A stretch of 64,000 nucleotides of DNA from Mobula hypostoma (taxonomy: Eukaryota), in contig NC_086097.1 of the NCBI RefSeq assembly GCF_963921235.1, positions 42,348,001 to 42,412,000 of the forward strand. The letters are read 5' to 3'. Below, piece by piece: positions 1-64,000 of the stretch. How positions within the stretch are numbered: the stretch's first letter is position 1; every line of letters begins with the position of its first letter. A model generated the notes under the pieces. That model was not told the DNA's origin. It saw nothing but the letters and a program-made list of their open reading frames with translations, and did not search any database. The position numbers were made by a program, and so were the translations under genes.

Positions 1-55
1 ACATCAAAGTTGCTGGTGAACGCAGCAGGCCAAGCAGCATCTGTAGGAAGAGGTA

Positions 56-93
56 CAGTCGACATTTCAGGCTGAGACCCTTCGTCAGGACTA
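56..93 (-). ncRNA. Minimal type I hammerhead ribozyme (inverted copy)
   Basis: Reverse complement reads UAGUC-CUGACGA-AGGGUCUCAGCCU-GAAA-UGUC-GACUG; core intact, U.G at the stem III pair. Confidence 0.65.
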
Positions 94-115
94 ACTGAAG
101 GAAGAGTTTCTCAGT

Positions 116-153
116 TAGTCCTGACGAAGGGTCTCGGCCTGAAACGTCGACTG
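116..153 (+). ncRNA. Minimal type I hammerhead ribozyme
   Basis: Stem I UAGUC(116-120)/GACUG(149-153); core CUGACGA 121-127; short stem II 128-140; GAAA 141-144; palindromic ACGU stem III; GUC cleavage triplet 146-148. Confidence 0.75.
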
Positions 154-504
154 CACCTCTTCCTACAGATGCTGCCTGGCCTGCTGCGTTCACCAGCAAC
201 TTTGATGTGTGTTGCTTGAATTTCCAGCAACTGCAGAATCCCTGTTGTTTCCCTCTTAGGTGGATGTAAAAGACCGTAAAATACTTGTTTAAGGAAGATT
301 TGAGCAACTTTCTTTACTGTCTTGGCCAATATTCATCTCCCACTCAAAAAGACAAAACATTGATTTACCTAGAAGTTCAACTGTAGTCAATAGTGCTAAG
401 GTTGCTATATAATCCAGTCAATGCACTGTACAATACCTCTGAAATTTCATTTCCATTGAAATCATTAAAAGTATTTTAAGGGCAGGATAAAGAGCACTGC
501 TTTG

Positions 505-1935
505 AGAGATCTCGCTGAAAACCATGATAGCTTTCCTCACTATCCACTACACCCCTAATCTTGGTGTCACCTGCAAATTTGCAGATCCAGTTAACCACAT
601 TATCATCCAGATCATTGATACAGATGACAAACAACAACGGACCCAGCACCAATCCCTGCGGCACTCTACTAGTCACAGGCCTCCAGTCAGAGGGGCAACC
701 CTCTACAACCACTCTTTGGCTTCTCCCACAAAACAAGTATCTAATCCAATTTACAACCTCATCCTGAATGCTCAGCGACCGTAAGTTCTTAACCAGCATC
801 CCATGCGGGACTTTGTCAAATGCCTTGTCAAAATTCCATGTAGGCAACATCTACTGCCTTGCCTTCATCAGCTTTCCTGGTAATTTCTTTGGTTAGACTT
901 GACCTACCATGCATGAAGACATGCTGACTATCCTTAATCACGCCATGTCTGTCCAAATATTTAAATATCCAGTCTTCAGAATGCCTTCCAATAACTTCCC
1001 CGAAATGGATGTCAGACTCACCAGCCTATAATTTTCTGGTTTATGTTAGAGTCTTTCTTAAACAGCAGAACAGCATTGTCTATCCTCCAATACTCTGGTA
1101 CCTCTCCTGTCGCCAAGGATGATTTAAATATCTCTGCTAGGGCCTTGGCAATTTCTGCCTCCCATAGGGTCCCAGGGAACACCTTGTAGGGCCTGGGGAT
1201 TTATTCACCCTAATTTGCCTCAGGACAGCAAACACCTCCTCTGTAATCTAGATAGGCTCCATGAAGTTGATTCCCCTTTGCCTCACTTCTATAGTCTCTG
1301 TCCATCTCCTGAGTAAATACAGATGCAAAATATTTAAGATCGCCCCCATCTCTTTTGGCTCCATATATGGATTAACATTCTGATCTTCCAGAGGACCAAT
1401 TTTGTCCCTTACAATCTTTATGCTCCTAACGTATCTGTAAAATCCCGTAGGATTCTCCTTCATCTTGTCTGCCAGGGCAACTTCATGCCTTCTTTTAGCC
1501 TTCCTGATTTCTTTCTTAAGTGTTCTCTTGTATTTCTTATACTCCATAAGCACCTCATTTGTTCTTACCTGCCTATACCTGCTAGGCATCTCCTTTTTCT
1601 CATAACCAGCCTCAATATTTCCTGAAAACCAACATTCCCTGAACTTGTTATCTTTACCTTTAACTCTGACAGGCACATACAATCTCTGTACTCTCAAAAC
1701 TTCACTTTTGAAGGCCTCTCAGTTGCGAAGTGCACCTCTGCCAGCAAACAGCCTGTCCCAATCCACACATGACGTATCATTTCTGATACCATCAAGATTG
1801 GTCTTACTCCAATTCAGAATCTTAATCCACGGACCAGACTTATCTTTTCATTGTGATCACTAGATGCAAAGACACAAACCTCTGTCACCTGCACTCTCCC
1901 ATTCCCTAATAGCAGATCAAGTGTCGCACACACCT
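505..1935 (-). mobile_element. CR1 LINE ORF2 fragment (degenerate)
   Basis: ORF 476..850 has KAFDKVPH, VPQGLVLGPLLF and KFAGDTK (RT motifs); ORF 1248..1697 has the CR1 linker KENPTGFYRYVRS. Confidence 0.9.
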
Positions 1936-2494
1936 ATGGATACTGCACAATCAGAATGGTAACAGCTGTGAAATGGAGGAAGGATTGTCCTAAGTCCTCC
2001 TTGTTCATCTTTATTGCAAACCATTGGTAGCATGAAGTCATGGCTGACATAAATAACATGGAAAAGTAAACAACTTTGAACAACTTCAGTTTGTGCGATG
2101 AAGAGATGGCAACAGTCACAGGATATAAACCCAGAGGTCAAGAAGGAAAGTAAAGCTGCCTGTATGTCAGGATGCCGTGTGAACTCGAAGCTGTGAACTT
2201 GCCATGAATCTGCTGTCCTTGTTCTTTTGAGTAAATAAGGTTCCAGAGAACAAGTAGACCTGAATGTAGACCTTTAATCCTCATGGTAGCAGCAATAATG
2301 ATAACGCACTAGCTTTTGTTGCTTCCTTTCTGGAGTTCTAGGGTAAAGACCCTTCCAATTCTTTCATCACACGGAATTAAAAGCAAGGTATGTGGAAATT
2401 TCTTCTCACGGAGGGTGGTGACTCCCTGGAATTCGCTATTCCAGAGGGGTATGAATTCTAAATCATTATAAGTAGTTAAAGAGGGAGTAAATAA

Positions 2495-3025
2495 ATTTAT
2501 GGGGTGTATGTGGTGTCCAGAGAGGGATAGCACCCCTGGAGAAGGGGCTTGTAGTGTCCATTCTGGGGCAGCTCGCTCACCTCTGGTCCCCACCGGACAC
2601 TCGGCTGTCACCTGTGCTCCATGTAGCTGTTTGCGTGTGACAGCAGCTGCACGTCAGCACACCACTTCAACTGGCAGGCTGAACAAGGTGAGAGAGGCCG
2701 GCAGGCCTCATGCCCTGCTGAGGTACGGACATGCCTGTCCTTAGCATGTGAAGTAGTCTGCAGCAGACTGGGCCGATGAGATCAGCAGTAAGATCCAATG
2801 GCCAAGAGGGTGGTTCTGCAACGCTTCAGGGAGAGCGAAGGGCATGACAAGGCACTGGATAAGTCATCTAATGCAACCAAGGAAGACCCCAGTTCATGAC
2901 GACTATTCATACCACTGGACCCAGAATCCTGAGGTTGAGAAAGTGGAACTGCCCTGGTGGAATGGCTCTTCTACTTTAAAACTCACCTGCACAGGTCTCT
3001 TGACATTGTTGGTTACTGTGGACAA
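2495..3025 (+). mobile_element. Non-coding interspersed repeat, possibly a non-autonomous RTE-related retroposon
   Basis: Similar by eye to the reverse complement of 55318-55695; no coding similarity. Family assignment is tentative. Confidence 0.45.
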
Positions 3026-4114
3026 CCAAAAGATAAATCTGTGAAAGGTCAGGAGATTGAGGGCAATGGGATCCGGCACAGAGATGGTGTTGAAGCCGAG
3101 GGTAGAACAGCCATGATCACAGTGAATGGCAGAGGGGCCACATGGTCTACACCTGTCCCCATGTTCTTGTGCAACCAATCAGGTCACAGTTCAAACTACC
3201 ATTGCTGCCCATCTGGTAACATGTCAGGATATGCGTCTTTGCCACCGGCTGTTTTGAGACACTGCTACAGACTGAAGATGGTCAAAGAGAATCTTCAATG
3301 TCGAGATCAATCACTTAACAAGTCAGAATCTCTTTTTCTCAAGACAAAAGGGGAACATTCAAAGGAGATCTATAAGCTCATTTTTTAAAATTTTACACAG
3401 ATAATGCGAGGTGCCTGAAACATGCTGCCTGGGGAAGTGGTGGAATCACACACAATTGCACCATTTAGGGGCACTTATATTGGCATGTGAAAAAGCAGGG
3501 GAAGAAGCTAGATAGAGCCCATGCAGGCAGATGGGATTAGGTTAAGCTGGCATCACGGTCAGCGCAGACATCATGGGCCAAAGGCCTCAATCCTGTGCTG
3601 TACGGCACTATGTTCTGTGTTTGATTTCAACCATCTGCTGGCCTGTATTTTTTTTAATATCAAAATGTTGATCTTCCAAAGTAGGTTTGGATAGAAGATA
3701 GGAAGAAAAAGTTTAATGAGACCATAGGAACAGAGATGGTAACTATGATTAACGATATCTGATTTCATGAGAAGCGCACACCAACACAGGTCCATTGGAC
3801 TGTGTTTAAGGCCGTTATCCTGTACTTCTACTGAGAACAGTTTTCTTTTCTGTACCCTGTCTAGGAGTGTGATCGAGGGTTTGTCTCTAAGATTTCATTA
3901 CCCATATTTCTGTTGCTTCAAAAATTAAATCCTCTTTTCAATGACCTTCCAAACTTTACGCTGCACAAACTCCAACTGATTTGAAACCCTGTGTCCTGCC
4001 TGGCTACCAGCTTCTGGCTTACTTGACTGACAGTCTGACACTGTCTTGATGGTATTCCAGTCCCATGAACCAGGGCTGCCTCATGAACAAAGCCTTTCCT
4101 AAGAAATAGCTGGG

Positions 4115-4417
4115 CTGGGCCGGCTGGTGGCGCAACGACATCGGCGCCGGACCTGGGAGCAGAGGTTCACAGGTTCAAAACCAGTCGGGTCCGCCCCTGA
4201 GTACGCTTTCCATCCGTGCCGGGTTGAGTATCGAGATCGCAACTCGACCTCGTAAAACAAGGGAAAATACTGCGAAAATGTCTGAGTGAGGAGTGGCGTT
4301 CCACACAGTCTCTCTCTCACTCCACGCCTTGTAAAAAAACCATGAAAAATCCATCATCACGGACACACAGACACACAAGCACAGACACGCACGCACAGAG
4401 GCACATGCCAAAAAAAA
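4115..4417 (+). mobile_element. tRNA-derived SINE, young, full-length
   Basis: A-box TGGCGCAACG and B-box GGTTCAAAACC; CpG retained; A-rich tail; perfect 14-bp TSD AAGAAATAGCTGGG at 4101-4114 and 4418-4431. Confidence 0.85.
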
Positions 4418-5960
4418 AAGAAATAGCTGGGTTTTCAGTTATCCAGGACCTCCTCTCTAGCAATTCCCCTCTGCTGCTTTTCGCTATAATATAAAAGTCA
4501 ATAATTGATTGTCAATTTTCCTCAACAAACAGCTCTACAAAGCATCAGTTTTTCCTGAATTTTCGTGATATTTAATGCCTTAATGGGGATTCAGATTTAG
4601 ATTATACGTCAAAACGTAGAGTGAGATACATAACCTGCATGAACAACCAACCAAAGATGTGCTGGTGGCAGCCTGCAAGTTTCACCACACATTCCAATAT
4701 AGCAGGCCCACAATGTTCAGTAGAATACAGGCAGTAATAACAACAAAACAAAATAACAACAGCAAATCAAGCCCCTTTCTCACCCTTCCCACTCACACAA
4801 CAGACTGGCCTCCAACCCCAGGACAGGTTGCTTCCAGGTCTCCAGTCCTTGACTTCAGACTCACAGACATCGGGTCTCCAACTTCAGACCTCACCCACCT
4901 TTAGAGAAGACTTGGGGACATGGTGGCATTATTGTGGTTTTGTCAGAAGAAGGCAGTTTGACTTCAAAAGTACAAAGGAGATAACAACATGAATGTAATC
5001 ACATGAAGTATGGAGGAAGTTTGGAATACTCTCCTTCAAGACATTGTTGAGGCTGGGACAATTGAGAATTTTAATATCAAGGTTGTCAATTAATTATTGG
5101 CCAAGGCTATTGAAGTTAGTAGAACCAAGGTTGAAAGATGTACTGTATGATCTAAATGAAAGAGCAACAGGCTCAGGGAGGTGCAGTATTAGAGCCGCTT
5201 GGGGGCCTAATCCAGCTTGTATTTTCCTATAACAAAAGAGCTAAAGTAACCCAGATTAATTTATAATGGATTCACGGGCTATTTGAAACCCTCCGGCTTG
5301 GAAATTTTGAAAGAAAGTATAAGCTATGGATATAAATAACTAGCACTTTTGGCCATAACTATATAGCAAATTGTGTCATATACCATTTCTTGGAGTATTA
5401 GCATATCAGAGTCACTGCCTTTCCCAGCTAAAGACCAAAAACTAAATACTTAACATGCAAATGTTGGTATTATTCCATATTAGAGTTCAAAGATATAGAA
5501 ATTTTGCCTCACTGCTGCATTTCTCCTCCCAGCTCTGACCTCTAAATGAGCTCAAAGCTCAGCAGTTTCAAAGTTAAATTTGAGCTGTAGCACATCAGAC
5601 AACATCAAATGAAGAAAGTCTTCCTGTGCGTGACAAAATGATAACAGTCCTCATACAGCTATCATTTTTCTAAAACCCATTTGTTTGATTCAGAAAGGTG
5701 GGAGGGGAGGAAAATGCACATCTGACTGGAGAACAGTGGAGTGGGACTGAATCCTGGAGCAGATTTGAATCAGAATCAAAATCAGGTTTAATACTGCCGG
5801 CATATTTAAAAACAGTGATTTTTATAAATGACCTGGATGAGGAAGCAGAAAGGTGGGTTAGTAAGTTTGATGATGACAAAAGTTGGGGATGTTGTGGATA
5901 GTCTGGAGGGTTGGCAGAGGTTACAACGGGACCTCGGTAAGATGCAGAACTGGGCTGAGA

Positions 5961-7753
5961 GTAGATATAGGACTGATAGAAAATGATGCTGGAGAAATTG
6001 TAATGGGAGATAAGGAGATGGCAGAGGAACTGAACGAGTATTTTGCATCAGTCTTCACTGAGGAAGACATCAGCAGTATACCAGACACTCCAGAGTGGCA
6101 GGGAAGAGAAGTGTGCGCAGTCACAATTACGACAGAGAAAGTACTCAGGAAGCTGAATAGTCTAAAGGTAGATAAATCTCCCGGACCAGATGGAATGCAC
6201 TCTCGTGTTCTGAAGGAAGTAACTGTGGAGATTGTGGAGGCATTAGCGACGATCTTCAAAAGTAAATAGATTCTAGCATGGTTCCAGAGGATTGGAAGAT
6301 TGAAAATGTCACTCCGCTATTTAAGAAGGGGGCAAGGAAGCAAAAAGGAAATCATAGATCTGTTAGCTTGACATTGGTGGTTGGGAAGTTGTTGGAGTCT
6401 ATTGTCAAGGATGAGGTTACGGAGTACCTGGAGGCATATGGCAAGATAGGCAGAACTCAGCATGGATTCCTTAAAGGAAAATCCTGCCTGACAAACCTAT
6501 TACAATTTTTTGAGGAAATTGCAAGTAGGCTAGACAAGGGAGATGCAGTGGATGTTGTATATTTGGATATTCAGAAGGCCTTTGACAAGATGCCACACAT
6601 GAGGCTACTTAACAAGATAAGAGCCCATGGAATTACGGGAAAGTTACGTATGTGGATAGGGCGTTGGCTGATTGGCAGGAAGCAGAGAGTGGGAATAAAG
6701 GGATCCTATTCTGGTTGGCTGCCGGTTACCAGTGGTTTTCCACAGGGGTCCATGTTGGGTCCGCTTCTTTTTACATTGTACATCAACAATTTGGATTATG
6801 GAATAGATGGCTTTGTGGCTAAGTTTGCTGATGATACGAAGGTAGGTGGAGGGGCCGGTAGTGCTGAGGAAATGGAGAGTCTGCAGAGAGACTTGGATAG
6901 ATTGGAAGAATGGGTTAAGAAGTGGCAAATGAAATACAATGATGGAAATTGTATGGTTATGCACTTTGGCAGAAGAAATAAATGGGCAGACTATTATTTA
7001 AATAGGGAGAGAATTCAAAGTTCTGAGATGCAACAGGACTTGGGAGTCCTCGTGCAGGATACCCTTAAGGTTAACCTCCAGGTTGAGTCAGTAGTGAAGA
7101 AGGTGAATGCAATGTTGGCATTCATTTCTAGAGGAATAGAGTATAGGAGCAGGGATGTGATGTTGAGGCTCTATAAGGCACTGGTGAAACCTCACTTGGA
7201 GTACTGTGGGCAGTTTTGGTCTCCTTATTTAAGAAAGGATGTGCTGACGTTTGAGAGGGTACAGAAAAGATTCACTAGAATGATTTCGGGAATGAGAGGG
7301 TTAACATGTGAGGAACGTTTGTCCGCTCCTGGACTGTATTCCTTGGAGTTTAGAAGAATGAGGGGGGATCTCATAGAAATATTTTGAATGTTGAAAGGCA
7401 TGGACAGAGTGGATGTGGCAAAGTTGTTTCCCATGATGGGGGAGTCTAGTACGAGAGGGCATGATTTAAGGATTGAAGGGTGCCCATGCAGAACAGAGAT
7501 GCGAAGAAATTTTTTTAGCCAGAGAGTGGTGAATCTATGGAATTTGTTGTCACGGGCGGCAGTGGAGGCCAAGTCATTGGGTGTATTTAAGGCAAAGATT
7601 TATAGGTATCTGAGTAGCCAGGGCATCAAAGATTATGGTGAGAAGGCAGGGGAGTGGGACTAAATGAGAGAATGGATCAGCTCATGATAAAATGGCGGAA
7701 CAGACTCGATGGGCCGAATGGCCAACTTCTGCTCCTTTGTCTTATGGTCTTAT
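5961..7753 (+). mobile_element. Nested CR1 LINE of a second subfamily, (TCTTATGG)n tail
   Basis: ORFs 5883..6269, 6278..7387 and 7388..7663 form the ORF2 RT and C-terminus; 3' UTR and tail end at ~7753. Confidence 0.9.
6278..7663 (+). pseudogene. CR1 ORF2 reverse transcriptase, 5'-truncated, with a premature stop
   Basis: QHGFLKGKSCLTNL, YLDIQKAFDKMPH, PQGSMLGPLLF, KFADDTK; in-frame stop at 7385-7387. Confidence 0.9.
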
Positions 7754-8589
7754 GGAGAAGTGGCAGATGGAGTTCAACACATATAAGTGTGAAGTGGTTT
7801 ATTTCAGTAGGTCAAATTTGAAGAGAGAATATAATATTAATGGTAAGACTCTTGGCAGTGTGGAGGATCAGCGAGATCTTGGGGTCCATGTCCATAGGAC
7901 ACTCAAAGCTGCTGCGCAGGTTGACAGTGTTGTTAAGAAGGCGTATGGTGTGTTGGCCTTCATCAACCGTGGGATTGAGTTCAAGAGCCGTGAGTTAATG
8001 TTACATCTATATAAGACCTTAGTTAAACCCCACTTGGAGTACCATGCTCAGTTCTGGTCACCTCACTACAGGAAAGGTGCTATAGAAAGGGTGCAGAGGA
8101 GATTTACAAGGATGTTGCCTGGATTGGGGAGCATGCCTTATGAGAATAGGTTGAGTGAACTCGGCTTTTTCTCATTGGAGCAACGGAGGATGAGAGGTGA
8201 CCTGATAGAGGTGTATAAGATGATGAGAGGCATTGATCGTGTGGATAGTCAGAGGCTTTTCCCCAGGGCTGAAATGGCTAACACAAGGGGGCATATTTTT
8301 AACGTACTTGGAAGTAGGTACGGGGGGATGTAAGAGGTACGTTTTTCCCACAGAGACTGGTGGTTGCGTGGAATGCACTGCCAGCGACTGTGGTAGAAGC
8401 GGATACGATCGGGTCTTTTAAGAGACTCTTTAGATAGGTACATGGTGCTTAGAAAAATAGAGGCCTGTGCGGTAGGGGAATTCTTGGCACTTTCTAGAGT
8501 AGGTTACATGGTCAACACAACATTGTGGGCCGAAGGGCCTGTAATGTGCTACGTTCTATGATTTCTATGTTCTATGCTCTATGTTCATA

Positions 8590-8945
8590 CTGTACGTCAT
8601 GAAATTTGTTGGCTTTGCAGCAGCAGTATATTGCAATACATAATAATAGAGGAAAAAATGTGCTCCACAGTAAGTATATATAAAATAGTTAAATAAGTAA
8701 TGCAAAATAGAAATAAAAAGGTAGTGATGTAATGCGCATGGGATCAATGTCCTTTCAGAAACCAGATGGCAGAAGGGAAGAAGCTGGTCCTGAATTGTTG
8801 AGTATGTGCCTTCAGGCTTCTGTACTTCCTTCCTGGTGGAAGCAATGAGAACAGGGCATGACTTGGGTATTGGGCTCCTTAATGATGGGCGCTGCCTTTT
8901 CATGGCATCACTCCTCGAAAATGTCCTGGATACTACAGAAACTAG
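8590..8945 (-). mobile_element. Rex1/Babar-like LINE 3' fragment
   Basis: Reverse strand gives the degenerate C-terminus (HPC...LP..RRYRSL...F.TSFFPSAI) followed by an AT-rich 3' UTR. Confidence 0.65.
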
Positions 8946-10261
8946 TGTTTCCCTCACATCCATCTAAAACAGACAAGGAAAGTAACATTTCAGCATCTTT
9001 AACAGCTCAACTGCAGAGACTATTTCCCCAAAGTGAATATTATTTTTCCTTCTTGATTTATGCAACTCGCTTAGCCTGTTGGACAAAAATGAGAAATGTG
9101 ACTGGCTCTTCCACTTATTGTGGGTGTGGGAATAAAATAGATTCATTTATACATGTCATGAAGAGCAGTGTTCTGGAGCAGAGTTCTCCATTTTCTGTCT
9201 TTCATAATTAATGGCCTTGTTCCAAAACAGTCCTCACTCTGCTTGTCTAAAAATGTACCTGGATACCAATGATGCTACTGATTTTAATAGTACGAGTGGA
9301 TCATTTCCCACTTTCTGCAGATTCACTATTATAGCTCACTTGTTGCTAAATGACTTAAATAACATGCCTGTAGAGGATAGACAAAACATATAAAATTTTA
9401 TTTTCATATTGTAGCCGTTACAGAATTATATCCATCATAGACCAGACATTAAAGCAATAGGATTCTTCCTTTACATGCAAGCACACTATACTGCAAGATG
9501 TATGTTTAACAAATTAATTATTCAATTATTGGTACACTACCTTATTTATTTAATCACATCAAATAATTGCTGCAATTGCTGAGCTACACAGGGTGTTTGA
9601 CAGACAACAGTGATCATTCCAGATGCTGGAATTTAGACTATTAATCATACATATTAATCAAGCGCTTGTTGAATCATGGGATTCAGGAGAGATATCTTCC
9701 CAGATGCGCATTACTACAAGTAGGGGAAATTTCTACCGCTGGCTCTACTTCAAGTTCTGATTAGCATGCTGGAGCGGTCGCAGATTAATGAAATCAAAAC
9801 AGAAATATATATGGTTCGGTCAGCACTTTAAAACAGAAAAATACCAAGGGTATGATTCATTTGCATTGCCTAAGCAGTAATCTGGCAGAGCAGATTACAG
9901 AGTCTCAGTGTTTAATACAAATATCACACTTCTACACATAGCTAAATTAAAGTCACTGAATCACAGAATCAGAGAGCATCTGATCCATCGTGCCTGTACC
10001 AGTGCTTTGTAAGCATTATCCAATTAACCCTTCCGCCTTTCTCTTTCCCTGAAGGCCGACAATTTACTTGTGCTTAAGTATTTATACAGTTCTTGAGGGC
10101 CAAGCCGCTGGTTAAACTTTGTCAGCCTGGATTGGCTCAACCGGGTGGCGAATTACCATCAAGTATACGGTCCAAAGAGATTGGCACAGAAACGGGCATC
10201 TCATAGTCCTGAGGGAGGGCAGCAGGTATGGTTGTAAGGACGCTTGCTCGTGACAAAGCAC

Positions 10262-13200
10262 CGGTGACTCGGCCTCCACTGCTATCTGTGGCAATGAATT
10301 CACCAGCCTCTGGCTAAAGGAATTCCTCTTCACCTCTGTTCAGTATGGAGATTCCTCTTTTCTGAGGCTGTGCCCTCTGATCCTAGACTCCTCCACTACA
10401 GGAAACATCCTCTCCACGTCCACTCTGCCAAGGTTTCAATGAGATCCTCCTCCCCCACCCCCCACCATTCTTCTAAACTCCAGCGAGTAAGGGCCCAACG
10501 GCATCAAATACTCATATAATAACCCTTTCATTCCTGCCAGCATGTCTTGTCTTATTTAAGGGATCCATAATTACTCACAATACTCTGTCTGGTGTGACCA
10601 ATGCCTTAGAAAGCCTCAGTATTACACCCTTGCAACACATATCAAAGTTGCTGGTGAATGCAGCAGGCTAGGCAGCATCTCTAGGAAGAGGTACAGTCGA
10701 TGTTTTGGGCTGAGACCCTTCGTCAAGACGAAGATATGCTGCCTGGCCTGCTGCGTTCACCAGCAACTTTGATGTGTGTTGCTTGAATTTCCAGCATCTG
10801 CAGAATTCTTCATATTTGAGTATTACATCCTTGCTTTTATAATCTAGTCTTCTCAAAATGAATGCTAATATTGCATTTGCCTTCCTTACAACTAACTCAA
10901 CCTGCAAGTTAATCTTTAGGGAATCCTACACAAACTGCTAAATCCCTTTGCATCTCTGATTTCTGAATGTTCTTCCCATTTAGAAAACAGCCGTTCTTCC
11001 TTTATTCCTTCTACCAAAGTGCATGACCATAAACTTCCCATATATTCCATCTGCCACTGCTTTACCCATTTTTCTTCTAATCTGTCTAAATCTTTCTGCA
11101 GGCTTCCTGCTTCTTCAACACTAACATCTGCAATCCTATCATCTGTAAACTTGGCCACAAAGCCCTCATTTCTGTCATCCAACTCATTCATATATAACAT
11201 GAAAAGAAGCGGTCCCAAAACACACCCCTGCGGAATACCACTAGTCACCAGCAGCCAATTAGAAAAGCTTCCTTTATTTCCGCTCTTTTCCTCCTGCCAG
11301 CCAGCCAATCTTCTATTCATGCTAGTATCCTTCCTGTAATTCAATGAGCTCTTATCATGTGCACACCTTGTCAAAGGCCTTCAGAAAGTCCAAGTGAACA
11401 ACATCCACTGACTCTCCTTTGTCTCTCCTGCCTGTTATTTCCTCAAAGAATTCAAACAGATTTGTCAGGCAAGATTTCACCTTAAGGAAATCATGTTGAC
11501 TTTGGCTTATTTTATCATGTGCCTCCAAGTACCCTGAAACTTCATCCTTAATAATGGACCCTAACATCTTCCCAACAACTGAAGTCAGGGTAAATAGCCT
11601 ATAATTTTCTTTCCTCGGGCTTTCTTCCTTCTTAAAGAATGGAATGGCATTTGCAATTTTCCAGTCCTTCTGAACCATTCCAGAATCTTGCGATTCCTGA
11701 AAAATCACTATGAATGCTTCCACAATCTCTTCAGCTACCTCTTTCAAAACACTGCGCTGTAGTCCATCTGGTCCATGTGACTTATCCACCTTCAGTCCTT
11801 TCAGCTTCCCAGGCACCTTCTCCTCAATAACAACAACTACACTGACTTCTGCCCCCTGACACTCTCAAATTTTTGGCATACTGCTAGTGTCTTCCACAGT
11901 GAAGACTGATGCAAATACTTATTAAGTTCATCTACCATTTCTCTGTTCCACATTACTGCCTCTCCAGTGTCATTTTCCAGTAATCCAATATCCACTCTTA
12001 CCTCACTTTTACTCACTATATATCTGAAGAAAATGTTTATATTATTTTTTATATTATTAGCTAGCTTCCCTTCATATTTTATCTCTTCTTTCCTCTCTCC
12101 TTATGGCTTTTTAAGTTGCCTTTTGGTGTTTTTTAAAAAATACCCACCCTCTAACTTCCCACTAATTTTTGATATATTTTATGTCCTCTCTTTTTGCTTT
12201 TACACCACCTTCTCTTGTCAGACACAGTTGCATCATCCTCCCTTTAGAATACCTCTTCATCTTTGGACTATATCTGTCCTTTGCCTTCGAAATTGCTCTT
12301 CAAAACACCAGCCATTGCTGTTCTGCTATCATCCCTGTTAGTGTCCTCTCTAATCAACTTCGGCTAGCTCCTCTCTTATGCCCTTATAATTCTCTTTACT
12401 TCACTGTAATACCTACAGATCCAACTTTATATTTTTCCTTTCAAACTGCAGGGTGAATTCTACTGTATTAAGATTACTGCCCCCTTAAGCTCCCTAATCA
12501 AATCTGGTTCATTACACAACACCCAATCCAGAATTGCCTTTTCTCTAGTGGGCTCAACCACAAGCTGCTCTAAAAAGCCTTCTCAAAGACATTCCACCAA
12601 TTCCCTCTTTTGGGATCAATCACCAACTTGTTTTTCCCAACCTACCTGCACATTGAAATCCCCCATGGCTCTCATAGCATTGCCCTTTTTACATGCCTAT
12701 TCTATCTTCTATTGTAATTTGTACCCCATATCCTGACTACTGTTCAGAGGTCTGTATATAAGTCCCATCAGGGTCTTTTTACACTTGCAGTGTCTTAACT
12801 CTACCCACTAGAATTCAATATTTTCTGATCCTATGTCATCTCTTTCTAAAGATTTGATTTCATATTTAACCAACAGAGCCACCCTCTGCCTGTTCTTTTG
12901 ATGCAACATGTATCCTTGGATGTGAAGCTTCCATATCTGATCTTCCATATCTGATCTTCCAGCCATGATTCAGTAATGTCCACGATGTCATACCCATCAA
13001 GCTCTAACTGCACGACAAGATTATCTGCCTTATTCTGTATACCATGTGCATTCAAATATAATATCTTCAGTCCTGTATTCATAACCCTTTCTGATTTTGT
13101 CCCCACGTTATACTTCAGTTCATCCCATTGACTGCAGCTTTGCCTATTATCAATCTCTCTTTCCGAACAGTCCCACTACACACTGCGTCTACTTGGATAC

Positions 13201-13310
13201 CAACTGACCCATCCTCAGCCTGGTCGGTCAGGTTCCCATCCCCCCAAATCCTCCCCAACAGTTCTATCAAACCTGCCCATATGAACATTGATCCCCCATG
13301 AGTTCAGGTC
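10262..13310 (-). mobile_element. CR1 LINE, degenerate ORF2 (endonuclease + RT)
   Basis: ORF 12846..13106 has LKILYLNAHGI...DIVDITESWL (APE endonuclease); 11355..11816 and 10916..11374 carry RT motifs. Confidence 0.9.
10634..10818. mobile_element. PLE-derived fold-back element inserted in CR1
   Basis: Same arms as 1-250; flanked by AGTATTACA(C/T)CCTTGC at 10618-10633 and 10819-10834; hammerhead core mutated. Confidence 0.85.
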
Positions 13311-13489
13311 TTTGGAATACTGTCTCTGGCAGCTTCACTTTAAGTGCTGTGTTCATGGAATTAAGCAATCATTCTGTCTTAGGCAGAATGCTTTCTAGGA
13401 AGCTCCCAATTTTATTGAGGAGGAAGCCTTCAATGTCAAGGAGCAATGCTTGCCAGTTCATTGATGGGCCAGCACATCTCAGTTTCAAA

Positions 13490-13770
13490 AGGTTAAAGAA
13501 GATTATCTTTGTTTATCACATGTGCATCAGCACATCAAAACATTCAGAGAAATGCATTGTTTGCATCAACGACTAGTACAATCCCAGGAAGTGCTGGGGG
13601 CAGCCTGCTCCAACATAGCATGCCTACAGCTTACTATTGCTAACCCACATGTCTTCGGAAACCTACACCTTCACGAGCAGAAGGAGCAAATTCCTTACAG
13701 ATAGCAGGAAATAAACGTGATACGACAGCGCTATCATGTGATGTACTAATCGCAATGCTACCGTGCCACA
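13490..13770 (-). mobile_element. Degenerate tRNA-derived SINE, related to the 51077-51310 copy
   Basis: Ends in GCTACCGTGCCAC, the reverse complement of the GGCACGGTAGC SINE head. Confidence 0.55.
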
Positions 13771-14828
13771 TAATCATCAGCCTACCTAGTTAGAAATAGT
13801 GCCTGAGTTGTCTTGAATAGAAATAAAACATGACCCTAGCCGGCAATGAACTGCGTCTTCTTTCATCCCCAAATCCCCCTCTTATAATCAGTAATTCGAT
13901 ACGGGAGGGGCCCATCTTCCAGTTACCTGTCTGAGCTAATACTAACTGAGTTCAGAATGAGTGCAGTGCATTTCAGAAGAGTTGGCTTCCTCTTCTGAAG
14001 AGGAACAGAGACCTCAAGATTCTACAGCTGAAGTAAAGGGATGAAAGAAGGATTGATGTTTTGTGCAATTGAAGGAATGAGTTGCTGATCCAAGCTACTG
14101 CAGTTTGACAAGTAGTTCAGACTGAATGAGGGAGTAAGGAAACCCTGCAGCACATTTTCTCCAGCCTTGGTGTGCTGACCATTTGATTCTAAACCTGCTT
14201 ATGTCTGCAATTATACTCAGCTTTGCAATAGTCTATAGATTTTACTTCTGCATAAGTTATCTGTTCTCCTAGAATGAGAACATTCCTGAGGATATGGTAA
14301 AATGGCCATTGTGTCAATTTTGTTTATTTAAAACAAACTTACATATTCAAATTTCATCAATTGTGCCAAGTTTTTATTTTTCTTCCTCATAAATTCGATG
14401 GCCCAATTCTGCTATGTGGTTATTGGGCTTGAGATGTTAGTTCTATTTCTCTGCAAGCTTCATACAGTACGTATGGAAAGGAATAAAGAGTCAAAATGTC
14501 AACTCTATTCCTTCACATAGATGCTGCCTGCTGAGATCCTCCATCATTTTGTGTATATTGCTCTGGATTTCCAGCATCTGCTGAATCTTTTGTGTTAAAG
14601 TTTATATCTGATGTGTGTGTGTTTGCAGTATTTTCAGTTCCACTTACAGTGAAAGCTAGTTCAGACTAGTTGCATTCTGTAATCCTTCAGATATAGTTAG
14701 CTGGCCTATCTTAATAATATTTCTCTATCTATTAATGAACTTGTACTGTGAAGTTGCTTTGTACAAAATTAATGAATCTGCCTCTACAAACTCTCATCAA
14801 TGCTAAAAACATTGTGTTACTTCAAACT

Positions 14829-15646
14829 GAGTCTGAGTACAGGGCTACGGTAGGAAACTTTGTCACATGGTGTGAGCAGAATTATCTCAGCTTAATGTGA
14901 AAAACACTAAGGAGCTGGTGGTAGACTTGAGGAGAGCTAAGGTACCGGTGACCCCTGTTTCCATCCAGGGGGTCAGTGTGGACATGGTGGAGGATTACAA
15001 ATATCTAGGGATACGAATTGACAATAAACTGGACGGGTCAAAGAACACTGAGGCTGCCTACAAGAAGGGTCAGAGCCGGCTCTATTTCCTGAGGAGACTG
15101 AGGTTCTTTAACATCTGCCGGACGATGCTGAGGATGTTCTACGAGTCTGTGGTGGCCAGTGCTATCATGTTTGCTGTTGTGTGCTGGGGCAGCAGGCTGA
15201 GGGTGGCAGACACCAACAGAATCAACAAACTCATTCGTAAGGCCAGTGATGTTGTGGGGATGGAACTGAACTCTTTCACGGTGGTGTCTGAAAAGAGGCA
15301 GTCTAAGTTGCATGCCATCTTGGTCAATGTCTCCCATCCACTACATAATGTACTGGGTGGGCACAGGAGTACATTCAGCCAGAGACTCATTCCACCGAGA
15401 TGCAACACAGAGCGTCATAGGAAGTCATTCCTGCCTGTGGCCATCAAACTTTACAACTCCTCCCTTGGAGGGTCAGACGTCCTGAGCCAATAGGCTGGTC
15501 CTGGACTTACTTCATAAGTGACTGGCATAGTTTACATATTACTATTTAACTATTTATGGTTCTATTACTATTTATTATTTATGGAGCAACTGTAACGAAA
15601 ACCAATTTCCCCCGGGATTAATAAAGTATGACTATGACTATGACTA
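14829..15646 (+). mobile_element. Rex1/Babar-like LINE, 5'-truncated
   Basis: ORF 14897..15493 has NTKELVVDLRR, YKYLGIRIDNKL, KKGQSRLYFLRRLR and SFLPVAIKLYN; AATAAA then (TATGAC)n tail. Confidence 0.85.
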
Positions 15647-16608
15647 AACTAACTATTTGCAACTTCATCAGGTCTAGGTCACACAATTCTGTTACTGAAT
15701 TGATTTTCTTGTTCCTTTGAAAGGTGATAGATGACTATTCTTCATTTCTATTTTGCTTGAGGTACAATGTAGATGATTGAGGTGTGTGTATGATTTCAGA
15801 ACATGTAGAGTTACTGGACTGTTATTTATAAGATTCACTGTTATGGATTGGATGTTGTAGTTAAACAACTCTTGCCTAACATCTGAAATCACATCATCTA
15901 TTTTGGTGAAACGCTACAGGAAAGTAACAGTTTAAAGATTAATATCACCTTTGCCCAAGAAGAGAAATGATTGCTACAAGACATTGTGAGGAATGCATGT
16001 TTCTCTTATGATAACAAGGATAAGTTAGTAACACATAACTTTGCACAGTAAAATTTGTACAGGTAATTATGCTTTCATTTTGTCAATGGGAAAATAAATG
16101 CAAAGATCCTTCACAGAGAACTGTGTCTGATAAATCACGCAGGCATTTTTTCACATTGGAGCTTAGCTTATCAAAACTGACACTATACACAATTTCAAAG
16201 TGTAACTATTAATTGTATCACAGTGAACATTGTAACACTGTTTTATATGTCAATACCATAATTTTGAAGTACCTTATTGAAGTGTATTTTGATCTGTGGT
16301 TTCCTAGTCGATAGATTGGAGTAAAATGTGCTGAGAATTTTGCAAAAAGCCTGGAGAACTCTAAAAGATATCTTTCTTTTATCCCTGAGGTTCATCGCAG
16401 ATGCTTGCAGTGACACATGAATGATCAAATACTCACCATTAATAGTAACGTATTTACATATGTTAGACCTAAAGAACATACCAGCATTGCACAGTATTTA
16501 AATCTAACGTAAGTAAATATGTTAATACTGGTATGTTAATATGTGTTAAATAAAGAAACAAAAGATACTGCAGATGTCAGAATCTGAAAAAAAAACATAC
16601 TGGTATTG

Positions 16609-17331
16609 ACAGTCCTTCCAGGTGAGGCGACACTTCACCTGTGAGTCGGCTGGGGTGATATACTGCGTCCGGTGCTCCCGATGCGGCCTTTTATATATTG
16701 GCACAGGCTGGGAGACCATTTCGCTGAAGGTCTACGCCCTGTCCACCAGATCTCCCAGTGGCCACACATTTTAATTCCACGTCCCATTCCCATTCTGATA
16801 TGTCTATCCACGGCCTCTTCTACTGTCAAGATGAAGCCACACTCAGGTTGGAGGAACAACACCTTTTATTCCGTCTGGGTTGCCTCCAACCTGATGGCAT
16901 GAACATTGACTTCTCAACTTCTGTTAATGCCCCACCTCCCCTCCGTACCCTATCCCTTATTTATTTATTTATTATTATCATTTTTTTCTTTCTCTCTTTT
17001 TTCTCCCTCTGTCTCTCTCACTATAACTCCTCACCCATCCTCTGGGTCCCCCTCCTCCTTTCTTTCTCCCTAGGCCTCCCATCCCATGATCCTCACCCTT
17101 CTCCAGGCTCGTATCCCTTTTGCCAATCAATTTTCCAGCTCTTAGCTCCATCTCTCCCCTCTTGTCTTCTCCTATCATTTCGGTTCTCCCCTTCCCACTC
17201 CCACTTTGAAATCTCTTATTATCTCTTCTTTCAGTTAGTCCTGACAAAGGGTCTCGGCCTGAAACGTTGACTGTACCTCTTCCTATAGATGCTGCCTGGC
17301 CTGCTGCGTTCACCAGCATTTTTTTTGTGTG
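16609..17331 (+). mobile_element. Penelope-like element 3' part: GIY-YIG endonuclease remnant plus pLTR with hammerhead motif
   Basis: Translates to FQVRRHFTCESAGVIYCVRCSRCGLLYIG and ATHFNSTSHSHSDMSIHGL...RLEEQHLLFRLGCLQPDGMNIDF. Hammerhead-like motif at 17236-17273 (CUGACAA, GAAAC-GUU). Probable TSD ATACTGG(T/C)ATTG at 16597 and 17332. Confidence 0.88.
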
Positions 17332-18075
17332 ATACTGGCATTGCACATTATTTTAGATTCTGGCATCTACAATATCTTATGTCTCTTTAGTTTCCATACA
17401 AAAGTAGTTGTTTGGGGAACAGCAAGTTCTCCTGCCCAGGAGCCTCTAGCACCCTGACTGGAGATGTGATCGGTGTGCTGAACAATGAAGAGAAGCAACA
17501 GCTCATGTACAGGCTTGGGTCCGTCTCCTTCCTGTTTCTGTGATGGTCTGGACTGTGATGTTCTGCCAGTCAGCCTCATCTTACCTCTGGAATTCTGGTC
17601 TTTGGTTTAGATTTGGGCCAAGGCTGTCATGAGGTCCAGGGCTGAGTGATCTTGACAAAAGCCAAACTGGGTCTCAGTTATAAGTCAGTAAATGCCACTT
17701 GATAGTACTATCTACGACACCTTCCATCATTTTGCTGGTGACTGGGGACAGACTCCGCGAGAGGAGTGGGGAGCAGGTGACAGAGAAGGAGTGCCAGGGG
17801 CAGGGGGTGGCCCAGGTGCAGACACACCCAGTCCTGAGACACCAGGCAAGGTCATTTGATCCCAAATAATTGGTTTACTGACATTACAGAATGTACTTCT
17901 GGTGCCTCCTGCCCCCTTCCTCCATTCTCAACCATGATTCCCCTCTCTCTGCCCCCTTCTCACTCTCAGTTCACAATAGAAACCCACATCAGAATGAGGT
18001 TTATCATCACTCACAAACGTCATGAAATGTGTTTATTTCTGCAGCCGCAGTACAGTGCAATACATAAAATTACTA

Positions 18076-18145
18076 CAGTACTGTGCAAAAGTCTTCGGCA
18101 CCCTATCTATATAATGTATATACCTAAGACTTTTGCTTAGTACTG
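18076..18145. mobile_element. Tc1/mariner-type MITE
   Basis: Terminal inverted repeats CAGTACTGTGCAAAAGTCTT and AAGACTTTTGCTTAGTACTG, with TA on both sides. Confidence 0.8.
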
Positions 18146-18366
18146 TATGTTAGTAATAGTAAGCTTGATTCTGAAATAGGATTAATTAATGATCTTATAG
18201 AGAAGATAAAAACAATCATAGTCCGATTGAGTTTTACAATCTTTGATGGATGGAAAAAATGATTCCAGGAGTTTTATTTTTAACCTCGATAATGGAAATG
18301 AGGACACTCAACTACAGCTGTTGAAGTGAACTGAAGTGATGCAGAAATCAGTCAGTCAATGGGATC

Positions 18367-18770
18367 TGTCATGATGGGCGTTGGCAAAGTTGGGACCCAA
18401 GTGCAGAGGAAAGACAGACTCCAATGTAGAGATGACGAACAGAGTTTATTCATAAGTATTCGGACAGGACATTGATGGCCCGCCCAAGAGACACCGCGAG
18501 ATGTAACATTCTCAAAACTAAGACCCCACGATTAGCACTAATCACGCGTCCCCTTAAATACAAGTAACAGGGAACCCCTGAGCCCGTCAAAATTAACATA
18601 AAGCACCAGGAGACCACATTATAAAAAGCAAGGCACTCAAGAAAAAAACACAAGGAATTCTGAAGGATTAATTACAGTCAATAAACAACATTTAACCAAC
18701 TCAGGTGCTCCAAGAAACTTGGAGCTCAATGCTCTCCGGCTCCCCACACAGGCCAGAAGACCTCATTACA
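18367..18770 (-). mobile_element. Solo LTR (Gypsy-type)
   Basis: TG...CA ends; TTTATT (minus-strand AATAAA); shares ACCCAAGTGCAG with the 27070 LTR. TSD not clean. Confidence 0.6.
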
Positions 18771-19055
18771 GGGGTCTTTCAGAATGTGCAGAATAGATAA
18801 AATTTCAGTAATAAAGAAAGATATCAAGAGGAGATTCCTCCATTCAGGGTTAACTGGAAGTTAAATGTTGTATCAGATTTCAAGAAAATACATAAAACTA
18901 CACAAAGGTGAGTGACATGCAAAGAGATTGGCAGAATATATATATGGAAAAGAAAGATAACTTGGAGTAGGAAATGCAACTAGCTAGAAATATAAAAGCA
19001 CATAGTAAGAATTCATGTAGATTTTTTTAGGAATCAAATTAACAATGATTACATG

Positions 19056-22000
19056 TGTTCTGTTTGCTCACCTATAACTACTGATGAGAACTGAAGTCAG
19101 GAGATAGAACAAATCTGGAACACAAAATAAACTTTTATTCAGAAAACCACACAGCTACAAAAGTCTCAACAGAGCATCCCAAGGCAGGATTCTTTAAATA
19201 GTTTACCCAAGAACATTCAAGACATTGTTAGGAGCAATGACCAATCAGTGAAAGTCAGCCTGGGATTGGTTGTCAGCCAGCCAATGGTTGTTGGTTGTTT
19301 CAGCTCACTGCAACACTTCCCTCTTGAAGATGATTACCTTTAGGATTTGAGCCAAGGGTTGATTTGGATTGGAATAACCAGCTTGAACTGCTAGTCAGTC
19401 CTCAGTGGATGCAGGCTGTAACTTTTTTGTTACAACGTTGCTTATGGTTGGTTCATTTCTGGTAAATCGAACCCTTCCAGGAAGAGATGAAGGCCCAGCT
19501 CTGTGTTTGGTGATCTGCCTGATGAACCTGTTGTACTTTCAGGAGCATGTGGCCACAACAGGATAATGTGGTGATAGCAGGGATGTCCATCTACAATAGC
19601 TTCAGTGAGCACTTTCCCCATTCGTTTGACAATCTGATCCAGTACCCAGGGGTTTTGCCTATCTCAATACTGTCTGGGCCACACCGTAGCTCGGGGCTTG
19701 AATGACTCCACCTGTCGACCAAGGTCTGTGTGGCTGCCCTTGTGCATCTGCCCATCTGCTGTCTCAGATGTTGGACACTGTGTCAGCATTACATCCAGCA
19801 CTATGTACAGTTTTCTTACCAAAATCACTTCAGCTGGAAACTTCCCTTCATGGATGTGATGTAATTTGACATGTCAGCAGAAGTGTGCTGAGAGCCTTGG
19901 TCGAAGCTCCTTCCCCTCTTGATTTCAGAAGAGACCATTTGAAGGTATGCACAAACCTCTCTGCTTGGATGTTGGACTGTGGATGACATGGGAGTGGGAG
20001 TGAGCAGATATGGAATGCAGCACAACGCTCCGGACAATTGGGTGCTGTTGCCAGAAGACAGCAGCTGAAGTTCTGCAGCAGCTGTTGAATGGTAGCCTGT
20101 ATCGTTGTTGACATCATAGATAATACGAGGTGGGTATACCCATTGACAAGCTAGGTATACCCATTGGTTGGGTCAGCAAAGTCAATATGGACTCGACTCC
20201 AAGGTCTGGTAGCCTGAGGTACTGGTTGTGGATTGGCTCTACTTGAATTCTTTGCTGCCACAGAGCACTGAGTACACCGCTTGCAGACGGATGTGATATC
20301 TTTGTCTGTGCCTGGCCTGGACACAAAGCTTCTTGCCAGGGCTGACCATGTGGAAGTGCTTGTGGAACCATTATTCTGTCTCCAAACATTAAGCAGGAGT
20401 CCACGGTCGAGGCCGAAGTATGATGATAGTAAAAGGGTACAAAATCCAACTCAACTCTGTCTATCCATCAATGAGATATCCACTGATATGCTGAAGAAGA
20501 GGATCTGTAGCCATCCCGCTCTGATCTTGTTGACCTTGACTGGATTACCTTCAGCCGTATCCAATACAACCTGGTGGACCACGATCAACTGAAATCGCAG
20601 CCTATGACTACATCTTCACTTTCAGTTGTCTGCTGATTCATAAGTCTGGAGAGGGCATTTGTCTGACTAGATTCCTGGGTTGATGTGTACTTGATTTCAA
20701 ATTTTAGGCTAATATCATAGTTCCCCATCTTAAAGACAGTATACATGGGATGCCTTCCTTAGACCCAAAGATGGACAACAGTGGTTTGTGATCAGTAAGG
20801 AGAGTGAAGCATCTGTCAAAAGGCATCTCGTGGAATTTCTTCACAGCAAGAAGTTCCCAAGGCTTACTTCCCAACTTGTCCATAGTTTTTTCTGTTGCGG
20901 TCAGTGATTTGGCTGCATGCATGACAGCTTTTTCAGAACCATCAGGGAAGAAATGGGAATGACAGCACCCATCCCATAGTTGGACACATCCATCACAACT
21001 ACAGTTGGTAACTCTGATTGGAAATGCACCAAGGTTGGATGACAGCATATCCTTCTCCTGATCAAAAAATCTTTTGCCATTGTTTGGACCATTTCCACAT
21101 GGCACCCTTGTTGAGCATTGCATGGATCCCTCAGCTGGTACATTGCTGGGAGAAATTCTGAATAATGACAGATCATGCCCAAAAAATTATTATAAGGTGC
21201 TGACATCTGATGGTGGAAGCATCTTTAAGATAGCAGTGATGTTTTCTGGATCATGCTCATCTATAATGAACCCAAGATACTTAATTGCAGACATTCAGTG
21301 GCTGTATTTATCTGCCCAAAGTCACAGTTCAGTCTTGTAGCTTGTTCAAAACGTGGTCCAGGCATTGGTATAGTTCTGTTTGATCTGTGCCCATCAAGGT
21401 AAGCGACCACACCATCAATAACATTCAGCATGACATCCATGTGCTTCAAGAAAATTGAAGGAATCGCCTTTACCCTGAAAGGCAGACGATGGAAGGAAAA
21501 CAACTCTTTATGTGCTGTTATCATGAGATGCTCCTTGGTTGTAGCTTAACTAACTAATAGTTGATAAATACACTAGCATACAGTCTCCTGCTGGTGAAGT
21601 CAACTATGGGTGTTAACATTGAACTCCTTGTTGATTTTGATGGCTTTTGAAACTTCTTGCCCTTGTGTTTTGCTGGTCTAGAAGACAGAGAAGGACAGTA
21701 AAGACCTTCATTGTAACCACGGCAATGGCTTTTGCTGCAAATGTGTTTCTTGTATTGGTAGTTTCTTGCATAATGCCACACACCACAGTTCCATCGAGCT
21801 GTGCTTGGTCACTTGGAGACCTGCTGAGTGATGATATCTGGGCCACTGGAAACCCCATTGACACGGTTCTGTCGGACCAGGTTGACATTTTTGAATGACA
21901 GCTTGTAGAGTCACATCACGGTCTTGCTCTAGTTTGGCCAGGAACCATTTGGAAATGTCTGCATCCCCAGGTACCTGAAGACTGCAAATAAAAATCAGAC

Positions 22001-22704
22001 ATTTAAACTGATTCAGTCATGTTACCCAGCTCAAACTTTTATCATTTGCGATTGACGACAACATATATGATGAATTTATCGGCATCATGTTTAATGACTT
22101 TTAGGTAATGGTAGCAAACACTGAAGAGAGATGACTGCTTTCCAAAAATGCTTGTTAGCTGCTGGACGGTTTCGTCAAATGATAGGTCATGCGTGATCTT
22201 AAGGAGGACGAAGTTGAAGTAACGCTCATATTCAGCAGGATCCAATTCTCGAAGCAAAGTGTGTGTCTTCCACAAGTTGTCTTTACTGGCAAACTTAATC
22301 CAGAAGATACATTCATAACATTTGAATCAGGATTCAAATATAACTCCCGAAGTGGTATTGAACTGGAAGCAACAACTAACTCATGTGTTCTATTCAGTGT
22401 TTGACACAGACGTCATTTTGCTGAAACTGCCGTGTTGATATAATACTCATCACCAATTTGTTCTGTTTGCTCACATGTAACTGGTGATGAGATCTGAAAC
22501 TGGGAGATAAAACAAAGCCAGAACACAAAATAAACCTTTATTCAGTAAAACCACTCAGCAGTGCATCCTAAAGCACAACTATTTAAGTGGTTTGCCCAAG
22601 ACCAATTGAGACATTATTAGGAACAATGACCAATCAGTGAATGGAAGCTCAGGATTGGTTGTCAGCTGACTAATAGGCATTGGTTATTTTGGCTCACCAT
22701 AACA
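19056..22704 (-). mobile_element. Old Mag-like Gypsy provirus, internally deleted, inserted in a CR1 fragment
   Basis: Diverged LTRs 22459-22704 (5') and 19056-19315 (3'); polypurine tract next to the 3' LTR; PBS TGGTGATGAG. Fragments of gag (22042..22275), RT (RLPF...VAYLD), RNase H (FTLLTDHKPLLSIFG) and integrase (HPQSNIQAERFV). Confidence 0.88.
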
Positions 22705-23356
22705 ATAGGTTCAATCTAAAGAGAATCCTGGGTATTAATAATTTGGAAAAAAAAAAGCCATGGCAGATGAATTAAATAAGTATTTTGCATCAGTCTTCTC
22801 AGAAGTAGTTTTAAACTCTGTTAGGCAAAATCTACTAGCATAATTGCTAATGATTCTTCACTCCCCGATGAGCTTAATGACCCCATTCCCCCAGGGTATT
22901 TAATGACTCTGTAATCTATGCCTCAGAGGCCAATGTCAAAATATCCTTCGAGAAGGTGAACCCTCGCAAAGCCTCAGGCCCTCGTGGTGTACCTGTCAGG
23001 ATGCTGAAAACTTGTGCCGACCAACTTTCTGGAGTGTTTGGGGCATCTTCAACCTCTCACTGCAGCGGTCAGAGGTTCTTACCTGGTTCAAAGGGGCATT
23101 AATCATACCAGTACCCAAGGAAAGCAGGGTGAGCTGCCTCAATGACTATTACCTGGTAGTGCTCACATCTAATGTGATGAAATGCTTTGAGAGGTTGTTC
23201 ATGGATAGAATCAACTCCTGTTTGAGCACGGGTCTGGGCCGACTGCAATTTGCCTACCACAACAACAGGTCTCACAGGCTTTAGACCACCTGTAGAACAG
23301 CAATACCGACAACTGTTTATCAATTACAGTTTGGTATTCAACACCCTCAACCCGAG

Positions 23357-23977
23357 GATTAGATTAGATTAGATTAGATTATGAGGACACACAGTCCTTT
23401 TTTATTGTCATTTAGTAATGTATGCATTAAGAAATGATACAATATTCCTCTTGTGCTACATCACAGAAACACAGGACAGACCAAGACTGAAAAACTAACA
23501 AAAACCACACAATTATGACATATAGTTACAACAGTGCAACAATACCATAACTTGATGAAGAACAGGCCATGGTCACAGTAAAAAAGTTCCGTCTCTCGAA
23601 AGTCCCACATCTCACGCAGATGGGAGAAGGAAGAAAACTCTCCCTGCTATGCCTGACCACAGTCCTACTCTGAGTCGTCTGAAAACTTTGAGCATCCGAT
23701 CAGCCCTCCGTCACCGAGTACCGAGCACCATCTCTGCCAAACGCTTCGACCCCAGCCTCGGTCACCAGCAGCAGGCAAAGCCGGGGATTTTGGGGCCTTC
23801 CCTCTGGAGATTCTCGATCGCACAGTAGCAGTGGCAGTGAACCGGGCATTTCAGAAATTTCTCCAGATGTTCCTCTGCTTCTCACGTCTGTCGCCATCAA
23901 ATCCTACTTACAAATATGATATCATTTCACCGGAGAGCTGCACACACTGCGTCGCGCTGCCATCTTCTCCTCCCGCC
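23357..23977 (-). mobile_element. ~620-bp non-coding retroposon with (CTAAT)n tail; further copies at 33132-33553 and 52522-53147
   Basis: Three similar copies; two share the same 5' end (GGCGGGAGGAGA[A/G]GATGGCAG on the minus strand). Confidence 0.75.
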
Positions 23978-24741
23978 AATGAACTAATCAACAAGTTTCA
24001 AAACCTGAGCCTTTGTACCTCCCTCTGCAATTGGATTCTTGACTTCATCATCAAGAGACCACAGTCAGTATGGATTGGTGATAACACCTTCTCCTCACTG
24101 ATAATCAACACAGGTGCGGCAACAAGCTTGCGTTCAACATCAGTAAGACCAAAGCAATGACTGTGACTCCAGGACGGGGAGGTAGGGAGAACACACACCA
24201 AGCTTCAGTGAGGGGTCAGTGGTGGAAAAAGTGTGCTGTTCCTGGATCTCAACATCTCTAAATATCTACCTTGGAGCAACCATATTGTTGCAATCATGAC
24301 AAAGTCACACCAGCAGAGTCATTAGGAGTTTGAGGAGATTTGCTATGTCATCAAACACTCTTGCAGATTTCTACAGATGCACTGTGGAGAGTATACTGAC
24401 TGGTTGATTCACCACCTGATCTGGAGGCTCCAATGCACAAGGTCGAAAGAGACTACAGAGTTGGACACTCAATCAGCTTCGCCATGAGCACGCACCTCCC
24501 ACCACGAAAAGTGTCTTCAAAAGGAGGTGCCTCATAAAGGCAGAATCAATCATTAAGGACCGTCTCGATCAAGAGCACTCTTCTCATTACTACCATCAGA
24601 GCAGGGGTACAGGAGCCTGAAGACCCACACACAATGTTTAAGAACAGCTTCTTCCCCTCTGCCATCTCATTTTTTGAACGGCACAAGAACCCATGAACAC
24701 TACCTCACTGTTCCTATTTGGACCTTGTATGTATTTATTTC

Positions 24742-25318
24742 GATGGTTCCTTAAGGTTGTTACAACCAGGGGTGATAATGGGGACAAGCTCCCACTACCT
24801 ATTAAATGCTCCCGATGGCATGCACCCGAAATAGCCTCTTACAGTCAAGCTCAATTCCCGGCCTTCATGTGTGGCTTAGCTACTGAGCCTGGCAGAACCA
24901 TTTCTGCTGACAGCAAAAGGGGCAAAGGTGGGTCGCTGGCACCTTAAAACCAGTCGCTTCGGGCAGATGGGGCTCAACAGCTATGGTTGGCAGCTCACCT
25001 AGGAGAAGGAAAACTCTGATCTCAAACCTCTGCTGCTTTGCGGCTACACCCACTCATGGGGAAGGCTTCAGGAAAAACCCAGAGCTGGCGTCTTTAAGGC
25101 AGTCCTACATTGAGTTTAATGCTGACTGGTGACTCCTGCGATGCTGCTGGTACCAAACTGTACTGGTCTCCGCCATTCCTTTGGGTTCATCAGTTGCATG
25201 GAGAGGGGGAGCTCGCTACATGGGCACCAGCTTGCTCTCCATATCATACTGCCCAGACTTGGTGTATCTAGACAGCTAGGACACAATATCATTGCAACTC
25301 TGACTGACAGAGGCCTCG
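24742..25318 (+). mobile_element. Non-coding interspersed element inserted in the Rex1-like 3' UTR, possibly RTE-related
   Basis: GC-richer block that splits the LINE 3' UTR; contains CTAGGAGAAGGAAAACTCTGA, which I recall from LINE 5' regions. Family uncertain. Confidence 0.45.
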
Positions 25319-27069
25319 GTATTTTTATTGTAACTTATAGCAATTTGTTAGGCCTACACTGTACGACTGCCATAAAACAGCAGGTTTCAGGACTAATGGC
25401 AGTGACGATAAACATGATTCTGATTCTAAACTGGGAAATGAATGAGGAGGTGGGGGTGGCAAATTCTGGAAAATTGTAGTACTGAGCTAATTATTAAAGC
25501 TGTGTGTTGACACATCTCCACGTTCTTATGGATTTCATCCTAGTGTTGGTGGGATGGTAGCATATTAGCTTGAATTTTCCAAAATTCCCTTGATGGTCAT
25601 AACATTCCACTTGATTGGAATAAAGCAAAAAGTAACTCTAAAAAATGCAAGGGGGAAAGCATAGCTTTACAGCTGTCTTGGGGAAATTGTTAGAAACTCT
25701 TATTAAAGATGTGATAGTGGAATGTTTAGGAAAATTCAGGATAATCAAGCAGCATTGGTATGGTTTTGTGAAAAAGGAAACATATTTAACCAACTGGAGC
25801 TCTTTGAAGAAACGATAAGCTCTCTGGCTAAAGTGGGACTGGAGGACATGCAAAGATATCCTGAAGTCTTTTAAGATACCCCACAAAAGGTTTTTGTAAA
25901 ATAAAACATGAGGGGTATCTTCTCTATTTAGAGGGTAGTGCAAATGTGGAGCAAGCTGCCAGCAGAAGTGGTGGATGCAGATTTGATTTCAACATTTAAC
26001 AGAGGTTTGGATAAGTACGTGGATGGGAGGGATATGGAGGGCTATGGTCCAGGAACAGGTCAATGGGACTAGGTAGAATAATAGTTTGGCAAGGACTGGA
26101 TGGGTGAAGGGCCTGTTTCTGTGCTGCCATATTCTGTGATTCTAAAAGCCGATGATATAGGGGATAACATGTCACCATGGAAATAAGATAAGCTGACTAA
26201 TATTAAAACAAAATTACGCATGAATAGGCTTTTCTGACTGGTAAGATATAACAGGTGATGTTCCATAGGGATCCTCAGGGTTTTGGAATTTATTTAAATT
26301 ACTTAGATGAAGGCACCAAAGTTATGACTGCCAAATTTCTAATAGCACAATGGTAGGGAGGAGGTCAGTGTGATGAGGATATGAGAAGGCTGAAAGGAGC
26401 TGAACGAATGAGAAAAAAATCTCAGAAATGGAATATGCAGGATTGCAGAATATTCTAATGACATTTGGGACACTGATCCAGTTTATTTAAAATATGGCAA
26501 AACAGATCTAATCTTTTTGTCCTATCAAACTAACCAGACCTGGTTTCTGTAATTGAGTTAGCAGCCTAGGCAGTATAAATAACAAACAAATATCCTACTG
26601 GAAGATTCTCTGAGAGATAAAAGAAGCCACAGACTTGTTCCCAAAACAATTAACCTCTGCAGGAATGAAAGCGTAGGTGTTAGGTTTGTGAACACAAATG
26701 GTTCCCAGCAGAAATGCAAGTACTAATAACAAGCCTATTGATTAAAAATCACATTTGGAGAGATATGACACTGATTGATTGGATGAATCAAAGGGATAAT
26801 TTGCTATGATTGGGTGCTGACCAGTGGCAGGGGTCTCACCTCAGACTGGTTGCTAGGTTAGACATTGTTTATTGATTAAGAAGATACCCACCTATGATAT
26901 ATAATTTCAGAACTGGATGAAATAGATCACATAATAATCAATGTCATTCTCTACTAATAGAACCCTGCAGTTCTCTACTTTATACATATTGGATTTTTAT
27001 TGTATTCACTTCAAACAGCCACATCCTAAAACCCCCTCCAGTGTGTCGTCCTCTAGGTTCATTTATTTA

Positions 27070-27474
27070 TGTTGCAAAGGAACGTGGCAAATGAGGCGAA
27101 CCCAAGTGCAGGGCACAGGCACGGAGATTGAGTTAGGATGCTTACACGGGTGTAAACGCTGAATGGCAAACAGGAGGGATCTTGACACGGAGCCTTGACT
27201 CAGAGAGACGGAGTCTCATAGGTAAACCTTGAAACTGGAGCTAAACTTAAAACAAACAGTTCTAAGCGGTCGGGAAACATTAGTTATCATACAGGAAAAA
27301 GACCAACGATCTGGCAACTGTAACGCTGGGGTTCTTATACTGCAAGTCCTGATGGAAACCAGGTGTGCCATCATCAAAGAAAATTAGAAGCAATTGGGAA
27401 ATTAATGGTCGGAACCGTGGCACAATCAAAGGAAATTAGAGGAAACTAGGGAATAAACGATCAGGACCGTGACA
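27070..27474 (-). mobile_element. Solo LTR (Gypsy-type) inserted in a SINE tail
   Basis: TG...CA ends with a perfect 5-bp TSD ATTTA at 27065-27069 and 27475-27479. Orientation inferred from the similar 18367 LTR. Confidence 0.8.
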
Positions 27475-27479
27475 ATTTA

Positions 27480-27755
27480 TTGAGACACAGCGTGGAATAG
27501 ACCCTTCCAGTCCCTCGAGCCACACTGTCCGGCATCCCCCTGATCTAATCCTAGCCTATTCATAGGACAATTTACAATGACCTATTAATTTGCCTACTGG
27601 TACATCTTTGGATTGTGGGAGGAAACCGGAGCACCCTGAAGAAACTCACATGGTCACGGGGAGAACGTACAAACTACTTACAGGGAGCAGTGGGAATTGA
27701 ACCCGGGTCGCAAGTACTGTAAGGCTTGTGCTAACCACTACGCCTCCATACTGCT
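27480..27755 (-). mobile_element. HE1/V-type SINE; related copies at 48400-48590(-), 49187-49420(+), 51077-51310(+), 61035-61245(-)
   Basis: V-domain GTTTGTACGTTCTCCCCGTGACC...GGTTTCCTCCCACA; tRNA-like head; LINE-like tail. Confidence 0.8.
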
Positions 27756-30700
27756 GATTCAAACGGAAGAAGTTTTCATCAGATCAATCTTTATTAGACG
27801 GTCTCAGCGAACTGCAATACCTGCCTAAACAATGCATCAAAAAATCAGACCATTCGAGATCCTCCCTGTGATGCAGTCAACTGTAGGAGCAGCTGAGTCC
27901 CTATACTTTGCCCAGCATCAGTACACCAAGCATGCTATGTGAGCAATTCCTTTCCATAGCTTTGTGAAGTTCCTACCTCAACCTGGTCCTATAATCACTA
28001 TAGCATTTCAGCTTGAAAAGGTAATGAAAACTTATGTTGTATATAAAGACAGCTCCCAAGCAGTAGCCACTTACATTTATCGAATGATAAAAAAAAAGTT
28101 GTGAGGTGTCTTAGCAAAGGACATCCAAAAATACATCCACCAAAAAAAATGTGATTTTCCTAAATTTGCCTAATCTAGGTCAAAATAAAGCTTCAGTAAA
28201 CCAGTAAATTGTAAAACTTTGAGTGCACTTTCAATGACTGCTGGATCTATCTGCAGCTACTGTATAAATTTGTCTAATTCTGATAGAACAGTATCGGATT
28301 TGAAAGTAATTGTTTTTGTAGCTTCAAAGTAGGTGTATATAAAGGAAATACTTCTCCTATTTCCCTAGAGCTGTGAATTTTAGACCAAAAAGGAACATCA
28401 GGCCTGCATTCAATTTTATCTTTGTTCCATTATTATAAACTAACATTGCAATAAATAGAAATTAAGAACATTTTCTCTGCACAGTTAAGTGAAAATAGTT
28501 TGCAAATGGATATGAGAATGATCCTAAAACTGACGTTAGAAGATTCGGTACAAATGGCAATTTATTTGCAAATGCAAATACACAGGTGAATGGAGATGGA
28601 AATTCAACTTTGAGGGTGACGATTACTAAATCAGTGTTTTAATGCTATCAGGACCAGAAAACTGAAGGTAAAATCAGTTTGATAAGAGAAGTTAGAACAA
28701 GTGAGCAAGAGTGTGAATTTTTGCACTGGAGGGAAGTCATTCACGCCAAGGAGGACCAACCTCCTTAGACGTACCGCCTGCCCTTTCCCCTTCCGTATCA
28801 CACCCAGCATAATCTCCAAACTTTTGTAGAAACAAGCGCTCCACACATGGTCCAAGACTCATCCTCTCGATCCCCATCAAAACTGCCCTTCAATCAATGG
28901 CTGCTTTTACATGGACTTTTCTTTCTCCAGCCAACTGTATCAATTGAGCAACTGGTAGAAAATAGGTTTCCTTGTGCAAACCTGGGAGAAAGAATCCATG
29001 AGGATAAAGAAGTGGATGATTCCGAACACTGAGCCTAACACAGTTACGCTAGCTTAGAGAAACCAGGACACGTAGGCCTGAGACCAGTATTCTGAAAGAG
29101 TGAGATAGAGATTAAACGAGACTCAGTGTGAAGAAAAAGACAGAAATGATGAGAGAATTATTTGTGATGAAGAAACAAAGATATCGAGATCGAATTTCAA
29201 TTGTGTGAGCAACATAAGGAATTAGACAATGCAGCATAAGCAAAACAAGCCACATTTTTTGTTGTATTTTTACCAAAAGGTGTGATAAATCAACTAATTA
29301 ATACTTTGATAGATTTTTTTTAATTTAAAGAAGTGTAAAATTAATAGTAAACAGACTACTTCCTCATTAATAGTAAAAATGCAGCTCCCGCTCATCACTG
29401 CCTCCTTGGTTTTATTTTCCTTTTATCATTTAGAACGTCAGCCTTCCTAAACAAAGTTGAAAAGTAATGTTTATTCATTGCGAAGTCAAAGAATGTGTTT
29501 CAAATACTCAAAGTTATTTAAAGAAATCCAATTTGAATTTTATTACTCCCAATTAGTAGTTTTATTTATTCTCCCCTCTTCTGGTATTTATAGATGCACG
29601 AGACGAGACATGATGAGGAGAGACTGCAAGCAGACTGCTCAAGAGCTGAGGCATCATCAGCACTAGTCCTTGACCCACGTACAGGTGGATCGCCAAACCA
29701 AAGCGGCGAATGGCAGAGCCAACAGATAAGAAATGATAAATGCAGATTGTCTCCAGTTTGACAGAGTCATTATTTTACACAGAGTTAGAGTTATAGTGAG
29801 TAGCAAAATGGTGCTTTTGTTTGTAACCAGTATTTGTGGTGACTGATGACCATGCCACTTAAAGCAGGTGGTTGTGATCTAAGGTTGCGTGCTTAACACT
29901 GAAATTCACAGGCATACTGGAAAGATGAAAGCTGACAGACGTAAGCATTTGAAATAGGAATACCTGGCACAACATGGTCTCACCTTAATCATAAATGTGG
30001 ACTCAACCGCCTCCTCACAATACCAACAAAACCAAAGACAAAGATCTTGAAAATTGTTTATCTCACAGCAAAAAAGGGCGTTTTGTGCTGGAAATTTGCA
30101 TTATTAGAGTGAATCAATGTTGTGCATATATTTGGATGTCTTAGTATTAGTTGCTACAAGTGTTTGATCATTTTCAGAGGAAGTTTATGGTTTTTAGGAT
30201 GTTTCTTTGATGTATAGTTTATCTACCCCAAATAACATCCACGGTAGAACACCCGAGATTTGTCATTGGTGAGATTTTCAACTACATTAAGAAAAGATAG
30301 GATTTATTCTCTCACAGAACTACCATCTTTCAGTGACGTTGAAGGCTTGACAGTGGTATCATTTAAAGGCATCAATCACATTGAATGTGTTCATTGACAG
30401 ACTGCTGCACCACTTCAGCTGTATATACTTACAGCTTCCACCACACACTGGTCACCCTTCCTTCCATTTTCAAAATCTTTGGTCCAACCACAATTGATGG
30501 ACGAGGGCAATTTGCCCGAATTTGATTCTCTTTGTTTATGTTGTGGAGGATGAGATGCTTCTCAACCCCCAAAGATTCCATCTTAGTCAACCTAGGTTCA
30601 CCCTCACCGTCGTCAAAATTCACCGCTGCCATCAGCAAAGTAATAAAGAAGTAGTTGGAAGAGTATTGGTGGTTTGTGAGCTTGTGACTGAAGCTCTTAG

Positions 30701-31785
30701 CTGCATCATCAGGTGCTAGCAGCTGAGAAATATTCAACCCGAGTCTTTCAATAGTAGTTGGTCCTAAATGAGGGAGCCACAGTTGCTTCTTATTTACACC
30801 ACTGAACACTAAAGCAACTTCTTAAGATATTCAATTACATATTAGTAGTGAAAAGTTTGAATTAAATTATATTTTCTATCGTGTTTTTATAATCAAATGA
30901 TAGGTATTGGTGTAAGCACAAGTCAGGATATTCTATTTCAATCTCATTTAAGAGCTCTTTCATAATATAATGCTAAAACAATAAATGATAATATGTATAC
31001 ATTTTAATACAATATTTGACCGTAAGACATAAGAGAATCAGACAGAATTGGGTCATTCGGCCTATTGAGTCTGTTCCACCATTTGATTATGGCTGATGCA
31101 TTTTTCCTCTCAACCCCATTCCCCTCCCAGGTGATTATCAGCCTTTACTTGAAATATGCACAAAGACTTGACCTCTGGATCTGTTTATGGCAATGAAATC
31201 CACAGTCTCAACACCCTCTGGTTAAAGAAATTCCTCCTCATTTCTGTTATAAAGGAACATCTGTCCTTCTACTCTGAGACTCTATCCTCTGGTCCTAGAC
31301 TATCCCACTACTGGAAATATATTCTCCATGTCCGCTCGATCTAGGCCTTACAATATTCAGTAGGTTTCAGTGAGATCCCTCCTCATTATTCTAAACTCCA
31401 GTAACTACTTGCCCAAAGCTATCAAATGCTCCTCATTCATTAAACCTTTTGTTTCCTGGTGCATTCTTGTAAATCTCACTTGGACCTTCTCCAATGCCAG
31501 CACATTTTTCCTTAGATTTGGGGCCCAAACCTGCTCAAAATACTCCAGATATTGTCTAACCAATGCTTTAAAATGCGTCAACATCACGTCATTGATTTCA
31601 TATTCTACTCCTCTCAAAATGAATGTTAACATTGCATTTGCCTTCCTCACTACCCACTCAACCTACAGGTTATTCTTTGGGGAATCCTGCACTAGAACAC
31701 CCAAGTCCCTTAGCATCTCCAATGTTTGAATTCACTTTCCATTTAGAAACTTATCTATGCCTTTATTTCTTCTACCAAAGTGCAT

Positions 31786-32845
31786 AATTTTGCCTGCAGA
31801 AGGCAGAGGGTGGTGGTGGAGGGAGTACATTCAGATTGGAGGATTATGACTAGTGGTATCACACAAGGATCTGTTCTGGGACCTCTACTTTTTGTGATTT
31901 TTATTAACGACCTGGATGTGGGGGTAGAAGGGTGGGTTGGCAAGTTTGCAGACGACACAAAGGTTGGTGGTGTTGTAGATAGTGTAGAGGATTGTCAAAG
32001 ATTGCAGAGGGACATTGGTAGGATGCAGAAGTGGGCTGAGAAGTGGAAGATGGAGTTCAACCTGGAGAAGTGTGAGGTGGTACACTTTGGAAGGACAAAC
32101 TCCAAGGCAGAGTACAAAGTAAATGGCAGGATACTTGGTAGTGTGGAGGAGCAGAGGGATCTCGGGGTACATGTCCACAGATCCCTGAAAGTTGCCTCAC
32201 AGGTGGATAGGGTAGTTAAGAAAGCTTATGGGGTGTTAGCTTTCATAAGTCGAGGGATAGAGTTTAAGAGTTACGATGTAATGATGCAGCTCTATAAAAC
32301 TCTGGTTAGGCCACACTTTTGAGTATTGTGTCCTGTTCTGGTCACCTCACTATAGGAAGGATGTGGAAGCATTGGAAAGGGTACAGAGGAGATTTACCAG
32401 GATGCTGCCTGGTTTAGAGAGTATGCATTATGATCAGAGATTAAGGGAGCTAGGGCTTTACTCTTTGGAGAGGAGGATGATGAGAGGAGACATGATAGAG
32501 GTGTACAAGATAATAAGAGGGATAGATAGAGTGGATAGCCAGCGCCTCTTCCCCAGGGCACCACTGTTCAATACAAGAGGACATGGCTTTAAGCTATGGG
32601 GTGGGAAGTTCAAGGGGGATATTAGAGGAAGGTTTTTTACTCAGAGAGTGGTTGGTGCGTGGAATGCTCTGCCTGAGTCAGTGGTGGAGGCAGATACGCT
32701 AGTGAAGTTTAAGAGACTACTAGACAAGTATATGGAGAAATCTAAGGTGGGGGCTTATATGGGAGGCAGGATTTGAGGGTCAGCACAACATTGTGGGCTG
32801 AAGGGCCTATACTGTGCTGTACTATTCTATGTTCTATGTTCTATA
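31786..32845 (+). mobile_element. Young 5'-truncated CR1 with (TTCTATG)n tail
   Basis: ORFs 31780..32322 and 32363..32776 with QGSVLGPLLF and KFADDTK; tail at ~32825-32845. Confidence 0.92.
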
Positions 32846-32859
32846 ACCATACACTACTC

Positions 32860-33702
32860 TGCAAACTTTGTCTTCTGTAACTCCAACTGTAACTGGATTC
32901 TTGACTTCCTCACTGGGAGATCTCAATCAGTGCAGATCAGAAATTACATCTCTTCCTCACGGATTATCAACACCAGCACACCACAAGGTTGCATGCTTAG
33001 CCCACTGCTCTACTTTCTCTTCATCAATGACTGTGTGACTAAGCACAGTGCACAGCCATCTATAAATTTATTGGTGCCACAACTGTTGTCAGCCAAATCT
33101 CAGATGATGATGAGGAGGCATACCAGTGAGATAGATTAGATTAGATTATGAGGACACTCAGTCCTCGTTTATTGTCAATTAGAAATGTATGCATTAAAAA
33201 ATGATACAGTGTTCCTCCAGAAAGATATCACAGTAACACAGGACAGATCAAGACTAAAACTGACAAAAACCATATAATTATAACATATTGTTACAACAGG
33301 CAAAGCAATACCGTAATTTGATAAAGAGCAGACCATGGACACGGTAAAAAAAAGTCTCAAAGTCCTGATAGCCCATCATCTCACGCAGACGGTAGAAGGG
33401 AGAAACTCTCCCTGCCATAAACATCCAGCGCTGCAAACTTGCCGATGCAGCACCCTGGAAGCACCCGACCACAGCCAACTCTGAGTCTGTCCGAAAACTT
33501 CAAGCCTCCGACCAGCCCTCCGACACCGAGCACCATCTCTGCCGAGCGCTTCGATCAGCTGGTTGAGTGATGTCATAATAACAACCTCGCAGTCAACATC
33601 AGTAAGACCCTGGAATTGATTATGGACTTCAGAAAGAGAAAGTCGCAGAAACACATACCAGTCTTCATCAGGGGGTCTGATTCTAAGAATTCTGATTCTA
33701 AT
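32860..33702 (+). mobile_element. Rex1/Babar-like RT fragment, interrupted by the (CTAAT)n-tailed element
   Basis: CNWILDFLT and [11 protein letters not shown]; resumes at 33555 with NNLAVNISKTLELIMDFRK. Confidence 0.75.
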
Positions 33703-34291
33703 CTGCCATGTCTTTACCTTTTCTCTTAATCTGTCTAAGTCCTTCTGCACACTTCCTGCTTCCTCAACACTACCAACTATTGTTTTATCATCCACAAACT
33801 TGGCCACAAAGCCATTAATTCTGTCATCCAAATCATGAACATGTAGTGGACTCAACAACTCAACTATGGCAGTACTTTTCCTGTAATACCATGGGAGAAA
33901 GGGAAAGGCAGCAGGTCCTGATGAATTAGTAATCGAACAAATTACCGCCCTTGAACTTACTGATTTAATCAATGACGTTTATGAGACTGGGATAATACCA
34001 GAAGAGATGAAAAAATCAGTATTAATCACTCTTCCTAAGAAACCTGGAGCAATAGAATGTGAATTACATAGGCCCATAAGTTTAATGAGTCATATCACCA
34101 AGATACCTGTACTTCGAAGAATTTTGATGACAAGAGCTAAATGTAAGATATAAGCTGAAATAAATAAAGAACAATGTGGTTTTGTGAAAGACAAAGGTAC
34201 AAGAAATGCAATATTGATGTCAAGAATACTATCAGAACGGGCTATTCAGTGCAAAAAGTTTTGTTTGTTTGTTTTATCGACTACACAAAAG

Positions 34292-34510
34292 CATATCCGG
34301 ACCTGCCTCTTGGTTTTTTTGCACTACCTAACTTTCCATTTTTCTATTTTCTATTTATGATTTATAATTTAAATTTTTAATATTTACTCATTTTTACTAT
34401 TTTTAATATTTAATATTTGTAATCCAGGGAGTGGGAAGCGCACAATCAAATATCGCTGTGATGATTGTACGTTCTAGTATCAATTGTTTGGCAACAATAA
34501 AGTATAAAGT
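34292..34510 (+). mobile_element. Rex1-like 3' UTR fragment inserted in the RTE
   Basis: Nearly identical to ~56490-56705, which follows a Rex1-like C-terminus; it splits the RTE DYTKA|FDKV motif. Confidence 0.8.
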
Positions 34511-35562
34511 ACTTGATAAAGTGAAGCACAATAAGTTATCTGAAATATTACAGAAAGCGCTAGATCTAGATTTGAAAGACCTCCGCCTAATCAGAAATCT
34601 GTACTGGGAACAAACTGCTGCTGTAAAAGTAGATGGAGAAGTAAGTCAGTTTACAGAAATCAAGTGAGGCATTAAACAAGGGTGTGTTTTCTCCCCTGAT
34701 TTATTTAATGTGTACAGTGAAACAATATTACAAAAAATAAGAGACATCTTGGGAATCAAAGTTGGCAGTGAAAACATCAATAATTTCAGATATGCTGATG
34801 ACACTGTTAATTGCAAGTACAGAGGAAGAACTACAAAACTTAATTGATATAATTTTTGAAGAAAGTGCAAAAATGGGTCTATCTGTCAATTGCAAAAAAA
34901 CAGAATGTGTGGTGATATCCAAAAAGAAGGAGAATCCTATCTGCAGGCTGAGAATAAACGGGGAAGACATAAAACAAGTACAGAACTTTTGCTACTTAGG
35001 AAGCTAGGTGACATCAGATGGCAGGTGCGACATGGACAACAAGAGAAGAATAGGGATGGCAAAAAACACCTTTACGAGAATGAAGAGTATACTGTCCAAT
35101 ACTAAACTAAGCATGACAACTCACCTCAGAGTACTGAAATGTTACGTTTATCCAGTTATGTTATATGGCTCAGAATGTTGGACAATATCTAGTAACATGA
35201 GGAAATGAATTGTAGCAGCAGAGATGTGGTTTTTGAGGAGGATGCAAAGAATATCATGGACAAAACGAATATCTAATGAGGATGTCATGAACAGAGCAAA
35301 CACAAAAAGAGAAATAATGTATGAGATCTTGAAGAGGCAGCGTAACGTCATTGGACATGTGATTAGGAAAGAGGAGTTGGAATGCACGGTAATTATGGGA
35401 AAGACTGAAGGGAAGAAAGCAAGAGGAAGAGGAAGACAAAGACAAATGATGATGGAGACAGCAGCCAGAGAACTGGAAATGAATACCAATGAATTGATCC
35501 ACTTGACCCGAAACAGGAGTGTGTGGGCCATGGCAGTCAAAGCTCAAACTGGGCACGTCACC

Positions 35563-35607
<45 letters not shown>
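35563..35607 (+). repeat. (TGA)n microsatellite forming the RTE 3' tail
   Basis: About 15 perfect TGA units starting at the RTE ORF stop. Confidence 0.95.
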
Positions 35608-37954
35608 GTACCATGGGCTGTTATTTTATTTAGTAGCCTTGAGTGTGGCATGTTGTCAATTCCTTCTGAAAATCCAAGTAAACAACATCCACTGACTCTG
35701 TCTAAATTGCCTGCGATTTCTTCAAAGAATTTCAACAGTTTTGTCAGGCAAGATTTCCCTTTAAGGAAACAATGCTGACTTCATTCTATTTTATCATGTG
35801 CCTCCAAGTACCCCAACACCTCATTTTTAATAATGGACTCCAATATCTTGCCAACTACTGAAGTCAAACTAACTGGCTTATTCTTTCCTGTTTTTGCCTC
35901 CTTCCGTTCTTAAAGAGTGGTGTGACATTTGTGATTTTCCAGTCTTCCAGCACAATTCCAGAATCTAGTTATTCTTGAAAGATCATTTCTACTGCCTCCA
36001 CAATCTCTTCAGCTATCTCTTTCAGAATCCTGGGATGCTGTCCATCTCGTCCAGGAGACTTTATCTATTTTCAATCCCTTCAATTCCCAACACCTTGGCT
36101 TAGTAATAACCAAAGACACTCACTTCTGCCTTGTGCCACTTCTCAAATTTCTGGCATACAGCTAGTGTATTCCACAGTGAAGACTGAAGCAGAATATTTA
36201 TTAAGTTCATCTCCCATTTCTTTGTTCCCCATTATTAACTCTCCAGCGCAGTCTTGGACTTCCCTTCTCAATCACAGTTGCCTGATCCTCACTTTAGAAT
36301 GCTTCCTTTTCTTTGAGATGAACCAATCCCGTGTCATTTCAAATTATTCCCAGATACTCAGGCCATTACTGCTCTACATCATCCCTGCTATCATCCACTT
36401 CCAATCAACTTTGGCTAGCTCCCCTCTCATGCCTCTGTAGTTATCTTTACTCCACATGTAATGCCAACACATCTGATTTTAGCTTCTCCCTCTCAAATTG
36501 CAGGGTGAATTCCATCATACTATGTCCACTGTCTCCAAAGGTTTCTTTTACCTTAAGCTCACTAATCGAATAGGGTTCATTACACAACACCAAATCCAGA
36601 ATTGCCTTTTCCCTAATCGGCTAGCCCAAAGGCTGCTCCAAAAAAAAAACCCATCTCATAGGCATTCTACAAATTCCTTCTCTTAGGATCCTTTGCCAAC
36701 TGATTTTCCCAATCTACCTGCATATGGAAAACCCCAATGACCAGCGTAACATTGCCCTTCTTACATAACCTTTCAATCCCCCCATTGTAATTTGTAGCCC
36801 ATATCCTGGCCATGGTAAGGAGGCCTGTATATAATTCCCAACAGGGTATTTTTTTTACTCTACCCACAAGGATTTGACGTCTTCTTGATCCTGTGTTTCT
36901 TCTTCCTAAGGACTGGATTTCACCTTTTTACCAACAAAACCATCCCGCCCGCCCCCACCACCTGCCTGTCCTTTCGATGTGATCTGTATCCATGGGTGTT
37001 AAGCTCCAAACTGTGATCTTCTTTCAACTATGTCTTTGATGCCCAAATGTCATACTGTACCTGCAAATTTTTAACTGTGCTAAAAGATCATCTATCTTAT
37101 TTCATATGTTACATGCACTCAAATATCATACCCCTTCAGTCCTGCATTTATCACACTTCTTTTCAATTGTCTCCATGTTATCTGTAGTTAAATTCTTATC
37201 CCTTTCTAAACTTTTTGTCTTATTCTTTATTCCAGAAACTTCAATAACCTCCCCTGCACTCTCTTACCTATTTACTTTATCCATACTTTTCCAAGCTGCA
37301 GAACCCAACCCCCTACTATTTAGTTTAAAGCCCTATCCGCAGCTCTAGTTGTGCAGTTTGCCAAGACTGTCATAACCCGTCCCATGAGGGCAATTTCCTC
37401 CTTCCCAAGTACTGATGCCAATGTCCCACAAATTGAAACAAACTTCTCCCACACCAATCTTTGAGCCACATATTTAGCTCACCGTTCTTATAAACCTTTG
37501 CCAATTTTCATGTGGCTCAGGTAACAATCCAGAGTTAATTAACTTTTCTGCTTCTGTGTTTTAATTTAGTCCTGAGCTGCTCAAATTCCCTCAGCAGAAT
37601 GTATTTGCTTTTTCTTCCTACATCATTAGTACCCACAAGGGACACGACGACTGATATTTCCTCTCTCACTCCAAATTCCACTGCAGGTCGAATGAAATGT
37701 CCCAAACCCAACCTCCAGACACATAAAACAGCTTCCGAAATTCTTGATCCATGCAACAGAGAATTGTGTCTATTCTCCTAACCATTCTCTCCTTAATTAC
37801 AATTTAATTTCTCTTTTCACCCTCTCCCCACCCTCGAACTGTTCCCCAAAGTATGGGCCATAGTTTGATTGCTCATCCTTCCTGCAGGCCTCACTCTCCT
37901 CCTCAAAGGGAGCAATAATATCAGACCTGTTGGACAAGCTCAAGCGTTGAGGTT

Positions 37955-39370
37955 ACTCTGGCCCTTTCGAGTCTTCGAGGTGCCAATGTCAACAGCGGAG
38001 GCTCCAGTGAAGACCATCAGTCAGTTTCTGCGGAGGTGGTTGGGGCTCCCCCTCCCCCAGACCTTAAGTAGCATTGCCCTGTATGGGCATTCCAGCAAGC
38101 TGCAGCTCCCCATCAGCGGCCTATCAGAGGAATTCAAAGTCACTCGAGCCAGGGAGGTCATGATGTACTGAGACTCCTCTGACGTTAAAGTCGCTTCGGC
38201 AGGAATCTGCGTAAAGACCGGAAGGAAGTGTCAGGCACAGGAAGCTGTCGACAGAGCGGAGGCACGGCTGTGGCACAACATTTTGGTGGGCACTGTGGTG
38301 GTGGGGCGGGCAGGACTGGGCTGTTTTCCCAAACCATGCAACGACAAAACCCATGGGAAGGAGAAGCGTCAACTGGTTCAGAACAAGATACGAGCAGAAG
38401 TGGAGGAAGAACGATACAGCAAGATGGCCGGCGTGTACAAACAAGGCGCCTGGACTAGATGGGAGCATGCGGAACCTCGCAAGCTCACCTGGACGGAGCT
38501 CTGGAGAGCCGAACCACTGCACATCAAGTTTCTTATTCAATCAGTCTATGATGTTCTCCCAAGCCCGGCCAACCTGCACAGGCAGAGCATGGCAAACACT
38601 CCAGCATGCCAACTGTGCCAGAAGAGGGGCACCTTGGAGCATATCCTAAGTTGCTGCCCGAAGGTGTTGGGGGAAGGGTGATACCATTGGTCCATGACCA
38701 AGTCCTAAGGTCTATGGCGGACGCAATCAGCACAGCAATTCAAGACAGCAAAAATCAGCATGCTCCCAAACAGTCCATCACCTTTATTAGAGCAGGGGAG
38801 AAGGCTCAATATCGGCCTAGCTCCTCGGGAGGGCTTCTTGCCACCTCATGAGACTGGCAGCTCCAAGTCAACCTAGGGAGGCAGCTCAAGTTCCCAGCCA
38901 CTTCGCTCCACCTGGACATGGTGTTAATATCGGAGTCTACAAAGCAAGTGGTCCTGCTGGGACTTGCTGTCCCCTGGGAAGATCGGATTGAAGAGGCCAA
39001 CGAGCGCAAGTGGGCTAAATACACAGATCTGGACCAATGGCTGGAGAGCTTGCTGTGAGCCAGTCAAAGTTGGGTGCCAGGGCTTTGCTGGCCATTCATT
39101 ACAGCAGACTCTAAAACTCCTTGCAGTTAAAGAACTGCAGTGCAGAAGAACCACCAAGAACATTCTGGAGGCTGCTGAAAAGGCCTCACAGTGGCTGTGG
39201 ATCTGGAGGGGGATCCGTGGATTAGTACGCCACTTGGACACAAGTTGGGGGCTGATCACCCCCAGCTGGGTCACCCGGTTGAGGGTGTCTGATGATTAAA
39301 GACCCGAAACACCCTACAAACCCAGGTTCATCACTGAAGACATGTCCAAGTAGCACCAGGTATATTTTAC
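37955..39370 (+). mobile_element. HERO-like non-LTR retrotransposon (restriction-like endonuclease), 5'-truncated
   Basis: FLRRWLGLP, LQLPISGLSEEFKV, QGAWTRWE, YDVLPSPANL; CCHC finger CQLCQKRGTLEHILSCC; HDQVL; PD-(D/E)xK-like region DMVLISESTKQVVLL..VPWEDRIEEANERKWAKY. Confidence 0.85.
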
Positions 39371-39606
39371 AACTAACAACACTACCTTTTGGATCCCACT
39401 ACCTGCCTCACTCACTGTCACTCCCTTTTGTCCCTGGGCACAGACAGAATTTGAAATAGAACATAGAAATCTGACGACTTCCAGGTCATCAAGGGAATGG
39501 CGGTGTAAGGAAAAGGACTCTCGACAAAAAGGAAGGTAAACTGCCCCAAAATCGAATTTAGACAAATACTTAATATTGCATAACTATATTAATAAAAGGG
39601 GCAAGG

Positions 39607-40589
39607 ATGATGTCTAAGAACAAGATTAAAAAGTCCGCTCCGAAGGCTGATAAACAGAAAGAGACGCAGCAAGGCGACAGGCCTAGCTCCCCCACGGCAA
39701 GCCAGGACGGAGATAATGAGGGGGAATCGGTGACTCTGTCTTTGATTCTCGGAGAGATTCGCGAGTTCCGACAAGATAACAGCAAACAGCTGGAGGATAT
39801 TAAAGGAGAAATAGTAAAAACTAACTCGAGGATAGATGAAGCCGAAGCGAGGATTGTTGGAATTGAAGAGAAGCTACAAAACGCCGTGGAAGTGATAGCA
39901 GAAATGCTGAAGCTGCAAGACCAGCTCCAGTGGAAGCTCATAGATCAAGAAGGCCGCTCAAGAAGGGAAAATGTGAGGATTTACGGAGTTCCCGAAGGAA
40001 CTGAAGGTAAACCCGGATTGATGATTCCCTTCGTGGAGAAGCTGCTTAGAGAGAACCTTGATATACCGGCCGCAAAAGACCTACAGATAGAAAGGGGTCA
40101 CCGCGCGTTGGCACCACAGCCCCCGGCAGGTGCCCAGCCCAGATCGATTCTAGTCAGATTTCTCAGTTACAGAACGAAGAGGTGCTTAAACGGGCATGGC
40201 AAAATAAAGGTTTCATGTGGAACAACTGTAAAATCAGTTTAGACCACGACTACGCACCGGGGATTCTTGCCAGGCGGAAGGAATATACGGAAACACGGAG
40301 AGTCCTGAAGGAAAACAACATCAGATTTCAGACCCTGTATCCAGCTCTGCTGAGAGTCTTTTACAACGAAGGGACAAAAACTTACGCTACGGTGGAGGAG
40401 GCAACGTCGGACCTGACGGACCGGGGACTACCTATTAAAGTTATCACCCAACCGGAGTCGCTACTGGAGAGGATTCGGCAGAAGTCGTGGCAGTTAGTGG
40501 GGCGAGGACGTTCCACTCGAACCAGAGTGTCAAACTACAAGGAAAAGCTGCAAATATTCAGACGCGAATGTACAGAGAATACAGACTAA
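39607..40589 (+). pseudogene. L1 ORF1p (coiled coil, RRM, CTD), one frameshift near 40180
   Basis: LIDQEGRSRRENVRIYGVPEG, IERGHR, PRSILVRF, DHDYAPGILARRKEY, FQTLYPALLRV. Confidence 0.88.
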
Positions 40590-40954
40590 TTAAGAGAAAT
40601 GACTGAAAAGAGTAAATTGGACTTAAAAGGTAAAATGAAAGCTGGTATCTGAAAATAAACTAGGCAGAATAACTTGAATGATAGCAATATGGTCGAGACA
40701 TAAATAGGAGAAAATTCTCTATGATTATTCAAACTGCTGAGGGCCCTCTAACACAGGGTGAAGATAGAGGTTATCCCTCTGAACTGAGGCGGGTCGGTGC
40801 TCAGGCCTCACTGTGGGAAGTCGGGAAAAATTTTCAAATGTTACACGTTCAAAAATGTCTAGGGTATGGTTATATGTTTACTGTTGGTTTACTGTTGAGA
40901 AGGGATTGCTTACTGTTTGGTTAGAAAAGGAGAGTTTTTTTCTACTAGAGAAAA

Positions 40955-42133
40955 ATGCAAACTGAATTGGTAAAAATAATTTCCTATAATGTTAATGGGG
41001 TTTTGAATCCAATTAAAAGAAATAAGATTATGTCTAAATTGAAAAAAGAGAGGGCACAAATAGCTTTCCTCCAGGAAACACATATGAGCCAATCTGAACA
41101 TGGAAAATTAAGAATGGGCTTTAAGCATGTATTTTATTCATCATATAAATTGAGTTACAAAAGAGGGGTAGCTACTTTAATATCAAGTACTCTTAATTAT
41201 GAACATATTTCAGAGACTAAAGACAAAGATGGACGGTTTGTAAAAATTACAGGAAGAATAGAAGATACAGAAATAACATTGCTGAATGTTTATGCTCCTC
41301 CAGGTAGTGAATGGTCATTTTATAGACACATTTTTGACCTAATGGTCAGTTCTCAAGGGGTAGTAATTTGTGGAGGGGATTTTAATATTAGATTAAATCC
41401 TGTATTAGATTCTTCAAGAATAGTTACTCAGAATAAACCTCTGACTCGGAAAATGAATTTATTGATGGAGGAGTTGGAATTATAGATGTGTGGAGGGAAT
41501 TACACCCCACTAGTAAAGATTATACACATTACTCTTTCCCTCATTCAGCCTATTCTAGGATAGACTATTTCTTTATCTTTAATACAGATAGACTCAGGAT
41601 AAAAAACTGTAATATTGCAACAATTGATCTGTCGGATCATAGCCCAGTCTCTATGTCTCTAATCCTGGAAAGGAAAATGAGGAAAACACTATGGAGGCTA
41701 AACTCACATATACTCAATAACCCAAAAGTAATGGAGAGATTAAGGGGAGAAATCAAAGAATATCTAGACCTTAATGACACGGGAGGAACATCACCAGTGA
41801 TCTTATGGGATACATTGAAAGCTGTACTGAGAGGGAAAATTATTTCCATTACCACTCACATGAAAAAAATCAATGCACAAAAATTAGCAGACTTTCAAGG
41901 AAAATTAAAACAACTTCAAGTTGTAGATAGCAACAAAAGTAATTCAAATCTAAAACAGGAAATTAGGAAACTGCAAAGTGAAATTGACGATATTTATACA
42001 TTGGAAACTCAAAGAAATTTTCTTGACCTGAGACTCAAGAATTATGAAGTAGGAGGTAAATCAGCTAGATTATTAGCATATAAATTACGAAAACAACAAG
42101 CAGAAAATACCATTCATAAAATAAAGAATCCAA
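40955..42133 (+). pseudogene. L1 ORF2p APE endonuclease and linker; no RT
   Basis: ISYNVNG, FLQETH, NVYAP, GGDFN, YSRIDYFF, SDHSPV, WRLNSHIL, WDTLKAVLRG; frameshift near 41485. Confidence 0.9.
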
Positions 42134-43628
42134 AGAACATAGAAATCTACTGCACATCACAGGCCCTTCAGCCCATAATGTTGTGCCGACCATGTAACCT
42201 ACTCTAGAAACTGCCCAGAATTTCCCTCTATTTTTCTAAGCTCCATGTACCTATCTAAGAGACTCTTAAAAGACCCTATTGTATCCACCTCTACCACCTT
42301 CGCTGGCAGTGCATTCCACGCACCCACCACTCTCTGACATCCCTCTTGTACTTACTTCCAAGCACCTTAAAACCATGCCCCCTCGTGTTGGCCATTTCAA
42401 CCCTGGGAAAAAGCCTCTGGCTATCCACACAATCAATTCCTCTCATCATTTAATCTAAATCTTAATCTAATGGGTGTGACTGCCTCCTGAAAGTGTCCAG
42501 GTAACTCTTCCCCTCCCTGATGTATTACAGTGTTTGAAACTCAGATTCCAGGTCATCAGTTTTGAGCCTGAGTTCCTCGAGCAACCAACTCTTGCTGCAG
42601 ACGTGGTTATCAGAAACAACTGTGGGGTCCGCCAGCTCTCACATCATTTGGCTGCAACACATCACCTGATCCTGCATCCATACCTGATTAACCCGCTTAC
42701 ATGTCCCTTTCTGCTATTCACCTGTGGTTACTTGCTGAAACCTCTAGAGCCAAAGCCTCAAACTTCAGACTCCTAAACAATTTTAGCACACAACATAATC
42801 AAATTCTTTGAGTCATACTGTATCATTGCTTTCTTCCAGTTGCAGACATATATGATCCATATCAATAAAATTGACTGTGTTATTTTATTTCCAGTTACCA
42901 GACATATCTTACAATAAGAAATTGATACTGTGCAGAATTTTCACCATTTAAAATGCCCAAGCAAGGTTGTCAGTCTGAAATTTGAGTTCTATTTTTCCTC
43001 TCCATCAGTACTGCCTGCCCTACTGAATATTTTCAATTTTTTTTGGTTTTATCTCAAATTTTTATTAATTATTTCTGACTTGCACATAGCTTCTACCAGA
43101 GGTGCATCAGTGTTCACCATGTCGATAAAACTGAGACAAAAAAAATTAACCTCGTATTCACCCATTTGATTTGTTGTTTGATGTTTAGTAGTCACTCATT
43201 ATAGAGCTGCTTCCTGAGCAATCAACAAATAAATTCTATTGAAACCTGAGTATTTGTATTTCTGTAATATTCTTTAGGTCTGAGGTAATCTGTCCTTTGA
43301 AGCACCTTCAATTACTCCAAAAGACTGAGGTTTGGTAAAATACTGAAAGGCTTTTATTCGCTGTACAATACGACCTCCACAGTGAGTGTCTGCCCCCGGA
43401 CTGAGGGGGAGGGGCAAGGCGAACACCTTTATACAGGACTCTGTGGGAGGAGCCACAGGGGCAGTCAGCAGAGGAGTGTGTCCAGACAGGTAACCGAGTT
43501 ACAACATATATACATGGTTTACCACATTCACCCCTCCTTTTTTTAAAAAGAGTCCCACGGGGTGAAGTGACTGACAATATTTACAAGAAGTATATTTACA
43601 GGTTAAGTCTATCAGGCGGTCGAGTCCG

Positions 43629-45056
43629 TCACTGTGACCTACGTAGCACCGGTGGTGATTGCACCGGCGATGGCGGTTGTGCTGGCTCCGGCCTGACTTC
43701 AGGTGCCAGCACGTTAGGCGTCGGTAATCCCTCGTGCGTGTGCGTCGCGCCCGATATGGGAGTGTTGTGTGGTGTCTGTATAGAGTTTGGAGTGCACGGT
43801 GTCTCGTAGGTACATACATTGGTGGGTACGGGGTCAATAGTCACCACGGAGTGTTCAGGGTAGGGGCCCGGAGCTCCTGCGGGCGCCAGGTCGCGGATGG
43901 AGACCGTGTCCTCCCGCCCATCAGGTAAAACCACGTAGGCATACTGGGGGTTCGCATGAAGTAAGTGAACCCTCTCGACTATCGGGGAGTATTTATTGCT
44001 CCTCGCATGTTTCCGGAGGAGCACTGACCCCGGGGATGTCAGCCAAGATGGTAGGGTGGTCCCAGTGGTCGATTTTCTGGGAAAAGAAAAGAGCCACTCA
44101 TGAGGGGTGGCATTGGTGGCTGTGCATAACAGGGAGCGGATGGAGTGGAGTGCCTCGGGAAGGACCTCCTGCCAGCGGGAGACCGGCAGTCCCTTTGACC
44201 TGAGGGCTAAGAGTGTGGCTTTCCACACTGCGCCATTCTCCTTCTCTACCTGTCCATTCCCCTGGAGATTATAGCTCCTGGTCCTATTGGTTGCAATTCC
44301 CCTAGCCAGTAGATATTGGCACAGCTCGTCACTCATAAACGAGGACCCTCTGTCACTGTGGATATAGCATGGGTATCCGAACAGAGTGAAGAGCTTGCGC
44401 AGGGCTTTTATAACTGACATGGTAGTGGTGTCGGGGCAGGGGCTGGCGAAGGGGAACCGCGAGTACTCGTCGATAACGTTAAGAAAGTACACATTGCGGT
44501 CGGTGGAGGGAAGGGGGCCCTTAAAGTCAACACTCAGTCGCTCAAAGGGGCGGGTGGCCTTGATGAGTGGTGCCTTTTCGGGTCGGTAGAAGTGCGGTTT
44601 GCACCCTGCGCAGACTTGGCAGTCCCTGGTCATCATCCTGATCTCCTCAAGGGAGTAAGGCAGGTTCCGGGCTTTCACGAAGTGGAAAAGCCAGGTGACT
44701 CCCGGGTGGCAAAGGTCTACATGTAGGGCGTATAGCCAGTCGATCTGCACGTTGGCGCATGTTCCCCGGGATAGGGCGTCGGAGGGCTCGTTGAGCTTCC
44801 CAGGCCTGTACATGATGTCATAGTTGTAGGTGGAGAGTTCGATTCTCCACCTCAGAATTTTATCATTTTTGATTTTGCTCCGCTGCTGATTATTAAACAT
44901 GAATGCGACTGAGCGCTGGTCAGTTAGCAGGGTGAACCTTTTGCCGGCAAGATAGTGCCTCCAGTGCCTTATAGCTTCCACTATGGCCTGGGCCTCTTTC
45001 TCTACTGCAGAGTGCCGAATTTCAGGGCCTTGAAGGGTACGGGAGAAGAACGCCAC
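43629..45056 (-). pseudogene. Gypsy RNase H and integrase (HHCC, DDE)
   Basis: EKEAQAIV, FTLLTDQRS, H..LCHPG...CQVC, SVDFKGP, IHSDRGSSF, GNGQVEKEN. Confidence 0.92.
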
Positions 45057-45059
45057 TGG

Positions 45060-45989
45060 TCATCCCGCCTGGTTGAGGGTAGCAGCCAGCGCAAAGTCGG
45101 AGGCGTCACTCTCTACTTGGAAGGGAATGGCCTCATCCACCGCATGCATTGCTGCTTGGCAATGTCCCCTTTTATGCGGTTGAAGGCCGTGTGGGCCTCG
45201 GCAGAGAGGGGGAATGTGGTGGACTTGACCGGGGGCGGGCCTTGTCTGCATAGTTAGAGACCCGTTGGGCGTAATATGAAAAGAAGCCCAGGCACCTTTT
45301 GAGGGCTCTGAGGGTATTGGGAAGAGGGAGTTCCAACAAGGGGCGCATACGGTCGGGGTCAGGGCCAATGACTCCATTCTCCATGACACACCCAAGGACA
45401 GCAAGTCGGGTGGTCCCAAATACACACTTGTCCTTGTTATAGGTGAGGTTGAAAGATATGCCGCTTGGAGAAATTTTTGGAGGTTGTTGTCGTGATCCTG
45501 CTAGTCGTGACCGCAGATGGTGATGTTATCCAGATATGGGAACGTGGCCTTCAGTTGGCACTGGTCCACCATCCGGTCCATTGCCCTCTGGAAGACAAAT
45601 ACACCATTCGTGACACCAAAGGGGACGCACAGGAATTGATAAAGCCTGCCGTCCGCCTCGAAGGCAGTGTAAGGGCGGTCCTCCCGGTGGATGGGGAGCT
45701 GATGGTAAGCGGATTTTAGGTCTATGGTCGAGTACACCTTGTACTGTGCTATCTGATTGACCATATCCGCGATGCGGGATGGAGGGTACGCGTCGAGCTG
45801 CGTGAACCTATTGATGGTCTGGCTATAGTCCACGACCATCCTATTCTTCTCCCCGTTCCGAACAACCACCACCTGGGCCCTCCAAGGACTTGTGCTTGCC
45901 TCAATGACCCCCTCCCTGAGCAGCCGCTGCACCTCCGACTTAATGAAGGCTCTGTCCCCCGCGCTGTACCTCCTGCTTTTAGTTGCCAC
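45060..45989 (-). pseudogene. Gypsy reverse transcriptase and start of RNase H
   Basis: SPWRAQVVVV, RMVVDY, IDLKSAYHQL, TAFEADGRLYQF, PFGVTNG, YLDN, VESDASDFALAATLNQ. Confidence 0.9.
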
Positions 45990-46150
45990 AGGTTTACAGT
46001 TGGGGGTCAGGTTGGCGAACAGCGGTGGGGGAGGGATCTTGAGGGTGGACAGGCCGCAAGTGGTGTCGGTAGTGTGGCAGTTGGCATGATGTTGGGTGGG
46101 ATGCGCGGGTCGGTGTGTGTGTGGTCAGTAGCGGGGTACGTGACATATCT

Positions 46151-47485
46151 CTACAAAACAGGGGATTTATGACAGTAATTGGCGGGAGGGGCCCCCCCAT
46201 CATACTTCATTGTCACGCTTTTCAGGTGGCTCTGGAAGTCGAGCCCCAATAGCACAGGGGCACACAGTTGAGGCAAGACCAGAAATGTAAAGTCCCGATA
46301 TTCTATGCCCTGCACCACTAATGTCGCTACACAACCCCCCCGGATGTCTGTTGTATGCGACCTGGAGGCCATGGTGACCCTCCAACTTACCGGCTGTATC
46401 ATGAGTCCACAATGCTGCACCGTGGCCGGGTGGATAAAACTCTCCGTGCTGCCTGTGTCAAACAGGCAGTTTGTCCTGTGCCCCTCCACCAGGATGTCCA
46501 TCATTGACCTTGCGAGCTGGTGGGGAGCGCTTTGGTCGAGGGTCACAGAAGCCAGGGTGGGGTCGCTGTCTTGGTCCGGCGTGGTGGGGTGCCCCATGAG
46601 CACCCGTTGGTCGTAGGCGGTAGGAGGTGGCGCTGACCAAAATGGCGGCCCCCATGTCTCGCACGTGGTGGCAGTGTGCAGGGAAGATGGCGGCAGGCAA
46701 GATGGCGACCCCCACGTCCCGCACGCGGCGCTGCTCGATCCCGCTCGCGGTTTTGACTTACAGACCTTGGCGAAGTGGCCCTTCTTTCCGCAGCTGGACC
46801 AGGTAGCTTGTCGAGCCGGGCGGCGTTTCCGGGGGTGCTTCTCCAGTCCGCAGAAGTAGCACTTCGCGGACTCACGACTGGCTGCAGCCAAGGTCAATTC
46901 GCCGGCGGGTTGCGGGGTCTGCGGCACCCACGAGGCCATCGGGGGATCGTGTGCCTGGAGAGCCTCAGAGTTATGCAGAGCGGCCTCCAACGTATCAGCC
47001 AGCTCCATCGCCGAACTTGGGGTAAGATAGGCTTTTTCCAACAGCCGCTGGCACACATACACTGACCTGGCCCCCGTGACGAAGGCGCCTCTCACTAGGA
47101 GTTCTGCATGCTGCGCCGCCGTCAGCTCCTGGCAATTTCAGGCCCGCGCGAGTGTCTGTAGGGCCCAGACAAACTCAGCACTCGATTCCCCGGGGCGTTG
47201 TTGCCGTGTCGCTAAACGGTGCCGAGCATAGGCGCTGTTTATCGGCCGCAGGTATTGTCTTTTGAGTGCGTTCATTGCGCCATCATAGTTCGGCTGGCCT
47301 CTGATCAGCGAATAGACCTGTGGACTGACCCTGGAGAGTAGAACTCTGCACTTCGCTACGGGGTCGGTCGCTTTAATCTCCTCTAGATACGCTTCGAAGC
47401 AGGCCAGCCAGAGTTCGAAAGCGTTTCCAGCTTCAGGTGTTTGCGGATTGAGGTCTAATTTTTCTGGTCTCAGGGCCTGTTCCAT
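46151..47485 (-). pseudogene. Gypsy gag (tandem zinc knuckles) and aspartic protease
   Basis: ATG at 47485; RQQRPGES; CYFCGLEKH...CGKKGHFAKVC; LFDTGST; VLLGLDF. Confidence 0.9.
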
Positions 47486-47808
47486 GTTTTAAAACGTACA
47501 GCGAATAAAATGAAGCACCTTCAATTACTACAAAAGACTGAGGTTTGGTAAAATACTGAAAGGCTTTTATTCGCTGTACAATACGACCTCCACAGTGAGT
47601 GTCTGCCCCCGGACTGAGGGGGAGGGGCAAGGCGAACACCTTTATACAAGATTCTGTGGGAGGAGCCACAGGGGCAGTAGGCAGAGGTGTGTGTCCAGAC
47701 AGGTAACCGAGTTACAACATATATACATGGTTTACCACATCCTCCAAACTAACAAGTGGAATCTGTTCCTCGAGATGCCTCTCGATAAGCAGTCATATGG
47801 TTCCGATG

Positions 47809-47877
47809 GAAATGCAGGAAATGCGCAGTCAGATGCTCTTTCAGATTTGGTGTCTGACTGCGCACTTCCCGCATTTC
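47809..47877. repeat. Isolated 28-bp-arm inverted repeat (hairpin)
   Basis: GAAATGCAGGAAATGCGCAGTCAGATGC and GTGTCTGACTGCGCACTTCCCGCATTTC around a 13-nt loop. Confidence 0.8.
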
Positions 47878-49619
47878 TGACCTTCTTTTACTAATTGTTA
47901 AGTTTAAGATATATTCATGTATATGGTATAGTTAGCAAGCATTGTGTCCTTAAGAGCATACTACATAAAGGTGTACAATATCCCAATCGAGCGATAATGA
48001 CTGAAAATAGACTATACCCATCCAAGGTGTTTAGCGAGTAAATCTCTTAACTGAATTCAGGGACAAAGACTGTGAAGTAACGGTGCTTCAGTAAAGGTGC
48101 CCTAACTGACACATGCTATCAATTCCAGCTGTCTCTACACCAGTGCAGGGTGAGGATTGAATTGCAAGAGGTTGCCAAAATCAACAGCCCCATGAAGTTT
48201 GTGTCATAGAGTTGTAGAGCCATACAACACAGACACAGGCCCTAAGGCCTAAATTTTGCATGCCAACCAAGATGCCCATCTGAGGTAGTCCTCAGCCTAT
48301 GGTTAACCCATGTCACTCTAGGCCTTACCTGTCCAAAAGCCTTTTAAATGCTGTTATTGTACCTGCTTCAACCACTTCTCTTTGCATTTCATTCCAGAAT
48401 TTATTTATTTAGAAATACAGCACAGTAACAGGCCCTTCTAGGCCAACGAGTCCGCACTGCCCAATTACGTCCATGTGACTAATCAACCTACTACCCCATA
48501 CATCTTTAGAATGCGGGAGGAAACTGGAACACCCAGAGGAAACCCACACGGTTGCAGTGAGAATGTACAAACTCTGTACAGACATCAGTGGTAATAGTTT
48601 GCTCTTTGTATGAGAAAGCTGTGCCTCAGGATCCAATTAAATCTTTCCAGTCTCTCATTGAACCTGTGCCTTCCAGTTTTTGGTTCCCTAGTTCTGGGGG
48701 CAAAGAGTGTGTGAATTAATCCTATCTGTAGCCTTCATTATTTTATACATCTCCATCAGATCACTGCTTTCTCATATGCTCCAAGGAATAATGTTCTAGC
48801 CTGCCCAACCTCTCCGTGTATCTCAACCCCTCAAGCCTGGCAACACCTTTGCAAATCTTTTCTACTTTTTTTTTTCCAGCTTAATAACAGAGTTTCCAAA
48901 TCTGAACACAATACTCCAAATGCAGACTCACCAATGGCTGTGTACAATGACAGCATAATATCTCCATCGTTATATCAATGGCCTGATTAATGAAGACCAG
49001 CATGCCAGGGGACTATGGACTTACATTCCTAGGTCCTTCCATTCTACAACACTCTCCAGGGCCCTACCATTCATTGTGAAAGTCCAACTCTCCTTTGACT
49101 TCCCAAAATGCAACACCTTGCACTTAACCATTCCTCAGACTACTTATCCAACTGATCAAGATCCCACTGTAATTCTTGATAACCCAGCAGCATAATGGTG
49201 AACGTCACACTATTACTGAGCCAAGAACCTGAGTTCAGTTCCGCCACTGTCTGGAAGGGGTTTGTACGTTCTCCCCGTGACCATGTGGGGTTTCCTCAGG
49301 TGTTCAAGTTTCCTCCTGCATTCAAAAGCCACACTGGTTAGTAGGTTAATTGGTCACATGGGTGGAATTGGATGGCGTGGGCTCGTTGGGTTCAAGGGGC
49401 CTGTTACTGTGCTCTCTAAGTGGTAAAGAAAACTGCACACTGATTCAACTTAAAGATTTCTGTAAATTCTCCCATGTCGTCATTTGCGGCAGCAGAAGAG
49501 AGTTGCTAATGCTTTCCATTCATTCCTTTTGTTTTGGCCAAAAAGAACTAAGAAAACCCCTGACTTTCAAACTTCAAAGAAAATTTACTATCAAGGTACA
49601 TACATGTGCTTTCCCAGTG

Positions 49620-49865
49620 TATATGACAAATAAACTCTACTTGGACTTCCAATCGGGTACAGATGTCATCGCAGAAGGAAGGCTAAAGAATAAAGAAACC
49701 TTACCTTCTCTTTACGCAATGATTCAAAGCGATGGATATTGTGGTTAACTTCCTCCCCATAGCGGTAAGTGAAAAAGGATCTAGTGCTTTCTCAGCATAC
49801 AGTATATGACGAGTAAACTCTTCAGGTCTGCACCTGGCTGGAAGCCTGAGAAGAGTTTATTTGTT
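49620..49865 (-). mobile_element. Remnant of a second PLE-like family: ORF N-terminus plus inverted terminal repeat
   Basis: Minus strand reads RSFFTYRYGEEVNHNIHRFESLRKEKVRFLYSLAFLLR; direct repeat TATATGAC..[A/G]TAAACTCT at 49620 and 49803; inverted arm AAACTCTTC/GAAGAGTTT. Confidence 0.55.
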
Positions 49866-50690
49866 AAAGTACACATATGTCCTCATATACTACCCTGAGT
49901 TTCATTTTCTTGTGGGTATTCACAGTAAGTAAAAAGAAACACAATAGAATCAATGAAAAACTGTACGCAAAGATGGACTAACAAACAATGTGCAAAAGAC
50001 ATCAAATTGTGCAAATATTTAAAAAAATAATAATAAATGAATAAGTAATAAATATTGAGAACATGAGTTATAGAGTCCTTGAAAATGAGTCCACGAGGAG
50101 TGGAATCAGTTCAATCTTGGGGTGAGTGAAGGTTCAGGAGCCTGATGGTTGAGGGGTAATACTGTTCTTGAACCTGGTGATGTGTGACCCAAGGCTCCTG
50201 TACCTCCTTCCTAATGGTAGCAGCAAGAAGAGAGCATGGCCTGGATGGTGGGTCCTTGACGATGAGTGCCACTTTCCTGCGACGGTGCTCCTAGTAGGTG
50301 TGCTCAGTGGTGGAGAGGGCTTTACCTGTGATGGGCTGGGCTGTACCTACTACCTTTTGTGGGCATTTCTCTTCAAGGGCATTGCAGTTTCCGTACCAGA
50401 TTGTGACGCAACCAGTCAATATACACTCCGCCACATGTCTATAGAAGCTTGTCAAAGTTTTAGACAGAATGCTACATCTTCCCTAAATTCTAAGAAAGTA
50501 GAGGCACTGCCCTGCCTTCTTTCTAATGACACTTGCATGATGGACCCTTGACAGATCCTCTGAAATGATAACACTGAGGAATTTAAAGTATTGACCCTTT
50601 CCACTCTTGATCTCCTGTTGAGGACTGGCTCATGGACCTTCAGTTTCCTCCTTCTGTAATCAATAATTAACTCTTTGATTTTGATATGAG
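49866..50690 (-). mobile_element. Rex1/Babar-like LINE 3' fragment
   Basis: IKELIIDYRR in ORF 50452..50775; degenerate C-terminus and 3' UTR. Confidence 0.7.
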
Positions 50691-51344
50691 AGTCTCTGAG
50701 AATTGCAAGGATCCCCATTATACAGGATTTTTTTCTTTCATTCCATTCACATAAGGAGATTCCAGACACCAACACTTAGCTGGAATGTGATAATAAGTTT
50801 TCATTATTGTGCTGCTTTTATGCTGCCTTCATTTGACAGCAGTCAGTTGTGCATTCTCCTAACAGCAGTTCGAAATTTAAGAAGTGTCTCTTGAGTGGAA
50901 AAACAAGTCCTGACTCCAATGCATTTGTGACTGCAGTACCCACAACACTAAGTCTGAGGATTGCATCTTCCTCTACTTTTCCAGTCCTACAGCAAGCCTC
51001 GTGCTCAACAGTGGCCACGGCTTTAACAGCCAATACCATCTTCTCCATCCAAGCAAGACTGGGAATCTGTTCTGGTTGGCACGGTAGTGTAACAGTTATT
51101 ACGGTGTTCACTGTAAGATCAAAGTTTGAATCTTGCTGCTGTCTATAAGGAATTTGTACATTCTCCCCATATCTACGTAGGTTTCCTCCCACATTCCAAA
51201 GATGTTTAGATTTTATAGGCTAAGATGGGATGGTAAGTTGTGGGCATGCTATGTTTGCGCACAAAGCGTGGTGGCACTTGCAGGCTGCCAGTACAATCCT
51301 CGCCGATTTGATTTTACAAAAATGATACATTTTGTTCACTGCTA

Positions 51345-53540
51345 TGGGCAGAAGTTCCCACTTGCTTCAAAAAGGCAACAATTATACCGGTGCCTAAGAA
51401 GAATAATGTGGGCTGCCTTAATGACTATCACTCTGTAGCACTCACATCGACAGTAATGAAATGCTTGGAGAGGTTGGTCATGACTAGACTGAACTCCTGC
51501 CTTGCAATGGACCCATTGCAATTTGCCTAGCGCCACAGTAGGTCAACGGCAGATGCAATCTTAATGGCTCTCTACAGAGCTTTAGACCACCTGGACATCT
51601 ACGTCATGATGCTGTTCATCAACTACAGCTCAGCATTTAATACCATCATTCCCACTATCCTGATTGAGAAGTTGCAGAACCTGGGCCTCTGTACCTCCCT
51701 CTGCAAATGGATCCTCAACTTCCTAATCAGAAGACCACAATCTATGTGGATTGGTGATAACATATCCTCCTCGCTGACGATCAACACTGGTTCACCTCAG
51801 GAGTATGTGCTTAGCCCACTGCTCTACTCTCTGTATACACATGACTGTGTGTCTAGGCATAGCTCAAGTACCATCTATAAATTTGCTGATGATAGAACCA
51901 TTATTGGTAGAATCTCAGGTGGCGACAAGAGGGTGTACAGGAGTGAGATATGCCAACTAGTGGAGTGGTGCCACAGCAACAATCTGATACTCAACGTCAG
52001 CAAGACGAAAGAGCTGATTGTGGACTTCAGGAAGGGTAAGACAAAGGAACACACACCAATCCTCATAGGGGGATCAGAAGTGGAGAGAGTGAGCAACTTC
52101 AGGTTCCTGGGTGTCAAGATCTCTGAGGATCTAACCTGGTCCCAACATATCGATGTAATTATAAAGAAGACAAGACAGCGGCTATAGTTTACTAGGAGTT
52201 CGAAGAGATTTGGCATGTTAACAAATACACTCGAAAACTTCTATGGTTGTACAGTGGAGAGCATTCTGACAGGCTGCATCGTTGTCTGGTATGGAGGGGC
52301 TACTGCACAGGACCAAAAGAATCTGCAGAAGGTTGTAAATCTAGTCAGCTTCTTCTTGGGTACTAACCTACAAAGTACCCAGAACATCTTCAAGGAATGG
52401 TGTCTCAGAAGGGCAGCGTCCATTATTAGGAACCTCCAACACCCAGGACATGCCCTTTTCTCACTATTACCATCAGGTATGATGACGTCAACTCAGACCT
52501 GAGAGGCTAGCATCAGGCATTTTAGATTAGATTATGAGGACACGCAGTCCTCTTTTATTATCATTTAGTAATGCATGCATTAAGAAATGATACAATATTC
52601 CTCCGGTGTGATATCACAGAAACACAGAACAGACCAAGACTGAAAAACTAACAAAACCACATAATTATAACATATAGTTACAACAGTGCAACAATACCAT
52701 AACTTGATGAAGAACAGGCCGTGGCACAGTAAAAAAGTTCAAAGTCTCTCGGAAGTCCCACATCTCATGCAGACGGGAGAAGGAAGAAAACTCCCCCTGC
52801 CATGCCCAACCACAGTCCGACTCTGAGTCATCCGAAAACTTCGAACTCTGATCAGCCCTCCGACACAGAGTACCGAGCACCATCTCTACCGAAAGCTTCG
52901 ACCTCAGCCTCGGTCGCCAGCAGCAGGCAAAGCCGGGGATTTTGGGGCCTTCCCTCAGGAGATTCTCGATCGCACAGTAGAAGCAGCAGCGAACCAGCAT
53001 TTCAGAAACTTCTCCAGGTGTTCCTCTGTGCTTTCACGTCTGTCTCCATCAAATCAGAATTGTCCACGGCCTCTATTTAACAGATACGATATCATTTCAC
53101 CGGAGAGCTGTGCACGCTGCATCGCACTGCCATCCTCTCCTCCCGCCAAAAGTAGGTATTTTCATGCCGTACGAGGCGCAGTTCAAAAGGCTGTGTGGGG
53201 CACCACTCCTCGCACAGGTAGGAGGTACAGAAGCTTGAAGGCCCACACTCAGCAATTCAGGAACAGCTTCTTCCCCTCTGCCATCCGATTCCTAAATGGA
53301 CATTGAATCTTTGGACACTATCTCACTTTTTAAAAAAAATATACAGTATTTTGGTCTTGCATGTTTTTTTTAATCTATTCAATAAAAGTAATTGATTTAC
53401 TTATTTATTATTATTATTTTTATTTTATTTCTTATCATGATTTTTCTTCTCTCCGTTGGATTACGTATTGCATTGAACTGCTGCTGTTAAGTTAACAAAT
53501 TTCACGTCACATGCTGGTGATAAGCCCGATTCTGATTCTG
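51345..53540 (+). mobile_element. Rex1/Babar-like LINE with nested insertions at 52480-53215
   Basis: ORF 51564..52187 has [26 protein letters not shown] and [22 protein letters not shown] is split, with a CAGGTA duplication; (GATTCT)n tail. Confidence 0.88.
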
Positions 53541-54120
53541 TACATGTGACAAAGAAAGATAATCTTTATCTTTTTCTTCTTTTCTGTCTCATGAGGACCC
53601 ATTTTGTTCTTCGAGAGGTGGCAATGAGCATAAGTAAGCATCATGCCAACTGTGAAAGATGTGGTTGCTTCATTGAACAGTGTAGGCAAACTGTGAGTTG
53701 TGGAATTGATTACTGCAGAGCGCAAGATGCGTGAAGACAAGGGCCTTCTACTGAGGTAAGTCTCGAAGTACAGCATGTCTAGCTCTTGATGAGCATAACA
53801 ATCATTCAAATGATTCAACAGCAAGACAGTTACATACTGGCAGCATCAGAAATAACAAGAATGTGTTAATTGAGTTTTTTGATACCCCCACCTCTTTAAT
53901 AGGCCCAAAATTGATTTAATCTGATAGTATGGCCTATAGTTTTATTATACAGTTATTATCTTACTTAGATTCCTTTCACCCGCCAGATTTAAGTAACTTT
54001 TTTTTCTCTAGGCTGCCCCCATTGTATACTTCCTGACACCACACCACAAAGCATGTACAAACTTTCACCATGCAATACAGGAAGCGGCTTTCGAAGCTAT
54101 GATCAGTACTCATTGTAATG

Positions 54121-54201
54121 CAGGGGTTCCCAACCTGGGATCCACGAACCCCTCTGTTAATGGTAGGAGTCCACGGCATTGAAAAAGGTTGGGAACCCCT
54201 G
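54121..54201. mobile_element. hAT (Charlie-like) MITE
   Basis: Terminal inverted repeats CAGGGGTTCCCAACCT and AGGTTGGGAACCCCTG; 8-bp TSD TTGTAATG / TTGTAAGG. Confidence 0.85.
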
Positions 54202-56317
54202 TTGTAAGGGTTGGGTGCGTGTTCTCAGATACAGCAAGAGACCTTGTCTACGTAGTAACCCATAAATGACTTCTGTCACAATTCTTTTCAAGCCACAAAC
54301 CAATATCAACAGCAAACAGTTACATCAAGCAGCCCAGTTTAGTAGATTGACTTCAATTTCATATCAGAAACCACACCACTCTATTCCTTCCACTTCAGAT
54401 TCAACTCCACACTTGCAATAGTTTCAAGATTCTGCTTGCAACAGCGGTTCAGATGCCAAAAAAGATTTATTTTATCTAAGAGTCCACTTTATCCTTATTT
54501 CTAAACCTAATTCTGAAACATATACTCTATGACTGCTGTACAAAATAAGCTATGGAGCTAAATCCTATTATTTTGAATACTTAAAATACTAACACTGTTC
54601 CTTTCATAGAACTTTACAAAGTCTATCATTATTTTTAGGAGGATATCATTATATTCATTATATTTAGAGCATATCATCTATAATATCCTCTAGAAAATAA
54701 ACCTTAAAGGATTCTAGTTATTTGTTGTAAGAACCTGTAGAATAGTTCCTGAATACATTAAAAAAAACAGTAGTTATGTAGTTTAGACAAGGGTGAACAA
54801 CAAACATATTTCATTATTTTGGAAAAGTAATGACAAATGTTATCAGAGGTTTTGTGTAGTGTTTAAATTTCCTTGTTTGTATGCAAGAACACAAAATAGC
54901 TTTCAGCCAGCAAACACTTCAGATAATAATCTGCTGGCTTTAGTGACAATCCAAGTAACTATATATTTTTCTTACTCTGAGTTACAAACTTATGTTTTCT
55001 CCATCTGGGATGGATAACAAACCTGGAAAGTGGGTTATTTGGTCCTTTATAGCAATTGAATGTATTAAGGATTAGGGATGATTAGCATATCATTCAAAGT
55101 CCAAACCTTTGTAAACTGACTCATTTGCAGCTGACATTTGCAGAATATACAATGACATATACAATTTGCACAAATCGTTCCATGTGAGAAGAGTGATTTA
55201 TCTATTTATGAGCTTTTATTTTTAGTTGTTCAGTGTCATAGAAGCTAAAATTAGCCTCTGCTTGTGAAGCCTGAATGACAGAAACATATTTATGTTTTTG
55301 TTTCTGAATTTAAATATGGTGGTTGTCCACTCTGGCTGACGATGACAGGAAACCTGTGCAGGAGAGTTTTTAAAGTGGAAATGCCATTGCACTGGGTATT
55401 GCAATCTGCAGTACTGCCTTTCTGGCCATTGAACCTCACTGTAGATCTCATCCACCCAGTCCGTCGGAGCTGACTTTCTATGCTAGGACAGGTATGTCCC
55501 TACCTCACTGGGGTATGAGTCCACTGCTACCCTCACCTGGTTTAGGCTACCTGTTGAAGTGGTGTACCGGGGTGTGGCCGCAGCTGCAAGCTACTTGGAG
55601 CTACAGGTGAGAGCTGAGTCTCCGGTGGGGACTAAAGGTGAATGAGCTGCCCCAGAATGGACACAGCAAACCCCTTCACCGGAGATGCTACCCATATAGC
55701 CCAAACTTAAATATATTCCCTCTTTATTTATTTAAGATGACTTTCATAAAGAGATTGCAAAAATATAACTAAGCATGCCTTCACAACGATGTCTTGAAAA
55801 ATGCTTTGCAAAACTTTATGATGCTCTTACAGCGATGCCAAAGAGGAGAACACAAACTTGGGGATTTTGGATTAATTACTGAATAGGCCAATGCTTGCAA
55901 CCAGCAACAAGCCCCCATATTTACTGACCTAACTTCCTTATTTATTACATCACAGAAGGAGGCTACTCAGCATATTGGGTTCTTGCCAGCTCCCAGCTCC
56001 TAATAGAGTAACTATCAGTTTCATTTCCTACTTCTGGTGGCTCAGAAATTTACTCTCTCACATACACATCAACTCCACTTTCCATTCTTTTGCCACTTTC
56101 CTACCCTAAGGGGTAATGTTCAGAAGCCAATTGCCTTATTAGCACATCACTGGAAAGAAACTAGACAATATGGCGGAAACCCAGGGGGTTACTGGAAATA
56201 TATGCATTCTCCAAATAGACAGCAACCAAGGATAGGATCGAATCAAGGTCCCTGGATCTGTGAGGCTGCAGAACTGAACCAAGTTATTTCAGTCTGCTTG
56301 CAGGTGCCATGCCAAGT

Positions 56318-56705
56318 CGAAATAAACAAGGACACGACCCACCCAGCCAACACACTTTTCGTCCCTCTTCCCTCCGGGAGAAGGCTCAGGAGCTTGAAGA
56401 CTCATACAGCCAGATTTGGGAACAGCTTCTTTCCAACTGTGATAAGACTGCTGAATGGATCCTGACCCGGATCTGGGCCGTACCTTCCAAATATCCGGGC
56501 CTGCCTCTCGGTTTTTTTGCACTGCCTTACTTTCCATTTTTCTATTTTCTATTTATGATTTATAATTTAAATTTTTAATATTTACTAATTTTCACTATTT
56601 TTAATATTTAATATTTGTAATCCAGGGAGCAGGAAGTGCAGAATCAAATATCACTGTGATGATTGTATGTTCTAGTATCAATTGTTTGGTGACAATAAAG
56701 TATAA
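56318..56705 (+). mobile_element. Rex1-like LINE 3' end
   Basis: KDTTHPANTLFVPLPSGRRLRSLKTHTARFGNSFFPTVIRLLN followed by an AT-rich UTR. Confidence 0.8.
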
Positions 56706-57124
56706 ATGGCAAGACTATGCATGGTAACACAGCATTGTAGAGTGTAATGCCTTTGCATGGGTGGGTAAGAACATGTATCGTTCATTAAAATTTGACAGTC
56801 ATTTATTGTAGAGGTGTATCACCTTAAGGGGCCATATGAGTGACCACAGTCCTATGGGTTTAAAGGGGCCCACATGAGTGACTACCATCCTATTGGTTTA
56901 AAGGAGTGTAATAGAACTCTACTTAAGCATTGACTATGAATGTAGTGATGAAAAGGCTTTGTGCAGATTATTCTGGTAAATATATTTTTATTATCAATAA
57001 AGTTTATTTTGATGTGAAAGTAATTGACAGTCATATCAGCCATGTCCATTGGCTTTGCTGGCTGTCAAATGTGTGAATAGTTTTGAATATTTCTGTTAAT
57101 TCCTGATATTCAGAAATACATAAA

Positions 57125-57381
57125 GGAACGGTACGTCACATCCAGAGTTTCTCCGGTTAGCAGGTGATTTCCCTCCATGCCTCTCTGACATAGTGGGGAA
57201 CCGCATACGAGGCAAGTTACAGCAGTAGTTTGCCATTGCCTTCTGCTGGGTGAGTTTCCAAAGAGATTGCCAGCTCGTAACCCAGCACGGATGGAAAGCG
57301 TGCAGAGGAGCCGGCTGGATTCGAACTCGGGACCTTTGTCCCAAAGTCCAGCGCTGATGCCGCTACACCGCCAACCGGGTC
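57125..57381 (-). mobile_element. tRNA-derived SINE with an RTE-type segment
   Basis: Minus strand has B-box GAGTTCGAATCC, shares GCTTTCCATCCGTGC with the 4115 SINE, and carries GAAGGCAATGGCAAAC, typical of RTE/Bov-A-related 5' sequence. Confidence 0.7.
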
Positions 57382-58184
57382 CAGAAACCTATAATAACAT
57401 TAAAACATTGACTAAAGACAAATAAAATTGTTAAAAATATAATATGGAACAGGAGGAAGTGTTAAACAATTAAAAAACTATAAACTGAAAACAAAGCTTT
57501 GACTCTTTTCACTTCACGACCAGAACAGACCCTCTGATTCTGGTCTGACCAGACTGTGTTCCTGGCATAAGTGATAGGAATTTCACTTGTGATGTGCCAC
57601 TGGAATCTGTGAAAAGATCAACTCTGAGAGCATCAGGAATACCATGCAAAGAAAAACAACCAACAAGATTAGCATAGCCACAGTCATCTGAGAATCAAAA
57701 AATAAGTAATATTTACACAGATAAAGGCATCAGCTGGTTCATGATAATTTGGCTTCTACCTTAATATATTGCAATCTTTCTTTCAACTTGTATGTAAATA
57801 ACACTTGCAATTTTTTTTAACTTTCAAGCTTACCTGATGATTGGAAATCCATATTGTAGTGTGACACTCTGCCTGGAGCAAGACAGGTCACAAAGCACTC
57901 CAACGGGTGATGAAGACAACTCAGCATATCACTGGGACTCGACTACCAGACCTGGAGACAATCTACAATTCTCAATGGCTACAGCGTCCTCAGAACATCA
58001 TCCTGGACACTGGCTGTTCAATCTCTTACCATCTAATAGGAGATACAGAAACATCTTAGCCAAGACAGTCAGACTGAAAAACAGCTTCTTCCCAAGGGCC
58101 GTAGGTCAGAAGGAGTAGCATCGTTATGTGTAGAGCTACGAAACTGCAAGATTAAAAATACCCTGATGGAAGTTATATATAGAC

Positions 58185-61020
58185 TAGAAAAGGGCCATTT
58201 TATTCCCACTTTGTCTCCTGCCAGTCAACTAATCTTCTATCCAAGCTAGTATCTTTGCTGTAATACCATGGGCTCTTATGCTGTCAAACAGTCTCATGTG
58301 CGGCACCTCGTGAAAGATCTTCTGAAAATCCTAGTAAACAACATCCTAGTTAACTGACTCTCCTTTGTCTAACCTGCCTCAAAGAATTCAGACAGATTTG
58401 TCAGGCAAGATTTCCCCTGAAGGAACCATGCTGATTTTGGCCTATTTTATCATGTGCCTATATTAGCCCGAAACCTCATCCTTAATAATCGACTTCAACA
58501 ACTTCCCAACCACTTAGGCCAAGCTAACTGAACTATTATTTCCTGTCTTCTGCCTCCTTCCCTTATTAAAGCGTGGGGTGTCATTTGCAATTCACCTTTC
58601 CTCCAAAACCATTCCAGAATCTAGTGATTCTGGAAAGATAATTACCAATGTCTCTACGATCTGTTCAGATACCTCCTTCAGAACCCTGGGGTGTTCTCCA
58701 TTTCTTCCATGTGACTTATCCACCTTCAGACTTTTCAGCTTCCCAAGCACCTTCTCCTTAGCAACTACACCTCTGGCACGCATGAATTTCTGGCCTACTG
58801 CTGGTGCCTTCCATAGTGAAGAATGACACAAAATGCTGATTAAATTCATCCACCATTTCTTTGTCCTCCGTTACTACCTCTCTAGCTTCATTTTCCAGTG
58901 GTCCGATCGCAACTCCCTTTTACTCTTTAGGCATCTGAAAAATCGTTTTGTATCCTCTTTTATGTCATTGGTTAGATATTTTATCTTTTCGCTCCTTATG
59001 GATTTTTTCAGTTGCTTTCTGTTGGTTTATAAAAGCTTCCTCTAATCCTCTAACATTGCACACAGTTTTGCTATGTTATATGCCATATTTAATCAAAATT
59101 AAACAAATCTGCTTCCAATCCAGTCAAGTCTGGTTCATTACACAACACCCAATCCAGAATAGCTGATCCCCTAGTAGACTCAACCACAAGCTGCTCTAAA
59201 AAGCCATCTCATACGCATTCTATAAATTCTCTCCTAGGATCCAGCATCAATCTGATTTTTGCAATCTACCTGCATCTTGAAATTCCCCCTTGACTATCAT
59301 AGCATTGTCCTTGTTACACCCCTTTTCTATATCCTTTTGTAATTTATATCCAAAACCAAGCTGCTGTTTGGAGGCCGATATATAATTCCTATCAATCTTT
59401 TTACCTTTTCAGTTTCTTAACTCTACCACAAGGATTCTATGTCTTTCGATCCTATGTCACCTCTTTCTCAGGATTTGATTTCATTTTTTACAAACACAGC
59501 CACACCACCCCCTCTGCCTACCCGCCTGTCCTTTCGATTCAATGTATATTCTTAGATGTTAAGCTCCCAACTGTAATCTTCTTTCAGTCACAACTCAGTA
59601 ATGCCCACAACGTCATACCTGTCAATCTCTAGCAGTGTTACAAGATCATCTGCCTTATTCCACATACTGCGTGCATTCAAGTATAACACATTCAGTCCTG
59701 TCTTCATCACCATTTCAATTTTGCTTCCATGTTACACTTCAGCTCATCCCCTTGACTGCAATTTGGCCCTATCGTCTGCCTGCCCTTCCTCATCTTCTCA
59801 CTACACACTTGTATACCAACTGCCCCATCCTCAGCCCTTTCACTCTGGCTCCCATCCTCCTGACAAATTAGCTTAAACTGTCCCCAACAGCTCTAGCAAA
59901 CCTGCCCACAAGGATATTGGTCTCTCTTGGGTTCAGGTGTAATCTGTCCCTTTTGTACAGGTCATACCTTCCCCAGAAGAGATTCCAACCATCCAGAATT
60001 TTGAAACACTGCCCACTGTACTAATTCCTCAGCCATGAATTCATCTGCCAAATCATCCTATTCTTATCCTCACTGGCAAAGGTACAAGCAACAATCCAGA
60101 GATTACTACTCTGGAGGTCCAAATCAAACAAGAGACATCTGCAGATGCTGGAAATCCAAGCAACACGCACAAAATGCTGGAGGAACTCAGCAAGCCAGGC
60201 AGATACTTGTCGAAGGGGTTCATCCCAAAACGTCGACTGTACTCTTTTCCTAGACGCTGCCTGGCTGCTGAGTTCCTCCAGCATTTGGAGTGTACTACTG
60301 TGGAGGTCCTGCTTTTTAGATTTCCAGCTAACTCCCTATATTCTCTCTTCAGGACCTTCTCCCTTTCCTACCTATGTCGTTAGTGTCAATATGTACTACG
60401 AGTTCTGGCTGCTCATAGCCCTCCTTTAGAATACTGTGGAACCGATCCAAGGCATCCTTGACCCTGGCTCTTGGGAGGCAATACACCATCCAGGTGTCTC
60501 TCTCATGACCACAGAATTTCCTGCCCAATCCTCGAACTATGGATTCCCCTATCACCACAGTGCTCCTCTTCTTCCCCATTCCCTTCTAGAGACTTTGTGC
60601 AAGTGTAGTTATCTGGGAGGTCTCCCAGCGTTCCCACATCTGACACAAAGAACATATGACTAACTGAATCAATTTTCAGTGCACTAGTGCACAAGTGCAC
60701 TCACAAACAAAGAAAGAGGAGAAGAATCCCACAAGAAATTTACTTAGAACGCATACTTGCCCAAGCCTGTTCTCGCCCAAGCCTGTTCTCGCCCAAAACT
60801 GTTGAGCCAAAGCCTCACACTAACACTCGCCCACTCCAATAATGGCCGCTTCGTTTATACGTCCCTTCTTTTTATTGGCTTAAATAAAACTCACTTCTAA
60901 TGAGGAGTGTTCTTTTCAGGTGGCTCCCATCCTGCAACAATGTCTCTCACTCTCACTTGCTACTTCGAATAATAACTCACTGCTGATGAGACTTGTTCTT
61001 TTCAAATGGTTCCCACCGTG
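58185..61020 (-). mobile_element. CR1 LINE: 5' UTR, ORF1 (SGNH esterase) and partial ORF2
   Basis: VVIGESIVRG...LVVHIDTNDIGRK (60349..60579); LKVDKSHGRNGEHPRVLKE (58592..58849). Confidence 0.85.
60121..60292. mobile_element. PLE-derived fold-back element (variant subfamily) inserted in CR1 ORF1
   Basis: Arms ATGCTGGAGGAACTCAGCA and TGCTGAGTTCCTCCAGCAT; decayed hammerhead; TSD TACTACT(C/G)TGGAGGTCC at 60104-60120 and 60293-60309. Confidence 0.8.
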
Positions 61021-63504
61021 GAATGATGCCTTCCTAGCCTAATTACTGGACAATTTACAGTGACCAATTAATCTACTAACCGGTACATCTTTGGATGTGT
61101 GAGGAAACTGGAGCACCCAGAGGAAACCCACGAGGTCACAGAGAGCGTACAAACTCCTTACAGACAGTGCCGGAATTGAACTCTGAACTCTGGCATCCCA
61201 AGCTGTAATAGTGTCACACTAATTGCTACACTACTACAGCACCCATTTACTGTTCTTACTAACTGAGCTCACGGTTCCATCTATCACCATTAGGTAACCT
61301 ATATCATTATATCCCTGCCATATGATTTAAGTGTTTTATCAGTATTTGATCACATAATGAATAATCTGCTGGATTAGCAACACAGCTGTGGTCCAAACTC
61401 TCAATCTAGCAGCATGATAGCATGAGACAAATGAGCATTTGGACCCACAAATGTGCTGTGCTATTCAACAAGACCATGGCTCATTTTTAATCAAATGTTT
61501 TTCCGTTCCCCACCACCCAAACATTCCTTGATTCCTTCAATATCTGAAAGGGTATTGATCCCTGTTTTGAATACTGTCAATGACTGACATTTCACAGACC
61601 CCGAGAGCATAGAATCAGAAATCAGTGATCCTGAAAATCCAGGCCACGAGCCTGTGTAGTGTTTGTATTTCCTTGGTATTTTCAGAAGACATTCAAGTAC
61701 CGAAAACTTCTAAAGGTTTAATTTCAAGTTTGCCACCTGGATTTAAAACATCCTGGGAAACAGAAAAAAAAAGTGACAAATATATTGCAAAGGCTGAGTC
61801 AAGAGAAAAACCTAATGGGATCTTGAAACAATCTGTTCTGCGTGTTGTTTGCATAAATTGTATTGTATATCATGAATAATCTAACAACCGTGGTGATATG
61901 GTGCAGTTGAATAGCTAAAGAAATGACAATTATCCCGTGGCAGCTTAAGTAGTGTGATGATGGAAAGATATACTGTATTTGTTCCAGTTACGGTGATATT
62001 GACTGTCCGTGATATGTTTAAAATTGAAGCTCTGAGAAAAAAGAACGTTAGAACAAAGGAAATTCTAAAGCCACAGGAATATCTTACAGTCCATTTAAGT
62101 GCATACATCTAGGTAATGATTTATTGATACTCACTGGTAAAATAACATTTAGAGAATTTAATGGTTTATTTAATGCCATATCTTAAAAAAATGACTGAAC
62201 CTACAGGAAGAATTGGAAGGATCACCAAGAGTGCAATTCAGGAGTCAAAAATATGAAGAAAATCTCAGCAAATTAAATCTACTATCAATCAGAAGCAAAC
62301 AGAGAAAATTCATGTTTTTGGGATGTTGATACGGAAGCAAGAATAATGTAGATGATTAATGATAATTTAACTGATACTAGAATTCTAATTTTGAGGGTTT
62401 TTTTCTACTGTTACATGAGGTGAAATCTTTAAAAACAAAACAAATCTGGGATCATTCTGTAACAGAAAAGGCAAAATAAAACCTGCAGATATTTGAAATG
62501 TGAAATGAAAACAAAGAATGCTGGAAATGCTCAGTGGGCTAGTAATGAGAGGAACAGAAACATCTCAGGCCGATGACTTTTGATCGTACATTTAAAATAC
62601 TGTGTTTCTTTCTACGCTTTTGATTGCTGACCTGTTGAGAACTCCCAGCATCCTCCATTTCAGTTTTGGCTGTTGCATAACATGCTTCCTTCCATAATAA
62701 ATCTCTGTGTAAAGCATGGTTAAGGTTTTACTCCAAGTATTTAGCAAGTAGGTATTGCAGAGTTTTAAAATAGCTTTTCATGTAAGTAGCAAAGTTTGCA
62801 AAAGGCTAGGCAAAGGTATTCAAGTACATAAGGTAACTTAATAGCTTATGCAGTTCTGCTTCTGTGCAAACTAACTTTTGGATTACAAGCATGGATAATG
62901 AGGCTGAAAGCAGATTTTGCTGTTTTGCTTAATGAACTTTGAAAGTTGAGCTTCTTAGAAACTTACTACTGTATAGTTAGTTCTTTCAGGTGATAATCAG
63001 ACTGAAAATGATCAAGCAAAATTGCATGATTAGACCACTGTCACAGTGGGAGGCTTTGGTTCATCGGGCTTTAGTGAGGTATAGAAAAGTAGAAACATAG
63101 AAAACCTACAGCACAAAGCTATCAACCCACAAAGCTGTACCAAACATGTCCTTACCTTAGAAATTACCTAGGGTCACCCATAACCCTCTATTTTTCTAAG
63201 CTCCATGTATCCATCCAGGAGTCTCTTAAAAGACCCCATTGTATCCATTTCCACCACCGTCACCGGCAGTTCATTCCACGCTCTCACCACTCTCTGCGTA
63301 AAAAACTTACCCCTGACATCTCCATGTACGTGGCAAGTTTCTTCTTCATTCTTAGTCTATTAGTACATAGTTAGAACAGTGAGAATGGCTCCAGGGGCTG
63401 TGATGGGTTCTTTGTGTGAGATTTGGGAATTCTTGAAGACGTCCAGACTCCCAGATAAACACATCAACACCAGGTCCACCGAACAGCTGCCCCTCAGTCA
63501 CTCT

Positions 63505-64000
63505 CACTAAAAATGCTCCCCTACCAAGAGGTCTGCCACCTGACCAGGTTCATTACCCAGAACTAGATCCAGTATGGCCTCTCCAATCGTCGGCCAGTCC
63601 ACATACTGTGTCGGGAATCCTTCTTCAACACTCCTGACAATTTCAGCCCCGTCTATCCCCTTTGCAGTCAGGAGGTGCCAGTCAATATGAGGGAAGTTGG
63701 AATCACCCATAACCACAACCCTGTATTTCTCGCACCATTCTAAAATCTGCCTGCTTATCTGCTCCTCGGTGTCCCAAGGGCTATTTAGGGGCCTATAGAC
63801 CACTCTCAGCATAGTGACTGATCCCTTTCTATTTCTGACTTCCACCCACACCGACTCAGTGGACACTCCCTCTACAGCGTCCTCCCTTTCTATAGCCGTG
63901 ATACTATCCCTGACCAGTAATGCTACTCCCCTCACACCCCCTTTCTACCTCCCATCCTATCCCTTTTAAAACACCTAAACCCCGGTACCTGCATCAGCCA
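63505..64000 (-). mobile_element. CR1 ORF2 endonuclease fragment (runs off the window); a separate CR1 3' end lies at 63090-63325
   Basis: GVALLVRD, ESVWVE, VYRP, VMGDSNFPHIDW, ILDLVL. Confidence 0.88.

Follow-up and report, generated by a model that had tools for sequence, protein, structure and literature searches.

A self-complementary primer-binding site in a Gypsy-type retrotransposon family of Mobula hypostoma and its marine-animal relatives, most likely used for priming by the element's own RNA

The window analyzed here, a stretch of 64,000 nucleotides from Mobula hypostoma, contains a Gypsy-type LTR retrotransposon in which the 15 nucleotides following the 5' LTR are the exact complement of a segment within that LTR. 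We conclude that this 15-mer is very probably the primer-binding site (PBS) of a self-priming element, the primer most likely being internal to the leader RNA. Judging from sequence conservation across copies and relatives, this family and related ones from marine animals most likely prime reverse transcription with their own RNA and not with a host tRNA.

The element lies on the minus strand, as do all the features described below, and spans positions 43298 to 47739 of the window (4,442 bp). Its 229-nt LTRs with TG...CA termini (5' LTR, 47511-47739; 3' LTR, 43298-43526), which were identified by repeat search and target-site duplications, are 97% identical to each other. Four copies with target-site duplications define the LTR limits, TGTGG...GCTTCA. 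Three of them have perfect 5-bp duplications (ACCTG, AAGGT and CCAAG), and those of the window copy, GAGGA on the left (47740-47744) and AAGGA on the right (43293-43297), match in 4 of 5 positions. The 3' LTR is adjoined by a polypurine tract, AAAAAAAGGAGGGGTGAA (43527-43544); in the relatives, ...GGGG(T/A)GAA precedes the terminal TG. Between the LTRs, Pfam matches delineate a region in five pieces (43629-47485) coding for gag (CCHC), protease, reverse transcriptase (RT), RNase H and integrase. The window copy is decayed: three in-frame stops (47138-47140, 45501-45503 and 45060-45062) and a shift of frame located between 46124 and 46153 disrupt its coding region. In other family members, a single frame of approximately 1,290-1,300 codons opens at the gag-pol ATG. 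The matches in the window copy (gag-asp_proteas, RVT_1, a weak RT_RNaseH_2 and rve) follow the same order as those in a natural open copy (gag-asp_proteas, residues 340-427; RVT_1, 556-710; RT_RNaseH, 798-897; rve, 988-1084; and a weak zf-CCHC). The domain order protease-RT-RNase H-integrase, the CCHC gag, the TG...CA LTRs, the polypurine tract and the short target duplication are those of Ty3/Gypsy elements. Genome searches yielded at least 2,194 DNA candidates and at least 20,101 protein candidates for the family. Separately, part of the U3 (47613-47705) is extremely abundant among the contigs of two sequencing runs.

The 5' LTR ends in GGTGCTTCA at 47511 and is followed by the predicted PBS, TTTTATTCGCTGTAC (47510-47496); another 10 nt, GTTTTAAAAC (47495-47486), lead to the gag-pol start codon (47485-47483), placed from the reading frames. 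In an inverted-repeat search, the PBS pairs over its entire length with GTACAGCGAATAAAA in the 5' LTR (47565-47579), the two 15-nt arms being 100% complementary and 54 nt apart. The partner segment recurs in the 3' LTR (43352-43366), where its AATAAA would serve polyadenylation; in the 5' LTR, this hexamer occupies 47571-47566, and the presumed primer segment ends one A further, at 47565. An earlier note on this DNA had described the complementarity between the 15-mer and the AATAAA-containing LTR segment as exact, and so it is. Its statement that there is neither a TGG start nor room for a tRNA-type PBS holds as well: the gap between the LTR and the ATG is only 25-26 nt, and the only TGG found between the LTR and the open reading frame is part of the ATGG at the start codon. 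With up to one mismatch allowed, the 15-mer occurs three times in the window, compared to 0.01 occurrences expected, and none of 100 shuffles reaches three.

Parsing of the family yielded 31 other copies (one more locus, L004, was not parsable), and every one of these carries the LTR-terminal CA, an extra A and the same 15-mer, that is, the self-type site in place of a TGG-type tRNA site. The direct abutment of the LTR and the 15-mer that the earlier note reported is thus a feature of the window copy, which has no spacer A, and does not extend to the family: because all 31 other copies carry the spacer, the family norm is LTR-CA, one nucleotide and the PBS, as in ordinary LTR elements. In contigs of other sequencing runs, the spacer base is present in copies from two other organisms. 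Both arms are intact in 22 of the 31 parsed copies, and the remaining 9 show ordinary single-copy decay.

Relatives were represented by 33 loci in metagenome contigs covering the start of gag together with the DNA preceding it, with the best tblastn segments 38-64% identical to the query; L045 and L106, which have too little upstream DNA, were left out. In 29 of the 33 loci, the site after the LTR and a stretch within the LTR form a perfect inverted repeat of at least 11 nt. For comparison, 1,320 control windows were taken from within these elements; their longest repeat is most often 7 nt, and 11 nt is reached in 29 of them (2.2%). The four misses are L037 and L098, in which no pair was resolved, L094, with 9 nt, and L043, whose pair is visible only by eye, across contig ends. 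The outer element of L042 was considered as a close, tRNA-primed outgroup and rejected, with an RT only 35% identical and an integrase-like module located before the RT.

The covariation analysis included 19 aligned representatives with 18 different primer 12-mers. Of the 228 cells of the alignment, 225 pair (98.7%), a percentage that is partly circular given that the rows were picked for showing the repeat. Ten of the 12 pairs carry compensatory changes, i.e. are altered on both sides; cells changed on both sides number 54, compared to 12.9 +/- 2.7 in shuffles, none of 500 reaching 54, and when the partner is shifted by one to three columns, pairing drops to 28-48%. A minimal case is provided by L065 and L067, which differ in a single compensated pair (G:C vs U:A). 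Compensatory conservation between the post-LTR site and the LTR segment, which the earlier note had named as a check, is therefore found in at least 18 primer sequences, always in register with the U5 boundary. A host RNA is excluded as the primer because it could not co-vary with the LTR of each family; together with the uniformity of the 31 copies, the compensatory changes support the tRNA-independent priming proposed in that note.

The same data bear on the possibility that the inverted repeat arose by chance or by rearrangement of a single copy and has no function. Short inverted repeats are common, as the control windows that reach 11 nt illustrate; however, the excess of the 15-mer in the window, its presence in all 31 other parsed copies and its recurrence with compensatory changes in the relatives all speak against this interpretation. 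Given that copies keep the pair, relatives have the repeat and the two arms co-vary, we assign this reading virtually no probability and, on these comparisons, consider it already refuted.

Beyond the pairing itself, the surroundings of the helix are conserved. In 18 of the 19 representatives, the last three bases of the primer are AAA, and in 18 of 19, the bases that follow are GCC or ACC (RCC), so that the junction can be written AAA|RCC; the loop ends in ...CAA (the LTR-CA and the spacer A) in 17, and in 16, a stem initiated by the RCC is stacked on the primer:PBS helix. In the minimum-energy fold of the window leader, the arms of this predicted stem are GCCUUUCAGU (5' arm, 47555-47564) and the end of U5 (3' arm, 47514-47525). 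The fold has an energy of -48.6 kcal/mol (z = -4.68), and none of 200 shuffles is equally stable. An Rfam scan of positions 47300-47900 gave no match in the LTR/PBS region, only sub-threshold matches, with a hairpin outside the element.

The genome also contains integrated DNA by-products in which the PBS is extended along the LTR from exactly this pairing. The junction consisting of the LTR end, an A and a PBS that continues into reverse-complemented LTR sequence from upstream of the segment is matched exactly 37 times in the genome; with up to three mismatches, there are 55 matches, compared to none for reversed control patterns. From 45 of these 55 matches, we delineated 43 unique loci in which an inverted LTR follows the LTR and PBS, and 20 of these loci are complete palindromic units, with 5-bp target duplications that match in all five positions in 14 units and in four positions in 3. 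We read these units as integrated snap-back strong-stop DNA, an arrangement indicating that palindromic molecules are made by extension of a DNA end paired exactly at the PBS site and are subsequently integrated.

These observations weigh on the alternative of a helix that acts solely as a hairpin with a regulatory or structural role (poly(A) masking, packaging or translation control), priming being left to some other, unrecognised primer. Several features would fit such a role: AATAAA or ATTAAA is found within the paired segment in 12 of the 19 representatives; the PBS arm is present only after the 5' LTR, so that the signal would be hidden at the 5' end of the RNA and free at the 3' end; and the distance from the end of the helix to the start codon is 0-40 nt, with an overlap of the two in L038 and L039. 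However, in all families, the 3' end of the segment coincides with the U5 boundary (with or without the 1-nt spacer), a register that a mere hairpin does not need; the 25-26 nt before the ATG hold no alternative primer site; a canonical hexamer is absent from the segment in 7 of the 19 representatives, 3 of which have one in the loop; and the palindromic units indicate that a DNA end paired here is extended. A role confined to the hairpin therefore appears very unlikely to us. Masking of the poly(A) signal, which the earlier note had suggested, could well be an additional role in some families, but with the hexamer in the segment of just these 12 representatives, it does not stand as a general one.

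For self-priming by the element's own RNA, we propose the following scheme. The R-region segment of the genomic RNA, GUACAGCGAAUAAAA, would fold back over a loop of approximately 55 nt, comprising the remainder of R and U5, and pair with the PBS. The RNA would then be cut directly after the last A of the segment, through the RNase H of the element if Tf1 is a guide, and the new 3'-OH would prime minus-strand DNA, the first templated bases being the spacer A and the end of U5. Because the minus-strand DNA would begin with these bases, the LTR would end exactly at the PBS boundary. In the first strand transfer, the approximately 19 nt (GCC...) from the cut to the poly(A) site would act as the effective R, and the primer would correspond to about +36 to +50 of the leader and carry a 5' flap. 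Cleavage after AAUAAAA is suggested by geometry only; we infer the cut and the enzyme from Tf1 (PMC4600332 and PMC5341516), and the transcription start and poly(A) site are likewise putative.

The position of the primer within the RNA depends on where transcription starts. A putative TATA box, TATAAAGG, is located at 47646-47639, its first T lying 67 nt upstream of the start of the segment, and an Inr-like TCAGTCC at 47617-47611, with the A at 47615, the putative transcription start, 31 nt downstream of the TATA-box T; both motifs are kept in 30 of the 31 other parsed copies. In addition, three rearranged genomic copies contain an inverted copy of R that stops at LTR position 126 (L114 and L156) or 124 (L131), corresponding to 47614, 47614 and 47616 in the window; across the 43 junction loci, there is no inverted-copy endpoint at LTR positions 19-120 or 127-160. 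An apparent endpoint at LTR position 121 in L129 is not a true end, as the inverted LTR resumes further on. Given the TATA/Inr spacing and these three endpoints, the 5' end of the RNA most likely lies about 35 nt upstream of the primer segment, which would make the primer internal to the leader, as the earlier note had surmised when it judged the segment to be probably not the RNA 5' end. A TATA box or Inr at a fixed distance was sought in the relatives and was not found, with mostly none placeable; the internal position is therefore weakly indicated, and for the window family only. Attempts to approach the RNA ends by other routes were not informative: among the sequencing runs listed as containing the sequence, none is recorded as RNA, and the four compared with it consist of contigs, from which no transcript ends can be read; a genome pattern search for copies truncated exactly at LTR position 126 gave one match, which is an internal duplication; a pattern search for poly(A)-tailed retrocopies that would place the poly(A) site gave none; and contig ends of the relatives, considered as proxies for RNA ends, are assembly breaks.

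Ordinary self-priming of the Tf1 type would have transcription start at or next to 47579 and the 5' end of the RNA act as the primer, implying that the upstream TATAAAGG is not a working promoter element. Among forms of self-priming, it is the only one established experimentally (PMC4600332 and PMC5341516). It also disposes of a difficulty inherent in an internal primer: plus-strand strong-stop DNA would come to include a copy of the 35-nt 5' flap, which would interfere with the second transfer, so that normal replication would require an additional step; the three copies ending at LTR positions 124-126 may be dead ends of this kind. Furthermore, the complementarity ends sharply after 15 nt in all copies, most relatives have no TATA box at a fixed distance above the presumed earlier start, and one metagenome contig (L057) begins 2 nt before the segment, an observation of little weight because contig ends are not RNA ends. 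Against a start at the segment, there is neither a TATA box nor an Inr approximately 30 nt upstream of 47579, whereas the canonical, conserved TATA/Inr pair predicts a start at 47615. Moreover, the inverted R in the three rearranged copies extends 34-36 nt past the segment before it stops, and therefore must derive from a template that had about 35 nt above the segment and ended there. On balance, we consider a start at the segment unlikely, although its probability is by no means negligible, and favor the internal primer.

It is possible, although we lean slightly against the statement in its entirety, that a metazoan-wide clade of chromodomain-less, Mag/C-clade-like Gypsy elements primes with an internal piece of the leader cut at a conserved UAAA|RCC beside a stacked hairpin, that the helix buries the promoter-proximal poly(A) hexamer in most families, and that fold-back LTR palindromes are regularly made and integrated. 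If so, a single helix would solve both priming and the choice between the 5' and 3' poly(A) sites, and the fold-back palindromes would form a class of LTR-derived insertions that has so far escaped notice and would preserve replication intermediates as a natural record. Self-priming has so far been treated as a peculiarity of Tf1 and chromoviruses, with predictions for a few plant lineages, and tRNA priming as the rule in Gypsy elements of animals. The self-priming signature is seen here in a whole clade from animals, one family of which numbers thousands of copies in a single vertebrate genome. A literature search for self-priming in Mag, SURL, Steamer, fish, cnidarian or elasmobranch elements, or for its overlap with a polyadenylation signal, found no description, although one could be contained in Butler 2001, Volff 2001 (Jule), Springer 1991 (SURL), Arriagada 2014 (Steamer) or the Levin papers. 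The practical implications are that LTR annotation pipelines demanding a tRNA site will miss or mislabel such elements and that host defences acting through pairing of tRNA fragments with the PBS would presumably not see them. Palindromic LTR units and copies stopping at the presumed RNA 5' end make replication intermediates readable from genome sequence, so that the extent of the primer becomes testable without an active element.

In retroviruses, over-extended plus-strand strong-stop DNA and fold-back self-priming of strong-stop DNA occur as by-products of reverse transcription. The LTR-PBS-inverted-LTR units and the copies ending at LTR positions 124-126 similarly look like plus-strand strong-stop DNA extended on a wrong template, either its own R segment or the primer or genomic RNA up to its 5' end. 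Unlike the retroviral by-products, the fold-back is inherent in the element, given the complementarity of PBS and R, and the products are integrated with 5-bp duplications.

Among Gypsy elements, the families described here resemble the C-clade of Mag (SURL, Steamer and Steamer-like elements) in their compact size of 4-5 kb, one gag-pol frame, LTRs of 150-230 nt and aquatic animal hosts from many phyla (PMC8905726 and PMC6238403); LTR 3' ends such as ...ACAACA are similar to the Mag C motif AYANAACA (PMC3601003, Table 3). The assignment as Mag/C-clade-like is accordingly a provisional one, made from LTR length and termini, the single-frame gene layout and host range (PMC3601003, Tables 1 and 3) rather than from a tree. 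The priming sites differ: Steamer has a 12-nt tRNA-Leu site, TGGTGTCAGAAG, directly after the LTR (PMC8905726), and insect Mag elements use tRNA-Leu or tRNA-Ser primers (PMC3286476), whereas a TGG site is absent from all the elements described here. One Steamer-like element has been published with a 'putative Asn tRNA' site (PMC11046912).

Self-priming has likewise been predicted from PBS-LTR complementarity in the vertebrate and fungal chromoviruses of the Tf1/sushi group and in the plant lineages Tcn1 (Gypsy) and TAR (copia). The Tf1/sushi and Tcn1 Gypsy lineages are chromoviruses, whereas the clade described here appears to be devoid of the chromodomain: PF00385 has no match at E <= 0.1 in the 1,301-aa polyprotein of the query, and no chromodomain is present in the precomputed domains of the relatives among the 120 matches listed, in line with the view of the earlier note that the proteins are not of the Tf1/sushi type. 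In Tf1 itself, the work of Levin and of Lin and Levin reportedly identified the first 11 nt of the RNA as the primer, along with a U5-IR-like stem; against this figure of 11, the duplex here is 12-19 bp.

A close parallel in mechanism is provided by Tf1 and Tf2 of Schizosaccharomyces pombe and Tj1 of S. japonicus, for which self-primed reverse transcription is described (PMC4600332 and PMC5341516). These elements share with the family in the window the lack of a tRNA site and the pairing of their own R sequence directly after the 5' LTR; cleavage of their RNA at the 3' margin of the duplex yields a 5' fragment that serves as the minus-strand primer, the same cut being proposed here; and Tf1 needs extra stems beside the duplex, where we predict a stacked stem. 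There are also differences: the elements described here reside in animal hosts, their gag has no Retrotrans_gag match, and the primer segment is probably located some 35 nt into the RNA and not at its 5' end. The features not reported for Tf1 are the probable leader-internal primer, the putative cut site, at which an invariant AAA closes the segment and RCC comes next, and the overlap of this segment with the poly(A) hexamer in most families.

The element studied here is a decayed LTR retrotransposon copy on the minus strand (43298-47739; 4,442 bp), delimited by an LTR pair with 97% identity and a target-site duplication. The LTR (TGTGG...GCTTCA) comprises 229 nt, its limits being set from the 5-bp target-site duplications of four copies: the window copy, flanked by GAGGA/AAGGA, and three others, flanked by ACCTG, AAGGT and CCAAG. 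The polypurine tract AAAAAAAGGAGGGGTGAA directly adjoins the 3' LTR on the same strand, and Pfam matches define the order gag-protease-RT-RNase H-integrase, with a CCHC knuckle in gag. A frame change (between 46124 and 46153) and three in-frame stops (47138-47140, 45501-45503 and 45060-45062) disrupt the reading frame of the window copy; elsewhere in this genome, there are copies that retain a single open frame of about 1,290-1,300 codons that starts from an ATG just past the site described below. The family is very abundant in its genome. A DNA query yielded at least 2,194 first-look candidates; among the 40 scored, the 39 other than the window's own copy show 97-98% identity. An integrase query yielded at least 20,101 candidates, of which 99 were scored (91-94% identity for the corresponding 98).

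Part of U3 (47613-47705) reaches a summed contig depth of up to 241,127 in X9 and X13, two runs from other organisms, far above the rest of the element, and this core is probably common to another, much more abundant repeat. Just beyond the 5' end of the element lies a 25-nt inverted repeat (47809-47877; 92% complementary, 19-nt loop) with a sub-threshold match to Rfam mir-3926 (31 bits vs a gathering score of 82), and beside the element there are inverted repeat arms of 166 nt (48419-48584 and 49248-49413; 75% complementary, 663 nt apart).

The 5' LTR ends at 47511 and, in the window copy, is directly followed on the minus strand by the 15-mer TTTTATTCGCTGTAC (47510-47496; hereafter, the site), with the gag ATG 10 nt further on (from 47485). 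[quoted passage not shown] Allowing at most one mismatch, there are three occurrences of the 15-mer across the window, where chance would give 0.01. The direct abutment of LTR and site holds for the window copy alone: in all 31 other parsed copies (L004, another copy in this genome, could not be parsed), ...TTCA and the 15-mer are separated by a further A, so the normal geometry is LTR-CA, one spacer base and the site, and the window copy has lost its spacer A. Of these 31 copies, 22 have both arms intact. In the remaining nine, one arm or both show ordinary, non-compensatory substitutions of the kind that post-insertion decay would produce.

Because the copies of this family differ too little to reveal whether the pairing is functional, we sought more distant relatives, using the polyprotein of a natural open copy as the query. 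Among 7,999 scored candidates, 1,101 proteins had E <= 0.001; the closest named relatives in this set are predicted ray and shark proteins (78-94% identity), followed by many proteins at 58-66% identity from a sea anemone, a nematode assembly and metagenome contigs of about 4 kb. Three proteins (P0003, P0016 and P0051; 60-66% identity) are labelled as coming from a parasitic nematode or from bacterial metagenome bins ('Rhizobiales bacterium', 'bacterium'), and the bacterial labels almost certainly denote mis-binned animal contigs. Using an alignment of 14 relative proteins, we identified 545 stretches encoding a relative in metagenome contigs, and the best 80 of these gave 79 loci, 33 of which had a gag start and sufficient upstream DNA for an inverted-repeat scan (L045 and L106 were left out, their upstream DNA being too short). 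In 29 of the 33 loci, the post-LTR site and the LTR interior form a perfect inverted repeat of 11-19 nt, and L094 has a 9-nt repeat in the same register; no pair was assigned in L037 and L098, and in L043 the pair is divided between the contig ends and was recognised by eye only. In L045 and L046, the pair is visible in permuted contig ends. Among 1,320 control windows taken from within these elements, the longest repeat was most often 7 nt, and 2.2% of windows reached 11 nt.

The compensatory covariation that the earlier note had proposed to look for is present in these families. We aligned 19 representatives, which between them have 18 distinct primer 12-mers, and scored the 12-bp helix; the alignment starts 12 nt ahead of the segment's 3' end and runs to 12 nt into the site. 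Pairing is observed in 225 of 228 cells (98.7%), a figure that is partly circular given that the representatives were picked for showing the repeat; the diversity of the primer sequences and the fixed register are free of this circularity. Ten of the 12 pairs have changed on both sides, with 54 doubly changed cells vs 12.9 +/- 2.7 in shuffles (0 of 500 reach 54), and shifting the partner by 1-3 columns reduces pairing to 28-48%. The otherwise near-identical L065 and L067 differ by a single compensated pair.

The surroundings of the helix are conserved as well. In 18 of the 19 representatives the segment ends with AAA, and in 18 it is directly followed by GCC or ACC; the loop (31-66 nt) ends with ...CAA, that is, the LTR CA plus the spacer A, in 17, and the site begins with TTT right after this CAA. 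The minimum-energy fold of 16 of the 19 has a stem that starts with the RCC and stacks directly on the primer:site helix. The window leader (47615-47470) has a predicted folding energy of -48.6 kcal/mol (z = -4.68), a stability that none of 200 shuffles reaches, with GCCUUUCAGU (47564-47555) paired with the end of U5 (47525-47514). Twelve of 19 representatives have AATAAA or ATTAAA within the final 12 nt of the segment (the 3' LTR copy of L085 has the hexamer as well), and three of the seven others have a canonical hexamer in the loop instead. Thus, the link between the segment and the poly(A) signal is frequent, not universal; the invariant part of the anatomy is AAA|RCC.

The right-hand end of an LTR is fixed by the point at which minus-strand synthesis starts. 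Because the 3' end of the duplex lies one base from this boundary in every family, the site:segment duplex is best read as a primer-template duplex. The R segment of the RNA itself would pair with the site, the RNA would be cut after the last A of the segment, and the 5' piece would act as primer for DNA synthesis across the spacer, U5 and what is left of R; the first strand transfer would use the approximately 19 nt that separate the cut from the probable poly(A) site near 47546. A host RNA, whose match to the site the earlier note had set as a refuting alternative, is excluded as the primer on comparative sequence grounds, since a host RNA could not covary with the LTR of each family. The interpretation given in the earlier note is supported in its main points. 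The same priming logic is established for Tf1 and Tf2 and inferred for Tj1 (PMC4600332, PMC5341516).

The promoter motif TATAAAGG (47646-47639, minus) lies 31 nt upstream of the A of an Inr-like TCAGTCC, a putative start at 47615 (LTR position 125), and each motif is kept in 30 of the 31 other parsed copies. From these motifs, the segment would occupy about +37 to +51 of the RNA. We searched the genome for fossil junctions in which the LTR end, the A and the site run on, in place of the usual leader, into reverse-complemented LTR sequence from upstream of the segment, and found 37 exact matches and 55 with at most three mismatches (0 for reversed control patterns); endpoints were read in 43 unique loci fetched out of the 55. 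The inverted part ends at LTR 1-18 in 39 of the 43, at LTR 126 in L114 and L156, and at LTR 124 in L131; no true end falls at LTR 19-120 or 127-160 in these loci. An apparent end at LTR 121 in L129 was rejected as the inverted LTR resumes later. Past the stop, L114 switches to the forward protease region and L131 to antisense gag, and L156 has three extra bases followed by host DNA repeating the left flank (ACCCC). Most simply read, these three cases would reflect a nascent DNA strand that was paired at the site and was extended to the end of its template, at about LTR 125-126; that template end would be the RNA 5' end, and it coincides with the start predicted from the promoter motifs. The TATA/Inr spacing and the endpoints (n = 3), both indirect, agree with the earlier suggestion that the segment is probably not the RNA 5' end, and a primer internal to the leader RNA appears likely. 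A 35-nt primer flap would then be copied into plus-strand strong-stop DNA, hindering the second transfer, so that normal replication would have to trim or avoid it; L114, L131 and L156 may represent failures of this step.

Twenty of the 43 junction loci (for example, L113, L115-L117, L130 and L151) are complete palindromic units that consist of a forward LTR (1-229), A, the site and an inverted LTR (160-1). Their 5-bp target duplications match at 5/5 positions in 14 units, 4/5 in three and <=2/5 in three. Eight further loci continue into an inverted polypurine tract, and in eight the forward LTR is truncated or unplaced. We read the units as products of plus-strand strong-stop DNA in which the site, at the 3' end, paired back onto the molecule's own R segment; after extension as far as the LTR start and second-strand synthesis, the DNA would have integrated via its two U3 ends. 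The units thus document extension in vivo from a DNA end paired at exactly the site:segment duplex, followed by integration, a by-product peculiar to an element whose site complements its own LTR. Other junctions differ: L123, L124, L168 and L169 share a junction of the site (…GTAC) with the antisense protease region, which probably reflects either the copying of a single rearranged variant or mispriming that recurred at the GTAC palindrome. The site is fused directly to forward RT-coding sequence in L166, which is an internal deletion derivative, and to unrelated DNA in L167.

According to two sources (PMC4600332, PMC6317226), self-priming is established for Tf1/Tf2, inferred for Tj1, predicted for the plant Tcn1 and TAR elements, and described as common to the Tf1/sushi group from fungi to vertebrates; a 2013 LTR analysis limits it to 'some chromoviruses' (PMC3601003). 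Our literature search, which did not reach several key older papers, found no description of self-priming in Mag/C-clade-like elements or of an overlap between the segment and the poly(A) signal; nor did the papers retrieved on these topics describe palindromic LTR insertions. A metagenome locus, L042, holds an insertion from one of the self-priming families (5798-9839) nested in a different LTR element (5094-12696) with 363-nt LTRs (94.6% identical), a tRNA-type site (TGGTGGCAGCG...) and an integrase-like C-terminal module ahead of RT, a Gmr1-like order. The observation itself is real, and what it represents is a known mechanism in a new form, within an unexpected and widespread animal clade that offers a possibly internal primer and a readable genomic fossil record of replication intermediates. 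Unlike the Tf1/sushi chromoviruses, this clade lacks a chromodomain, none being found by domain search in the polyprotein of the natural open copy or in the 120 relatives listed. In size, in having a single frame and in the length and termini of their LTRs, its elements resemble the C-clade within the Mag lineage (SURL, Steamer), a likeness of features and not a tree placement. Insect Mag elements are primed by tRNA-Leu or tRNA-Ser (PMC3286476), and a tRNA-Leu site is reported for Steamer (PMC8905726), whereas the site here is complementary to the element's own LTR.
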